From the IMG/VR virus record IMGVR_UViG_3300043640_000192, positions 1 through 51,327 of that record: DNA of 51,327 nt. One strand, 5' to 3'. Source of the DNA: a virus. The translations under genes were made by a program, and so were the position numbers. The notes beneath the pieces are model-generated. The model saw nothing but the letters and a program-made list of their open reading frames with translations, did not search any database and was not told where the DNA came from. This document shows positions 1-51,327 of this stretch, piece by piece. Positions within the stretch are counted from its first letter, which is position 1, and the number at the start of each line of letters is the position of its first letter.

Positions 1-117
1 AGGTGCTGGATGACCCGGACCAGCCGTGGAACCCGATGCGGGCCCGGATCTACTTCTACGGCCGGCAGATGTCCCGCGACGAGCTGTTCCACATCCGGGC
101 GTTCAGCGTGCCGGGGA
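1..117. repeat. Terminal overlap copy 1 (identical to 51211-51327); marks a circular/permuted assembly
   Basis: Read directly: 'aggtgctggatgacccggaccagccgtgg...ttcagcgtgccgggga' occurs at both window ends and lies inside the portal ORF. Unit length is 51210 bp. Confidence 0.95.
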
Positions 118-995
118 AGCTGGCGGGGCTGTCACCGCTGCGGCTGTTCATGAACCTGATCAGCTCCGGGAACGACGCGCTGGAGTACGGCGCGTCGTGG
201 TACCGGGCGGGCGGCTGGCCGCCGGGGACGTTCCAGAACTCCGAGACCGAGGTTGAGCCGGAGCAGGCGAACGAGATCCGTAACCGGCTGACCCAGGCGA
301 TCCGCCGCCGCGAGCCGCTGGTGTACGGCCGGGACTGGGACTACAAGCCGGTATCGGTGCCGCCGTCGGAGGCGCAGTTCATCGAGGCGATGCAGCTGAA
401 CGCCACCCAGATCGCGGCGGTCCTGGGGCTGCCCCCGGAGCGGATCGGCGGCAAGCGCGGCGACTCGCTCACCTATTCGACGCAGGAGGACGAGTCGATC
501 TCGCTGATCACCGACACGCTGCGGCCGTGGCTGGTGCGGATCGAGACGGCCCTGTTCGACGTGCTGCCCGCGCAGCAGTACGTGCGGTTCAACGCGGACG
601 CGATGCTGAAGACGAACACCGAGACGCGGCACAAGATCTACCAGGTGGACCGGGACATCGGCCTGAAGACGGTCAATGAGATCCGGGAGCTCGAGGAGAT
701 GGAGCCGCTCGCGGGCGGCGGGGTCGGAACGGACCCGCTGCCGCTGCAGGTGCTGGTGGCGATGGCCCGCGGCATCAAGGAGATCCCGAAGTCCTTCGAG
801 CAGCTGGTGACCGAGGGGCCGGCGGACCAGCTGGCACGGGAGCAGGCGGCGGTGCTGGCGAAGGAAGCCGCCGCGCAGCCCGCCGCCCCGCCCCCGCCGG
901 TGTACCCCGCGGCCCCGGCCGCGGTGAACGGGAGCGGGGCGCCAGTGAACGGGAAGGCCCCGGCGATGAACGGGAACGGGAACGGACATGGCTGA
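3..995 (+). CDS. Portal protein, C-terminal part (HK97-family portal)
   Basis: ORF track 330 aa. The ORF is open at the window start and is followed by protease and capsid genes in the canonical order. Confidence 0.85.
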   Translation: MLDDPDQPWNPMRARIYFYGRQMSRDELFHIRAFSVPGKLAGLSPLRLFMNLISSGNDALEYGASWYRAGGWPPGTFQNSETEVEPEQANEIRNRLTQAIRRREPLVYGRDWDYKPVSVPPSEAQFIEAMQLNATQIAAVLGLPPERIGGKRGDSLTYSTQEDESISLITDTLRPWLVRIETALFDVLPAQQYVRFNADAMLKTNTETRHKIYQVDRDIGLKTVNEIRELEEMEPLAGGGVGTDPLPLQVLVAMARGIKEIPKSFEQLVTEGPADQLAREQAAVLAKEAAAQPAAPPPPVYPAAPAAVNGSGAPVNGKAPAMNGNGNGHG

Positions 996-1941
996 GCTTT
1001 CGACCGGCTCCATCAATGACCTGCCGGACGCCGATTTCGCCTTCATCGAGAGCGGCGGCACGAAGGACAGCTCAGGGAAGACCACGCCGCGGTCGCTGCG
1101 GCACTTCCCGATCCACGACGCCGCGCACGTCCGTAACGCGCTGGCGCGGGCCCCGCAATCACCGTTTGGAGACAAGGCGATGCCGAAGATCAGGGCAGCA
1201 GCTGCGAAGTTCGGCGTGACCGTCAGCGATTCCGGCCGGGCTGCCGCCGACCCGGCGGGTGAGCCGGAACGCCGGTACACGCCGGGTCTCATCGAGACGC
1301 GGGCCGCGGCGGACGGCCAGAAGATCGGCGGCTACGGCGCGGTGTTCGGGAAACTGTCCCGCAACCTCGGCGGGTTCGTCGAGCAGGTCGGCACGGGCGC
1401 GTTCAACCAGTCCCGCGCGCTCGGCTGGCCGAACGTGATCTGCCGGTACAACCACGACGCGAACATGGTGCTCGGCACGACCGCCGGCCAGACCCTGCAG
1501 CTGCGCACCGACGGCACCGGCCTGGACTACGAGGTGGACCCGCCGAAGGCCCGCGCCGACATCCTCGAGCTCGTCCAGCGCCACGACATCCAGTTCAGCT
1601 CGTTCGCGTTCCGGGTGCCGCCGGGTGGTGACGAGTGGTCGGTGACGGACCAGAACTACCCGATGCGGACCCTGCACGAGGTGCAGCTGGTGGACGTTGC
1701 CCCGGTGCTCGATCCCGCCTATCCCGACGCGAGTGCGGGGCTGCGGTCGCTGGCGCTGGCGAAGGAAGTGGAGCTCGAGGAGGTCGTCAGCCTGGCCGCG
1801 CAGGACGAGCTGCGCCGGTTCTTCATCCGCACCGACAACCGGGGTGCCCCGGTGAAGCCGCCGCAGCCGAAGATCACCGGGGCGGCCGCGATGATGAAGC
1901 TGATGGAGAAGCGCCGCGACCCGTTCGCTGACCAGGGGTAA
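988..1941 (+). CDS. Prohead (capsid maturation) protease, HK97/S78 family, with N-terminal extension
   Basis: 'GGYGAVFGKLSRNLGGFVEQVGTGAF...RYNHDANMVLGTT...LDYEVDPP...SSFAF' matches the HK97 protease pattern. The gene sits between portal and capsid. Confidence 0.85.
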   Translation: MAELSTGSINDLPDADFAFIESGGTKDSSGKTTPRSLRHFPIHDAAHVRNALARAPQSPFGDKAMPKIRAAAAKFGVTVSDSGRAAADPAGEPERRYTPGLIETRAAADGQKIGGYGAVFGKLSRNLGGFVEQVGTGAFNQSRALGWPNVICRYNHDANMVLGTTAGQTLQLRTDGTGLDYEVDPPKARADILELVQRHDIQFSSFAFRVPPGGDEWSVTDQNYPMRTLHEVQLVDVAPVLDPAYPDASAGLRSLALAKEVELEEVVSLAAQDELRRFFIRTDNRGAPVKPPQPKITGAAAMMKLMEKRRDPFADQG

Positions 1942-2024
1942 CGCGCTTTCACAACTGAATACCGAGGGCAGGCAACGCAACCACCCTCACGGCCAGTCAC
2001 CAGCACAAACTGAAGGGGAAGTCC

Positions 2025-3293
2025 GTGAGTGAGGTTGCGAAGAGGCTCCGTGACAGGCGCCTGAACGTGTGGAACGAGGCACGCAAGTACGTCGAGGACG
2101 CCGCCGATGAGAACCGCGAGATGACGCCGGAGGAGAACGGCGCCTGGGCGCGGCACATGGAGGAACTCGACAAGATCGACGAGAAGATCGGCGGCGTCCT
2201 CAAGGCCGAGAAGCGGTCGTCGGACACCGACGCCGCGTTCGACGCGATCGGCCGCAAGCCCGTCGAGCGCCGCGCCGGGGACGGTGCCTCCGCCGGGGGC
2301 TACGCGGACAGCAGCGGCAAGGACGCCGCCGCGGAGATCCGGGCGTTCCTGCGCGGCGAGACGAAGGCCGTCGAGCTGGCGCACAACACCGAGGGCCTCG
2401 GCCCGCTGAACTACCGCACCCTGCTGTCCAACACCGGCACGCCGACGGCGATCGTGCCGACCGACTTCTACGACCGGCTGATCGCCCACCTCATCGAGGT
2501 CAGCGGCATCATGCAGGCCGGGCCGACGGTGCTGAACACCGAGGGCGGCGAGACGCTGCAGATCCCGAAGACCACCGGCCACTCGACGGCGGCACTGACC
2601 GCCCAGTCCGGGACCCTGCCGACGTCCGACCCGGCGTTCGCGCTGTCCACCCTGACGTCGTTCAAGTACGGCATCATGCTGCAGCTCGGCCGTGAGCTGA
2701 TCGATGACTCCGGGGTGGACCTGATCGGCTACCTGGCCATGCAGGCCGGGCGTGCGGTCGGGAACGCGTTCGGCACCGACCTGGTCAACGGCAACGGCTC
2801 GTCCAAGCCTGCGGGCCTGATCTTCGCCACGTCGGCATCGCCGGGCGTGACGGGCGCCACCACCGGCCTGGCAGGTGCGCCGACGTACGCGAACCTGGTG
2901 GACCTGGAGTACTCGGTGATCGCCCCGTACCGCCAGTCCCGGTCGTGCTACTGGATGGCGGCGGACAAGACGATCGGCGGGTTCCGCAAGATCGTGGACG
3001 GGAACCAGCGCCCGATCTGGGAGCCGTCGGCGGTGCTGGGGTCGCCTGACCTGCTGCTGGGCAAGCCGATCGTCGCTGACCCGTTCATCCCGGCGTCGAC
3101 GACTGGCGCGTTCAGCGTCGCGTTCGGCGACTTCAGCCAGTTCTTCGTCCGGCTGGTTGGCGGGGTGCGGTTCGAGCGGTCGGACGACTTCGCGTTCGGC
3201 ACGGACCTGGTGACGTTCCGCTGCCTGCTCCGCGGTGACGGGGCGCTGGTCGATACCAACGCCGTGAAGCTCTACAAGGCCCCGACCACCTAA
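2025..3293 (+). CDS. Major capsid protein, HK97 fold
   Basis: 422 aa with an N-terminal coiled-coil delta-like domain rich in E/K/R, followed by an HK97-like body. Position is directly after the protease. SD 'gaagggga' lies upstream of the GTG start. Confidence 0.85.
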   Translation: MSEVAKRLRDRRLNVWNEARKYVEDAADENREMTPEENGAWARHMEELDKIDEKIGGVLKAEKRSSDTDAAFDAIGRKPVERRAGDGASAGGYADSSGKDAAAEIRAFLRGETKAVELAHNTEGLGPLNYRTLLSNTGTPTAIVPTDFYDRLIAHLIEVSGIMQAGPTVLNTEGGETLQIPKTTGHSTAALTAQSGTLPTSDPAFALSTLTSFKYGIMLQLGRELIDDSGVDLIGYLAMQAGRAVGNAFGTDLVNGNGSSKPAGLIFATSASPGVTGATTGLAGAPTYANLVDLEYSVIAPYRQSRSCYWMAADKTIGGFRKIVDGNQRPIWEPSAVLGSPDLLLGKPIVADPFIPASTTGAFSVAFGDFSQFFVRLVGGVRFERSDDFAFGTDLVTFRCLLRGDGALVDTNAVKLYKAPTT

Positions 3294-3569
3294 ATGTCGA
3301 ACCGCCGCCGCGTCAGGCAGCCCAGCGCGGGGCGGCAGCCGTGCGCACGCTGCGGCCGGGGCATCCGTCCCGGCCGCGGCGGCGCGGGCCTGCCTGACGG
3401 CCGGGCGGTGTGCGAGGCGTGCGTGGAGGGCGGGGCGCTCATACGGCGCCTGGACTGCGGCTGCGTGGGCATGCCGGGCATGACGATCATCCGTGAGGGC
3501 GGCATGTTCCGCTGCGCGAGGCATGTGTCCGCGGAGACCGCGGAGTACCTGACGACAAGGAAGGGCTGA
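3294..3569 (+). CDS. Cys-rich small protein (zinc-ribbon-like), unknown function
   Basis: ATG directly follows the capsid stop. High GC3 by eye. Contains CxxC pairs (CARCG, CEAC). Confidence 0.6.
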   Translation: MSNRRRVRQPSAGRQPCARCGRGIRPGRGGAGLPDGRAVCEACVEGGALIRRLDCGCVGMPGMTIIREGGMFRCARHVSAETAEYLTTRKG

Positions 3570-3573
3570 TCCC

Positions 3574-4089
3574 GTGACCACACCCAGTCCCGGATATGAC
3601 GGCGCGCCGTCGCGTGAGACCCCTGGTTATTCCGGCACGGCCCGCGGTGGTGACGCGACGGCTGAGCCTGGCCAGTACCCGGGTTCCCTGTTCGGCGTGG
3701 CCCTCCCGCCGGGTACCGGCGCCCCCGGCACCGCGGGCGCGTCCGGCGGGACTGACCCGACGAATGAGCCGGGGCAGCTGAACGAGGGGATCTCCGGTGA
3801 GGGCCCGGCGCAGACCGCTGACACGGGCGCGCCGGGGTCGGCTGGCGCGCAGGCCAGCGACGGCGGCGCGGACACGGTGAAGTTCACCCGGCCCGGCTCC
3901 TACCTGTCGGGCTCCTACGTGCAGGACACGGTGAACGACGACATCTCCGGCCCGAACGACTGGACGCAGGCGATCGACGGGTCGTACGCGGGCGGCGGCC
4001 CGCAGCTGCCGGGGATCAAGGGGAACGAGCCGACGTCGACCGGGTCCGGGCAGGGCCGGGTCATGCGCGGCGGGAGGAGCGTGAGCTGA
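3574..4089 (+). CDS. Gly/Pro/Thr/Ser-rich low-complexity protein, unknown function (possible virion-surface or glycan-acceptor protein)
   Basis: SD 'aaggaaggg' precedes the GTG start. High GC3. The N-terminal ~100 aa are low complexity. Confidence 0.6.
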   Translation: MTTPSPGYDGAPSRETPGYSGTARGGDATAEPGQYPGSLFGVALPPGTGAPGTAGASGGTDPTNEPGQLNEGISGEGPAQTADTGAPGSAGAQASDGGADTVKFTRPGSYLSGSYVQDTVNDDISGPNDWTQAIDGSYAGGGPQLPGIKGNEPTSTGSGQGRVMRGGRSVS

Positions 4090-4091
4090 GG

Positions 4092-4340
4092 ATGCAGGAT
4101 CTCTCAGGTGAGGCCAGGTTCGGCCCGTGGGCCACGTCGCAGGCCGGCGGCAACATGGTGTCCAGCAACGAGCAGGCGATGACGGCGCCGGGCAGTCAGC
4201 CGTCGGACCCGCTCCCCGACCGTGAGCACCAGGGCGACCCGGCCGTGCAGGCCAGCGCCACGCTGCCGGTGGGCACCGCGCCGTCGCGGCTGCCCATGGC
4301 GTACCAGCCGGTACCCGTGACATGGAAGGCGATGGACTGA
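4092..4340 (+). CDS. Hypothetical protein
   Basis: Track ORF in tight spacing within the late operon. No motif recognised. Confidence 0.5.
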   Translation: MQDLSGEARFGPWATSQAGGNMVSSNEQAMTAPGSQPSDPLPDREHQGDPAVQASATLPVGTAPSRLPMAYQPVPVTWKAMD

Positions 4341-4519
4341 TGGCTACCGCACCTGAGCCGGTCACTGCCGCACCCGACCAGCCCGGCCAGCCCTATGACG
4401 CGGCGGCCGGGGACGGTTCCATGCTCGGCCCGTGGGTGAAGCTGGCCAGCGGCCCGTGTGACATGTCCGGGAAGGTGTCCGGCGACTGGCCGTCGGACAG
4501 CGGCTGGCGGCAGACCTAG
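4340..4519 (+). CDS. Hypothetical protein
   Basis: ATGA stop/start overlap with the upstream gene. Same frame as track ORF 4322..4519. Confidence 0.45.
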   Translation: MATAPEPVTAAPDQPGQPYDAAAGDGSMLGPWVKLASGPCDMSGKVSGDWPSDSGWRQT

Positions 4520-4520
4520 C

Positions 4521-5051
4521 GTGCACCTGCCCTGGCGGCTCGTGGCACCTGGCGCGGGCCCGGGTATCAGCACGTCCGTCACCGCCGCGGAGGCCGCCCG
4601 GCTCCAGGCGCTCGCCGCCGGTAAGCGGGTGCTCGAGGTCGGCAGTGCGTTCGGGTACAGCGCCGTGACGATGGCCCTGGCCGGTGCCCAGGTGACAGCG
4701 GTGGACCCGCACGCCCAGATCGGCGGGTCGTTCGAGGCGATGACAGCCAACCTTGACGCCTACGGGGTGGCAGACCGGGTGGAGATGGTCCGGGAGCCGT
4801 CGCAGACGGCCCTGCCGCGGCTCGCGTCGCAGGACGCCCGGTTCGGGCTGATCTTCATCGACGGGGATCATCGGGCTCCCGGCGTGCGCCATGACATCGA
4901 GCAGGCGCTGAAGCTGCTGGAGCCGGGCGGCGTGCTGGCGGTGCATGACGTGGATGAGTGGTGCTGCTGCCCGGATGTGGGCCACGTGGCGGCGGAGATA
5001 TTCGGTGAGGGCCGCGAGATGGTGGATTCGATGATGCTGGTGAGCCCGTGA
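4521..5051 (+). CDS. Class I SAM-dependent methyltransferase (O-methyltransferase-like)
   Basis: 'VLEVGSAFGYSAVTMA' (SAM motif I) and 'LIFIDGDH'. GTG lies 1 nt after the upstream stop. Confidence 0.7.
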   Translation: MHLPWRLVAPGAGPGISTSVTAAEAARLQALAAGKRVLEVGSAFGYSAVTMALAGAQVTAVDPHAQIGGSFEAMTANLDAYGVADRVEMVREPSQTALPRLASQDARFGLIFIDGDHRAPGVRHDIEQALKLLEPGGVLAVHDVDEWCCCPDVGHVAAEIFGEGREMVDSMMLVSP

Positions 5052-5899
5052 AAGTCCTGGTCACCGGCAGCGCCGGGTTCATCGGCCGTCACCTGTCCGC
5101 CGAGCTGGCGCAGCGCGACCACGAGGTGGTCCCGTTCGACCGGCCGGGCCAGGACATCCGGTCGGCAGACGATACCGAGCGAGCCCTGTATGGCCGCGAC
5201 ATCGGCGCCGTGGTCAACCTGGCCGGGATGCTGGGAACCCCGGAGCTGCTCGGCGCCGAGCAGCAGGCCGCCGAGGTGAACATCCTGGGCGCGCTGAACA
5301 TCTACGACGCGGCGAAGCGTTACGGCGGCGTGCCGGTGGTGCAGATCGGCACCGGCCACAAGGGTCAGCCGAACCCGTACGCGATCACGAAGGCCTGCGC
5401 CGAGGACCTCGGCCTCGCCCGGGCCCGCTGGCTGGGCGAGAAGATCACCGTGGTCCGCGCCTACCACGTGTACGGCCCGGGCCAGATCCCGGGACCGCCG
5501 CACGGCCCCGCCTCGGTGCACAAGTTCTTCCCCACGTTCGCCTGCAACGCCCTCGAGGGCCTCCCGCTGGAGTTGTGCGGCGGCGGCGGCCAGCTCATCG
5601 ACCCGGTGCACGTCTCAGACGTGGCTGTAGCGCTCGCTGACGCGATAGGCGGCCCGTACGGCACGGTGACCGAGGCCGGATGCGGCAAGCCTGTCAGCGT
5701 CGCGCAGGTGGCTGCGGACATCGCCATCGCAGCCCGGTCCGGCTCGGCCGCGCTGGACGGAGCGCCCCGCCCGGGTGAGCCTGACTTCGCCGAGGTGGTC
5801 GCCGCGTCGCCGGTGTGCCGCAACCCGTGGCCCTACCTGGTCCCCGAGACGATCGACTGGTACCGGGAATGGCTGACCAGCCACTCGTCAGCGTCGTAA
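5048..5899 (+). CDS. NAD-dependent epimerase/dehydratase (extended SDR)
   Basis: 'VLVTGSAGFIG' Rossmann motif and 'YAITK' (YxxxK). GTGA overlap with the methyltransferase gene. Confidence 0.8.
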   Translation: MKVLVTGSAGFIGRHLSAELAQRDHEVVPFDRPGQDIRSADDTERALYGRDIGAVVNLAGMLGTPELLGAEQQAAEVNILGALNIYDAAKRYGGVPVVQIGTGHKGQPNPYAITKACAEDLGLARARWLGEKITVVRAYHVYGPGQIPGPPHGPASVHKFFPTFACNALEGLPLELCGGGGQLIDPVHVSDVAVALADAIGGPYGTVTEAGCGKPVSVAQVAADIAIAARSGSAALDGAPRPGEPDFAEVVAASPVCRNPWPYLVPETIDWYREWLTSHSSAS

Positions 5900-6474
5900 C
5901 GCCGACCTGGCGGCGGAACGACCTGCTGATCGGCCGCTGCATCGCCTCCGTCGGCGCCCAGACCCACGCCAGCATCCAGCACGTCGTCGTCTCCGACGGC
6001 CCGGACCCTGCGCTGGCCGCCAGGATGGCTGATCTTGGGGACCTGGTGACCTTCGAGGAACTTCCGGAGCATGACCCGGTCGCCAGGTGGGGCCACCGCG
6101 CCCGGCTGCGCGGCCTGGAACTCGCCAAGGGCGATTACATCGCCTACCTGGACGACGACAACGCGTTCCGCCCAGATCACGTCGCCCGCCTCGCCGCGGC
6201 ACTGGAGGCGGACCCGGGTGCCGGGTTCGCCTACAGCCTGATCCAGATGAACGGCCACGGGCCTGCGTACATCGTCGGGGCGGACCCGCCGTTCTGCGGC
6301 GGCATCGACACGTCCGCGATCATGCACCGCCGCACCCTGCTGGAAACGGCCACGTGGCGGGACGAGGGGTGGCAGGAAACCGTGGACTGGGACCTGGTGG
6401 CCCGCTGGATGTCCGCCGGGATCACCTGGGCGTTCGACGGCGAGATCACCGCCGACTACTACTTCAGCGGCTGA
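5869..6474 (+). CDS. Glycosyltransferase family 2 (GT-A fold)
   Basis: 'VSVVTPTWRR...CIASVGAQT...VVVSDG' and a 'DDD' acidic (DxD-type) motif. ATG at 5869 lies within the 3' end of the epimerase gene. Confidence 0.75.
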   Translation: MADQPLVSVVTPTWRRNDLLIGRCIASVGAQTHASIQHVVVSDGPDPALAARMADLGDLVTFEELPEHDPVARWGHRARLRGLELAKGDYIAYLDDDNAFRPDHVARLAAALEADPGAGFAYSLIQMNGHGPAYIVGADPPFCGGIDTSAIMHRRTLLETATWRDEGWQETVDWDLVARWMSAGITWAFDGEITADYYFSG

Positions 6475-7472
6475 TGAGGATCTTCGCCGGGCACGACGGC
6501 TCCGGCTGCGCCTGGTACCGGGTGATCCTGCCCCTGGAGGAACTGGGCCGCCACGGCCACGATGTGACCCTGGTTTCCGCCGACCAGAGCGACGGCCCGG
6601 GTGTCACTGCCGGCCAGGTCACCGGGCAGGACATCGTCATCGCCCAGCGGTGGGACAACCACGCCGGGATGGGCACCTGGCGGCGGATGGCCGCCCATTC
6701 GAAGCTGGTGTACGAGGTGGACGACGATGTCCAGGCCGTCGAGCCGGTCAACTGGGCCGCGTACACCCGGTACTCCCGGGCCGACGCGCAGGACGCGGTG
6801 GCGCACTCCGCGCAGGTCGCGAACCTGGTCACGGTCACCACGGAGCCGCTCGCCGAGGTGATGCGGGAGCACAACCCGAATGTGGCGGTCCTGCCGAACT
6901 TCATCCCCGGCTGGGTGTGTGACCTGCCGCGGGCCGTCCGGGAACGGCCCCGGGTCGGGTGGATGGGCGGCGCGTCCCACGGCCGGGACATCGGCGTGAT
7001 CGCCGCGCCGCTGCGCCGGTTCCTGAACCGTTTCCCCGGCTGGGACGGGCACCTGGGCGGCGTGGACTACCGGCCTACGATCCGCCATGAGCGGGTCACG
7101 TTCAGCCCCTGGTCACACGTGGTCGCTGACCCGGAGGCGTATTACCAGTCGGTGGACCTGGACATCGGCCTGGCGCCGCTGGTCCTGACGAAGTTCGCCC
7201 GGTCCAAGAGCGCGATCAAGGCGCTGGAGTACGCGGCCCGCGGCATCCCGGTGATCGCGACCGACTCGGAGCCGTACCGGGATTTCGTCCTGCACGGCGT
7301 GACCGGGTTCCTGGTCCGCCGCGACCACGAATGGCTGAAGTACATGTCGGAGCTGGCCGCTGACGGCGGGCTGCGCGAGTCGATGGGCGCGAAGGCCCGC
7401 GAGCTGGCCCGGGCGCACACGATCGAGCACGGATACAAGCTCTGGGAATCCGCCTACGGAGGTCTGCTGTGA
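6474..7472 (+). CDS. GT-B fold glycosyltransferase (GT1/GT4-like)
   Basis: ATGA overlap with the GT2 gene. C-terminal 'KSAIKALEYAARGIPVIATDSEPYRDFVLHGVTGFLV' is a typical GT-B donor-binding region. The track ORF 6087.. is an over-extension. Confidence 0.75.
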   Translation: MRIFAGHDGSGCAWYRVILPLEELGRHGHDVTLVSADQSDGPGVTAGQVTGQDIVIAQRWDNHAGMGTWRRMAAHSKLVYEVDDDVQAVEPVNWAAYTRYSRADAQDAVAHSAQVANLVTVTTEPLAEVMREHNPNVAVLPNFIPGWVCDLPRAVRERPRVGWMGGASHGRDIGVIAAPLRRFLNRFPGWDGHLGGVDYRPTIRHERVTFSPWSHVVADPEAYYQSVDLDIGLAPLVLTKFARSKSAIKALEYAARGIPVIATDSEPYRDFVLHGVTGFLVRRDHEWLKYMSELAADGGLRESMGAKARELARAHTIEHGYKLWESAYGGLL

Positions 7473-7687
7473 AGATCCGGATGCTCGAGGAACGGACCGG
7501 CCCGCGGCACGACGGCCGGATGTGGCCACCGGTCGGCGGCGAGATCGACGTGGACGACGAGGAAGGCGCGGCGGTGTGCGCGGCCGGATGGGCGCAGCCG
7601 GTCGCGCAGGAACGCAAGGCGGAGACCCGGCCCGCGCCGGATGCAGCTGAGAAGCGGACCGCGGCAAAGCCCGCGGCGAAGAGCTAA
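7469..7687 (+). CDS. Hypothetical protein
   Basis: GTGA overlap with the upstream gene. 72 aa. No motif recognised. Confidence 0.5.
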   Translation: MKIRMLEERTGPRHDGRMWPPVGGEIDVDDEEGAAVCAAGWAQPVAQERKAETRPAPDAAEKRTAAKPAAKS

Positions 7688-7701
7688 GGACGGGCTGACA
7701 G

Positions 7702-8217
7702 ATGGCACTGGCACGCGCATACAAGGTCGGCGTCTTCGACACCTCGACCCCCCTGGCCACCGGCGCCACGTCCACGGTGACCACTCCTATCCCGATCCTG
7801 TACGGGGTGACCACGGCCACCGCTGACTGCTACATCTCCGCCGTCCGGTGCAGCGTCCTGGGGGCGGCGGCGTTCCCGTCGAACGCGTCGGTGGTGTTCT
7901 CGCTGAACATCAACACCGGCGCGCAGGCCGGCGGTAACACGGCACTGGCCCGGCAGCTGGCCGGTAACGCGCTGGCCGCGAACACGCTGTTCAAGACGGC
8001 GGGCGGCACGTCCGCGGCGGCGATCACCGGCCTGACGATGACCACTGAGCTGTGGGCGCAGTCGGTGCCGTTCACCGCCGGGTCGAACTGGGGTGAGTGG
8101 AAGACGCCGGGGTTCGAGATCCCGGTCCCCATCTCCACGCAGTTCGCGCTGTTCGTGACGGCGTCGTCTGCGGGGACGGGCACGACGTTCGCCGGCGAGA
8201 TCGAGTTCACTGAGTGA
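7702..8217 (+). CDS. Hypothetical structural protein (predicted beta-rich)
   Basis: Track ORF of 171 aa with Thr/Ala/Ser-rich strand-like composition, located in the head/neck region. Confidence 0.5.
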   Translation: MALARAYKVGVFDTSTPLATGATSTVTTPIPILYGVTTATADCYISAVRCSVLGAAAFPSNASVVFSLNINTGAQAGGNTALARQLAGNALAANTLFKTAGGTSAAAITGLTMTTELWAQSVPFTAGSNWGEWKTPGFEIPVPISTQFALFVTASSAGTGTTFAGEIEFTE

Positions 8218-8260
8218 TGCCCCTCCGGTAGCTGAAGGGAGGTTGTGAGGGGAGGCCGCG

Positions 8261-9937
8261 GTGGCGATCACCCGCGTCAATAGCGCATCGATCACCGCCC
8301 GGGCCGCCGCCGCGTCGGCCACGGCCACGATCCCGGGCGGCACCGGCATCCAGGCCGGGGACCTGATCTACGTCTGCGCGGCCAGCAGCGGCACGCACGT
8401 CGCCAACACCATGTCCGTCCAGGACTCCGTCAACCTGACGCCGTTCACGAAGATCCTGGAGACCCAGCCGCCCGGTTCGGCGTTCTACCAGTCCACTCAC
8501 GTCTTCCAGACGCCTGTCAGCATCGCTGACGGCTCGACGATCACGCTGACCGGGTTCGCCGCGGCTACCGCCTGCGCGCTGGCGATCGACATTTTCCGCG
8601 GCGCGTCGGCGGTCATCGACCGGGCCGCGGTGGGTACCGGCAATGCGACGACCACCACGCCCGCGGGCCCGGCGCTGGGCGGGAACGCCACCGCGGGTGC
8701 GCTGGTCCTGACGACCTGCTCGACGGGTGCGACGGGGACCACGCAGGCGGCGGGGTCGCCGTTCACCGCGGGCAGCACGCAGGCCGTCTCCCCGGGCACC
8801 GGGATCGGCTTCGTCCTGTCGGCCAGCGGTTCCCTTACTTACGCCTCGACGTGGACGCTGGGCGTCACTTCGGTCAGCGCCACGCAGACGGTCTCCTTCC
8901 TGCCCGCCGCGGCCCCGGCTGCACAGCAGCGGAGCCGCCCGGTGATGGCCTCGCGGGCAGCGGGGATCCGGGGCTGGCTCGCCCGCCGCGCCGGGATCTT
9001 CGCCGGGACCGGCCCCGCCGTGCGGGCGCTCCACGGCCCGGTCCGCGCGCAGCCCGCCCGGACCCGCGGCGGGATCATCAGCCGCCGTGCTGGCATCTTC
9101 GCCGGGACCGGGCCGCCGTTGCGGGCACCTGATGGCCCGGTGCAGGCGCGGGCGCTCCCGCGGCGCGGCGGCAGCGTCAGCCACCGTGCCGGGACGCCCG
9201 CCACGGCGGCACCGCAGGCCGGGCCGCCGGTCTACCCGCTGCATGGCCCCGTGGCGGCCCGCAGGCTCCCGCAGCGCGGCGGGGATACCAGCAGCCGCGC
9301 CGGGACTTACGGCGGCACCGGGCCAGCGGTAAGGCCGCCAGACGGCCCGGTACGCGCGCAGCCCCCGCCGCAGCGCGGCGGGCGTACCGCCAGCCGGGCG
9401 GGGACGTTCACCGCGGTGTCCCTCACGTCAGGGCCGCCGGTCTATCCCCTGGGCCACCCGGTCCAGTCCCGCCGGCTGCCCGCCCGCGGCGGATCGGTAA
9501 GCCACCGCGCCGGGACGTTCGCGGGCTCGGGTCCTCCGGTCCCGGCGCTGAAGCAGCCGCTGGGCATCTACCGCCGCCAGCCACCCCCGCCAGCACGTGG
9601 CCGCGTCCTGTCGCTGGACGGGATACGGCAGGGCGCCGGGCCGGTGGTGCGGGCCCTGGACGGCCCGGTCCACGGCCAGCCGCAGAAGCCAGTGCTGTAC
9701 GGCCGGGCGGACAGCCGGGCGGGCATCGCGGTATTCGTGCCGCCACCAGTGCTCCAGAACGCTGCGAGCAGCCCCACGGTCACCGCCGGGGACACGTCCG
9801 CCGCCACGGCCACCGGAGCCGCCCACGGCACCACGCTGACCGCGCAGGGCACGTCAGCGGCCAGCGCCACCGGGCAGCCGGGCGCCAGCACTGTCACCCA
9901 GGCCGGAAGTTCTGGCCCCTCGGTATCAGACGGATAG
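8261..9937 (+). CDS. 558-aa protein: N-terminal beta-rich domain, central Arg-rich tandem repeats, Thr/Ser/Ala-rich C-terminus. Unknown function.
   Basis: SD 'gaggggagg' precedes the GTG start. The repeats were read directly from the translation. Confidence 0.7.
   Translation: MAITRVNSASITARAAAASATATIPGGTGIQAGDLIYVCAASSGTHVANTMSVQDSVNLTPFTKILETQPPGSAFYQSTHVFQTPVSIADGSTITLTGFAAATACALAIDIFRGASAVIDRAAVGTGNATTTTPAGPALGGNATAGALVLTTCSTGATGTTQAAGSPFTAGSTQAVSPGTGIGFVLSASGSLTYASTWTLGVTSVSATQTVSFLPAAAPAAQQRSRPVMASRAAGIRGWLARRAGIFAGTGPAVRALHGPVRAQPARTRGGIISRRAGIFAGTGPPLRAPDGPVQARALPRRGGSVSHRAGTPATAAPQAGPPVYPLHGPVAARRLPQRGGDTSSRAGTYGGTGPAVRPPDGPVRAQPPPQRGGRTASRAGTFTAVSLTSGPPVYPLGHPVQSRRLPARGGSVSHRAGTFAGSGPPVPALKQPLGIYRRQPPPPARGRVLSLDGIRQGAGPVVRALDGPVHGQPQKPVLYGRADSRAGIAVFVPPPVLQNAASSPTVTAGDTSAATATGAAHGTTLTAQGTSAASATGQPGASTVTQAGSSGPSVSDG
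8951..9751 (+). repeat. About 7.5 in-frame tandem repeats of 33-38 aa (consensus S-[RH]RAG-x-F-x-G-x-GP-x-V-x4-GPV-x5-P-x-RGG-x2-S)
   Basis: Example units: 'RRAGIFAGTGPAVRALHGPVRAQPARTRGGIIS', 'RRAGIFAGTGPPLRAPDGPVQARALPRRGGSVS', 'RAGTYGGTGPAVRPPDGPVRAQPPPQRGGRTAS'. The DNA copies are diverged. Confidence 0.85.
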
Positions 9938-9945
9938 GAGACCAG

Positions 9946-10854
9946 GTGTCAGCGACCGTCTTCTACTCCGGCGCCAGCGAGATCGCCACCCTCGCCAACA
10001 CGTTCAAGGTGAACGGCGTGGCCACCGACCCGACCGTGATCACGTGCGTCGTCACCGACCCCGCCGGCGGCCAGGTCACCTACGCCGTCACCGCCGGGCA
10101 GATCGTCCGCACCGGCACGGGTGTCTACACCCTGAACATCCCGTGCCTCCTCGACGGCATCTGGTCCTACGTGTGGATCGGCACCGGCACCGCCTCCGAC
10201 GTGGCCGCCGGGACGTGGACTGTCCAGCCCGTCACCGTCGGCCAGTATTACTGCACCGCCGAGGAACTGAAGTCGCGCCTGTCCATCACCGACACGTCCG
10301 ACGACGACCAGGTGATCCTCGCCTGCCAGGCCGCCTCCAGGTGGATCGAGGGCGCGACCGGCCGGTACTTCTGGCGGGGCACCGACACCCGCACCTACGT
10401 CCCGGAGAGCCTCTGGGGCCTGTCCACCGACGACCTGGTGTCCGTCACCACCCTGAAGACCGACGCGGACGGCGACGGGGTGTTCGAGACCACATGGACG
10501 GCGGGCACCGACTTCGAGCTGGCCCTGGGCGAGCGTGCCTACAACACGGGTGCGTCGGGGGAGCAGCGGCCCTACACCCAGATCCGGGTGACCGGCGGGA
10601 AGTTCTTCCCGTTCACGTGGGCGTTCACCCGCCAGGACCGCATCCAGGTCGTCGGCGTGTTCGGCTGGCCCGCGATCCCCCCCGCGGTCCGCCAGGCCGC
10701 CATGCAGCTCGCCGCCGACTATTTCAAGCTCAAAGATGCCCCGTTCGGCGTGGTCGGGTTCGGCGACATGGGCGTGGTCCGCGTCAAGCCGAACCCGCAG
10801 ATCTACGCCCTCCTGCAGCCCTACGTCCGCGGCAGCCGCAAGGTCGGGGTCTGA
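9946..10854 (+). CDS. Head-tail adaptor (gp6-like connector) with an extra ~100-aa N-terminal domain
   Basis: 'YCTAEELKSRLSITDTSDDDQVILACQAASRWIEGATGRYFW' is a typical gp6-type connector motif. It is preceded by an Ig-like looking N-terminal segment. Confidence 0.7.
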   Translation: MSATVFYSGASEIATLANTFKVNGVATDPTVITCVVTDPAGGQVTYAVTAGQIVRTGTGVYTLNIPCLLDGIWSYVWIGTGTASDVAAGTWTVQPVTVGQYYCTAEELKSRLSITDTSDDDQVILACQAASRWIEGATGRYFWRGTDTRTYVPESLWGLSTDDLVSVTTLKTDADGDGVFETTWTAGTDFELALGERAYNTGASGEQRPYTQIRVTGGKFFPFTWAFTRQDRIQVVGVFGWPAIPPAVRQAAMQLAADYFKLKDAPFGVVGFGDMGVVRVKPNPQIYALLQPYVRGSRKVGV

Positions 10855-11270
10855 TGGCCGTCCTGTCCGACGTCCGCGCCGCGCTCGCCGCCGCCGTCGA
10901 CGGCATCCCCGGCCTGCGCGCCACCGGATCCGTCACCGGCGAGGTCAGCCCGCCCATCGCCATCATCGTCCCCGCGCCCGGCACGTTCATCACCTACGGC
11001 GAGACCTTCGAGCCCGGCGTCGCCGGCTACCTCCTGGAGATCATCCTGCTCGTCTCCTACGCCGACGAGCGCAGCGGCCAGCTCCTCATCGACGGCTACC
11101 TGTCCGCCACCGGCCCCTCCTCGGTGCGCGCCGCCGTCGCTGCCGACCAGACCCTCGGCCACGTCGTGGACTACGCCGTCGTCACCACCGCCCAGACGTA
11201 CGGGCTGCTGGAGTGGGGTGGCGTCCAGTACCTCGGCGCCCGCCTGTCCGTCACGGCGGGGACCGAGTAA
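10854..11270 (+). CDS. Head-tail joining / tail-terminator-like protein
   Basis: ATGA overlap with the adaptor gene. 138 aa. Size and position fit a neck protein. Family not firmly recognised. Confidence 0.45.
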   Translation: MAVLSDVRAALAAAVDGIPGLRATGSVTGEVSPPIAIIVPAPGTFITYGETFEPGVAGYLLEIILLVSYADERSGQLLIDGYLSATGPSSVRAAVAADQTLGHVVDYAVVTTAQTYGLLEWGGVQYLGARLSVTAGTE

Positions 11271-11362
11271 TGCGGTGGCTGCGGCCTCCCGCTGAAGGGA
11301 GGTGGTGCCCGTGCGCTGGCTGCTAGTCCATCCAGGGCCGAATTTACTTCTCAGTCGCCGAC

Positions 11363-12370
11363 GTGTTCCGGGGCTGGTCCGAGGCGCTGACCGCCCTCGG
11401 CGAGCAGGTCATGGAATACAACCTCGACACCCGCCTCACCTTTTACGACGCGGCCATGATCGAGACCGGCACCTTCGACGATGACGGCCACACGCAGCTC
11501 CGCAAGGCCGTCACCCGGGAGCAGGCGGTCACGATGGCCGCCGACGGGCTCCTCGGCGCGGCCTACCGCTGGTGGCCGGACGTGATCCTCTGCACGTCGG
11601 CGTTCTTCACCCCGCCGTTCGTGCTGGAGGTCATGCGATCGCGCGGCCACAAGATCGTCATGCTGTTCACCGAGGGCCCGTACCAGACCGGCATGCAGCT
11701 GAAGATGGCGGAGTACGCGCACCTGTCCCTGGTGAACGACCCGTGCGACATAGAGAAGTACCGCGAACTCGGCCCGGCCGAGTACATGCCGCACGCCTAC
11801 CGCCCGGCCATCCACCATCCCGGCCCGGCGGTCCCGGAGCTGGCCTGTGACCTGGGATTCGTCGGTACCGGCTTCCCGTCCCGCATCGAGTTCCTCGAGG
11901 CGATGGACCTGGACGGGCTGGACGTGCTGCTGGCTGGGCACTGGCTGTCCCTGGCGGAGGACTCGCCGCTGCGCAGGCTCGTCGCCCACGACCTCGGCGA
12001 GTGCTTCGGCAACGACCAGGCCGCCGACGTGTATCGCTCGGCCCGGTGCGGCCTGAACCTGTACCGCCGCGAAGCCGAGGACGAGCACGCGGGCGAGGGC
12101 TGGGCGATGGGACCCCGCGAGGTGGAACTCGCCGCGTGCGGCACTTACTTCCTGCGGGACCCGCGGCCGGAATCGGATGAGCTGTTCCCGATGCTGCCCA
12201 GCTTCACCAGCCCGCAGGAGGCGTCGGAGCTGCTGCGCTGGGCGCTCGCCCACCCGCAGGAACGCGCCGAGGCTGCGCTGAAGGCCAGGTCCGCGATAGC
12301 CGGCCGCACGTTCGAAGCCAACGCCAGGTCATTGCTCCGGTTGCTCGACCGGCAGCCAGTCAGCAGGTAG
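11363..12370 (+). CDS. CgeB-like / Glyco_trans_1_2-type glycosyltransferase (body of the gene; the likely true start, GTG 11311, is in another frame)
   Basis: 'FVGTGFPSRIEFL', 'YRSARCGLNLYR', 'GPREVELAACGTYFL' resemble the CgeB/DUF3880 GT family. There is no SD before GTG 11363, whereas a strong SD precedes GTG 11311. Confidence 0.7.
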   Translation: MFRGWSEALTALGEQVMEYNLDTRLTFYDAAMIETGTFDDDGHTQLRKAVTREQAVTMAADGLLGAAYRWWPDVILCTSAFFTPPFVLEVMRSRGHKIVMLFTEGPYQTGMQLKMAEYAHLSLVNDPCDIEKYRELGPAEYMPHAYRPAIHHPGPAVPELACDLGFVGTGFPSRIEFLEAMDLDGLDVLLAGHWLSLAEDSPLRRLVAHDLGECFGNDQAADVYRSARCGLNLYRREAEDEHAGEGWAMGPREVELAACGTYFLRDPRPESDELFPMLPSFTSPQEASELLRWALAHPQERAEAALKARSAIAGRTFEANARSLLRLLDRQPVSR

Positions 12371-12388
12371 GGGAAAGGAACCGGAACC

Positions 12389-12811
12389 GTGGCAAGAATT
12401 CACGGCCGCAACGGCCAGGTGTACATGGGGATCGCCGCCGGGGCACTGGCGTCGCCGCTGCCGTTCCAGGCGTCCTGGACGATGAACATGGTCGTCAACA
12501 AGTCCGACGTCACTGCGTTCGGCGACGGCAACACCGTGTACGTTGCGGGCCTCCCCGACGCGAGCGGCGATTTTGGGGGCTTCATGGACGACGCGACCAG
12601 CCAGACCTACATCGCCGCCGTGGACGGATTGGCGCGCAACTTCTACCTCTATCCGAACATTACAGCAGATCCCTTGGTCTACTGGTTCGGAACTGTGCTC
12701 CCGGACTTTTCCGCTGACGGTGCTATTGGCGGTCCCGTTAACTTCAAATCAACTTGGAACGCTGCCTCGAAAGTGCAAAGGTATACGCAATGGGGCGGTT
12801 TGAATACCTGA
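12389..12811 (+). CDS. Major tail (tube) protein, putative
   Basis: 140 aa. '...WTMNMVVNKSDVTAFGDGNTVYVAGLPDASGDFGG' resembles siphovirus tube proteins. Position is upstream of the chaperone and tape measure genes. Confidence 0.5.
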   Translation: MARIHGRNGQVYMGIAAGALASPLPFQASWTMNMVVNKSDVTAFGDGNTVYVAGLPDASGDFGGFMDDATSQTYIAAVDGLARNFYLYPNITADPLVYWFGTVLPDFSADGAIGGPVNFKSTWNAASKVQRYTQWGGLNT

Positions 12812-13525
12812 CCACTTTGCCAGGTATTCAATGGCGGCTTGCAATACAGCGATGTCGTCGCGGGCATAGCCGAGCATGGGATTGCACCGGTCGCACAGCA
12901 GGCCGCGGACCTGGCCAGTCGCGTGATCATGGTCGAGACTCAGCCCGCGCTGCGTGGTGCCGCCGCAGATGGCACAGACGCCACCCTGCGCGTCCAGCAT
13001 CGCCAGGTACTCGGCGTAGCCAACACCATGCTTACGCTCCCGCTTCCGGTTCACGACCTGCATGCTTTCGCGGTGCCGTCCATCAGCGCTGTAACAATGC
13101 TGAGCGCAGTAACGGAAGCGGCCCGGTAGCTTCGGCACTGGACAGCCTGGTATGCGGCAAGGTTCCTCGGCCGCCTTGCGGAGGTGCTCCAGCTTCCGCT
13201 GATAGGCGTCGTCCCGGTGCTCCTGGCAGAGTTTGGAGCCCTGGCCTTGAACCTTCAGGTTTCCGCAGCCGGTCACCTGGCACAGCTGCGGTGCAACCTT
13301 AGCTGCGCGGCAACGGCGGCATTCGCGATAGCGGCTGCGGAATGACTTCCCGCAGGTGATGCACTGGCGTTCTGCGCGCGTGCACTGGGCGCACAGATGA
13401 TTGGTGCCACGGAAGGCGGTGCCGCAGGCGGTGCATGACCGGTCGGCCGCCCGGCATTCGTAGCACTTGCGGTAACGACCGCGGAACCCCTTCCCGCAGG
13501 CGACGCAGTCGCGCTCAGTGATCAT
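12749..13525 (-). CDS. Endonuclease VII-type (HNH-like) nuclease with three N-terminal zinc-ribbon repeats
   Basis: C-terminal 'GGVCAICGG...LSLDHDHATGQVRGLLCDRCNPMLGY' is the EndoVII signature. The N-terminus carries 3x 'C-x2-CG-x-FR-x5/6-C-x2-C'. Confidence 0.8.
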   Translation of the reverse strand: MITERDCVACGKGFRGRYRKCYECRAADRSCTACGTAFRGTNHLCAQCTRAERQCITCGKSFRSRYRECRRCRAAKVAPQLCQVTGCGNLKVQGQGSKLCQEHRDDAYQRKLEHLRKAAEEPCRIPGCPVPKLPGRFRYCAQHCYSADGRHRESMQVVNRKRERKHGVGYAEYLAMLDAQGGVCAICGGTTQRGLSLDHDHATGQVRGLLCDRCNPMLGYARDDIAVLQAAIEYLAKWSGIQTAPLRIPLHFRGSVPS

Positions 13526-13685
13526 AACTGCGCTTCTCTGTCCTCATAGCGTGCGCGGTAGGCGGCGAGCGCGGCGGCCAGGACCGCGTTGACGGCCTGC
13601 CCGGTGCGCTTGGCGTGGTCTCTGAGCCACGACTCATCCCCCTCCGATGGCCGGAAGGGAATGGGCCGTCGCTTGTGCCGGTCGG
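13521..13685 (-). CDS. Ribbon-helix-helix-like ORF with no canonical start, in frame directly after the lipoprotein TGA (possible pseudogene or recoded gene)
   Basis: Translation read by hand: 'PTRHKRRPIPFRPSEGDESWLRDHAKRTGQAVNAVLAAALAAYRARYEDREAQL*'. High GC3. The stop overlaps the EndoVII ATG. Confidence 0.35.
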
Positions 13686-14246
13686 TCATGACGCGGCCCC
13701 GGTGAAGCTGGCGGCGTTGTAGTCGAACCCGGGGGTGATGGTCACGTTCAGCTGGCTTTCCCAGCTGGCCTGCTGCGCGTCGAACTCGAACAGGTAGGTG
13801 CCGTGCTGGCCCGGGGTGATGGTGCCGGTCGGGTTGTCGATGCCGGTGTCGAACACGGCCTCGAGCTGGCTGCCATCGGGCCCGGCGTTGGCGTCAACGG
13901 TGATCTCGGAGGCGTCGAGGCTGGTTTTGCCGGCGGTGACGCGGACCTTGAGGACGATGGCCGGGTCGCCGGGGTGGCCGCCTCCCGCGTACTGGCCGAC
14001 GGCGGTGACGGTGGCGGAGACGACGGCGACCTGCAGGCCGTCGCTGTAGGTCCAGCCGTTGGCGCGGCCGAACTGCGCCGGGCCGCTGGGCGTCGCCGCG
14101 GGGGTGGTGGCTGGCGCGGCTGACGTGGCCGCGGCGGCCGGGGCGGTGGCTGCGGACGTGGGGTGGCCGGTGGTGGCGCAGCCTGCGGCGGTGAGCGCCG
14201 CTGCGGCGGTGAGCATGAGGCCGGCGGTGATCCTGGTGCGCTTCAT
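13686..14246 (-). CDS. Secreted lipoprotein (lipobox LTAAG|C), beta-sandwich-like
   Basis: 'MKRTRITAGLMLTAAAALTAAGC' is a signal peptide plus lipobox, followed by an Ala/Pro/Thr linker. The gene is on the reverse strand inside the tail operon. Confidence 0.7.
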   Translation of the reverse strand: MKRTRITAGLMLTAAAALTAAGCATTGHPTSAATAPAAAATSAAPATTPAATPSGPAQFGRANGWTYSDGLQVAVVSATVTAVGQYAGGGHPGDPAIVLKVRVTAGKTSLDASEITVDANAGPDGSQLEAVFDTGIDNPTGTITPGQHGTYLFEFDAQQASWESQLNVTITPGFDYNAASFTGAAS

Positions 14247-14330
14247 GTCGCTTCTCTCGTTGCGGTGGTGGTATCACCACTCGCTGCTCACTGTATGCGG
14301 TAATACCACATTGTCAAACAGGGAGGTCAG

Positions 14331-14711
14331 ATGCCCGGCTCGGAACAGGTGATCCTGGCCAACCGGCTCCGCAAGGCCGCCGCCCCCATCGCCGACTACG
14401 CCCGCATCAGCTCGGCCCGCTGGTCTCGCCGCGTCCCGGCGTCGGTGCGGCTGCAGGGCGGCGCGTCCCGCATCACCATCGCCGCTGGCGGCAGCCGCGC
14501 GCCCCAGGCCTACACCATGGAAGGCCGCTCCGACGGCAGGCCCATCGCCCACCCGGTCTACGGCCACGGCCCCCGCACCGGCTGGACGTGGGCGAAGCAG
14601 ATCCCTGTCCGCCCGTTCCTGGCCGAGGCCGTAGACGCCCGGCAGGACGAGATGGTCCGCATCTTCGCCGGGATCGTGGACGACTGGGCCCACGACCTCG
14701 GCTACCACTGA
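14331..14711 (+). CDS. HK97 gp10-like head-tail joining / tail completion protein
   Basis: SD 'gggagg' precedes the ATG. '...RAPQAYTMEGRSDGRPIAHPVYGHG...PVRPFLAEAV' resembles the gp10-like family. Confidence 0.55.
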   Translation: MPGSEQVILANRLRKAAAPIADYARISSARWSRRVPASVRLQGGASRITIAAGGSRAPQAYTMEGRSDGRPIAHPVYGHGPRTGWTWAKQIPVRPFLAEAVDARQDEMVRIFAGIVDDWAHDLGYH

Positions 14712-14726
14712 CCCGGAAGGCTCACC

Positions 14727-15089
14727 TTGATCATCGACTACGAGGGCCAGCAGTACCCGTTCGACATGGACGACATGGACATCAAGCAGGCCCTGAAGAT
14801 CGAGAAGCACATCGGCGGCACGATGGGGGACTTCATAGACGGCCTCCTGGAGACCACCCGCGCTGACTGCTACCAGGCGCTGGGCTGGCTGATCTTCGAG
14901 GAGGGCGGCCAAACCCCGATCGCGGACGTGAACTTCAAGTTCGGCAAGCTCTCACGGGCGTTCATGGCGTCCGCCGCGAAGGAAGCCGAAGAGGAGGCCG
15001 CCGCGAAACAGGCGGCTGGCGAGCCGCCGGACCCTACCGCGACGAATGGCTCCGGACCCATCCCCCTCGCATCTTCACTGACCGCATAA
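14727..15089 (+). CDS. Tail assembly chaperone (G-like)
   Basis: TTG start after SD 'ggaagg'. Acidic 120-aa protein immediately upstream of the tape measure gene. Confidence 0.6.
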   Translation: MIIDYEGQQYPFDMDDMDIKQALKIEKHIGGTMGDFIDGLLETTRADCYQALGWLIFEEGGQTPIADVNFKFGKLSRAFMASAAKEAEEEAAAKQAAGEPPDPTATNGSGPIPLASSLTA

Positions 15090-15226
15090 GCGAGCTGCGG
15101 TCTGAGTACCTGGTGCCGCTGGCCCGCTGGAACATGCCGCCCGCCGCGGTGAACGACCTGACCATCATCGACTTCGCGCAGATGACCGCGGCGATCGACG
15201 CCGCCTACGAACCGGACGGGGGGTGA
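15090..15226 (+). CDS. Putative -1 frame extension of the tail chaperone (GT-like product)
   Basis: The -1 frame is open from 14867 to the TGA at 15224-15226 and encodes '...ELRSEYLVPLARWNMPPAAVNDLTIIDFAQMTAAIDAAYEPDGG'. No canonical slippery heptamer was found. Confidence 0.4.
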
Positions 15227-15230
15227 CCCG

Positions 15231-17606
15231 TTGGCGCTGGTCAAGTCCGTAGAGATCGACATCGGCGTCAAGGGCGACACCGCGTCGAAGGCGAAGCTGG
15301 ACGCGATCAGCGTCCGCGCGGAGGAACTGAAGAAGGCGTTCCCTGAGTACACCCTGAAGATCGACTCGCTGGCGGCGTCGCAGAAGCTCGCGGTGTTCAA
15401 GGCCGACATGAAGTCGGTGGCCGCTGAGGTCAGCAAGCCGATGGACACCGTGGTCCTGACGGCGGACGCGAAGAAGAAGCTGCTCGAGGTCCAGGCGAAG
15501 GCCGAGGAGCTGAAGGGCCGGTTCCCTGAGCTTCACCTTGAGATCGATGACTCCGCCGCGAAGCGGAAGCTGGCGATCTTCGCGGCCGAGGCCAAGGCCA
15601 CGACGGACGCGGTTGACGCTGAGATGGCCACTGCTGGCGGCGGTGGCCGCAGCGGGATTCTCGGCAAGATCACGGGCCTGTTCGGCGGCGGCGGCGGCGC
15701 GGCCAGCTCGGGCGGCGGCGCGGCCAGCGGCGGCGGCCTGCTCTCCTCACCCGCCGGCATCGGCGGCATCGCGGGCGGTGGCCTGCTCGCCGCGGGCCTG
15801 GTTCCCGGCGCGGTCGGCCTGGGCATTGGCGGTGCTGTCGGCCTGGGTGCGATCGCCGGCGGCCTGTTCGGCGCGTCCCAGGGCACCACGGTCCTGAAGG
15901 CCGACACGGCGACCATCAAGCAGATCACCACCGGGCTGAAAACCGCGATCGGCAACCAGAAGAAGATCCTGTCCGCGGACCTGGTCGCCGCGAACAAGCA
16001 GTTCGCGAAGGACAGCAACTTCTTCGCCCCGTTCCTGGGGTTCCAGAAGAGCCTCAAGAGCCTGCTCCAGGTGTTCCTCGCGCCGCTGCGGTCCGTGATG
16101 GGGCCGCTGACCCAGATTTTCGCCCAGTTCGGCAAGGGCCTGACGCTGCTGGGCCCGCTGATGACGCAGATGTTCAAGGCGAGCCTGCCGTTCATCCGCC
16201 AGTTCCTGACGGTGATGCTGCAGGCCGGCAAGATCCTGATGCCCGCGTTCACGCAGGCCATGACCGAGATGGTGAAGTCCGGGGCGCTGAAGCAGATGAC
16301 CCAGGGCCTGGTCTACCTGGTGCAGGGCCTGGCCGGTTTCGTCGTCGCGCTCGGCCCCGGGATGAAGGCCAGCAGCCAGATCTTCGAGCGGATCTGCCTG
16401 GTGATCAAGGGCGCCATGATCGGCGTCGGCGTCGTCGTCTCCGCCGTCGCGAACATCCTGGAGCTCAACTGGCCCGCGGCGGTCGCCAGGATGCGCCACG
16501 ATGTCGCCTCGTCCTTCGATGCGCTGCGCCACGACGTCTCGTCCATCTGGGACAAAATGTGGGCAAATACCCTCGGTCGGCTGCAGCGCGGGATAGCCGA
16601 CGACCAGCGGCTGGTCGCCAATTTCCGCCATGCCGTCGCGGGTACCTTCGACGCGCTGCGCCACGACATCGCCGCCGTGTGGGACACCATCTGGTCAAAC
16701 ACGGTCACCCGGGTCCGCGGCGGGATCTCGGCGGTGGTCGGCTGGTTCGCTGGCCTGCCCCGGCGGGCCGTCGGCGCCCTGACCGGCCTGGGCCACTCCC
16801 TGGCCGCGTTCGCCTCGGCCGCCATTAACCAGATGTGGACCGGCTTTAAGAACACTTTCTCGGCGGTGATCCACTGGTTCACCGGCCTGCCGAAGATGAT
16901 CCTGCACGCGCTCGGCATCAAGTCGCCGCCGGGGTGGGCCATCAGCGCCGGGAAGTTCATCATGCAGGGCCTGCACATCGGCCTGGGCCACGGCCTGGGC
17001 CAGCTGACGAACTTCACGACCGGCATCGGCGCGAAGGTCGCCCAGGGCCTGGCCGGCGGGTTCCCCGGCGGGGCACCGAAGGGACCGGTGCAGGACTACG
17101 CGAAGAAACTCCTGTCCCTGTACGGGTGGGGCGGCCAGTTCGGGTCGCTGAACGCGCTGATCATGGGCGAGTCCGGGTGGAACCCGCTCATCGTCAACCA
17201 GTCCTCGGGTGCGTACGGGATCCCGCAGGCGCTGCCCGGCTCGAAGATGGCCGCCGCCGGGTCGGACTGGCGGACCAGCCCGTACACGCAGCTGCGGTGG
17301 ATGTTCGGCTACCTCAAGTCGGTGTACGGGTCACCCGCGAACGCCTACTCCACCTGGCTGGGCCGGTCCCCGCACTGGTACGACAAAGGCGGCTGGCTGA
17401 TGCCCGGCCTGACCCTGGCCATGAACAAGACGGGGCGCCCGGAGCGGGTTCTGCCTCCCGGCCACAGCGGTACCGTCACCCCCGTCGTGCTGCAGGTCCG
17501 CACCGCGCACGGGGCCACGAACCTGGACCGGGCCCTGGTGGAGATCATCCAGAAGTTCGTCACCGTCCAGGGCGGGGACGTCCAGTCGGCGCTGGGCCGG
17601 ACCTGA
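15231..17606 (+). CDS. Tape measure protein with C-terminal lysozyme-like (transglycosylase) domain
   Basis: 791 aa with coiled-coil and Gly-rich TM-like segments. 'GESGWNPLIVNQSSGAYGIPQALPGSKMAAAGSDWRTSPYTQLRWMFGYLKSVYGSP' is a lysozyme-like motif. Confidence 0.85.
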   Translation: MALVKSVEIDIGVKGDTASKAKLDAISVRAEELKKAFPEYTLKIDSLAASQKLAVFKADMKSVAAEVSKPMDTVVLTADAKKKLLEVQAKAEELKGRFPELHLEIDDSAAKRKLAIFAAEAKATTDAVDAEMATAGGGGRSGILGKITGLFGGGGGAASSGGGAASGGGLLSSPAGIGGIAGGGLLAAGLVPGAVGLGIGGAVGLGAIAGGLFGASQGTTVLKADTATIKQITTGLKTAIGNQKKILSADLVAANKQFAKDSNFFAPFLGFQKSLKSLLQVFLAPLRSVMGPLTQIFAQFGKGLTLLGPLMTQMFKASLPFIRQFLTVMLQAGKILMPAFTQAMTEMVKSGALKQMTQGLVYLVQGLAGFVVALGPGMKASSQIFERICLVIKGAMIGVGVVVSAVANILELNWPAAVARMRHDVASSFDALRHDVSSIWDKMWANTLGRLQRGIADDQRLVANFRHAVAGTFDALRHDIAAVWDTIWSNTVTRVRGGISAVVGWFAGLPRRAVGALTGLGHSLAAFASAAINQMWTGFKNTFSAVIHWFTGLPKMILHALGIKSPPGWAISAGKFIMQGLHIGLGHGLGQLTNFTTGIGAKVAQGLAGGFPGGAPKGPVQDYAKKLLSLYGWGGQFGSLNALIMGESGWNPLIVNQSSGAYGIPQALPGSKMAAAGSDWRTSPYTQLRWMFGYLKSVYGSPANAYSTWLGRSPHWYDKGGWLMPGLTLAMNKTGRPERVLPPGHSGTVTPVVLQVRTAHGATNLDRALVEIIQKFVTVQGGDVQSALGRT

Positions 17607-17607
17607 C

Positions 17608-20600
17608 GTGGCCCTGTTCCCGCTGAACATCGTGGTCGAGCTCCTGCTGAACGGCTCGTGGATCGACGTCTCCAAGTTCGTGTACCAGCGGGACACGATC
17701 ACGATCACGGGCGGCTCGACCGCCGCCGGGGACACCCCGTCGCCCGCCACGGCCACCATGACGTTCAACAACCGCGACGGCCGGTTCTCCCCGAACTACG
17801 CGGGCGGCGCGTACTACCCGTACCTGGTCCGGAACACGCAGCTGCGGATCTCGGTGAACGACACGTCCTCGAGCGGGAACGTCTACAACGGGTTCCGGTT
17901 CTGGGGTGAGGTGCCGGACTGGCCGCCGCTGAACGACCTGTCCGGCCACGACGTGTACGTGCCCATCACCGCGTCGGGGCCGCTGCGGCGGATCGGCCAG
18001 GGCGGTGGCGAGGGTTCCGCGCTGCAGCGGTATTTCGCGACCCTGACGGGAGGGTTCGCACCTGTCGCGTACTGGCCGTGCGAGGAGGAGGCGGACGCCG
18101 GGGTCATCGGCGCCGGGGTCCAGGGCGGCTCCAACATGACCGTCGTGTCGGGGACCCCGAAGTTCAAGGCCGTGTCCGATTTCAACGGCTCGTCGCCCAT
18201 CGGGGTGCTGAACGGCTCGACGTGGACGGGCGTGACGAGCTCGTTCGGGTCCTCCGGCGATGACCTGTTCATCGCCGCCGGGACCTACCAGTGGGTCGCC
18301 TCGACCACCACAGTGAACGCCAAGGTCATCGGCGGCGGCGGCGGCGGCACCAAGGGCAGCGAGGGCAACGGCGGGGGCACGGCCGGTGGCGGCGGTGCGT
18401 TCGCCCAGAACACTGCGCTGGCGGTGACGCCCGGCCAGGCGTACACGGTGACCGTCGGTGCCGGCGGGTCGCCGGGCAACTGGAACATAGGCGGCAGCCC
18501 GGGCAACGCGTCGTCCATCGCCGGTGACGCCGCCACGGTGACCGGGAATCCCGGCCAGGGCGGCGGTGCGAACGGTGTCTCCGGGGGCCTGGGCGGCACG
18601 AGCAGCGGTGCCCCGGTCAACCATCCTGGCGGCGCAGGCGGGGCAGTGCCGGGGACCGCGACGGGCGGCGGCGGTGGCGGCGGCTCCGGTGGCAGCGGCG
18701 CGACGGGCAACGCGGGAGCGAACTCCTCCGGCGGCAGCGGCGGCGCGGGCGGCGCGGCGGTCACCGGGGGCGGCAAGGGCGGCAACGGCGGCGGCAACGC
18801 CCCCAGTGACGGCCAGCCCGGCGGTGACCCCGGCGGCGGCGGTGGCGGCGGCTGGGCGAACAACGTCAACCACACCTACGGCGGCGCCGGGGCCCCCGGC
18901 TCGGTCGAGCTGGTCTACACCAGCTCCGGCGGCGGCACCCAGCCGAACAACAACGTGATCCGGTTCATCATGTTCGTCCCGAAGCACACCGGCAACGACG
19001 GCAAGGTGCTGGTCCGGGCCCTGACGTCCAGCACGACGGTCGCCCGCCTGGACGTGCAGTACCGCAAGGGCGGCAACATCCGCCTGCTGGGCTACAACTC
19101 CGGCGCGAGCCTGGTTTTTGATTCCGGTAACCTGGCCGTCGGGGCGGACGGCCAGACCCTGATGGTGTCCGCCGAGCTGGCCAAGTCCGGGACCGCGGTC
19201 GCGTGGGCGTTCTCCGCGATCATCCCCGGCGCGTCCGGGGTGGTCGCCAAGACGTCCGGGTCGGTCGCGGCGTCGTCGATGGGCAGCGTCTCCCAGATCG
19301 TGGTCGCCCCGGCCAGCGACATCACCAAGACGGCGATCGGGCACATCAGCGTCCAGTACGCCCTGATACCGCTGTGGAAGGTGTCGGAGGCGCTGGACGG
19401 CCACCACACCGAGGCGGGCATCGACCGGTTCATCCGCCTCGCGGGCGAGCAGGCGATGGGCGCGGTCGCCGAGTACAACGAGGGCGCGGACCACTGGGGC
19501 TTCGAGCCGGGCACCCAGTCCTGGACCGGGACGAACTGCGCGGTCACCCAGTCCTCGGTCACCCATTTCACATCGGGGGTCCAGGACTGGCCAACTGACG
19601 GAACCCATTCCCTGCTGCTGACCGCCACGGGCGGCGCGGGCCAGTGGTCCGCGTCCAGCCCAACTGGCACGTCCGGCCAGCCGGTCATCGCCGGGGACGT
19701 GGTGAGCGCCCACGCCGACGTCTACACCCCGGCCGCGCTCGGCGCTGTCGGTATCAACGTGAGCTGGTACAACGCGGCAGGCACCTTCCTGTCTGCGACG
19801 TCCGGGGCACCCCGGGCCACCGCTGCGGGTGACGTGGTGACCGTCCGGATCGGCGCGGCCGACGGCTGCATCGCGCCCGCCACGGCCGCGTTCTTCTCCG
19901 TCCAGGTCGCCGACAACGAGACCAAGACGGCCGGCACGCTGATGTACACCGACAACGTGCGGGTGAACCCGCAGATGGGCCCGCAGGCCACCAAGCAGTA
20001 CAAGTCGTTCCTGACCGAGATCAGGGACCTGGACCAGGGCATCATGAAGGAAGCCAAGACCCTGTGGGGCCTGGGCTACCGGACCCGGATCAGGCTGATC
20101 AACCAGTCCCCGGTGGTCACCCTGGACTACGCCCAGGGGATGCTGTCCCCGCCGCTCGCCCCGGTCGTGCAGGTGCTGAACCTGAAGAACGACATCACCG
20201 TCAAGCGGAAGAAGGGCTCGAAGGTCCAGGTCACCCTCTCCAATGGCCAGATGTCCATCCTGGAGCCGCCGCAGGGGACCGGCCGCTACAAGAAGAACCT
20301 GACCGCGGTCGCCGCCGCTGACGAGCAGCTGGCCGCGCTCGCCGCGCACCTGCTGACCGTCGGCACCGTCTCCGACGAGGCGTACCCGTCCATCACCGTG
20401 AACCTGGCCCGTGCCGGGATCGCCGGGAACCCGCTCGCGCCGCTGATGTCCGCCGTCGCTGGCGCCGAGGTGGGCGACGTGATCCAGCTGAACAATCTCC
20501 CCCTATGGTTCCCCTCGACGACAACGAAGCAGCTGGTGCTCGGCTACACCGAGACGCTGAACGCGTTCGAGTGGACGGTGACGTGGAACTGCCAGCCCTA

Positions 20601-20643
20601 CAGCCCGTACGTGCAGGTCACGACGAACATCCGGCGGTGGTGA
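17608..20643 (+). CDS. Minor tail protein: Dit-like ends with inserted glycine-rich domain and CBM-like domain
   Basis: The N-terminus 'LNGSWIDVS...FNNRDGRFSP' and the C-terminus 'LPLWFP...LVLGYTETL' are Dit-like. The centre holds 'GTYQWVA...VIGGGGGG...' Gly-rich repeats and 'HWGFEPGTQSWTG' (CBM-like). Confidence 0.7.
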   Translation: MALFPLNIVVELLLNGSWIDVSKFVYQRDTITITGGSTAAGDTPSPATATMTFNNRDGRFSPNYAGGAYYPYLVRNTQLRISVNDTSSSGNVYNGFRFWGEVPDWPPLNDLSGHDVYVPITASGPLRRIGQGGGEGSALQRYFATLTGGFAPVAYWPCEEEADAGVIGAGVQGGSNMTVVSGTPKFKAVSDFNGSSPIGVLNGSTWTGVTSSFGSSGDDLFIAAGTYQWVASTTTVNAKVIGGGGGGTKGSEGNGGGTAGGGGAFAQNTALAVTPGQAYTVTVGAGGSPGNWNIGGSPGNASSIAGDAATVTGNPGQGGGANGVSGGLGGTSSGAPVNHPGGAGGAVPGTATGGGGGGGSGGSGATGNAGANSSGGSGGAGGAAVTGGGKGGNGGGNAPSDGQPGGDPGGGGGGGWANNVNHTYGGAGAPGSVELVYTSSGGGTQPNNNVIRFIMFVPKHTGNDGKVLVRALTSSTTVARLDVQYRKGGNIRLLGYNSGASLVFDSGNLAVGADGQTLMVSAELAKSGTAVAWAFSAIIPGASGVVAKTSGSVAASSMGSVSQIVVAPASDITKTAIGHISVQYALIPLWKVSEALDGHHTEAGIDRFIRLAGEQAMGAVAEYNEGADHWGFEPGTQSWTGTNCAVTQSSVTHFTSGVQDWPTDGTHSLLLTATGGAGQWSASSPTGTSGQPVIAGDVVSAHADVYTPAALGAVGINVSWYNAAGTFLSATSGAPRATAAGDVVTVRIGAADGCIAPATAAFFSVQVADNETKTAGTLMYTDNVRVNPQMGPQATKQYKSFLTEIRDLDQGIMKEAKTLWGLGYRTRIRLINQSPVVTLDYAQGMLSPPLAPVVQVLNLKNDITVKRKKGSKVQVTLSNGQMSILEPPQGTGRYKKNLTAVAAADEQLAALAAHLLTVGTVSDEAYPSITVNLARAGIAGNPLAPLMSAVAGAEVGDVIQLNNLPLWFPSTTTKQLVLGYTETLNAFEWTVTWNCQPYSPYVQVTTNIRRW

Positions 20644-20644
20644 C

Positions 20645-21298
20645 ATGGCGACCACTCCCACCGTCCCGACCGGGTACACGCTGGAAGAGGCCGAGGCCCA
20701 GATCGCCACACTGACCGGCCTGGTGGACCGGCTCGCCGAGGCGGTCACGCTGGCCGACGGCCCTGTCCCGAACGTCCCGGCCGCGTCGGGCTGCGTGCTC
20801 TACAGCGCGGCGGGGAACCTCGACTACGAGGGGTTCGACGGCAACGAGTACGCCACCGGCCGGCTCACCCTGATCGGGCCGGCGACCAACACGGCGATTA
20901 CCTCGGCCACGCCGGTCGGCGTCTCAGGCATGACCTTTGCCGTGCAGGCTGGTGTCTACCGGATGACCGCCAAGGCCGGATATAACCAGGGTGGCGGTGC
21001 GTTCGGCGCGAGCTGGCTGCTCTCCTGCCCGGCGATGAACTACGCCGCCCTGGTGGTCAATTACTACGAGGCGGGCGTCGGATCGTCCACCGGCTCCGCC
21101 TGGTCCACGGCATCTGCCAGTCCTCTCACCGTCACCTCGCCGCCGTTCCCCAGTCCGAGCACGTTCTTCCTCGACCTGGACATGGTGGTGTCCTTCAGCG
21201 CGGCGGGGACCTGCAATGTTCAGGCCGCCGAGGGCACCACGGGGCACAGTTTCACGCTCCTGGCCAACTCGTTCATCGACATCATGCCCGTCAGCTAG
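20645..21298 (+). CDS. Minor tail protein / putative receptor-binding protein
   Basis: 217 aa with a short N-terminal coiled coil followed by a beta-rich region. Position is directly after the Dit-like gene. Confidence 0.45.
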   Translation: MATTPTVPTGYTLEEAEAQIATLTGLVDRLAEAVTLADGPVPNVPAASGCVLYSAAGNLDYEGFDGNEYATGRLTLIGPATNTAITSATPVGVSGMTFAVQAGVYRMTAKAGYNQGGGAFGASWLLSCPAMNYAALVVNYYEAGVGSSTGSAWSTASASPLTVTSPPFPSPSTFFLDLDMVVSFSAAGTCNVQAAEGTTGHSFTLLANSFIDIMPVS

Positions 21299-21307
21299 GA
21301 GGAACAG

Positions 21308-21589
21308 ATGGCAGTGATCGGGGCCGGTACGGGTGCGGTGCGGCTGTTCACCGACGGCCTGGCGGACCGGCTGATCCTGGTCGGCCTGCGCGACGTCACC
21401 ACGGGGGACACGGTGGACCTTGGGCCGTCGGGGATGGACCTGCTGGGTTTCATCAACCGGGCGGTGCTGCTGTCCGTCACGTCGTTCGTGGAGATCGCGG
21501 GGACGTGGAACGGGACCGTGGTGACGATGCCCGCCGGGCTGTCCAATGACGCCGCGTACCTGCTGGCGTGGGGCTCGGGCATCAACTGA
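21308..21589 (+). CDS. Hypothetical protein
   Basis: Track ORF with SD 'aggagg' upstream. Confidence 0.5.
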   Translation: MAVIGAGTGAVRLFTDGLADRLILVGLRDVTTGDTVDLGPSGMDLLGFINRAVLLSVTSFVEIAGTWNGTVVTMPAGLSNDAAYLLAWGSGIN

Positions 21590-21619
21590 CCGCACGCGAC
21601 CGGACCGGGGGATCTTCCT

Positions 21620-22132
21620 GTGCATGACCCGCTGGCCGCCCGCGGCCGCGACTGGCGGACGAGACTCCGGGCCCGCGTGAGACGGCTGGCCCGGCGCACC
21701 GGCCACCGGGGCGCGTTCCTCGCGTTCCTGACGATCCTTGACGTCGCCTACGGGTACTCCCTGTGGGCCACCGCCCCGCCGTTCCGCACCCTCGACCTGT
21801 TCCTGCCATGGCAGGCGTGGGGGTACATCTGGGTCGGCGTGGGGGCCGTGTGCGCGGCGTCGGTGTTTGCTCACCGGGACAGGTTCGCGTTCGCGTGCGC
21901 CGCCGCGGTCAAGACGGCGTGGGCCGGGATCATGGCGGACACGTGGATCGTGCAGGGCGTGGCCCGCGGGTGGGTGTCGATGGTCGTGTGGGCCTGCTTC
22001 GCCCTCACCGTCCTGGTGATCGCCTCATGGCCTGAACCGCCGGAACGCGCCGATTTCCACATGCCTGAGGAGATGGATGGCCTGGCCGCCGGCGGCCTGG
22101 GAAAAGACCCGGGCCCGGGGGAGCCGGGATGA
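21620..22132 (+). CDS. Membrane protein (about 4 TM), holin candidate
   Basis: Four hydrophobic stretches after a basic N-terminus. Sits at the start of the lysis region. Confidence 0.5.
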   Translation: MHDPLAARGRDWRTRLRARVRRLARRTGHRGAFLAFLTILDVAYGYSLWATAPPFRTLDLFLPWQAWGYIWVGVGAVCAASVFAHRDRFAFACAAAVKTAWAGIMADTWIVQGVARGWVSMVVWACFALTVLVIASWPEPPERADFHMPEEMDGLAAGGLGKDPGPGEPG

Positions 22133-22416
22133 CCGCCTCGCTGGTTGTCGAGATCCTGCTCGGCCTGATGGCGGCCGGGGTGACGTCCGCCGCGTTCTTC
22201 GCGGCGACCCGCGCCAACCGGGCGCAGTCACAGAGCACCCAGGTCTCTGTTGACGCCGCGGCGTACACGCGGGCGAAGGAGATCTACGAGGGGGCTCTGG
22301 GGACCCTGCGCACCGAGGTGGAGTCAATGAGGCTGGAGGTCACCCGGCTGCGGGAGTCCAACGACCGGCTCCGTGAGGAGATCGCCGGGCTGCGCCAGGA
22401 GCTGGGAAGGCACTAG
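22129..22416 (+). CDS. Membrane-anchored coiled-coil protein (lysis-associated candidate)
   Basis: ATGA overlap with the upstream gene. N-terminal TM segment 'LVVEILLGLMAAGVTSAAFFAA' followed by heptad-like 'LRTEVESMRLEVTRLRESNDRLREEIAGLRQEL'. Confidence 0.55.
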   Translation: MTASLVVEILLGLMAAGVTSAAFFAATRANRAQSQSTQVSVDAAAYTRAKEIYEGALGTLRTEVESMRLEVTRLRESNDRLREEIAGLRQELGRH

Positions 22417-22417
22417 C

Positions 22418-22442
22418 CCCGGGCACACCGCCGCGTGCCGGG
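22418..22442. terminator. Hairpin between convergent genes
   Basis: 'cccgggcac'-loop-'gtgccggg' (8 bp with one bulge), 2 nt after the stop at 22416. Confidence 0.35.
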
Positions 22443-22566
22443 CCAGGTCCGGCCGCGGCACGGCGCACCAGCAGCCGGGGCACGACACGAGCGACCCGGA
22501 CAGCACCGGGACAGGAAACGGCGGCATGCGGCGATTATCCCGCAGGCGTCACACCCGTCCCGCCGG

Positions 22567-22767
22567 TCACCAGTAGTCGTACTTGACCGAGCCCCGCGTC
22601 CGGGTCGGCTCGGGCTCCTCCGTCTGGCGCAGCGCGGTGCGCTCCCGCTGCCGCTGGCTCTTCTGCCACCTGCGCCGGAGATCGCGTCCCTGGCCACGGG
22701 TGAACTGCCACCAGCGCCAGCCGGGGGGCTGTGCCCGGTGCCACTCCGTGTTGTCACTGCGGCTCAT
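22567..22767 (-). CDS. Trp/Arg-rich small protein, reverse-oriented inside the lysis region
   Basis: Track ORF of 66 aa. High GC3 by hand translation. No motif recognised. Confidence 0.45.
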   Translation of the reverse strand: MSRSDNTEWHRAQPPGWRWWQFTRGQGRDLRRRWQKSQRQRERTALRQTEEPEPTRTRGSVKYDYW

Positions 22768-22801
22768 CCCCGCATCATCTCACCAGCCAGGAAGGCCAGC
22801 C

Positions 22802-23128
22802 ATGAAGCGAGCGCTGAGTCCCAGCACGAACGCGGCGGGGCTGAGTTCGGCGGGGCTGGCGGTCTACGCGGCCGTCGTCATGATCTACAACGCCGCCAGC
22901 CACCACGGCGTGATCAGCGTGCCGGTGATCATCGCCGCCGTGGCAGCGGTCGCCGCGTGGTACACCCGCACCAAGGTCACACCCGTCGCCGACCCCAAGG
23001 ACGGCAACAAGACGCCGCTCGTGGCGGCCGGGCCGCTGCCGGTATACACGCTGCCTGGCACGGTAGAGCCACCGCCCCCCGCGCCGGGGGAGAAGACGCT
23101 GCAGCCGCCACCCGGGGCGGGCATGTGA
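22802..23128 (+). CDS. Membrane protein (2 TM) with Pro-rich tail, holin candidate
   Basis: SD 'aggaagg' precedes the ATG at 22802. TM segments 'LAVYAAVVMIY' and 'VPVIIAAVAAVAAWY'. Confidence 0.55.
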   Translation: MKRALSPSTNAAGLSSAGLAVYAAVVMIYNAASHHGVISVPVIIAAVAAVAAWYTRTKVTPVADPKDGNKTPLVAAGPLPVYTLPGTVEPPPPAPGEKTLQPPPGAGM

Positions 23129-23219
23129 TGGGGTCCTTGTGGGGAACCTCCCAATCTCCTGGAGCGGAATCGTCCCGGACGTTGGAGGTCTCCTCCAAAG
23201 AGGGCGGGGAGGCCACCTG

Positions 23220-23336
23220 ATGGCCCGCGCCGCCGCTGGTTTCGCCGCCGGGGTCCTGGCGGTCCTCGCCGTCCAGCACGCCGTGTACTTCCACCTGCGG
23301 CGCATCTACCTGCGCCGGTTCAGGACGTCCGCGTGA
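23220..23336 (+). CDS. Small single-TM protein
   Basis: SD 'ggggagg' precedes the ATG at 23220. Sequence: 'MARAAAGFAAGVLAVLAVQHAVYFHLRRIYLRRFRTSA'. Confidence 0.45.
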   Translation: MARAAAGFAAGVLAVLAVQHAVYFHLRRIYLRRFRTSA

Positions 23337-23746
23337 CCAGGACGGATCTCCTGACCACCTCCGAGATGTACAACCTCGACATCGCCTGCCAGGTCATCAG
23401 CCGGGCGTTCCGGGGCGGGCCGCCCTACCTCGTCGGCACAGCGGGCGTGGGCGGGGCGGACAGCTACCGGGACGTGGATGTCCGGCTAATGCTGGACGAC
23501 GAGGAGTTCGCCGAGGTCTGTCCCACCCGGGAGCGCTGGGAACTGCTCTGCGCGGCTATCAGTACCTACCTGCGCGACCGGACCGGCCTGCCGGTCGATT
23601 TTCAGCTCCAGCGCATCCGCGAGGCGAACGAGCGGTACGGCGACCGGCCGCGTAACCCGGTGGGCACGGGCCGCATCTTCGCTGGCGGCGGCGACTGCAC
23701 GCCTGAGTGGGGCCATGCCGACTCAACCACTAGGAGCACCCCGTGA
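23333..23746 (+). CDS. Pol-beta superfamily nucleotidyltransferase-like protein
   Basis: 'YLVGTAGVGGADSYRDVDVRLML' fits the G[ST]-x(n)-D-x-D NTase motif. GTGA overlap with the upstream gene. Confidence 0.5.
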   Translation: MTRTDLLTTSEMYNLDIACQVISRAFRGGPPYLVGTAGVGGADSYRDVDVRLMLDDEEFAEVCPTRERWELLCAAISTYLRDRTGLPVDFQLQRIREANERYGDRPRNPVGTGRIFAGGGDCTPEWGHADSTTRSTP

Positions 23747-24234
23747 GCTCACCCCAGCCGGGCAGCTACGGCGTGTCCCACGGCTCCGGGATGGTGGGCG
23801 AGCTCATCCGCCACGCCACCGAATCCTGGGCCGGGCACGCCTTCGTGTACGTCGGCCAGGGCATGATCATCGAAGGCGCACCCCCGGCTACACGATTGGC
23901 CCCGGCCGCCTCCCACCCCGACGCGGTGTGGAACCTACGGGAAGTGATCACCGATGATCAGCGCAAGGCGATCGTCGCCCGGGCGCACGCCCTCGTGGGC
24001 ACCCCGTACGACTACGCGGCGTACATCGGGTTCGCCCTCGAGGTACTCGGCCTGAAGACGGGGAAGCAGCTCGACCCGGTGTTCCGGCGTGATCACTGGC
24101 GGGTGTGCTCCGCCGACGTGGCCGACGAGTACGCGTTCGCGGGGATCGACCTGACCGCCGGGCTGAAGGTCCCCAACCTGGTGTCCCCGGCCGACCTGTA
24201 CGACCGCATCGCCAAGCAGAACGGGACCGCATGA
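23743..24234 (+). CDS. Endolysin, permuted papain-like (YiiX/C92, NlpC/P60-related) peptidase domain
   Basis: His-before-Cys arrangement: 'SWAGHAFVYVGQGMIIEG' ... 'HWRVCSADVADEY'. Confidence 0.6.
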   Translation: MSSPQPGSYGVSHGSGMVGELIRHATESWAGHAFVYVGQGMIIEGAPPATRLAPAASHPDAVWNLREVITDDQRKAIVARAHALVGTPYDYAAYIGFALEVLGLKTGKQLDPVFRRDHWRVCSADVADEYAFAGIDLTAGLKVPNLVSPADLYDRIAKQNGTA

Positions 24235-25052
24235 CATTGCGCATGCTTGACTCCGTCACGCCGGGCAACCTGCCGCCCGGCGCTGACGCCTACCTCGGCT
24301 ACGTGGACGGCCACTGGGCTAATGCAGCCGCCGTGAAGGCGAAGTTCCCCGGCAAGCCGGTCCTGACGATGGCCGTGTTCGCCTCCAGCGACGCCGAGGG
24401 CGCCGACTGCGAGACGGGCGACATGATGCCCGCGCAGATCCCGCCGTGGGTGCTCAGGCAGCGGCGGCGCGGCGTCGCACGGCCGGTGGTGTACGCGTCC
24501 GCGTCGGTGATGCCCGAAGTCCTGCGCCAGCTGACGTTGTCGGGGATCGCCCGGGGGGACGTCCGGCTGCTGTCGGCGCACTACACCACCAGGCACATCT
24601 GCGGGCCCGCGACGTGCGCCTACCCCGGCGTCCCCGCGTGCGACGGCACACAATGGCGCGACAACGCGCTCGGCGCGGGCGGCAGCCAGGTAGACGAGTC
24701 TGTCCTGCTTGACGACTTCTTCCAGGAGGCACCGATGGCCATCAGCGCAGCTGACCTCGCGGCGATCGCCCGCGCGGTATGGACGACCGACGGGCTGATC
24801 GCGAACCCGAACGGCAACCCGAAGAACCCGTTCTGGACCGGCGCGGAGGTCGCCGCTGACACCGATCAGCGGGTCCGCGGGCTGCAGACGTCGCTGGCCG
24901 CGCTGGTGGGGCAGGATGACCCGGCGGCGCTGGCTAAGGCGATCCTGGCGGGGCTGGACGCGGCGTCGATCGCGTCGGCTGTCGCGGCGGCGGTCGGCCC
25001 GGACGTGGCACGGGAGGTCGTGACCGCGCTGGCCGCGCAGCTCGGGAAGTAG
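24231..25052 (+). CDS. Endolysin, glycoside-hydrolase-like (Rv2525c/DUF1906- or GH25-like) domain
   Basis: ATGA overlap with the upstream gene. 'DAYLGYVDGHW...VVYASAS...LLSAHYT...TQWRD...GSQVDESV' follows the pattern of TIM-barrel cell-wall hydrolases. Confidence 0.5.
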   Translation: MTLRMLDSVTPGNLPPGADAYLGYVDGHWANAAAVKAKFPGKPVLTMAVFASSDAEGADCETGDMMPAQIPPWVLRQRRRGVARPVVYASASVMPEVLRQLTLSGIARGDVRLLSAHYTTRHICGPATCAYPGVPACDGTQWRDNALGAGGSQVDESVLLDDFFQEAPMAISAADLAAIARAVWTTDGLIANPNGNPKNPFWTGAEVAADTDQRVRGLQTSLAALVGQDDPAALAKAILAGLDAASIASAVAAAVGPDVAREVVTALAAQLGK

Positions 25053-25216
25053 TAGCGTTCGAATGCCTCTAGGGCGCGGAAGCGAGTCGTCAGCCTGTTC
25101 CCGGGATATGGGCGCGGCGAGGCCAAAGGGTAACCATGCAGCCAAAGCCAGGTAGCTCCTGGCGGTAGCTGCAGGGGGGCCCGAGTAGCTGACCCTAGAG
25201 GGACGACCTGAACGAC

Positions 25217-25252
25217 GAAGCCGCCCCGGCCGATGCTGGCCGGGGCGGCTTC
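25217..25252. terminator. Strong bidirectional intrinsic terminator hairpin
   Basis: 'gaagccgccccggcc'-gatgct-'ggccggggcggcttc': a perfect 15-bp stem between the convergent late and leftward operons. Confidence 0.85.
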
Positions 25253-25299
25253 TGCATGCCCTCAGGTGATCTTCCGTTTCGTGAAGTACCGGCCGGTAG

Positions 25300-25431
25300 T
25301 CAGGGCTTCGGCTTGGCTTTGTGGTAGCCGTCCGAGCACCAGTGGCTGCCGTGCAGATGACAGAATCCGGGGCATTCAGTGCCACCGCACGCGCACGACT
25401 GGATCCGCTCGCGGCAGTTGGTGCAGTTCAC
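25300..25431 (-). CDS. Cys-rich 43-aa protein
   Basis: Hand translation: 'MNCTNCRERIQSCACGGTECPGFCHLHGSHWCSDGYHKAKPKP'. GTGA overlap with the upstream gene. Confidence 0.45.
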   Translation of the reverse strand: MNCTNCRERIQSCACGGTECPGFCHLHGSHWCSDGYHKAKPKP

Positions 25432-25682
25432 CTGACCACCTTCCCATGCACCGGGGCCGGGCCGACCTTGCCGGTGACGACCCCCGGGAGGGCCCGCGCC
25501 GCATCCCCCGCCGCCGTGGGAAAGGTCTCATCCCGCTGGCTGGCCTTCCGGATCGCGTCGTCAGCCAGAACCTCCAGGCACAGCGCCACGAGGACCGGGG
25601 CCACACCCTCGTGAAGCTTCGCGGCAAGGTAGCGGAGTTCGTCCGACGCGCTGCGGCGCTTGATGACGACCTCGGCGCTCAT
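25428..25682 (-). CDS. Chimeric small protein whose 3' half is built from repeats R2 and R1
   Basis: The C-terminal '...AIRKASQRDETFP' duplicates the FtsK-like C-terminus, and 'ARALPGVVTGKVGPAPVHGKVVR' duplicates the end of gene 26361-26834. Confidence 0.5.
   Translation of the reverse strand: MSAEVVIKRRSASDELRYLAAKLHEGVAPVLVALCLEVLADDAIRKASQRDETFPTAAGDAARALPGVVTGKVGPAPVHGKVVR
25432..25500. repeat. R1 copy 1: 69-bp perfect direct repeat
   Basis: 'ctgaccaccttcccatgcaccggggccgggccgaccttgccggtgacgacccccgggagggcccgcgcc' is identical to 26365-26433. Confidence 0.9.
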
Positions 25683-25954
25683 CCGCGGCCTCCAATACCA
25701 CCCGTGCCGCCAATCTCGGGCTCAAAATCATCCAGTGGCTCGTAGCCGCTCACGACACGCCTGACCGCTTCCGCGAGCCGCGTGAAGGCCGCGTCGTCCT
25801 TGCCGCCCAATTGCTTAGCCGCCGGGGCAGGTGGTGGCACCGGGTACACCCGGGCCTCGATCGCCGTCCGGCACTCGGGGCAGATGATCCCGCCCGGGCC
25901 GATGGGGTTCTCGCCGCACTTGCGGCACCGCCACTCGGGCAGTTCGGTGGTCAT
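25679..25954 (-). CDS. Zinc-ribbon protein
   Basis: ATGA overlaps on both sides. Contains 'WRCRKCGENPIGPGGIICPEC'. Confidence 0.55.
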   Translation of the reverse strand: MTTELPEWRCRKCGENPIGPGGIICPECRTAIEARVYPVPPPAPAAKQLGGKDDAAFTRLAEAVRRVVSGYEPLDDFEPEIGGTGGIGGRG

Positions 25955-26364
25955 GGCCTCTCCCACTCCATCTGGTGGTAGTCCGGGTGGTCGGAATAGA
26001 CGGCGGCGAGGAAGTAGAGCGTGGGGCACGGTGCCGGGAACCGTGTGGCGCGGCCGTCGGCTATGGCGGTGCAGACGTGGCACCGCCCGTCAGTAATGCG
26101 GTGCGCGTTCAGGATGGCCCGCTTGGCACCAACCTCGCGCAGCACGCGCTCCGGGTCATGGCGAGCGATGTGGGCTGCGTGCTCGCGAAGCTCCGTCTGA
26201 TAGGTGACGATGTTCCCGGAATTGGTACCGATGACTCCGGGTGGGGGGCGCACCGGGTCGGTCTCGAACCAGTGGTAGTCACCTTGCTTGAGGCCACCGG
26301 AAGCCCGTGCCGCGGCTTCGTCCTCGTCCAGCCGCGCCCGCAGGAAGGCCACCAGATCGCTCAT
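25951..26364 (-). CDS. DUF6221-like protein
   Basis: 'VAFLRARLDEDEAAAR...HIARHDPERVLREVGAKRAIL...DHPDY' matches a family common in Streptomyces and actinophages (recognised from memory). Confidence 0.6.
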   Translation of the reverse strand: MSDLVAFLRARLDEDEAAARASGGLKQGDYHWFETDPVRPPPGVIGTNSGNIVTYQTELREHAAHIARHDPERVLREVGAKRAILNAHRITDGRCHVCTAIADGRATRFPAPCPTLYFLAAVYSDHPDYHQMEWERP

Positions 26365-26834
26365 CTGACCACCTTCCCATGCACCGGGGCCGGGCCGACC
26401 TTGCCGGTGACGACCCCCGGGAGGGCCCGCGCCGGGGCCGGGAGGGCCTGCCGCCGCCCGGTCAGGCTGCGCACCATCGCCCGGGGCAGCGCCGGACGGG
26501 CTGCCTGCCCGGGTGCGGGGATCGGCCGCAGCCCCCGTGCGGCCAGCGCGGCCCGCATCTGCGGCGTGGGCTCGGGCCGGGAGAGCACGGCGCTGCGGTG
26601 CAGGACCCGCGCGTACGCCAGCCCTGCGGCTGACAGCGCGGCGGCCAGGGCCACGAGGGCGATCGTCCACCAGCCGAAGACGCCCACCACCGCGAACGGC
26701 AGCAGGGGCACGCAGAACCCCCAGAACAGCACCCTGCGGCCGGGCTTGGTCAGGGCCGCGCCGACCGCCAGGCCGAGTGCGCCGCCAGCCACCTCGCCGG
26801 GGCCCGGGATGTGCGCGGGGCAAGTGTCACACAT
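26361..26834 (-). CDS. Integral membrane protein (about 3 TM)
   Basis: Track ORF with hydrophobic segments 'VLFWGFCVPLLPFAVVGVFGWWTIALVALAAAL'. The 3' end equals R1. Confidence 0.55.
   Translation of the reverse strand: MCDTCPAHIPGPGEVAGGALGLAVGAALTKPGRRVLFWGFCVPLLPFAVVGVFGWWTIALVALAAALSAAGLAYARVLHRSAVLSRPEPTPQMRAALAARGLRPIPAPGQAARPALPRAMVRSLTGRRQALPAPARALPGVVTGKVGPAPVHGKVVR
26365..26433. repeat. R1 copy 2
   Basis: Identical to 25432-25500. Confidence 0.9.
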
Positions 26835-26973
26835 GACGCCCCCGCTTCCCGCTGCCGCCGCAGTGCAGGCAGCTGTACTTCCGTTTGCCGGCAGTGGGGA
26901 ACGGGTTGAAAACCCAGATCCATCCGCGGCCGCCGCAGGCTCCGCACTTCTTCTTGCCGCCGAGCAGTCTCAT
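26827..26973 (-). CDS. DnaJ-type zinc-finger mini-protein (2x CxxCxGxG)
   Basis: 'MRLLGGKKKCGACGGRGWIWVFNPFPTAGKRKYSCLHCGGSGKRGRHV'. ATGA overlap with the upstream gene. Confidence 0.5.
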   Translation of the reverse strand: MRLLGGKKKCGACGGRGWIWVFNPFPTAGKRKYSCLHCGGSGKRGRHV

Positions 26974-27215
26974 CTCGATCTCCTCTTCGGTTCTGGTAGT
27001 CCCGGGCGGACCAGCCTGGCCCCGGCCCGCACACGGCGGCGGGTGCCCTTGCACCGGCCGCACACGCCATACCTCCGGGGCGACGACCCCCGGTTCCAGC
27101 CGCCCTTCCTCTTCCGGCACGCCTGGCAGCGGCTGTAGGGATGCCACCGCAGGTCGATCCCGTACGCCACGGCGGCGAGGAAGACCAGCGCGGCGATGAC
27201 CGCGGCGAGTTCCAT
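26970..27215 (-). CDS. N-terminal TM plus basic Cys4 zinc-finger protein
   Basis: 'MELAAVIAALVFLAAVAYGI...CQACRKRKGG...CGRCKGTRRR'. The start overlaps the FtsK-like stop. Confidence 0.5.
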   Translation of the reverse strand: MELAAVIAALVFLAAVAYGIDLRWHPYSRCQACRKRKGGWNRGSSPRRYGVCGRCKGTRRRVRAGARLVRPGLPEPKRRSR

Positions 27216-28909
27216 CAGCGCCTCCCCGCGGACCACTCGGCGAGCTGCAGCGGGTCATACTCACCGGCCGCGCCGCGCATCCCCCGCCGCCGCGGGAAGG
27301 TCCCGTCCCGCTGGCTGGCCTTCCGGATCGCGTGCAGCGTCTCCGCGACCATGCCCTCATCCACCGCCTCTTTCAGCGTCACCAGACCTCCCGGAAGGGC
27401 TGGGACAGGACCCCCTGTCCTAGCGACAAACGGCATGTCAGGGCCGGGCGACCCGATTTCGCCCGCTGGCGTCTCACCTGCGACAGTCGCCGCGCCGGGC
27501 ATCCCCGCCGGGCACACGGCCACCTCGCCAGCGGTCGCCAGCGCCCGCGCCTCCCTCGCCGACATGAACGCCCCCTGCGTCTCCCGCGGCCGGTCCGACA
27601 CCACCTGGATACGGCCCGGCGCGAGCGACTTCGGCGGCATCGGGTGATCACCCGCGAGCATCTTCCAGTTGCTGGCCGAGTACCGGCCGAACGCGATCAC
27701 GCCGATGTTCTCCCGCGCGTCCCCGTCACCGCCGGACGCCTTCACCGACAGCCGCTGGCCGATGTAGATGATGTTGGTCAGCACCTGGCGGCCCATGAAG
27801 CTCGCCGAGTCCAGGGCCTCCAGCGCGGGGGAGCGGACCTGGTCCTCACGGTCCCGGGTCTGCCGCCAGTAGGCGCGCAGCTTCGCGATCGTCGCGTTCA
27901 GCTCCTCGCCGACGACGATCAGCCGGGGCCCGACCACGGCGTGGACGTTGCCTTCCAGGTCGGCCCCGGCCAGCGCCACCTCGTTCCGCCGGTCCACCTC
28001 CCGGCCGAGCCACAGCAGCGCGGCGTGGATCTCGTGCGGCCGGCGGGCGATCGCCACGTTCGGCAGGCCAGCGGCCCACTGGTGACTGATCATCTTGTGG
28101 TCGAGGATCAGGCCGATGCAGCCGCGGTACAGCATCTGTGCCAGCAGCGCCCGGGCGGTCACGCTCTTGCCCGCGCCGGAACCCATCGAGAGGCCGATGT
28201 GCGGGGAGTCGGCGGACAGGCTGGAGGTGACCGGCCGGGCCTGCTTGCCGAGGCCCCACACCATCTCGTCAGCGCGGGCCCGGTCGATCGCCTCCCGGAT
28301 GTCGGCCAGGCTCACCCGGGCGGGCGGCGGCTGGCTGGCGGTCAGCTCGAGCGTGGGCTTCGGCCCGGCCAGCCGCCACGCCACGTCGGGGGACTCCATG
28401 CCCAGCTTGGCCGTGGTGATGGCCACCAGCCGCGACTTGTCCTTGTCATCGGCTGGCCAGCCCGGCGGCAGCGCCAGCGCGGCGCGCTGCCGGTCCGGGC
28501 TGACCTCGATCCACGACCCTGGCGGCCGCCCGCGGGGGATCATCGCCACGTCGCACGCGGCCAGGTGCAGCGGCCGGAGCCAGGTGCGATGGTGGCGGAA
28601 GCGCCAGACCAGCCGGGACATCCACCAGATGCCGTAGCCGACTGCGGCCAGGAGGCCCCCGAGGGCGATCCACTGGGTGACCTGCGGGCTGGCGATGTAC
28701 CCGGCGACCAGCGCCACAGCCAGGAGCACGCTGCCGTTCCTGCGGAGCACCCGCTTCCACCGCGGGACCCGGTCGCTCTCGGACACCCCGGCCAGCCACC
28801 GCGCGGCGAGGCCCAGGAACCACTGGGCAGCGACGAACCGGCCGAGCCGCGCGAGCCCGTACGCGGCTGCGACAACGATTACGACAGCTCCCAGGAGCCG
28901 CTCAGCCAT
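27215..28909 (-). CDS. FtsK/SpoIIIE (TraB-like) DNA translocase with N-terminal TM segments and C-terminal wHTH
   Basis: Walker A 'GSGAGKS', Walker B-like 'LIVVGEE', 3-4 N-terminal TM helices, and a C-terminal 'AIRKASQRDGTFPRRRGMRGAAGEYDPLQLAEW'. Confidence 0.8.
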   Translation of the reverse strand: MAERLLGAVVIVVAAAYGLARLGRFVAAQWFLGLAARWLAGVSESDRVPRWKRVLRRNGSVLLAVALVAGYIASPQVTQWIALGGLLAAVGYGIWWMSRLVWRFRHHRTWLRPLHLAACDVAMIPRGRPPGSWIEVSPDRQRAALALPPGWPADDKDKSRLVAITTAKLGMESPDVAWRLAGPKPTLELTASQPPPARVSLADIREAIDRARADEMVWGLGKQARPVTSSLSADSPHIGLSMGSGAGKSVTARALLAQMLYRGCIGLILDHKMISHQWAAGLPNVAIARRPHEIHAALLWLGREVDRRNEVALAGADLEGNVHAVVGPRLIVVGEELNATIAKLRAYWRQTRDREDQVRSPALEALDSASFMGRQVLTNIIYIGQRLSVKASGGDGDARENIGVIAFGRYSASNWKMLAGDHPMPPKSLAPGRIQVVSDRPRETQGAFMSAREARALATAGEVAVCPAGMPGAATVAGETPAGEIGSPGPDMPFVARTGGPVPALPGGLVTLKEAVDEGMVAETLHAIRKASQRDGTFPRRRGMRGAAGEYDPLQLAEWSAGRR

Positions 28910-29316
28910 CAGCCCAGGTCCCCCTGTCCCAGGTGTCTCAATGAGGGACGGAGGGACGCACCTTCCGTTTCCGGTTTTCTTCCTCTCTCCTTGTCCCCCT
29001 CGTTCTCCACCCGGCTGCCCCAGCGCAGGTTGGCAGGGCGGCTGTCCAGCCGGTCCCCGTTCCCGTGCAGCGCCTCCGGCGGACCCGCCCACGCCAGCTG
29101 CACCAGGATGGCCACCCGGATCCGCCTGCCACCAAGTTTGACCGTGGGGTATCCGTCCTTATCCAGCTGCTGGGCCAGTACCTTGCCCCCATGGCGGCGG
29201 CCATTGGCCAGGATCCGGGGCACCGACCGGACGTTGCCCAGCGACGACGCCTGGTAGCCAGCCCGCACGCCGAGCATGCGGCTGGCCGGGACCGGCTTCC
29301 AGGTCTCGTCAGGCAT
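28909..29316 (-). CDS. HNH_3/NUMOD4-type homing endonuclease
   Basis: 'WKPVP...GYQASSLGNVRS' (NUMOD4) and 'GYPTVKL...HGNGDRLDSRPANLRWGSRVEN'. Confidence 0.7.
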   Translation of the reverse strand: MPDETWKPVPASRMLGVRAGYQASSLGNVRSVPRILANGRRHGGKVLAQQLDKDGYPTVKLGGRRIRVAILVQLAWAGPPEALHGNGDRLDSRPANLRWGSRVENEGDKERGRKPETEGASLRPSLRHLGQGDLG

Positions 29317-29848
29317 GGGTGCGCTCCGTCTCTCGCCCGACGTGTCCCCATCGATGGCCGCTGAGGATGCTCTTGACCGTCTCCGTACTCAGGTCGTGCT
29401 CAGCCGCCATCTCCTTCCTTGTTTTGCCGTTCTGGCGGCCCAGCCGGATCGCAAGCACAGTTACTTCGGTGATCCTGGCGTTGCCGTTGCGCTCGCCTCG
29501 CGGGTGGAATGTTCTGCCATGGCGCCGCTTATCGGCTTCGTTGTCGACCTGAGTGCCGTAACACAGATTGCTCAATGTGCAGTTGGTTTCGTCACCATCC
29601 AGGTGCCGTACCTGGGGTGCAGTCCGCGGCCCCACGAACGCGAGCATGACCAGCGCATGGACGAGTTGCGACTTAGCGCCCGAACCCAGACCTACTTGCA
29701 GGTAGCCCCATGGATGCTTTTGCAGCCGCAGCATCCTGCCGCGGCAATGGCGCCCGTTGGGCAGCACGCGGTCCAGTGAGCGGACCCGGCCAAGATCCGA
29801 TACCTCGTAACCCTCGTGACCCGGAATGGGTAGCCAGCGCTCAGCCAT
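29309..29848 (-). CDS. HNH_3/NUMOD4-type homing endonuclease with C-terminal HTH
   Basis: 'WLPIPGHEGYEVSDLGRVRS', 'HLDGDETNCTLSNLCYGTQVDN', then an HTH-like tail. The local GC content is lower than the surroundings. Confidence 0.75.
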   Translation of the reverse strand: MAERWLPIPGHEGYEVSDLGRVRSLDRVLPNGRHCRGRMLRLQKHPWGYLQVGLGSGAKSQLVHALVMLAFVGPRTAPQVRHLDGDETNCTLSNLCYGTQVDNEADKRRHGRTFHPRGERNGNARITEVTVLAIRLGRQNGKTRKEMAAEHDLSTETVKSILSGHRWGHVGRETERTHA

Positions 29849-30422
29849 GACTCTTCATCGCCTTCAGCTCGGCGCGGATCTTCTCCGCTGTCGCCTGGCT
29901 GCAGCTGCGGCGGTCCCGTATCTCCCGCACCGACGGCAGCGGCCGGTGGCCGTTCAGCGCGGCGGGTACAGCGGGAGGTACGTCCCGCCGCGGCCGGACG
30001 GTCACCATCACCATCTCGACCACACCGACGAACGCCGCACCCGGCCACCCTGAGATCACCGCCGCCAGCCACCCGTGCGGCAGGCCGTAGGCGACGTTCG
30101 CGGCGACGGTGGCGCCGATCCCCGCCCACAGCACGATGCGGGGAAGCCAGCGCGCCAGCCACGTCTCAGGCGGGGGCCCGGACGACTGGATGAACAGCAC
30201 CAGCGACGCGGCGATGATCAGCAGGTCCACCGACAGCGGCAGCAGCCGGGCCGCGATGCCGTGCTGGGCGTGCGCCTGGCCGAGGTCGTAGATGTGCGCG
30301 TAGGAGACGATGAACGCGAACGCGGCGACGGCGACGGCGGTCAGGTAGACGGCGGTCCGCAGATCGGCCAGCGGTTCGAGCCACGCTCTAGCACGCGGGG
30401 CTGCTGGTTCCGTAGGGTTCAT
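29841..30422 (-). CDS. DUF2637-like membrane protein with C-terminal HTH-like tail
   Basis: 'AVAVAAFAFIVSYAHIYDLG...LLPLSVDLLIIAASLVL' fits the DUF2637 pattern seen next to FtsK-like genes in actinomycete mobile elements. Confidence 0.6.
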   Translation of the reverse strand: MNPTEPAAPRARAWLEPLADLRTAVYLTAVAVAAFAFIVSYAHIYDLGQAHAQHGIAARLLPLSVDLLIIAASLVLFIQSSGPPPETWLARWLPRIVLWAGIGATVAANVAYGLPHGWLAAVISGWPGAAFVGVVEMVMVTVRPRRDVPPAVPAALNGHRPLPSVREIRDRRSCSQATAEKIRAELKAMKSHG

Positions 30423-30457
30423 CTGGGCCTCTTCCTGCTAGCTCAGGTTGGGGTCAA

Positions 30458-30491
30458 GGGGCCGCAGGCGATGGGAGTCGCCGGTGGCCCC
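30458..30491. terminator. Interrupted hairpin between the DUF397 and DUF2637 genes
   Basis: 'ggggcc..ggcga-tgggag-tcgcc..ggcccc' (6+5 bp). Confidence 0.35.
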
Positions 30492-30498
30492 GCCTTCT

Positions 30499-30720
30499 TT
30501 ATGTGCCTGCGCTGTCGTACCTGCCGGCCTTCACCGCGGCGAGGAACTCGGCCCACTCGGCGGCGGAGAAGTGCCACGTCTCGGGTACGCGGTGACGGCG
30601 GTCGATGAGGTCCACCGCGCCGGACGGCTCACACGCCTTCACCACGATCCGCTGGGCGGCCGAGGCGGAGCCATCCCCGACATCCGCCCCGGCCGCGTCA
30701 TTGCGGGAGGTATGGTCCAT
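30499..30720 (-). CDS. DUF397 (BldB-like) small protein
   Basis: The C-terminal 'WHFSAAEWAEFLAAVKAGRYD' matches the DUF397 signature. Confidence 0.6.
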   Translation of the reverse strand: MDHTSRNDAAGADVGDGSASAAQRIVVKACEPSGAVDLIDRRHRVPETWHFSAAEWAEFLAAVKAGRYDSAGT

Positions 30721-30808
30721 GACCCGGACTCTACGCTCCCACGGGTTACCACGGGAAGCCGTGGCGTCTCTCGCATACCCATGTACTCCCCCGATACGGT
30801 TTGATCTT

Positions 30809-31042
30809 GTGGAGATCGATCATGGCGGGGCCGAGTTCCCCTACCGGCAGCTCGCCGCGATCCTGCGGGAGCGGATCACCGCCGGCGAGTACCCGGCCGG
30901 GCGTCGGCTGCCGTCGATCATGGAGCTGCAGGGCGAGTCCGGGCTGTCGGCCAAGACGGTGCAGCGGGCCATCGCGGTGCTCGCGGCGGAGGGGCTCGTG
31001 GTGACGGTGCCGAACCGCGGCACGTTCGTCACGAACCGCTAA
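30809..31042 (+). CDS. GntR-type winged-HTH regulator (DNA-binding domain only)
   Basis: 'PYRQLAAILRERITAGEYPAGRRLPSIMELQGESGLSAKTVQRAIAVLAAEGLVVTVPNRGTFV'. The GTG start at 30809 is uncertain. Confidence 0.7.
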   Translation: MEIDHGGAEFPYRQLAAILRERITAGEYPAGRRLPSIMELQGESGLSAKTVQRAIAVLAAEGLVVTVPNRGTFVTNR

Positions 31043-31208
31043 CCTGTTGGCTTGGTTCGATAGTGCGGCCGTACATGTCCTTGCCGTCGCCACGTTCGTA
31101 AGCGCTGATCCAGTAACTGACCTGTCCGTACGGGAAGTCCTTCTGCTTGGCTCCCCATCTCAGGAAGGCCTGAAGCTCGGCACTGGTCACGTCATCCTCC
31201 ACTGTCAT
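31029..31208 (-). CDS. Hypothetical 59-aa protein in a lower-GC patch next to the integrase region (moron candidate)
   Basis: Internal ATG of track ORF 31029..31340. 14-nt convergent overlap with the GntR gene. Confidence 0.4.
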   Translation of the reverse strand: MTVEDDVTSAELQAFLRWGAKQKDFPYGQVSYWISAYERGDGKDMYGRTIEPSQQVSGS

Positions 31209-31419
31209 CTTTAGGATGTGGCTGCTTTCCGGCGGTCCCAGTCCAGGGCTTGCACCAGTGACGGGCCGCCGTAGCCGACGGCAAGTGACCCCACCCTGGG
31301 CACGCTCTCCCACCGCACCGGCAGGGCTCAATCGGCTCACCGCACCGGCAGCCCCGGATGATCTCAGCGCCGGTTCCCGTGGCTTCCCGTGGCAGCATCT
31401 GGTTCACCCTCGTTTCCGG

Positions 31420-31443
31420 GGGGTTGCGGACGTCCGCAACCCC
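31420..31443. repeat. Perfect 24-bp palindrome
   Basis: 'ggggttgcggacgtccgcaacccc', read directly. Confidence 0.9.
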
Positions 31444-31570
31444 GTACTGGCGGCCCGCAGGCCCGTTTCCGGCGGTTCCCGGCAGCGTGATCCTGCCACC
31501 GCCGGGTATCTTGCGAGCCAGGGAACATGGAACCTTTCATGTCTCCTAGCCCGCAAGATATCATCGCAGC

Positions 31571-33145
31571 GTGACAACTGACCCGCAAGAGGCGGTGCTG
31601 GCCGGGATCTACACCCGGATGTCCGTCGCCGCCATCGGTGACACCACGAAGGTTGAGGACCAGGAGAGCATCAGCCGCGGCCTTGCGAAGCACCGCGACT
31701 GGGAAGTCGTGGAGGTGTACTGCGACAACAGCCGGTCGGCGTGGCAGCGCAACCGCAAGCGCCCGGGCTGGGACCGGATGCTCGCCGACGTCGAGGCCGG
31801 GAAGATCAACGCGATCATCGTCTACCACGGCGACCGCCTCGTCCGGCAGCCCCGTGATCTTGAGGACCTGCTCGACCTCGCGCACGGCAAGGGGATCAAG
31901 CTCGCCTCGCCGACCGGCACCCGGGACCTGGACGACGACGAGGCCCAGTTCATCCTCGGCATCGAGGCGAACATGGCCCGCCGCGAGTCGGCCAATACCT
32001 CCCGCCGCCGTAAGGCCCAGTACGCACGCTGGCGCCGCGAGGGCCGGGTGCGGCCGGGTGGCCGCGGCGGCCGGGCGTTCGGCTTCGCCACCGACGGTGT
32101 CAGCCACCTGCCGCCCGACCGCTGCGACGTCGCCACCCGCGAAGAGCTCACCGAGGCGGACGTGATCCGGGAGATGGCCCGCCGCATCCTGGACGGCGAG
32201 ACCACCGGGACGGTGTCGAGGGACATCTCAGCCCGCGGCTGGCGCACCCCTGCTGGCGGCAAATTCACGCACGGCACGCTCCGCAAGATGCTCGCCCGGG
32301 CGCGGTACGCCGGGCTGATGCCCGACGGCGTGAGCAAGGCCGCGTGGGAGCCCATCCTGGACAGGGAGACCTGGGAAGCGCTCGCCGTGGTGCTGGACTC
32401 GAAGGCGGCGGCGTTCCGCTATGCGACGAACGCGCGACGGTACCTGCTGTCCGGCATCGCCCGGTGCGGCGCGTGCGGCGCCCCCCTTCATATGCGCGCC
32501 GCCTACCACCGGCCTGGCCAGACCGGGTACGCGTGCATCGAGGACGGGTGCAAGAAGGTCTACCGCTCAGTGGCGCTGCTTGACATGTACGTGGCCGCTG
32601 CCGTGGTGGGCCGCCTGGCCAAGGAGGGCAACCCGGAGGGGCATCTTCCCTCGGTGCCCGGGCTGGCCGCCGAGTGGCGGGCCCTTGACGAGGAGCGCGC
32701 CGCGGTGGAGGCCAGGATTGCCGACTACCGGAAGGGCGGCCTGACCTCCCTGCTTGCCCGCCTTGACTCCCTCGACGCCCGGCTGGCCGAGCTCCGCGAG
32801 CTGGCCCGGGGGGACGCGGACGCCCGGCTGCGGGGCCGCCACGCCGGGATCACGCTCGCGGAGTTCCTCGCTGAGCCCCTCGGTACCCGCCGTGCGCTGG
32901 TCTCGGCGTGCCTTGAGGTGACCGTGCTGCCCGCCTCGCGGCGCGGGCCCGGGTTCCGTACGGAAGACGTGCGGCTGGTACCCCGTGTCAGCGGCCAGGG
33001 GGCCGCGGGCCAGGGCGGCGACGGCGTAAGCGGCGCCGATGCCGAGGATGACGGCGGCGATGACCTTGACGATGCCGAGGTGACGGGGGCCGAGGGGCCT
33101 GGGGGGCTTGCGGTGCCGGACGGGGATGCGGGGCTCCTCGCTTAA
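31571..33145 (+). CDS. int: Large serine recombinase (integrase)
   Basis: 'GIYTRMSV' holds the catalytic Ser. Resolvase domain, recombinase domain, zinc ribbon 'CGACGAPL...CIEDGC' and coiled coil are present. A start at GTG 31598 after SD 'aagagg' is also possible. Confidence 0.85.
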   Translation: MTTDPQEAVLAGIYTRMSVAAIGDTTKVEDQESISRGLAKHRDWEVVEVYCDNSRSAWQRNRKRPGWDRMLADVEAGKINAIIVYHGDRLVRQPRDLEDLLDLAHGKGIKLASPTGTRDLDDDEAQFILGIEANMARRESANTSRRRKAQYARWRREGRVRPGGRGGRAFGFATDGVSHLPPDRCDVATREELTEADVIREMARRILDGETTGTVSRDISARGWRTPAGGKFTHGTLRKMLARARYAGLMPDGVSKAAWEPILDRETWEALAVVLDSKAAAFRYATNARRYLLSGIARCGACGAPLHMRAAYHRPGQTGYACIEDGCKKVYRSVALLDMYVAAAVVGRLAKEGNPEGHLPSVPGLAAEWRALDEERAAVEARIADYRKGGLTSLLARLDSLDARLAELRELARGDADARLRGRHAGITLAEFLAEPLGTRRALVSACLEVTVLPASRRGPGFRTEDVRLVPRVSGQGAAGQGGDGVSGADAEDDGGDDLDDAEVTGAEGPGGLAVPDGDAGLLA

Positions 33146-33292
33146 AGCGTCGGCGCGGCCCGCCTCGTAGAACAGGTCCGCGACGTGGATGCGCAGCGCG
33201 ACCTCGTCGCGAAGCGCGATGATCTCATCCCGCAATGCCCTGATCTCAGCGTGTAGCGCGTCCGGGTCAGGGGTGTGCGCTGACTCACTCAT
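32567..33292 (-). CDS. Coiled-coil plus TM protein; its ORF runs antisense into the integrase 3' end
   Basis: SD 'gggaga' precedes the ATG at 33292. 'LHAEIRALRDEIIALRDEV' is followed by the TM segment 'IVKVIAAVILGIGAAYAVAAL'. No stop occurs until 32567. Confidence 0.4.
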   Translation of the reverse strand: MSESAHTPDPDALHAEIRALRDEIIALRDEVALRIHVADLFYEAGRADALSEEPRIPVRHRKPPRPLGPRHLGIVKVIAAVILGIGAAYAVAALARGPLAADTGYQPHVFRTEPGPAPRGGQHGHLKARRDQRTAGTEGLSEELRERDPGVAAPQPGVRVPPGQLAELGQPGVEGVKAGKQGGQAALPVVGNPGLHRGALLVKGPPLGGQPGHRGKMPLRVALLGQAAHHGSGHVHVKQRH

Positions 33293-33378
33293 GGGTTGTC
33301 TCCCGCGGTTGCCCGCGGATGCCGGGGATGGGGGCACGGCGCGGGTGGTGGTGCTGCCCAAGGGCCAGGGGCAGCCTG

Positions 33379-33720
33379 TTATAAGGCAGGCGGCTCGTGG
33401 GCCCTCGGCAGGTGCTCCAGGCGCCGGGCCCTCAGCTGGGCTATGAGGACGAGTTTCTCGCTGCGGGGAAGGCGGGGATCTTCCGCGAGCGCGCTCTCCA
33501 CCGGGTCGTCCCGGTCATACCAGTCGTCCCGGTCATCGGTAAGGCTGACGCCGAGGACCGCCTCGATGGCTCCCTCGGTGCGCTGGGGCAGCTGCCGGCC
33601 GCGTTCCCACATGGAAACTGTTGCGCGATTGACGCCGAGCTTGTCCGCCAGTTGCTGCTGGGTGAGCTTCAGGGCCTGCCTGCGCAGGCGGATCCGCTTG
33701 CCCATGGGCGCGTCAGCCAT
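33379..33720 (-). CDS. CI-like immunity repressor (XRE-family HTH)
   Basis: 'IRLRRQALKLTQQQLADKLGVNRATVSMWERGRQLP'. Divergent from a Cro-like gene. Confidence 0.75.
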   Translation of the reverse strand: MADAPMGKRIRLRRQALKLTQQQLADKLGVNRATVSMWERGRQLPQRTEGAIEAVLGVSLTDDRDDWYDRDDPVESALAEDPRLPRSEKLVLIAQLRARRLEHLPRAHEPPAL

Positions 33721-33888
33721 GACCGCAATCATGAACGCATAACGCAACACAAGTCAACCTTGTGCAACCAGGAAGCCTGATCGTACACAAGGTGTCACCA
33801 CCCCGCAACCGTTCAGCGTTTAAGCAGGTCATGAGGTTTTGTGAAATGGGACTTGCGGTGTTGCGTTGGGTTGAGTAGGTTCTACGGC
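33721..33888. promoter_or_regulatory. Divergent genetic-switch region with repeated GCAAC/CACAAG half-sites
   Basis: Lower GC. 'aacgcaacac' (33741-50) is the inverted complement of 'gtgttgcgtt' (33858-67). Also contains 'cacaag-tcaac-cttgtg'. Confidence 0.6.
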
Positions 33889-34122
33889 ATGGCATCTCGT
33901 CGAACCAATGGTGTTGCGATCCGCGAGCTACGCAGCGCCCTTGGCATCTCCCAGGGAGACCTCGCGGCTGCGGTGGGGGTGGACCGGACCGCCATCTGGC
34001 GCATCGAGAGAGACGGCACCCAGCCCAGGCCAGACACCCTGCGGAAGATCGCTGACCGTCTTGGGGTGCCGCTCGACGCGATCAGCATCACGGTCCCTGA
34101 GCCCGAGGACGTGGCGTCGTGA
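33889..34122 (+). CDS. Cro-like XRE-family HTH regulator
   Basis: 'IRELRSALGISQGDLAAAVGVDRTAIWRIERDGTQP'. Confidence 0.7.
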   Translation: MASRRTNGVAIRELRSALGISQGDLAAAVGVDRTAIWRIERDGTQPRPDTLRKIADRLGVPLDAISITVPEPEDVAS

Positions 34123-34289
34123 GCCGGGTTACGCGGCGTGCCGGCACCAAGTCGCTGGTGTGCGCCGAATGCCAGCGGCACGTGAAGGTCAAGCAGGGCC
34201 TGTCACCCCGGACGGTCATGACGTTCCGCGGCAAGGGCCGCGCCCGGCTGGACCGGCACCTGCGAGAGGTGCACGGGAGGCCATCGTGA
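34119..34289 (+). CDS. Small basic protein (56 aa)
   Basis: GTGA overlap with the cro-like gene. Hand translation: 'VSRVTRRAGTKSLVCAECQRHVKVKQG...'. Confidence 0.4.
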   Translation: MSRVTRRAGTKSLVCAECQRHVKVKQGLSPRTVMTFRGKGRARLDRHLREVHGRPS

Positions 34290-34420
34290 TCTGCCGCAGC
34301 GAGGCCGAGGTCATCGCCGCGGGGCTCGCTGCCGGTGACGCCATGCCCCCGCTCACGCAGGACCAGGCCGACCTCGTCGCCGTGATTTTGGCACCAAGCC
34401 AGGCGGCCGAGGCCGCGTAA
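34286..34420 (+). CDS. Small protein (44 aa)
   Basis: GTGA overlap with the upstream gene. Matches the C-terminal part of track ORF 33908..34420. Confidence 0.35.
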   Translation: MICRSEAEVIAAGLAAGDAMPPLTQDQADLVAVILAPSQAAEAA

Positions 34421-34514
34421 CGCAGCGACGCCGCCACGGCCTGCAGACCCGGCGGCGCCGCGCTGGCCCAGGGCACTCCGTCCAGGGCCTGACCAACAGC
34501 ATAGGAGCACTCCA

Positions 34515-34709
34515 GTGAGTATCAGCGTCAACATCCACCCCGAGGGCTTCCAGGCCCAGTCCAACCACGGCACCTTCTGGCTCGTCGTCCAGGCCGGAGA
34601 TGGCGGCGACGCCGCCATCTTCCTCAGCCCAAAGCGGTGCGACGAGCTGATCGAGGCCGCCACCGCCCTGAAGCAGCTGCAGGCCGCCGCAGAGGGTGAG
34701 GGCAAGTGA
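34515..34709 (+). CDS. Hypothetical protein
   Basis: Track ORF, early operon. Confidence 0.5.
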   Translation: MSISVNIHPEGFQAQSNHGTFWLVVQAGDGGDAAIFLSPKRCDELIEAATALKQLQAAAEGEGK

Positions 34710-34924
34710 ACCGCGACGAGCACCTCGCGTGGGCCAAGGACCGCGCGCTGGAGTACGCCGACCAGGGCGACGTGGCGCTGGCCACCGCCTCGCTGATCTC
34801 CGACCTCGGCAAGCACAAGGAGACCTCCGGCCACGCGGGCATCCAGCTCATGATGATGGAGGCCACCGCCGGGATGCTGAACACGCCCCAGCGGCTGCGC
34901 GAGTGCATCGAGGGCTTCCGGTGA
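34706..34924 (+). CDS. Hypothetical protein
   Basis: Track ORF with a 4-nt overlap with the upstream gene. Confidence 0.5.
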   Translation: MNRDEHLAWAKDRALEYADQGDVALATASLISDLGKHKETSGHAGIQLMMMEATAGMLNTPQRLRECIEGFR

Positions 34925-35673
34925 ACGGCCAGCCGGACATCCCCGCGGCCCTCGCCTACATCGACCAGGGGATGAAGGCCTGGGCGGCGGCGAAGTCGGC
35001 GCTGCTCGGCCAGGGCGGTGCCGCGCTGCTCATCAGCACCGACCTCGCCGTGGCTGAGGCGTCCGCGGGCAACCCGTACGGGTCGGCCGAGGCCCCCGGC
35101 GGCGGCGGTGACCCGTACTGCACCACCTGCGACGGCGACGTCCGTGTCAGGCGTGACCTGGACGGCGGCCTGGTCCACGCGGCCACATGGGAGAAGACCG
35201 GCAGCGCGCCGCACCCGGTGACGCTGAGCTGGCGCGAGAAGGACACGCACGGCCGGTACGACGCCGGGAGCGCGGCCGAGGTGGCCGAGGGCGCAGACCC
35301 CACAGACATAGAGCTCTGCGGTGCCCGGGAACGGGCCGGATGGATGTGCGTCCGTGCCGATGGCCATGAGGGCCCGCACGAGGCGGATGGCCCGACCATG
35401 GCGAACCCGCTGATCACCTGGGAGGACCCCCGCCCCCTCTCGCCGCCCCTCTGCCCCGCGCGGTGGGGTGAGCCGCCGGAGACGATGCTGTGCTCCCTGG
35501 CGTCCGGCCACGACGGCTGCCACGCGACCGCCGAGGGCATCGAGTGGGGCGGCCGGTGGGAAACCGCCGAGCCTGCCACGCAGGCGGAGCGCGACCTGGC
35601 CGCGCACCAGGCCATCACGTACCCGTACACCAAGCGCGAGCCGGAGCGCGGCGCGAAGGACGGTGCCCGGTGA
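34921..35673 (+). CDS. Hypothetical protein (250 aa, Cys/His-containing)
   Basis: GTGA overlap with the upstream gene. In frame with track ORF 34696..35673. Confidence 0.5.
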   Translation: MNGQPDIPAALAYIDQGMKAWAAAKSALLGQGGAALLISTDLAVAEASAGNPYGSAEAPGGGGDPYCTTCDGDVRVRRDLDGGLVHAATWEKTGSAPHPVTLSWREKDTHGRYDAGSAAEVAEGADPTDIELCGARERAGWMCVRADGHEGPHEADGPTMANPLITWEDPRPLSPPLCPARWGEPPETMLCSLASGHDGCHATAEGIEWGGRWETAEPATQAERDLAAHQAITYPYTKREPERGAKDGAR

Positions 35674-35912
35674 CCGCCCGCAGGCCCTTCCCGGAGCTGA
35701 TGACCCCGGCCCAGGTCAGCGCCGCGCTCTACCTCCACCCCAAGACCGTGACCCGGTATGCGCTGGAAGGCAGGCTCCGCTCCGTCCAGCTGCCCGGCGG
35801 GATCACGCCCGGCCACCGCCGCTACTTCCGCGCCGAGATCGACGCGCTCATCGCCGGGAAGCCGCTGACGGGTGAGCAGCTCGACGCGCTGGTGAGAGGG
35901 GAGGCGTGGTGA
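35670..35912 (+). CDS. Excisionase/MerR-like HTH DNA-binding protein
   Basis: 'LMTPAQVSAALYLHPKTVTRYALEGRLRSVQLPG...RRYFRAEIDALI'. Confidence 0.6.
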   Translation: MTARRPFPELMTPAQVSAALYLHPKTVTRYALEGRLRSVQLPGGITPGHRRYFRAEIDALIAGKPLTGEQLDALVRGEAW

Positions 35913-36163
35913 GCACCCCCGACGGCCACATGACCGCCCCCGTCACCTTCCGGGTCACCACCTACTGGAAGCGCAAGCGCAACGAGCCGGGCCTGACCCA
36001 GATGGCCAGCAAGCGCCTCACCATCAGCCAGGCCATCGACTGGATCCTCGCTGAACTGCCGGACGAGGCATGGGACGTCAAGAACGACGACGAGGACGGC
36101 GTGACACTCACCATCGACTGGGCCAAGGTCCCGAACGAGATCCGGCTCGGGGGCCTGCTGTGA
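35906..36163 (+). CDS. Hypothetical protein
   Basis: Track ORF. Confidence 0.5.
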   Translation: MVSTPDGHMTAPVTFRVTTYWKRKRNEPGLTQMASKRLTISQAIDWILAELPDEAWDVKNDDEDGVTLTIDWAKVPNEIRLGGLL

Positions 36164-36555
36164 CCGCCCCCGACGGCCACCTGAGCCCGCTGGACCCCCG
36201 GTTCCCGATCAGCCTGACCCACGGCATCCCCTTGTTCGGCGGCCTGCTGGAGGAGTGGGTGAACCGGGAAACCGTCATCGACCAGGCCAAGCGCGCTGCC
36301 GAGCAGGCCGCCCGCCGCGAGGAACGGTTCGTCACGCCCGCGCCGGAACCCCGGTACGTGCCCGCGCTGGCCCATGAGGACACGGTCATCGACATGCGGA
36401 TCACTGACGGGGACTGGTTCCCCGGCGAGGGCGAGCCCAGGCCGGAGGACACGGACACCTTCCTCGTCGTGAGCGCCCAGGCCGAGGCGTACGAGGCCCG
36501 GGCCGCCCAGCGGCGGACGTGGCGCCGGGCCTGGCGCTGGCTCAGGGCGACGTGA
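36160..36555 (+). CDS. Hypothetical protein
   Basis: GTGA overlap with the upstream gene. Its 5' end shares the 14-mer 'cccccgacggccac' with gene 35906. Confidence 0.5.
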   Translation: MTAPDGHLSPLDPRFPISLTHGIPLFGGLLEEWVNRETVIDQAKRAAEQAARREERFVTPAPEPRYVPALAHEDTVIDMRITDGDWFPGEGEPRPEDTDTFLVVSAQAEAYEARAAQRRTWRRAWRWLRAT

Positions 36556-36770
36556 TGGACATCCTCTGCGCCAACGAAGGCCACCTCGACGAGATGGATG
36601 AGCTGCCCCCGGCGGTCGCGAAGCTGACGTGGCCGGATGGCCGCTTCAAGCCGACCACGGCATGCGATGAGTGCGTGACCACCCTGGTCATCGTTTACGT
36701 CCTGGACGACACCAACGACGGCCAGAGGCACCCGCTGCTGATCGAGCCCGTTGAAATCGGGGGGACGTGA
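36555..36770 (+). CDS. Hypothetical protein
   Basis: ATGA overlap with the upstream gene. Confidence 0.45.
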   Translation: MDILCANEGHLDEMDELPPAVAKLTWPDGRFKPTTACDECVTTLVIVYVLDDTNDGQRHPLLIEPVEIGGT

Positions 36771-36994
36771 TGGCTGAGCCCCGCACCGCCCGCATCCGCA
36801 CTGAGCGCCCGCTGGCCACCCGGCCGCTCACTGACGCCGAGCAGATGCGCCGCTACCGCAGGGGCGTCACCAGCCGCAGCAACAGCGGGCGCCCCGTCTG
36901 GGCCGAGGCGCTCCCCAACGGGCTGCCCGAGTTCAGGCCGTACGTCTACCGGGGCACCGGGGCGGACGCGTACACCGGGGAGGTCGTGCTGTGA
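36767..36994 (+). CDS. Hypothetical protein
   Basis: Track ORF, overlapping its neighbours. Confidence 0.45.
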   Translation: MMAEPRTARIRTERPLATRPLTDAEQMRRYRRGVTSRSNSGRPVWAEALPNGLPEFRPYVYRGTGADAYTGEVVL

Positions 36995-37200
36995 AGCGCC
37001 CCGTCCAGCCGTGCGGCACCCCGGCCGCCTACGAACGGCACCTCTACCACCACGAGATCCCCGACGCTAAGTGCCTGGCCGCGAACGCCGCCCGCAAGAA
37101 CGCCGAGAGGCGTGGCCGCAGCCCCGGGATGAAGGCCCTGTTCACCGAGCTGCTGGACCTGATCAGCGCCGAGTGCCGGCGGGCGGGGATGCTGCCGTGA
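36991..37200 (+). CDS. Hypothetical protein ('CGTPAAYERH' motif)
   Basis: Track ORF with a GTGA overlap with the upstream gene. Confidence 0.45.
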   Translation: MKRPVQPCGTPAAYERHLYHHEIPDAKCLAANAARKNAERRGRSPGMKALFTELLDLISAECRRAGMLP

Positions 37201-37475
37201 TCTGGCTCGCGGTCATCATCGCCGCCTCCGGCCTGGTGGGCCTGTTCGTCTGGTGGGCCACCCGCCCGCTGCACCTGGCCGTCATGGACGCGCCCGTGCC
37301 GTACTGGCCAGCGAGTAACCCGTGCACCTGGTGCAAGCCGTCCCCGGACGGGATCTGCACCTGCACCAGCGTGTGCGGCCACGTCAACTGCGTCGGGGAC
37401 CACACGTCGATGGCCACTCTCACTGAGCAGGACGTGCAGTGGCTGCGCGAGCAGAGCATCAGGGGGCCCGAGTGA
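37197..37475 (+). CDS. N-terminal TM, Cys-rich protein
   Basis: GTGA overlap with the upstream gene. 'VIWLAVIIAASGLVGLFVWW' followed by CxxC/CxC motifs. Confidence 0.45.
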   Translation: MIWLAVIIAASGLVGLFVWWATRPLHLAVMDAPVPYWPASNPCTWCKPSPDGICTCTSVCGHVNCVGDHTSMATLTEQDVQWLREQSIRGPE

Positions 37476-38401
37476 GCGCCATCCTGATCCCCACGGCTGG
37501 TGAGGCGGAGTGGCTGGAGGCCAGGCGGCAGGGGATCACCGCGTCGGAGATCGCGATCGTGATGGGCCTGTCCCCGTACAGCAGCCCGTTCGCGCTCTAC
37601 CACGCCAAGCGCGGGGACCTGCCGCAGCAGGCCGACAACGTCGAGATGGAGCTGGGCCGGTACCTCGAACAGTTCGTCTGCCGGAAGTTCGCTGACCGGC
37701 GGCCGGAGTTCGGAGTCGGTGGCGACGGCCGCCAGCTGTACGCCCACCCTGACCGCCCCTGGCAGCTCGCCACGCCCGACCGGCTGATCCGCGAGGTCGG
37801 CCGCGGGCTTGACCCGCTGGCCGTGCTCGAAGCCAAGACGGACGCTGGCTACGACGGGTGGGGCGAGGACGGCAGCGACGAGATCCCGGTTCATTATCGC
37901 TGCCAGGTGCTCTGGCAGATGGACGTCATGGGCGTCAGCGCGGGCTTCGTCGCCTGCCTGTTCCTGCACTCCCGCACGCTGCGCGTCTACGAGCTGGCCA
38001 TGGACGACGCGGCCCGGGCCGACCTGAAGCTGATGCGGGACGAGGCACGCGACTTCCTGCGCCGGATCGAGACGGGCCACGAGCCGGACGTGGACTGGCG
38101 GCCGGCCACCACGGCGGCACTGAAGCGCCTGCACCCGTCGCTGGAGGACCGGCAGGTGATCGTCCCGAAGGGGATGGCCCGCGCCTACCGGGCCGCGTGC
38201 GGCCGGTACAAGTCCGCTGAGCAGCGCAAGAAGCGGCTGGAGAACCAGATCCGCCAGCGTCTCGGATCCGCGAACGCAGCGCTGACGCGGGACGGCGCGA
38301 AGGTCGCTGCCCGCCAGGTCTACGAGGTGAAAGAGCACACCCGCAAGGCCAGCACCGTCGACAAGCTCGTCCCATCGAAGATCAGGGAAGAAGCGAAATG
38401 A
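37472..38401 (+). CDS. YqaJ-like (lambda Exo-type) recombination exonuclease
   Basis: 'EWLEARRQGITASEIAIVMGLSPYSSPFALYHAKRG...MELGRYLE...EAKT' is the YqaJ pattern. Confidence 0.8.
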   Translation: MSAILIPTAGEAEWLEARRQGITASEIAIVMGLSPYSSPFALYHAKRGDLPQQADNVEMELGRYLEQFVCRKFADRRPEFGVGGDGRQLYAHPDRPWQLATPDRLIREVGRGLDPLAVLEAKTDAGYDGWGEDGSDEIPVHYRCQVLWQMDVMGVSAGFVACLFLHSRTLRVYELAMDDAARADLKLMRDEARDFLRRIETGHEPDVDWRPATTAALKRLHPSLEDRQVIVPKGMARAYRAACGRYKSAEQRKKRLENQIRQRLGSANAALTRDGAKVAARQVYEVKEHTRKASTVDKLVPSKIREEAK

Positions 38402-39546
38402 CCGCCACCACCGTTACCGGCGCTGTCGCGAAGCGGGAGACCGGGATCGTCAACGTCATGTGGGACCGCAAAACCCACTTCGCCGCGATCCTGCCCGACC
38501 ACATCGAGGTCAAGGGATTCCTCGGCACCGCCGCCGCCGCCCTGTACGGCAACGCCGACCTGATGAAGGCCGCCGAGACGTCCCCGGACACGCTGATCAC
38601 CGCCCTCATGCGGTGCGCCGCGCTCGGCCACCAGCCCGGCACGGACGAGTTCTACCTGACCCCGCGCAAGAAGAAGGGCGTGCCGCAGGTCCTCGGCATC
38701 GAGGGCTACCGGGGGATCGTCGAGCGGATGTACCGCTCCGGCGCCGTCGCCTCGGTCGTGGTCCGCGAGGTGTGCGCGAAGGACCGCTTCCGCTACGTCG
38801 AGGGCGCCGATGAGAAGCCCATGCACGCCATCGGGGGCGGCGACGTGCACAACTCCAACTCCACGGGCGCGGACTTCTTCGGCCAGCACGGCACCCGGGA
38901 CCGCGGCGAGATGGTCGGCGTGTACGCCTATGCCCAGCTCACCACGGGCGCGGTGTCCCGCGTCGTCATCCTGAACCGCGACGACGTGCTGGCCGCCCGC
39001 GACGCTGGCGGCTACCGGGCCGACGACTCCTACAGCCCGTGGAACCGCTACGACGCCGGGAAGGACCACCCGGAGTTCGTGGGCCGGTCGATGTGGTGGA
39101 AGACCGCGGCCCGCCGCCTGGAGCCCTGGGTGCCGACCTCCGCCGAGTTCCGCCGCGAGCAGCTCCGCGCCGCTGTCCAGGCCGCCGGGCCCGCTGCCGC
39201 CCCGCCAGAGATCCACGACGCGGTCATCGTGGACGACCCATCAGACACCCCGCCCGCGGCTGCGCCCACCCCCCCGGCGCCCGCGGGCGGGGGCTCACCC
39301 GACCGGGCCACCACCGGCCAGCTCCGCGCCGTCGACGCACTGTGGCGCGGCCTCGGCTACGACGACAGCGACCCGGCACAGCAGGAAGAACGGCTCACCT
39401 GGACGGCGCAGCTCGCCGGGCTGGACGAGCTGGCCACCACGTCCGACCTGACGCAGGACCAGGCGGCCAGGGTGCGGGAGGCGCTGAAGCCGTGCAAGAC
39501 ACGCGCCGACGTGGTCGAGCTGATCCACGGCGGCGGCAATGGCTGA
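38398..39546 (+). CDS. recT: RecT-family single-strand annealing protein
   Basis: 'LMRCAALGHQPGTDEFYLTPRKKKGVPQVLGIEGYRGIVERMYRSG' is RecT-like. The gene is paired with the exonuclease. Confidence 0.8.
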   Translation: MTATTVTGAVAKRETGIVNVMWDRKTHFAAILPDHIEVKGFLGTAAAALYGNADLMKAAETSPDTLITALMRCAALGHQPGTDEFYLTPRKKKGVPQVLGIEGYRGIVERMYRSGAVASVVVREVCAKDRFRYVEGADEKPMHAIGGGDVHNSNSTGADFFGQHGTRDRGEMVGVYAYAQLTTGAVSRVVILNRDDVLAARDAGGYRADDSYSPWNRYDAGKDHPEFVGRSMWWKTAARRLEPWVPTSAEFRREQLRAAVQAAGPAAAPPEIHDAVIVDDPSDTPPAAAPTPPAPAGGGSPDRATTGQLRAVDALWRGLGYDDSDPAQQEERLTWTAQLAGLDELATTSDLTQDQAARVREALKPCKTRADVVELIHGGGNG

Positions 39547-39757
39547 CCCCTACGTCCGCGAGATCGGCCGCGTCGTGCTCGACATGGACGCCCCGGTGCG
39601 CGTCGGCGTGGACTACGACGCGATCTCGCTGCGCATCGGCGACCGGCTCTGCACGCTCGCCCAGGCCCAGGCCGAGGAGTTCGCCCAGCTGTTCGTCAGC
39701 GCCGTGTGGCAGGCCGGGCAGCAGAAGGCGCGGCTGGACGGCGAGTCCAGTGGCTGA
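39539..39757 (+). CDS. Hypothetical protein
   Basis: Track ORF. Confidence 0.5.
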   Translation: MADPYVREIGRVVLDMDAPVRVGVDYDAISLRIGDRLCTLAQAQAEEFAQLFVSAVWQAGQQKARLDGESSG

Positions 39758-40025
39758 CGAGCACTTTCCCGGCTGCCACCCGGAGGACGCCGAGGACCCG
39801 CGCGAGTCACCCGGGACACCAGCGGAGACCGAGGACTGCTGGCACTGCGGCACCCCGACGCCGCACGGCTGCGACTGTGCGGACTGCTGGAAAGACGCTG
39901 ACGTCATCTCGCCAACCGCCATCTACCACTGCCCGACCTGCGGGCGCTGGTGGGCGTACATGACCGGGCTGAACATCACCACGATCACCTTCGGGGCAGA
40001 ACCGGAGGCCAGCGATGGCAGCTGA
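39750..40025 (+). CDS. Cys-rich zinc-finger protein
   Basis: GTG start in frame with track ORF 39039..40025. Contains 'CWHCGTPTPHGCDCADC...CPTCG'. Confidence 0.45.
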   Translation: MADEHFPGCHPEDAEDPRESPGTPAETEDCWHCGTPTPHGCDCADCWKDADVISPTAIYHCPTCGRWWAYMTGLNITTITFGAEPEASDGS

Positions 40026-40170
40026 CCGCACCCTCGGCCAGGTGGCGTACGAGAAGTACGCGCGGCTGTTCGCCGCGAACCCCGGGCTGCCGTGGGGGCA
40101 GCTGAGGCCGCCGGTCCGGGCCCGGTGGGAAGCCATCGCCACGGCCGTCGTCGAAGCGTGCGGCGGGTGA
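40015..40170 (+). CDS. Small protein (51 aa)
   Basis: Hand translation: 'MAADRTLGQVAYEKYARLFAANPGLPWGQLRPPVRARWEAIATAVVEACGG'. Confidence 0.4.
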   Translation: MAADRTLGQVAYEKYARLFAANPGLPWGQLRPPVRARWEAIATAVVEACGG

Positions 40171-40175
40171 GCGTC

Positions 40176-40709
40176 ATGGCCGAGGTGCGGACCTGCACCA
40201 TGGAAGGCTGCGAGCGGAAGCACTACGCCCACGGCCTGTGTGACACGCATGAGAAGCGGCTGCGCAGGCATGGCAACCCCAAGCACGGGTTTCCCGCACT
40301 CCGCGAGCGCCTGTTCTCGCGGCTGATCATCAACCCTGAGACTGGCTGCCTGCTCTGGACCGGGAGCTGCAGCGAAGAGGGCTATGGACGCCTTGGGCGC
40401 GACGGTCGAAAGGCGCTCGTCCACCGGGTTATGTACGAGTTGTTCGTCGGTCCGATCCCCGACGGCCTGGAGATCGATCACCTGTGCCGCGTCCGGAACT
40501 GCGCTGCGCCGGGCCACCTCGAAGCGGTCACTGGGCGGGTGAACAAGCTGCGGGGCAACACCATCACTGCCGCTGCCGCAGGAGCGACCCACTGCCCGCA
40601 GAAGCATGAATACGACCTGCTCAACACCTGGATCTCACCCGCGGGCCAGAGAAGGTGCCGAGCGTGCCGGCGGGAAAAGCGGCGCGCAAAGAAGGCAGCG
40701 CGGTCGTGA
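40176..40709 (+). CDS. HNH endonuclease (HNH_3-like)
   Basis: 'GCLLWTGSCSEEGYGRL...LVHRVMYELFVGPIPDGLEIDHLCRVRNCAAPGHLEAVT'. Confidence 0.75.
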   Translation: MAEVRTCTMEGCERKHYAHGLCDTHEKRLRRHGNPKHGFPALRERLFSRLIINPETGCLLWTGSCSEEGYGRLGRDGRKALVHRVMYELFVGPIPDGLEIDHLCRVRNCAAPGHLEAVTGRVNKLRGNTITAAAAGATHCPQKHEYDLLNTWISPAGQRRCRACRREKRRAKKAARS

Positions 40710-40924
40710 CCAGCTACCAGGCATGCGACGACTGCGGCGCCAGGATTCTGATCGTCCGAGGGGTGCCCGTGTTGAACCATGGCCGCGATCCCGCCGGTGG
40801 CGTGGCCGTCACCTTCACCCACCCGCGTGCGGCGCGGTTCCTGGCGCGCGGTGAGGAGCCCGGCTGGGACGAGCATCGCCATTCGGTGCACCAGTGCGGG
40901 GCCGTGGCGGAGGTGACGGGGTGA
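40706..40924 (+). CDS. Hypothetical protein
   Basis: GTGA overlap with the upstream gene. Confidence 0.45.
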   Translation: MTSYQACDDCGARILIVRGVPVLNHGRDPAGGVAVTFTHPRAARFLARGEEPGWDEHRHSVHQCGAVAEVTG

Positions 40925-41529
40925 GCAGGCCGCGGCTGCTGGACCTGTTCTGCGGGGCGGGCGGCGCGGCCATGGGCTACCACCGCGCCGGGTTCGACGT
41001 GGTGGGCGTGGACATAGAGCCGCAGCCGCACTATCCGTTCGAGTTCATCCGGGCCGACGCCATGACGTACGCGCTCGACGGGTTCGATGCAATCCATGCC
41101 AGCCCGACCTGCCAGCACTACTCCCGGGCGACCGCCTGGCGGGGTGACCGCGGCGACCATCCGGATCTGCTGACGCCAATGCTCGCGCGGCTGGCCACGG
41201 CCCGCATTCCGTGGGTGGTCGAGAACGTCCCGGAGGCATGCCCGCCGCTACGGCCGGACTACAGGCTCTGCGGCACCCAGTTCGGCCTGCCGGTGCGCCG
41301 CCATCGCAGCTTCCAGCGCGGCAACTGGACGGCATACGAGCTGATGCCGGGCTGCCAGTGCTACCGCAATCCCCGGCTGCTGCCGTTCATGCACAAGGGC
41401 GAACGGGCGTTCGCCGACGCCATGGGCTGCACCTGGATGACCAAAGAGGAAGGCCGCCAGGCCATTCCGCCCACCTACACCGAGCACATCGGCCGCCAGC
41501 TCCTCGCCGCCATGGCGCTCACCCCATAG
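40921..41529 (+). CDS. DNA (cytosine-5) methyltransferase, short form
   Basis: Motif I 'LDLFCGAGG', motif IV 'SPTCQ', motif VI 'ENV', and 'QFGLPVRRHR'. Confidence 0.8.
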   Translation: MSRPRLLDLFCGAGGAAMGYHRAGFDVVGVDIEPQPHYPFEFIRADAMTYALDGFDAIHASPTCQHYSRATAWRGDRGDHPDLLTPMLARLATARIPWVVENVPEACPPLRPDYRLCGTQFGLPVRRHRSFQRGNWTAYELMPGCQCYRNPRLLPFMHKGERAFADAMGCTWMTKEEGRQAIPPTYTEHIGRQLLAAMALTP

Positions 41530-41532
41530 ACG

Positions 41533-41572
41533 CCGCTGCGCGCCCGTATCCCGCTCGGCGGGCGCGCAGCGG
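41533..41572. terminator. Hairpin terminator (14-bp stem)
   Basis: 'ccgctgcgcgcccg'-12 nt-'cgggcgcgcagcgg'. Confidence 0.65.
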
Positions 41573-41605
41573 TCACCATGCACCACCCAACAGGAAAGGC
41601 ATCAC

Positions 41606-42136
41606 ATGATCCGCAAGCTCAGCATCATCGCCAGCGCACTGGCGCTCGCCACGGCGGGCACCGCCCTGGCCATCCCCGCGGCCAGCGCGGCCACCGCCCC
41701 GGTCAACTGCGGGTCGTCCAGCCTGACCCAGACCGGCCAGGCCCGCGAGAGCGTCACCGTCGCGGGCGTCGTCTACAACCTGGCCGCGCCGAACAAGCTG
41801 GCCAACGGCAAGCTCGCCGTCTTCAAGACCGCCGTGACCCCGGCCTCCGCGATGACGTACTGCAACACCTCCGGGTCCGCGTCGGAGATCGTCATCGTCG
41901 GCCAGGACGGCCTGACCTACGCCCTCACCAACCGCGGCGGGGACCGCGTGTTCTTCGAGGTGGCCCACGGGTACGCCTCGCAGATCTGGAGCTGGGCTGG
42001 CAGCGTCTCCCCGAACTTCACCTTCAAGAACGTGAAGTCGGGCCTGTCGATCCGCACCCCCAACGCCGGGCCGGCCAACTTCGGCCCGGTCTCGGCCGGG
42101 GCGCACGCCACCACGTTCACCCAGACGGCGGCCTGA
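41606..42136 (+). CDS. Secreted protein (Sec signal peptide), unknown function
   Basis: 'MIRKLSIIASALALATAGTALAIPAASA|A'. One QxW-like 'QIWSW' and two Cys residues. Confidence 0.65.
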   Translation: MIRKLSIIASALALATAGTALAIPAASAATAPVNCGSSSLTQTGQARESVTVAGVVYNLAAPNKLANGKLAVFKTAVTPASAMTYCNTSGSASEIVIVGQDGLTYALTNRGGDRVFFEVAHGYASQIWSWAGSVSPNFTFKNVKSGLSIRTPNAGPANFGPVSAGAHATTFTQTAA

Positions 42137-42154
42137 CCAGAAAGGAACGCACCG

Positions 42155-42370
42155 ATGGAAATCAGGATCAGGAGGGCTTCAGAGGCGAAGGGCAGGCACC
42201 TGACCACTTCGTCCCTCGAAAAGCTCGACCAGGTGATCCCCACGCTGGAGTCGATCGGCTTCGCCGACCCAGATGAAGGCAGGCCGCTGGACGGCCGGAT
42301 CTGCGTCGATGACGTGGAGGACGGCGGCCGGGCCTTCTACGAGGTCGTCATAGACGACAGCGAGGACTGA
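42155..42370 (+). CDS. Small acidic protein
   Basis: Track ORF of 71 aa with a D/E-rich C-terminus. Confidence 0.5.
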   Translation: MEIRIRRASEAKGRHLTTSSLEKLDQVIPTLESIGFADPDEGRPLDGRICVDDVEDGGRAFYEVVIDDSED

Positions 42371-42377
42371 CGTGACA

Positions 42378-42422
42378 GTGCCCGCACGGCCGTGGGCTCT
42401 TCCCCGGCGGCCGTGCGGGCAC
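42378..42422. terminator. Hairpin terminator (15-bp stem)
   Basis: 'gtgcccgcacggccg'-15 nt-'cggccgtgcgggcac'. Confidence 0.65.
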
Positions 42423-42460
42423 CTTCCGGCCCCTAGATCCCCATCGAGGAAAGGATAGCG

Positions 42461-42736
42461 ATGAACGTACGCCGGATGTTCCGCTACGTGGTGCCCGTGG
42501 ATGACAGGGCGTACCCCTTCTCGCTGTCGCACAGCCCGGTGGCCGTCGCGGCGCACAACGACAGCCGCGCCGTTGAGTTCTGGGTTGAGGACACCTCCGG
42601 CGCACCTGCCGTCAGGCGGTGGTTCCGGGTGTTCGGCACCGGCCATCCCCTGCCCGATGACGCGCGATGGGTCGGCACCTGCCAGCGCACGCCAGCCGGG
42701 CTTGTGTGGCACCTGTACGAAGTGAGCAAGCCATGA
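42461..42736 (+). CDS. Hypothetical protein
   Basis: Track ORF with SD 'gaggaaagg' upstream. Confidence 0.55.
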   Translation: MNVRRMFRYVVPVDDRAYPFSLSHSPVAVAAHNDSRAVEFWVEDTSGAPAVRRWFRVFGTGHPLPDDARWVGTCQRTPAGLVWHLYEVSKP

Positions 42737-43020
42737 TCGGCCGCCAGCTCATCGATGCGCTGCGCGGGCCTGAGCCCGCACCCGCGCCAGCGTCCAAGCC
42801 GCCCATGACCAGCCTGCCGCCAACCGCAGCGGACACCCAGCACATGAAGCCGCCGGGGGTCCTCGGCTACGCCGTGGCACGCTACGACGGCCCCCGCGTG
42901 GTCCTCACCCACACCAGCCCCATGCCGCTGGACGAGGCGCGGCGGGAAGCGGACGCGCAGCGGGCGGCGGACCGGAGCGGGTTCGGCTGGGCGGTCGTGC
43001 CCATCGGGAGGCCGGTGTGA
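42733..43020 (+). CDS. Hypothetical protein
   Basis: ATGA overlap with the upstream gene. Confidence 0.45.
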   Translation: MIGRQLIDALRGPEPAPAPASKPPMTSLPPTAADTQHMKPPGVLGYAVARYDGPRVVLTHTSPMPLDEARREADAQRAADRSGFGWAVVPIGRPV

Positions 43021-43217
43021 GTGACGACATCGCGGTTGAGCGCACCGCCCGCAAGCGCCACACCTGCGCCCAGTGCCAGAAGGCCATCGAGCCCGGCCAG
43101 CGGTACATCGACTCGCGGCTGCCGCCTGGCGGCGATCTCGGCTACACCCGCTGGCTGCGGGCCAAGTACCACCTGGCGGAGGACCACCTGCCCGGACGGC
43201 CGCCCATGCCTCCCTAG
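43017..43217 (+). CDS. Hypothetical protein (CxxC)
   Basis: Track ORF. Confidence 0.45.
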   Translation: MSDDIAVERTARKRHTCAQCQKAIEPGQRYIDSRLPPGGDLGYTRWLRAKYHLAEDHLPGRPPMPP

Positions 43218-43364
43218 GCGCGGGGCGCGGGCCTGTTCCAGCAGGTCCCCTCGCAAGGCCGCCCGCCTGTGCACGGGCGCGGCGGCAGCTCCCCGGCCGG
43301 TGCTGTGGACGGCACACCCGGCCGGGGAGCACCACCTATCCGTGACCGGAGGAGACAGGACGGC

Positions 43365-43760
43365 ATGAGCGTGGGATACAAGCTCTACCGCCAGATCCGC
43401 GACTACGCGCCGCAGGACTGGACGAGTGGTGAGCTTGTCGTTGCCTGGGTCATCGCCGACGACGCCAACGACGACACGCGCCGCTCCTTTATCCCGAACG
43501 ACGAATTGTGCAGGCGTACGAGAATGAGCGCCAGCGGCGTCCGCAAGGCCCTCGAAAAGCTCAACGCCAAGGGCTTCGAATTCCGGGTACCGCATGGCAA
43601 GGGAAAAGACGGAAGGGAGGTTTACAGCGCACGCGGAAAGCCACCTGAATATGTCGTGCCGGACATTTTCATGCTCCTCGTCCGGGGCGCGCAGGTGGCC
43701 TACGGCCTGACGGAAGGCGGGACTGTGGTCCCGGCTCAGGTCAAGTTATCCACAGGATAA
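43365..43760 (+). CDS. Winged-helix DNA-binding protein, possible replication initiator
   Basis: SD 'ggaggag' upstream. 'ELCRRTRMSASGVRKALEKLNAKGF' is wHTH-like. The gene's 3' end carries the first iteron. Confidence 0.45.
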   Translation: MSVGYKLYRQIRDYAPQDWTSGELVVAWVIADDANDDTRRSFIPNDELCRRTRMSASGVRKALEKLNAKGFEFRVPHGKGKDGREVYSARGKPPEYVVPDIFMLLVRGAQVAYGLTEGGTVVPAQVKLSTG

Positions 43761-43805
43761 GGCGGGACTGTGGTCCGCTTAAGGCGGGACTGTGGTCCCG
43801 GCTCA
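43714..43805. repeat. Three direct repeats of 'aaggcgggactgtggtcc' (iteron-like)
   Basis: Copies at 43714-43738, 43759-43776 and 43781-43805. Copies 1 and 3 share 25 nt. Confidence 0.9.
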
Positions 43806-43898
43806 CGACAGGCATGCTGTTTATTGGGGTTCCTCAGCCTTACCTCAAACCCTTCCAATGGAACTGCCCGGCACAACCTAAGCTGGAAGGCAGGAAAG

Positions 43899-44420
43899 TT
43901 GTCCACAGGCGAAGCGGAAAGCGTTACGAGTGAGCCGGTCCCATTCACCGCCCTCCTCGGTGCCGCACTTGACGACCTCGAACGCTACGCCAATGCCGCA
44001 TGGCAGGAAGAGCGCTGGCCATTCATCCGTTCCGGTGACCGGAAATGGATACCACGGGATGTGCGCCGCCTCATATTCGAGCGTGACGGCGGCATATGCC
44101 TTTCCTGCGGCACGAGACTCACGCTCGGCACCGCCCAGCTCGACCACATCGTTCCGTGGTCCGCCGGAGGGCCGGACACCAGTGACAACCTGCGGATCCT
44201 GTGTGAGCGGTGCAACGCCGACCGCAGCAACTTCGTCACCGGCCTGGACGACCACGCCGCACGACGGCCGCCGGTCACGCTCTGGTGCGTCGCCTGCGCC
44301 CACCTTGACGGCCACGGCCAGGAGGTAAGCGACCCGCTCGAGGTCATCCCCGGGCTGGTCCCGGCCTACTGCGGCTGGTGCGGCATCGTCTCCCAGACCT
44401 GGCCGGAGGAGCTGTACTGA
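43899..44420 (+). CDS. HNH endonuclease
   Basis: 'RRLIFERDGGICLSCG...LDHIVPWSAGGPDTSDNLRILCERCNADR'. TTG start follows SD 'ggaagg'. Confidence 0.7.
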   Translation: MSTGEAESVTSEPVPFTALLGAALDDLERYANAAWQEERWPFIRSGDRKWIPRDVRRLIFERDGGICLSCGTRLTLGTAQLDHIVPWSAGGPDTSDNLRILCERCNADRSNFVTGLDDHAARRPPVTLWCVACAHLDGHGQEVSDPLEVIPGLVPAYCGWCGIVSQTWPEELY

Positions 44421-44422
44421 CC

Positions 44423-45028
44423 ATGACCGCTGACCTCGCCGAGTCCTGCGACGCCATCCAGAAGTGGCTCCCCGTCGCCCAGGCCCTCATCGCCGAACCC
44501 GACCAGGACGGCACTGCCACCGGCGGCCAGCCCACCTCACGGCCGCCCTGGAACCCCTCCGCAGCATCCGCGGCCATGGACGCCCACGAAGGCCTCAGGC
44601 GGCTCCGCGCGTCGATGCTGCTCGCCATCACCGGCCACCCAGGCGCGCGCTGCGGCGGGTCCGACGCCAACACCATCGCCGCCATCGCCGCGATCGAGCG
44701 GCTCGGCTCCGGCATGACCGCCGACGCCGCTGCTGCGGCCGCCCGGATCATCGACCGCTGGTCCGCCGCCATCCAGCAGCTCGCCGCGGTGGACCAGATG
44801 CCGCGGTGGGAGCGGATCCGGCGCGGGCCGGACGGGCTGCCGCCAGCGTGCCCGTTCTGCCGCACGTTCTCGCTGCGGGTGGCCGTGGCCAGCGGTGCGG
44901 TCATCTGCGTCTACCCGGGGTGCATGGATTCGCGCGGGCAGCGTCCGCAGGCGCGGATGGAGATCGGGCGCGTCAGCGGGGAACCGTGCGTGATCTGGGC
45001 AGATGGCACCGTTCAGGCAGCGCCATGA
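44423..45028 (+). CDS. Hypothetical protein (conserved-looking; C-terminal Cys cluster)
   Basis: In frame with the track ORF. Contains 'RPPWNPSAA...CGGSDANT...CPFC'. Confidence 0.55.
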   Translation: MTADLAESCDAIQKWLPVAQALIAEPDQDGTATGGQPTSRPPWNPSAASAAMDAHEGLRRLRASMLLAITGHPGARCGGSDANTIAAIAAIERLGSGMTADAAAAAARIIDRWSAAIQQLAAVDQMPRWERIRRGPDGLPPACPFCRTFSLRVAVASGAVICVYPGCMDSRGQRPQARMEIGRVSGEPCVIWADGTVQAAP

Positions 45029-45231
45029 AGGCCCTCAGGCACTGCTGGTGGTGCGGGCGGCTAGCCGAGGTGGACACGGAGCTTCCCGAGTCGGACGGCA
45101 TGGTCCGGGACAGCGAGACGAGCTGGATCTGCGCCGACAGCAAGGCGTGCAGCCAGCGGGCCTACGCGGACATGGCCAATCCCGTCTACCGGCGCAACCG
45201 GGGCAAGCCTGAAGAGTCACCCGCACCGTGA
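45025..45231 (+). CDS. Hypothetical Cys-containing protein
   Basis: ATGA overlap with the upstream gene. Confidence 0.45.
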   Translation: MKALRHCWWCGRLAEVDTELPESDGMVRDSETSWICADSKACSQRAYADMANPVYRRNRGKPEESPAP

Positions 45232-45255
45232 GCCGCATCGTGCACCATAGGCGTC

Positions 45256-45483
45256 ATGCCTGCGACGGTCACGCTCACCCTGGCCGAGGCCGCGCAGGTC
45301 CTCGACCCGCCCATGACCGAGCAGCAGCTACGGGAGATCATCCGCGCGCTGCGATGGGAACCCGAGGGCTACCGGCGCACCGGCAGGCCAGGCCACCCGT
45401 GGCCCGTCTACGATGCCCGGGAGATCATGAAGCTCCATGCGGCCCTGGCGCCATGGCTGGGAGTTGCTGATGTGCCGCGCTGA
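45256..45483 (+). CDS. Hypothetical protein, possible HTH
   Basis: Track ORF. Contains 'LTLAEAAQVL...QLREIIRAL'. Confidence 0.45.
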   Translation: MPATVTLTLAEAAQVLDPPMTEQQLREIIRALRWEPEGYRRTGRPGHPWPVYDAREIMKLHAALAPWLGVADVPR

Positions 45484-45634
45484 CGTGGCACCGGAAGCAG
45501 CGGGCGTGCTTGAGTGGGTGCTGGCCGAGATCTGCGCTGCGCTCGCCGCGGAGGCGGGTATCGATCCGTCGGGCGTGATCATCGGGCCCGTTGACTTCGG
45601 CGATGATGACGCCATGGTTGGTGACGGGACGTGA
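45470..45634 (+). CDS. Hypothetical small protein
   Basis: Internal ATG of track ORF 45437..45634. Confidence 0.35.
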   Translation: MCRADVAPEAAGVLEWVLAEICAALAAEAGIDPSGVIIGPVDFGDDDAMVGDGT

Positions 45635-45687
45635 TTAGCGTGGTTCAATGTGCCTGACTCCCCATGCCCAGATCCCGGAGATGACGC

Positions 45688-45903
45688 ATGAGCTGGTCCC
45701 TGAACGCCTCCGGCCACGTGCCCGCCGCCGCGCCGCCTGTGGACCCGGCCGAAACGCCAGCGCCAGGACCGGACGCCGTGGCCACCGAGGTCGAGTTGTA
45801 CGAGGCGCTGAAAGCCGTCCTGGCCGACCCGAGGTACGGGACCGCGGCGTCCAGCTTCGGCGGCAGCCACGTCAGCGGCTCCCTGCACGTGGCGGACGCG
45901 TAG
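45688..45903 (+). CDS. Hypothetical protein
   Basis: Track ORF. Confidence 0.45.
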   Translation: MSWSLNASGHVPAAAPPVDPAETPAPGPDAVATEVELYEALKAVLADPRYGTAASSFGGSHVSGSLHVADA

Positions 45904-45911
45904 GCCTGACC

Positions 45912-46097
45912 ATGGCGCTGTGCTACTCCTGCCCGCATGGCAAGCCCCGGCAGCCAGCCGTCTACCGGTGGACATGCGCCCTGTCAGGCAACACCGTCCC
46001 GCTCTGCGCAGAGTGCTGCGCCTACTGGCGGGCGACTGCCCGCGATGAGCCAGATCTCGCGCCGTCAGCCATCCACCAGATAGCACTGGCAGCCTGA
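45912..46097 (+). CDS. Cys-rich small protein
   Basis: 'MALCYSCPHG...LCAECCAYW'. Confidence 0.45.
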   Translation: MALCYSCPHGKPRQPAVYRWTCALSGNTVPLCAECCAYWRATARDEPDLAPSAIHQIALAA

Positions 46098-46101
46098 AGC
46101 C

Positions 46102-46257
46102 ATGGCCGAGCCCATCCGGGAGAACGGCTGGTACCGGATCACCACCCGCGGCTGGGAACGCGTCAGCGACGAGGACGCCGAACTGGAGGAACTCGCCGGC
46201 GGCGGCTGGGACCTCGTCTGCGTCCAGCTCGAAGCTGCCGAAGTCCCGCTCTGGTGA
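46102..46257 (+). CDS. Small acidic protein (51 aa)
   Basis: Hand translation; high GC3. Confidence 0.4.
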   Translation: MAEPIRENGWYRITTRGWERVSDEDAELEELAGGGWDLVCVQLEAAEVPLW

Positions 46258-46258
46258 G

Positions 46259-46444
46259 GTGACCATGACGATGCCCAGCGACCCGATCACGGTCATGGGG
46301 CAGGGTGCTGCCGAACTGCATGAGTTGTTCCTGAGCAACATCAAGGCAGGGTTCACCCGCAAGGAAGCCCTGTACCTGACCGGCAAGTACCTGCAGGCGG
46401 TCGTGATGGCAAACGCGGCCGGGACCGACAGCTCCGAGGAATAA
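46259..46444 (+). CDS. Hypothetical protein
   Basis: Track ORF. Confidence 0.45.
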   Translation: MTMTMPSDPITVMGQGAAELHELFLSNIKAGFTRKEALYLTGKYLQAVVMANAAGTDSSEE

Positions 46445-46446
46445 CC

Positions 46447-46620
46447 ATGGACACCGTGCCCGTGCGGCTCCCCGGTGACGCCCAGCCTGGCGCTGTCGTG
46501 GAGCTGTACCGCACCACAGACGGCCGCCATGGCCGCCCAGGTGCGCATCCCCGCACCAGCGCCGGAGGAGCCGTGAACTGCTGCGCGACCGCCCGATACG
46601 AGCACTACGACCCACGCTGA
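46447..46620 (+). CDS. Hypothetical protein (57 aa)
   Basis: Hand translation; high GC3. Confidence 0.4.
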   Translation: MDTVPVRLPGDAQPGAVVELYRTTDGRHGRPGAHPRTSAGGAVNCCATARYEHYDPR

Positions 46621-46629
46621 GGTGACGCC

Positions 46630-46722
46630 GTGCCGCGCTGGCTGATCTGGCTGATCGCCATCCTGGTTGTGCTGGCGATCATCATCCTGCTCGTCGAGCA
46701 CTTCCACGTGGCCGCGCACTAG
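46630..46722 (+). CDS. 30-aa single-TM peptide
   Basis: 'VPRWLIWLIAILVVLAIIILLVEHFHVAAH'. Confidence 0.35.
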   Translation: MPRWLIWLIAILVVLAIIILLVEHFHVAAH

Positions 46723-46726
46723 CACC

Positions 46727-47056
46727 ATGGCACGCAGCCGCCGCATGCAGCGGCAGTCGCGCACCTACCGGCCGCGCGTCAGCGGGAAGACCACCGAGCG
46801 CGGGTATGGATCTCCCCACCAGGCAGCGCGTGCAGCGTGGGTGAAAGCATTCCGGCCAGGCCAGCCATGCGCCATCGGCGGAGAGGCACTCTGGCGGCAC
46901 ACCACCCGCAGGTGGTGCGACCTCCTCGACCTGGCGCATGACCACCAGCACGGCGGGTACCTGGGACTGGCCTGCCGCAAGCACAACCGCGGCCACCACG
47001 ACAGGCCCCAGCCATCCACGGCAGCGGTGACAGTGAGCAGCGGCAGGCGATGGTGA
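46727..47056 (+). CDS. HNH endonuclease next to the terminase (HK97 gp74-type position)
   Basis: 'LDLAHDHQHGGYLGLACRKHN'. Located immediately upstream of the cos-like region and TerS. Confidence 0.6.
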   Translation: MARSRRMQRQSRTYRPRVSGKTTERGYGSPHQAARAAWVKAFRPGQPCAIGGEALWRHTTRRWCDLLDLAHDHQHGGYLGLACRKHNRGHHDRPQPSTAAVTVSSGRRW

Positions 47057-47288
47057 CGGTCGCACTGTCATCCACTGAGCCGCCATCCACTGATCGTCCA
47101 TCCGGGGATGGGCATCGCGCATCGTCGCAGGTCACAGGCATGATCGGCGAGGCCGTGAAGCATCCCGGGCCCTCCGCGCCGCGTTCCAGTTTTTGATCAT
47201 GACACCCTCATGACTGCCGCAGTCATGGCACATTTACACAGCGTGAAACTAGGGCCTGACCTGCGACGATACGGATGGGGGGCCCTCG
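47057..47288. other. Candidate cos/packaging-recognition region
   Basis: One of the lowest-GC non-coding stretches by eye. 2x 'catccactga', palindrome 'ccatccggggatgg', and hairpin 'catgactg-ccg-cagtcatg'. Confidence 0.5.
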
Positions 47289-47570
47289 GTGGCCGAGCGT
47301 AAGCCTGTCGGTTCGGTCGAGAAGGCCGCCCGGTCTGAGCTGCGCAGGCTCGGCTGTTCCGTGCAGACGGAGGCCAAGGCTGCGCTGGCTGTGAGCCTGG
47401 CGCGGCAGATCGACACCAGCCGCGGTGCTGTCGCCGCCGCCGCCGCCGCCGCCCAGTTGCGGCTGATCCTTGATGACCTTGTGCGAGAGGCCCGTTCGCG
47501 GCGGCCGGAGAAGGACGTGATCGATGAGCTCAACGCTCGCCGTGCCGTCCCGAGATCTGCTGCTGGGTGA
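47289..47570 (+). CDS. terS: Terminase small subunit, putative
   Basis: 93-aa helical protein directly upstream of, and overlapping, TerL. SD 'ggatgggggg' upstream. Confidence 0.5.
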   Translation: MAERKPVGSVEKAARSELRRLGCSVQTEAKAALAVSLARQIDTSRGAVAAAAAAAQLRLILDDLVREARSRRPEKDVIDELNARRAVPRSAAG

Positions 47571-48975
47571 TCAGCGGCCCCGGCTATCGTCGGTGCCGCC
47601 GTCGGCGAAGTCGGAGGGAAGCCGGGTAGCGGACCTGGCCGCGTCGGCCGGGCTGTACCTGGATGACTGGCAGAGGTGGGTGCTTGACCAGGGTCTCGGC
47701 CGCATGGCCGATGATCAGTGGGCCGCGTTCGAGGTGGGCCTGATCGTGTCCCGGCAGAACGGGAAGGGCTCAATCCTCGAGGCCCTGGAGATGGCGGCGC
47801 TGTTCCTCGACGACTTCGGCGCACGGCTGATCCTGCACAGCGCGCATGAGTTCAAGACGGCCGCTGAGGCTTTCCTGAGGATCCGGGCACTTATCGCCGA
47901 TAATCCCCTGTTCGAGCGGCGTATCGAGCGGATCCGGACGGGCGCCGGGTCTGAGGCGATCGAGCTGAAGAACGGGAAGCGGCTGCGGTTCATCGCCCGC
48001 TCCTCCGGGTCGGGCCGGGGGTTCTCCGGCGACCTGGTGATCATGGATGAGGCGTACGAGCTCGGCGACGACGCTATGGCCGCGCTGCTGCCCACGCTGT
48101 CGGCGCGGCCGAACCCGCAGGTCTGGTATGCATCGACGGCCGGGAAGCCGACGAGTGTGCAGCTGGGCCGCGTGCGGCAGCGTGGCGTGGCCGGGAATGA
48201 CCCGTCGCTGGCGTTCTTCGAGTGGTCGGTAGACCCGGACGCCTGCGATCCGGCGGATCCGGCGGACTGGGCCCGGGCGAACCCGGGGCTCGGGATCCGG
48301 ATCACGCCGGAGTACGTGGCGCGTGAGCGTGCGGCCCTCGCCCCGGATGTGTTCGCGCGGGAGCGGCTGGGGATCGGCCTGTACCCGACGGATCTGGCGG
48401 ACGCGTGGCTGGTGATCCCGCGGGCGGCGTGGGTGGCGCTGCTGGACGCGAAGTCGGAGCCGTCGGGGAAGGTGTGCTTCGCCGTGGACGCGGAGTGGCA
48501 CGGTTCCCATGCGGCGGTCGCGATCGCGGGGCGGCGCCCTGACGGCCTGCTGCATGTCGAGGTCCCGGATGACCTGCACCGTGATGGCACGGCGTGGGTG
48601 GTGCCGCGGCTGGCGGAGATGGTGCGGAAGCACAAGCCTGCCGCCGTGGTGGTTGACGCGGGCGGCCAGGCGGGGTCGCTGATCGGCCCGCTGGAGGACG
48701 CCGGGGTCACGGTGACGCAGCCCTCGACCCGGGAGGCCGCGCAGGCGTGCGGCCAGTTCTACGAGGCGGCCGTGGATTCCGGGTCGCTGCGGCACCGCGG
48801 GGACCAGTCGCTGATGGCGGCTCTCGGCGGGGCGACGTCCCGGCCGCTGAGCGACGCGTGGGCGTGGGACCGCAGGGCCGCGGTCGTGGATATCTGCCCG
48901 CTCACCGCCGCCACGCTGGCGCTGTGGGGGCTCAGCAAGCACCCCGGCTACAACCTGCTCAACTCGGTCCGCTAG
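47524..48975 (+). CDS. terL: Terminase large subunit
   Basis: Walker A-like 'VSRQNGKGS', 'LVIMDEAYE' (Walker B), and a nuclease half. Confidence 0.85.
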   Translation: MSSTLAVPSRDLLLGDQRPRLSSVPPSAKSEGSRVADLAASAGLYLDDWQRWVLDQGLGRMADDQWAAFEVGLIVSRQNGKGSILEALEMAALFLDDFGARLILHSAHEFKTAAEAFLRIRALIADNPLFERRIERIRTGAGSEAIELKNGKRLRFIARSSGSGRGFSGDLVIMDEAYELGDDAMAALLPTLSARPNPQVWYASTAGKPTSVQLGRVRQRGVAGNDPSLAFFEWSVDPDACDPADPADWARANPGLGIRITPEYVARERAALAPDVFARERLGIGLYPTDLADAWLVIPRAAWVALLDAKSEPSGKVCFAVDAEWHGSHAAVAIAGRRPDGLLHVEVPDDLHRDGTAWVVPRLAEMVRKHKPAAVVVDAGGQAGSLIGPLEDAGVTVTQPSTREAAQACGQFYEAAVDSGSLRHRGDQSLMAALGGATSRPLSDAWAWDRRAAVVDICPLTAATLALWGLSKHPGYNLLNSVR

Positions 48976-48982
48976 GAGCGCG

Positions 48983-49267
48983 ATGACCTCGACTGCCCTG
49001 CTCGACCGCATCCCGGTTGACGAGATCAGCGAGCGTGCCCGGGCGGCGAAGCCTGGCCGCACCGCGCTGACAGTGATCGCCGGGGTGCTGTTCGGGCTGG
49101 GCTGGGTGACGGCGAAGACGCTGGGCACGCTGTGGCTGGCTGTGGCGTGGTGCGTGACGGCGGCGCGGCTGGGGTGGCGTGAGGCGCACGGTAACCAGCC
49201 GTCGCGGGCGTCGCTGCGCGAGGAGAACGACCGGCTGCGCCAGCAGCTCCAGCGGCTGGGCGCGTGA
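48983..49267 (+). CDS. Membrane protein (2 TM) with C-terminal coiled coil
   Basis: 'ALTVIAGVLFGLGWV', 'LWLAVAWCVTAA', 'LREENDRLRQQLQRL'. Confidence 0.5.
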   Translation: MTSTALLDRIPVDEISERARAAKPGRTALTVIAGVLFGLGWVTAKTLGTLWLAVAWCVTAARLGWREAHGNQPSRASLREENDRLRQQLQRLGA

Positions 49268-49395
49268 TGAGGCTGTGGCGTTTCCTGCGGCGCGTCCGGA
49301 AGCCCATCGTGCTGGACGGCAGCTTCCCCGACAGCGATTTCGAGCGGTGGATGGTTGCGTGGCTGACCAGGGCGGTGCATGGGCGGGAAAGTTAG
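49267..49395 (+). CDS. Small protein (42 aa)
   Basis: ATG overlaps the upstream TGA. Hand translation. Confidence 0.35.
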   Translation: MRLWRFLRRVRKPIVLDGSFPDSDFERWMVAWLTRAVHGRES

Positions 49396-49421
49396 GAATC
49401 CTCGGCTAGCTACCGGGGTTA

Positions 49422-49460
49422 GAGGGACCCTTGCGTGCTCCCAGGCCGCGAGGGTCCCTC
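49422..49460. terminator. 14-bp-stem hairpin
   Basis: 'gagggacccttgcg'-11 nt-'cgcgagggtccctc' (one G-U pair). Confidence 0.55.
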
Positions 49461-49482
49461 GCATACCTGGGAGATCTCGGAA

Positions 49483-50166
49483 ATGTTCTATGCCACATCG
49501 CTATCTGGTGAGCGCATCCCAGCTACACCGGAAATGCAGGCGGTCTGCCCGACCTGTAGCGCAGCGGTGGCGCCCAAGTGCGGGCAGATCGTAGCTTGGC
49601 ACTGGGCCCATCACGCACGCGAGGACTGCGACCCGTGGGCCGAGTCGGACACCACATGGCACCGGGACTGGCAGGCGTCCGCACCGCCTGGCCGCCGTGA
49701 AGTCGTCATGGGCCCGCACCGCGCAGATCTCGTCACCGCAACCGGCTGGGTTGTCGAGCTACAGCACAGCGGCATCTCCCCGGCGGAGATCGCCGAACGG
49801 GAAGCGTTCTACGGCGCCCGGATGATCTGGCTGTTCGACGCCTCCGAGGCCGCGACCGCAGGCCGGCTCGACATCCGGTACCCGTCAGGCGGCTACTTCG
49901 GCGACCCGGGCGAGTACGTCACATTCCGGTGGAAGCACCCGCGCAAGTCGATCGCCTGCTGCCAGCGGCGCGTGCTCCTCGACCAGGGCGATGGCTGGCT
50001 GCTGTCAATCCGCCGAATTTATCCGCATGGCCGCTGCGGTGGATGGGGCTACATGTTCCCGGCCGAAGATTTCCGCAGGTGGATAGACGGCATCCAGGAC
50101 GATGCACACCGTTCCCACGGTGTGACGGTCCACGCTGACAGCGTCCGCGATAGCACCGACGGCTAG
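49483..50166 (+). CDS. CoiA-like competence-family nuclease
   Basis: 'CPTCSAAVAPKCGQIVAWHWAH...ESDTTWH...HRADLVTATGWVVELQHSGISPAEIAEREAFYGARMIWLF' matches the CoiA family pattern. Confidence 0.6.
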   Translation: MFYATSLSGERIPATPEMQAVCPTCSAAVAPKCGQIVAWHWAHHAREDCDPWAESDTTWHRDWQASAPPGRREVVMGPHRADLVTATGWVVELQHSGISPAEIAEREAFYGARMIWLFDASEAATAGRLDIRYPSGGYFGDPGEYVTFRWKHPRKSIACCQRRVLLDQGDGWLLSIRRIYPHGRCGGWGYMFPAEDFRRWIDGIQDDAHRSHGVTVHADSVRDSTDG

Positions 50167-50703
50167 CTTCTGAGCGTGAAGCCGCTGGATGTCCAGCACC
50201 TTCTCCGGGGTCAGCCTGGTACGCCTCGTGTTCCGCGCCTGCTGGGCTGAGGTAGCCCACCGGCAGTTCCCGGGCTCGTAGTTCCCGTCGTTGTCGATCC
50301 GATCGAGCGTCATGCCGCGTGGCTTCTCGCCCATGTCTGCCAGGAACGCCGGATATTCACGCCACGCCTCGCAGACCGTGATGCCCCGGCCACCCCAGTC
50401 GGCCCAGCGGGGATGGTCCGGGTTGGTGCACCGCCCGATCATGTTCTGCCAGCTGTAGTAGGTCGGCGTCCTGCCAGACCGCGTCGCCAGCCCGTGCTTG
50501 GTGGAACGCGCGGCTGTCACCTCACGCCGCAGGCAGCCACAGCTCATGGTGGTGCCGCGCTGCAGCACCGAGCCACGGATGATCTTCCCGGTGCCGCACT
50601 CGCACCGGCAGCGCCAGCAGGCGTCACCTTTCAATGTGAAGCCGTACGACAGCACCAGCAGTCGGCCGAAACGCTGTCCGACCAGGTCTTTCCGCAGGGA
50701 CAT
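50005..50703 (-). CDS. HNH-type homing endonuclease with C-terminal HTH
   Basis: 'LVGQRFGRLLVL...CRCECG...YYSWQNMIGRCTNP...TLDRIDNDGNYEPGNCRWAT'. 162-nt convergent overlap with the CoiA-like gene. Confidence 0.7.
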   Translation of the reverse strand: MSLRKDLVGQRFGRLLVLSYGFTLKGDACWRCRCECGTGKIIRGSVLQRGTTMSCGCLRREVTAARSTKHGLATRSGRTPTYYSWQNMIGRCTNPDHPRWADWGGRGITVCEAWREYPAFLADMGEKPRGMTLDRIDNDGNYEPGNCRWATSAQQARNTRRTRLTPEKVLDIQRLHAQKLAVGAIADAVSVDRHTVGTVCIVLDAVYPPAEIFGREHVAPSTAAAMRINSAD

Positions 50704-50825
50704 ACCCGAATTATAGGGGTTGCTCGCTGGCTGCCACTGACCAAACGCCAATGACGCTCGGAAGGGGGTGGCCATGAGCCTGGTAGACCGCATCAACGCC
50801 GAATTCACTGAGGCACGCACCATCG

Positions 50826-51327
50826 GTGGGGTCCCCTGGCGATTACCGCCCCTGGGACAGTCCCTACGTCAGGTTCGACGCTGGCGGCCCGGCCCACCCA
50901 TCGGAGGCCACGGGCGGCGTTGAGGCGTCGCTGCGCCTCTCGCCGCTGTACTCAGGCACGCGGCTGCTCGCCGACGCGGTCGCCTCCCTGCCGCTGCAGC
51001 AGTACCGCAAGCTGCCGGGCGGCAAGCCGCAGCGGCTGGACACGCCCTCGCCGCTGCTGGCCAGGCCGTCGGCGACCGGCACCGTGTACGACTGGCTGTT
51101 CCAGGCGATGACGTCGCTGGTGCTGCAGGGCAACGCGTGGGGCTACATCACCGGCCGCGACGGCTACGGCTACCCGACCGGAATCGAGTGGCTCCCGGCC
51201 GAGCGGGTCCAGGTGCTGGATGACCCGGACCAGCCGTGGAACCCGATGCGGGCCCGGATCTACTTCTACGGCCGGCAGATGTCCCGCGACGAGCTGTTCC
51301 ACATCCGGGCGTTCAGCGTGCCGGGGA
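50826..51327 (+). CDS. Portal protein, N-terminal part (continues at 118-995 after circular closure). Conservative GTG start; see the finding on the ATG at 50774.
   Basis: Frame is continuous with ORF 3..995 through the terminal overlap. Peptide '...EASLRLSPLYSGTRLLADAVASLPLQQYRK' is typical of HK97-family portals. The frame opens after TAG at 50784, and the first in-frame start is GTG 50826, which has no SD. Confidence 0.75.
   Translation, partial: MGSPGDYRPWDSPYVRFDAGGPAHPSEATGGVEASLRLSPLYSGTRLLADAVASLPLQQYRKLPGGKPQRLDTPSPLLARPSATGTVYDWLFQAMTSLVLQGNAWGYITGRDGYGYPTGIEWLPAERVQVLDDPDQPWNPMRARIYFYGRQMSRDELFHIRAFSVPG
51211..51327. repeat. Terminal overlap copy 2 (identical to 1-117)
   Basis: Same 117-nt string as the window start. 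Confidence 0.95.

Follow-up and report, generated by a model that had tools for sequence, protein, structure and literature searches.

To our knowledge, natural bypassing that is required for gene expression is among the rarest of decoding events, comprising T4 gene 60 and its relatives, the byp elements of yeast mitochondria, and three UUA-containing terminase genes of actinophages or prophages, the last case being as yet only partly proven. UUA-mediated bypass has been proposed for the large terminase gene (ter) of the Streptomyces phage phiHau3, and also for the StrepC.1 and S. catenulae prophages (Smith et al. 2013 J Bacteriol 195:4924; Antonov et al. 2023, PMC10732093). The bypass junction peptide of phiHau3 ter was detected by mass spectrometry in E. 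coli, with the UUA changed to UAA, and a full-length product was obtained in S. coelicolor; UUA gaps were reported in 3 of 100 ter genes, those of the two prophages being 7 nt long (PMC10732093). Read directly, the phiHau3 ter gaps are GGC/TTACTCC GGT/AAG and TCT/TTAACGG TCC/ACG, where slashes mark the borders of a gap. Bypassing in T4 gene 60 spans a gap of 50 nt between matched take-off and landing codons, with re-pairing of the peptidyl-tRNA, beside an HNH-type endonuclease gene (Huang 1988; Bonocora 2011; Manning & Atkins 2022 preprint 10.1101/2022.08.31.505936), and the T4 insert protects the DNA from the MobA homing endonuclease (10.1101/2022.08.31.505936).

Here we describe a candidate site of this kind in the portal gene of an uncultured phage, IMG/VR virus record IMGVR_UViG_3300043640_000192. 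The window, i.e. the whole stretch of DNA that was analysed (positions 1-51,327; 51,327 nt), is a complete record with a 117-bp terminal repeat, and the G+C content of the phage is 70%.

A portal gene in two reading frames

A Shine-Dalgarno (SD) sequence, GGAAGGGGG, is read in the window at 50760-50768 (+ strand), ahead of an ATG at 50774, and G-rich SD sequences stand at the equivalent place before the start codon in relatives L003, L006, and L010. The frame set by this ATG (frame A) reads MSLVDRINAEFTEARTIGGVPWRLPPLGQ... as far as a TGA at 50921-50923, giving an ORF of 49 aa (50774-50923, +). Its first 23 codons (50774-50842, +; MSLVDRINAEFTEARTIGGVPWR) match the N-termini of uninterrupted portal homologs, MGLxxRVxAxRxExRxIGGVPWR; the tail of the ORF is unconserved, since the position of the frame-A stop differs among relatives. 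The portal body lies in the +1 frame (frame B), which is open from 50787 with GTG 50826 as its sole canonical start. The body resumes at CCC (PWDSPYVRFDAGGP...; 50850-51327, +), crosses the record end and, because the record is complete with its terminal repeat, continues at 118-995 (+; stop at 993-995). It matches PF04860 (Phage_portal; E 2e-58, 198.6 bits, gathering cut-off 39.1), and the gene is thus an HK97-family phage portal. The terminase of the window is a single uninterrupted ORF of 484 aa (47521-48975).

In total, 624 portal homologs were found. The nearest cultured relatives are Mycobacterium phages with at most 35% identity in a protein search, and a DNA search of cultured phages with the portal site gave no match, so that there is no isolate to compare; the sole match of a genome scan was a Terrabacter prophage, 41% identical. 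An earlier note on this DNA had placed the translation start at the SD-led ATG 50774, in a different frame from the body, had treated the N-terminal piece as part of the portal, and had proposed alignment to related portal genes as a check. The reading of the two frames and the PF04860 match confirm the discontinuity, and the uninterrupted homologs carry the same N-terminus fused in frame with the body.

Across the position of the discontinuity, uninterrupted homologs read ...IGGVPWRPWDSPYV..., and the homologous protein runs through the junction as GGVPWRPWDSPYV. In two of them (L004 and L005) the sequence CCC TGG CGC CCC TGG GAC equals that of the window minus 7 nt. As the flanking codons abut in the homologs, the window carries 7 extra nucleotides, TTACCGC at 50843-50849 (+; CGA/TTAC CGC/CCC), and not the 1-nt difference considered previously. 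The insert opens with an in-frame TTA (UUA; 50843-50845, +), a rare and putatively 'hungry' codon, directly 3' of the last conserved codon, CGA (Arg; 50840-50842, +), which would occupy the P site with TTA in the A site. The last three bases of the gap are CGC (50847-50849, +), a landing codon cognate for the tRNA of the take-off codon CGA. CGATTACCG did not recur in the rest of the window and is therefore not a dispersed motif.

At least 14 distinct relatives, assembled independently, share the identical motif TGGCGATTA(C/A)CG. A metagenome pattern search gave 50 matches, mostly in unrelated genes, and the portal-like ones alone were used; 5 of the 14 gap-bearing relatives came from protein search rather than pattern search. 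These 14 keep TGG CGA TTA (C/A) CGN while flanking wobble positions drift: TTA is invariant, and the landing codon is CGC, CGT, or CGA in 13 and CGG in one. Among them, variation upstream of the gap falls mainly on frame-A third positions (0.11/0.11/0.43) and variation downstream mainly on frame-B third positions, i.e. purifying selection acts in frame A upstream and in frame B downstream of the gap. The take-off arginine is encoded by CGA in 12 of 12 distinct gap-bearing genes, and CGA makes up 1 of the 27 Arg codons at this position among 30 distinct uninterrupted genes.

Such conservation bears on the question whether the gap is an indel introduced by sequencing or assembly, or else a mutation that has inactivated the gene in a prophage undergoing decay, as might be suspected of a single metagenomic assembly. 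At 55-83% protein identity, no fewer than 14 distinct sequences, taken from different samples and built by different assemblers, carry the identical insert; selection persists on either side of it, the genome is complete and has terminal repeats, and a second gap of the same type (see below) is likewise kept in relatives. Since the core is kept in at least 14 independently assembled relatives with both frames constrained, the simple error that the earlier note had allowed for falls away, and we consider an artefact or defect very improbable.

The same alignments speak to a prfB-like +1 slip, also proposed before, in which peptidyl-tRNA-Pro would slip on CCC-U, stimulated by the upstream GGUGGGG, to yield GGVP-GDYRPWD. 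The window indeed has CCC-U, a G-rich run 2 nt upstream, and a frame B that is open across the region. However, CCC-U is unconserved, the Pro codon being CCG in L010 and L012 and CCA in L043, and the invariant bases are CGATTA rather than CCCT. The +1 frame of L110 and L123 is GGC-GAT-TAA, with the stop inside the gap, between the CCC-U site and the point where the body resumes, which excludes +1 slips at or upstream of CGA. The tRNA on CGA cannot re-pair on GAU, and the conserved W-R would be missing from the product of a CCC-U slip, which we find hardly credible.

Alternatively, the portal could be made without recoding from GTG 50826 or another frame-B start, the frame-A ORF being a leader peptide, perhaps a UUA-sensing regulatory uORF; UUA-bearing uORFs are known for adpA (PMC10732093). 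The 7-nt-gap relatives with TTAC each have a frame-B GTG or TTG a few codons upstream, and gene callers adopt such starts (P0003, P0051, P0058). Yet these starts vary in position, derive from Gly-Gly-Val codons, and lack an SD sequence, and the supposed leader is the conserved portal N-terminus. In L110 and L123, moreover, the frame-B TAA falls just before the landing codon, and the conserved RPWDSPF codons would be left untranslated despite the frame-B constraint. An internal start is, in our judgement, quite unlikely.

Candidate UUA-triggered bypass

The insert, its conservation, the codon match, and the rarity of TTA lead us to infer that the portal is probably produced by a short UUA-triggered translational bypass, a 7-nt hop from CGA to CGC that would yield a VPWR/PWD junction; the efficiency of the hop and its dependence on host tRNA belong to the same inference. 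This junction was absent from the predictions of the earlier note, and it fits the comparative data. The portal mRNA would be translated from ATG 50774 until codon 23, CGA (Arg), has reached the P site, with UUA next to be read in the A site. The ribosome would stall there if the host, a high-GC actinobacterium, has little or no tRNA-Leu that decodes UUA, as we assume from the 70% G+C and the Streptomyces precedent. Peptidyl-tRNA-Arg would then un-pair from CGA, the mRNA would slide by 7 nt, and re-pairing at the synonymous CGC would allow decoding to restart at CCC 50850. The predicted product is a portal of 474 aa, whose junction ...TIGGVPWR/PWDSPYVR... would be the same as in uninterrupted homologs, with TIGGVPWRPWDSPYVR as the predicted tryptic junction peptide. 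Were UUA instead decoded as Leu, termination would leave the 49-aa frame-A peptide and no portal.

A 7-nt hop that lacks a known stimulator might be inefficient; as the site is kept in an essential gene, the hop would have to supply all functional portal. The RNA fold of 50800-50890 had a minimum free energy no better than that of shuffles (z -0.53). A small hairpin, GGCG-AUUAC-CGCC, with the UUA in its loop, was set aside because it follows from the W-R/R-P codons and is missing in several relatives. Similarly, an upstream SD-like GGNGG was not taken as a stimulator, since it is coded by the conserved Gly-Gly and is present in uninterrupted genes too. ARAGORN found no tRNA in the phage, and hence none of phage origin that could act as a suppressor or read a quadruplet. 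The coding frames of the phage almost lack TTA: outside two gaps, that of the portal and the second one described below, it occurs in frame in four regulator genes only, including as the last codon of a CI-like repressor, for which no close relatives were found.

The architecture of the gap matches that of the phiHau3 terminase, which places the portal site in the same rare kind. As in phiHau3 ter, a short frame-disrupting insert starts with UUA just where the conserved codons break off, its last triplet is a synonym of the take-off codon (GGC...GGT and TCT...TCC in phiHau3), and its flanks abut in uninterrupted homologs. Both cases concern a late essential virion-assembly gene of a high-GC actinophage in which TTA is otherwise avoided. 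They differ in that the gene is here a portal (and a glycosyltransferase) and not a terminase, the site in the window is just 23 codons from the start, the take-off codons of portal gaps almost always end in A or U, and the phage is uncultured.

TTA-led inserts in portal relatives and a second gene

An unbiased sample covered 50 distinct portal 5' ends, of which 16 carried TTA-led inserts (11 frame-shifting and 5 in-frame), at about ten positions and with lengths of 2-12 nt, in contrast to the 3 of 100 ter genes. Every insert in this sample begins with TTA, and wherever a sampled locus has an in-frame TTA among portal codons 1-55, it opens an insertion. The earlier proposal that recoding is needed here, with the rare TTA as its key element, is supported. 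At least 12 distinct gap types were seen in the window and its relatives. In most inserts the last triplet is synonymous with the codon preceding TTA: CGA to CGC, CGT, or CGA (gaps of 6, 7, 10, and 12 nt), GTT to GTT (8 nt), GTT to GTC (6 nt), CCT to CCT (8 nt), TCT to TCC (11 nt), AAT to AAT (5 nt), TAT to TAC (4 nt), and TTT to TTT (+2). Landing matches of two of three bases are TGG to AGG, TGG to TGC, CGA to CGG, GAT to GGC, and, in the glycosyltransferase gene of the window, AAT to TAC. The second gap of L012, CGA TTA ATT TAA CGT (12 nt), holds an in-frame stop, so that only a hop would restore PYVRFDVGGP. Two gaps are present in the portal genes of L013, L111, L123, and L131, which would lose further conserved sequence if they were translated from an internal start.

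This variety also bears on a +1 event at the UUA itself. Either UUA would be read as Leu and one base skipped, quadruplet-like on UUAC or UUAA (VPWR-LR-PWD), or, at a hungry UUA, tRNA-Tyr would read the +1 UAC in a Ty3-like manner (VPWR-YR-PWD). The frame change in the window is indeed +1, the glycosyltransferase gap is likewise N-TTA-C, and two in-frame loci, L080 and L097, code VPWRLRPWD exactly (CGA TTA CGC), so that a two-residue insert is tolerated there; for the 7-nt gap taken singly, the sequence is compatible with the Leu reading as well. Such an event leaves unexplained, however, the gaps of 2, 5, 8, 10, and 11 nt and the 12-nt gap with its in-frame TAA, and equally the match of the insert's last triplet to the take-off codon and the constant CGA take-off. 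The reading of TTA as +1 TAC, another of the earlier predictions (VPWRYRPWD), cannot hold for L110 and L123, whose +1 codon is the stop UAA. Taken together, we regard a +1 event at UUA as rather unlikely.

The proposed CGA to CGC hop resembles the hungry- and stop-codon hops of E. coli, which are short (+2 to +6 and beyond) and lead to a nearby cognate codon at a slow A site (Weiss et al. 1987; Gallant & Lindsley 1998; cited in PMC10732093). Those hops are low-level and occur in artificial or incidental sequences, whereas the portal site is conserved in an essential gene. The portal gaps share with the byp elements of Magnusiomyces capitatus mitochondria (Lang et al. 2014) many inserts, up to several per gene, with matched codons and variable presence, but byps are structured mobile mitochondrial elements of 27-55 nt, and the portal gaps are 2-12 nt long and defined by the leading UUA.

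A second coding gap in the window lies in a CgeB-like glycosyltransferase gene. Following an SD sequence at 11294-11302, the N-terminal segment VRWLLVHPGPN (11311-11343, +; homologs begin MRWLLVHPGPNFSVADVF) ends in the take-off codon AAT (11341-11343, +). It is followed by a 4-nt insert, TTAC (11344-11347, +; AAT/TTAC/TTC), with the landing triplet TAC at 11345-11347, and by the body FSVADVFRGW... (11348-12370, +; PF13524). AAT-TTA-C-TTC is identical in L169 and L171; the relative L170 has CCG/TTAG CCG/AAC, and L151 an in-frame GGT/TTA GGC/CCC. The arrangement suggests the same UUA bypass, here with a landing match in two of three bases only. The earlier note had seen the portal architecture again at two sites, of which 11311-11363 (+) holds this 4-nt insert; the other, 13521-13689 (-), shows no discontinuity, being a normal minus-strand ORF of 55 aa that starts with ATG and ends CAG-TTA-TGA. 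A GC3-based scan of the window for more TTA-linked frame breaks returned mainly antisense artefacts and no third gap.

An adjacent HNH endonuclease gene and wider implications

A gene for an HNH endonuclease with a C-terminal HTH (50005-50703, -; PHROG 374, 'HNH endonuclease', E 6e-64) is divergent from the portal start and lies ~140 nt from the gap. Its homologs are found at the corresponding place in the gap-bearing L011, L022, L030, L093/L013, L111/112, L128, and L141. The HNH gene is adjacent in the window and 8 other gap loci, and many gap loci are without it. In the unbiased sample, gaps were present in 4 of 4 loci with the HNH gene vs 10 of 40 without (Fisher p 0.007, a test that ignores phylogeny). 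This candidate link would set the portal gaps apart from phiHau3, for which the literature consulted does not mention one.

As in T4 gene 60, the portal gap lies in an essential phage gene with an HNH-type endonuclease gene beside it, take-off and landing codons are matched (CGA/CGC), and re-pairing of the peptidyl-tRNA is proposed. Unlike in T4, the gap is of 7 and not ~50 nt, the A-site trigger after take-off is a rare sense codon and not a stop, and the portal gap yielded neither a significant take-off hairpin nor a nascent-peptide signal or an SD sequence within it. The endonuclease also differs from MobA in that it is of a different family, divergent, and upstream of the gene. We tentatively raise the possibility that UUA gaps are endonuclease-resistance mutations of high-GC actinophages, the HNH gene and the gap forming a mobile cassette as a counterpart of T4 MobA/gene 60. 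The free-standing HNH homing endonuclease would target the conserved GGVPWRPWDSP(Y/F)W coding stretch of rivals, and tiny inserts anywhere in this ~45-nt stretch would protect alleles. The only inserts to survive would be those that open with UUA and close with a match to the codon before it, because UUA-starved ribosomes of the host would hop over them. If so, late-gene expression would be incidentally tied to the bldA-type tRNA state of the host, and such dependence would tie in with the other TTA codons of the phage, all in regulator genes.

With the window and its relatives, the UUA bypass candidates extend to two new gene families, portal and glycosyltransferase, with at least 12 gap types, some doubled per gene, some in-frame, and one with a stop codon. 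They provide testable sequence rules: the A site holds UUA, the take-off codon has A or U as its third base, and a cognate codon for landing follows 2-12 nt downstream. In many metagenomic phages such essential genes are truncated or split by gene callers, and it would be wrong to count 'frameshifted' portals of the UUA-gap type as defective. If the link to the endonuclease is true, it would explain the origin of the gaps, and the 'nuclease plus bypass' arrangement of T4 would have arisen independently in actinophages.

Frame discontinuity in the portal gene

The 51,327-bp window represents a complete IMG/VR virus record, the initial 117 bases of which recur at the 3' end; because of this terminal repeat, the portal gene, which runs off the 3' end, resumes at 118-995. 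Direct reading of the sequence bore out an earlier note that had placed the start of the gene at ATG 50774, behind the SD sequence GGAAGGGGG (50760-50768). As also claimed there, the frame of this ATG (frame A) encodes MSLVDRINAEFTEARTIGGVPWRLPPLGQ... and stops at 50921-50923, while the +1 frame (frame B), open from 50787 and with GTG 50826 as its sole canonical start, encodes the portal body (PF04860, 198.6 bits). A protein search returned 624 portal relatives, most of them with the N-terminus M-G-L-x-x-R-V...R-x-I-G-G-V-P-W-R-P-W-D-S-P-Y/F. Frame A is therefore the true portal N-terminus through ...GGVPWR, with frame B supplying PWDSPYV... onward, and alignment with related portals joins the two pieces directly. 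At the junction, the closest uninterrupted relatives (loci L004 and L005) read CCC TGG CGC CCC TGG GAC; in the window this stretch is CCC TGG CGA TTA CCG CCC CTG GGA C, seven bases longer.

Protein similarity alone was enough to recover relatives with the same break (L003, 82% identity; L006, L010, and L011, 55-60%), and the break was also present in additional loci from a pattern search or an unbiased locus search. Among 14 distinct sequences compared, the core TGG CGA TTA (C/A) CG is invariant. Variability at codon positions 1, 2, and 3 was 0.11, 0.11, and 0.43 upstream in frame A, and 0.18, 0.24, and 0.41 downstream in frame B; protein-coding selection thus acts on both portal pieces, and the frame switch is located between TGG and CGN. 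Neither assembly error nor a mutation that had recently inactivated the gene can account for this two-sided pattern.

TTA-led inserts and the probable recoding event

Fifty distinct portal 5' ends were surveyed, of which 34 were uninterrupted, 11 carried frame-shifting inserts, and 5 carried in-frame inserts. A TTA directly 3' of the last conserved codon opens every insert, and no ordinary use of in-frame TTA for leucine was found within the first 55 portal codons of the sampled loci. Written as take-off codon/gap/resume codon, with the final gap triplet as landing codon, the window's own gap is CGA/TTAC CGC/CCC (7 nt). Other gaps following CGA are CGA/TTAA CGC/ (7 nt), CGA/TTAATTT CGA/ (10 nt), and the in-frame CGA/TTA CGC/ (6 nt) and CGA/TTAACCAAC CGC/ (12 nt). 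Different take-off codons precede GTT/TTAGA GTT/ (8 nt), GTT/TTA GTC/ (6 nt, in frame), CCT/TTACG CCT/ (8 nt), TCT/TTAGGTAA TCC/ (11 nt), AAT/TT AAT/ (5 nt), TAT/T TAC/ (4 nt), and TTT/TT/ on a T5 run (+2), and the landing match is weaker in TGG/TT AGG/ (5 nt), TGG/TTACC TGC/ (8 nt), and GAT/TTAG GGC/ (7 nt). Repetition of the preceding codon by the last insert triplet, expected by chance in a few per cent per case, was seen in most of ∼12 independent gap types. The take-off Arg is CGA in 12/12 distinct gap genes; uninterrupted genes use CGA for only 1 of the 27 Arg codons at the corresponding position. Take-off codons have A or U as third base in almost every case, despite a GC3 of ∼90%.

The earlier note was right about recoding and about a role for TTA, but the mechanism it preferred, a prfB-like slip of tRNA-Pro on CCC-U, does not hold. 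Several relatives have CCG or CCA as the Pro codon, and in L110 and L123 (CGA TTA A CGN) frame B reads GGC GAT TAA, placing a stop just upstream of the resumed body; the same TAA excludes +1 codon reading after CGA. Taken alone, the 7-nt gap is also compatible with UUA being decoded and one base then skipped, which is a possible reading of that site. Across the insert set, as judged from sequence, the explanation that would apply uniformly is a peptidyl-tRNA hop: with UUA in the A site, the ribosome would stall with peptidyl-tRNA on the take-off codon, and the tRNA would un-pair and then re-pair at the next cognate codon (translational bypassing). A UUA-triggered 7-nt bypass is the best explanation of the portal break, and probably the correct one. 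RNA stimulators were sought at the portal gap and none were found, nor was there a significant hairpin.

Two TTA-led gaps fall within 120 nt of the start of the portal gene in L012 (9301-9400), in L013 (reverse strand), and in L111, L123, and L131 (all at 1500-1650). The second gap of L012, CGA TTA ATT TAA CGT TTC, includes an in-frame stop, so only a CGA to CGT hop brings back the conserved PYVRFDVGGP. In the other four genes the summed gap lengths are a multiple of three, and the stretch between is garbled or stop-bearing. Gene callers render double-gap portals as a single ORF with a garbled 10-residue stretch (protein cluster P0100) or as an N-terminally truncated portal (P0059, P0062, P0090).

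TTA codons elsewhere in the phage

Two further regions had been proposed to share the portal architecture. The one at 11311-11363 is real, with a 4-nt TTAC insert relative to CgeB-like glycosyltransferase homologues, which start MRWLLVHPGPNFSVADVF; the window reads ...CCG AAT TTA C TTC TCA..., and the insert is common to L169 and L171. The landing match is just 2/3 bases (AAT>TAC). Related genes have CCG/TTAG CCG/AAC (L170) and the in-frame GGT/TTA GGC/CCC (L151). At 13521-13689 there is no discontinuity: ATG 13689 (minus strand) begins a normal 55-aa RHH-like ORF ending CAG TTA TGA.

Beyond the two gaps, in-frame TTA was found in four DNA-binding regulator genes only: at 30746 (codon 10 of a GntR/Kor-like gene, 30719-31042), at 43746 (wHTH gene, 43365-43760), and, as the final sense codon of two, at 13527-13525 (RHH ORF, 13689-13522, minus) and 33384-33382 (CI-like HTH_3 repressor, 33753-33379, minus). 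This confinement to regulators recalls the Streptomyces bldA regulon, and repressor output could depend on the same tRNA as controls bypass. Three AAGGCGGGACTGTGGTCC-type repeats surround the 3' end of the wHTH gene (43714-43800), and its TTA sits within a DnaA-box-like TTATCCACA. The RHH ORF is translationally coupled (ATGA) to an endonuclease VII gene (12749-13525, minus; PF02945, E 4e-23), and a ribosome stalled at its UUA would cover the endonuclease VII start codon.

Known bypass systems and a possible endonuclease linkage

UUA-triggered bypass is a known but very rare kind of recoding. Following Smith et al. 2013, Antonov et al. 2023 described 10-nt inserts, led by UUA, in the large terminase gene of phiHau3 and 7-nt inserts in ter genes of two prophages, with 3/100 ter genes affected overall (PMC10732093). 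In E. coli, with UAA substituted for UUA, MS detected the bypass junction peptide, and full-length product was obtained in S. coelicolor; in the authors' model, scarcity of bldA-tRNA in vegetative growth is what allows bypass and, through it, lytic development (PMC10732093). The phiHau3 sites, read directly, are GGC/TTACTCC GGT/AAG and TCT/TTAACGG TCC/ACG, the same architecture as the window's portal gap, and on this ground the portal site is placed with phiHau3-type bypass. Portal or glycosyltransferase cases are not described in PMC10732093, and a literature search for them found none. T4 gene 60 shares the re-pairing step, but its 50-nt gap, stop codon, and significant hairpin are all absent from the portal site, which therefore falls outside that family.

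Next to the portal gene is an HNH endonuclease gene with a C-terminal HTH (50005-50703, minus; PHROG 374, E 6e-64); its start and the portal ATG are 70 nt apart. Homologues sit at this site, likewise divergent, in L011, L022, L030, L093/L013, L111/112, L128, and L141, all gap-bearing; L121 retains only a remnant and has no gap. Among unbiased-sample loci with sufficient upstream DNA, 4 had both HNH gene and gap, 0 HNH without gap, 10 gap without HNH, and 30 neither (Fisher one-sided p 0.007, relatedness ignored); the HNH gene is absent from many gap loci. An HNH_3 endonuclease gene also lies immediately upstream of the gapped glycosyltransferase in L169 (1-372) and L170 (1-330), and cluster P0179 fuses HNH_3 and glycosyltransferase domains.

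Some 1.5 kb (49268-50773), holding a CoiA_N-like ORF (49435-50166) alongside the HNH gene, separates a conserved 94-aa gene (48983-49267) from the portal start. This segment looks like an inserted mobile module, because the two genes bounding it almost adjoin in the uninterrupted L004 and L005.

In T4, the bypass insert shields DNA from the neighbouring MobA nuclease. Many gap positions are crowded in one ∼45-nt conserved portal stretch. By analogy, we hypothesize that portal gaps could be nuclease-resistance alleles, tolerable through the host's UUA-hungry ribosomes. The comparative set around the portal site is unusually rich, and this hypothesis of their origin is testable.
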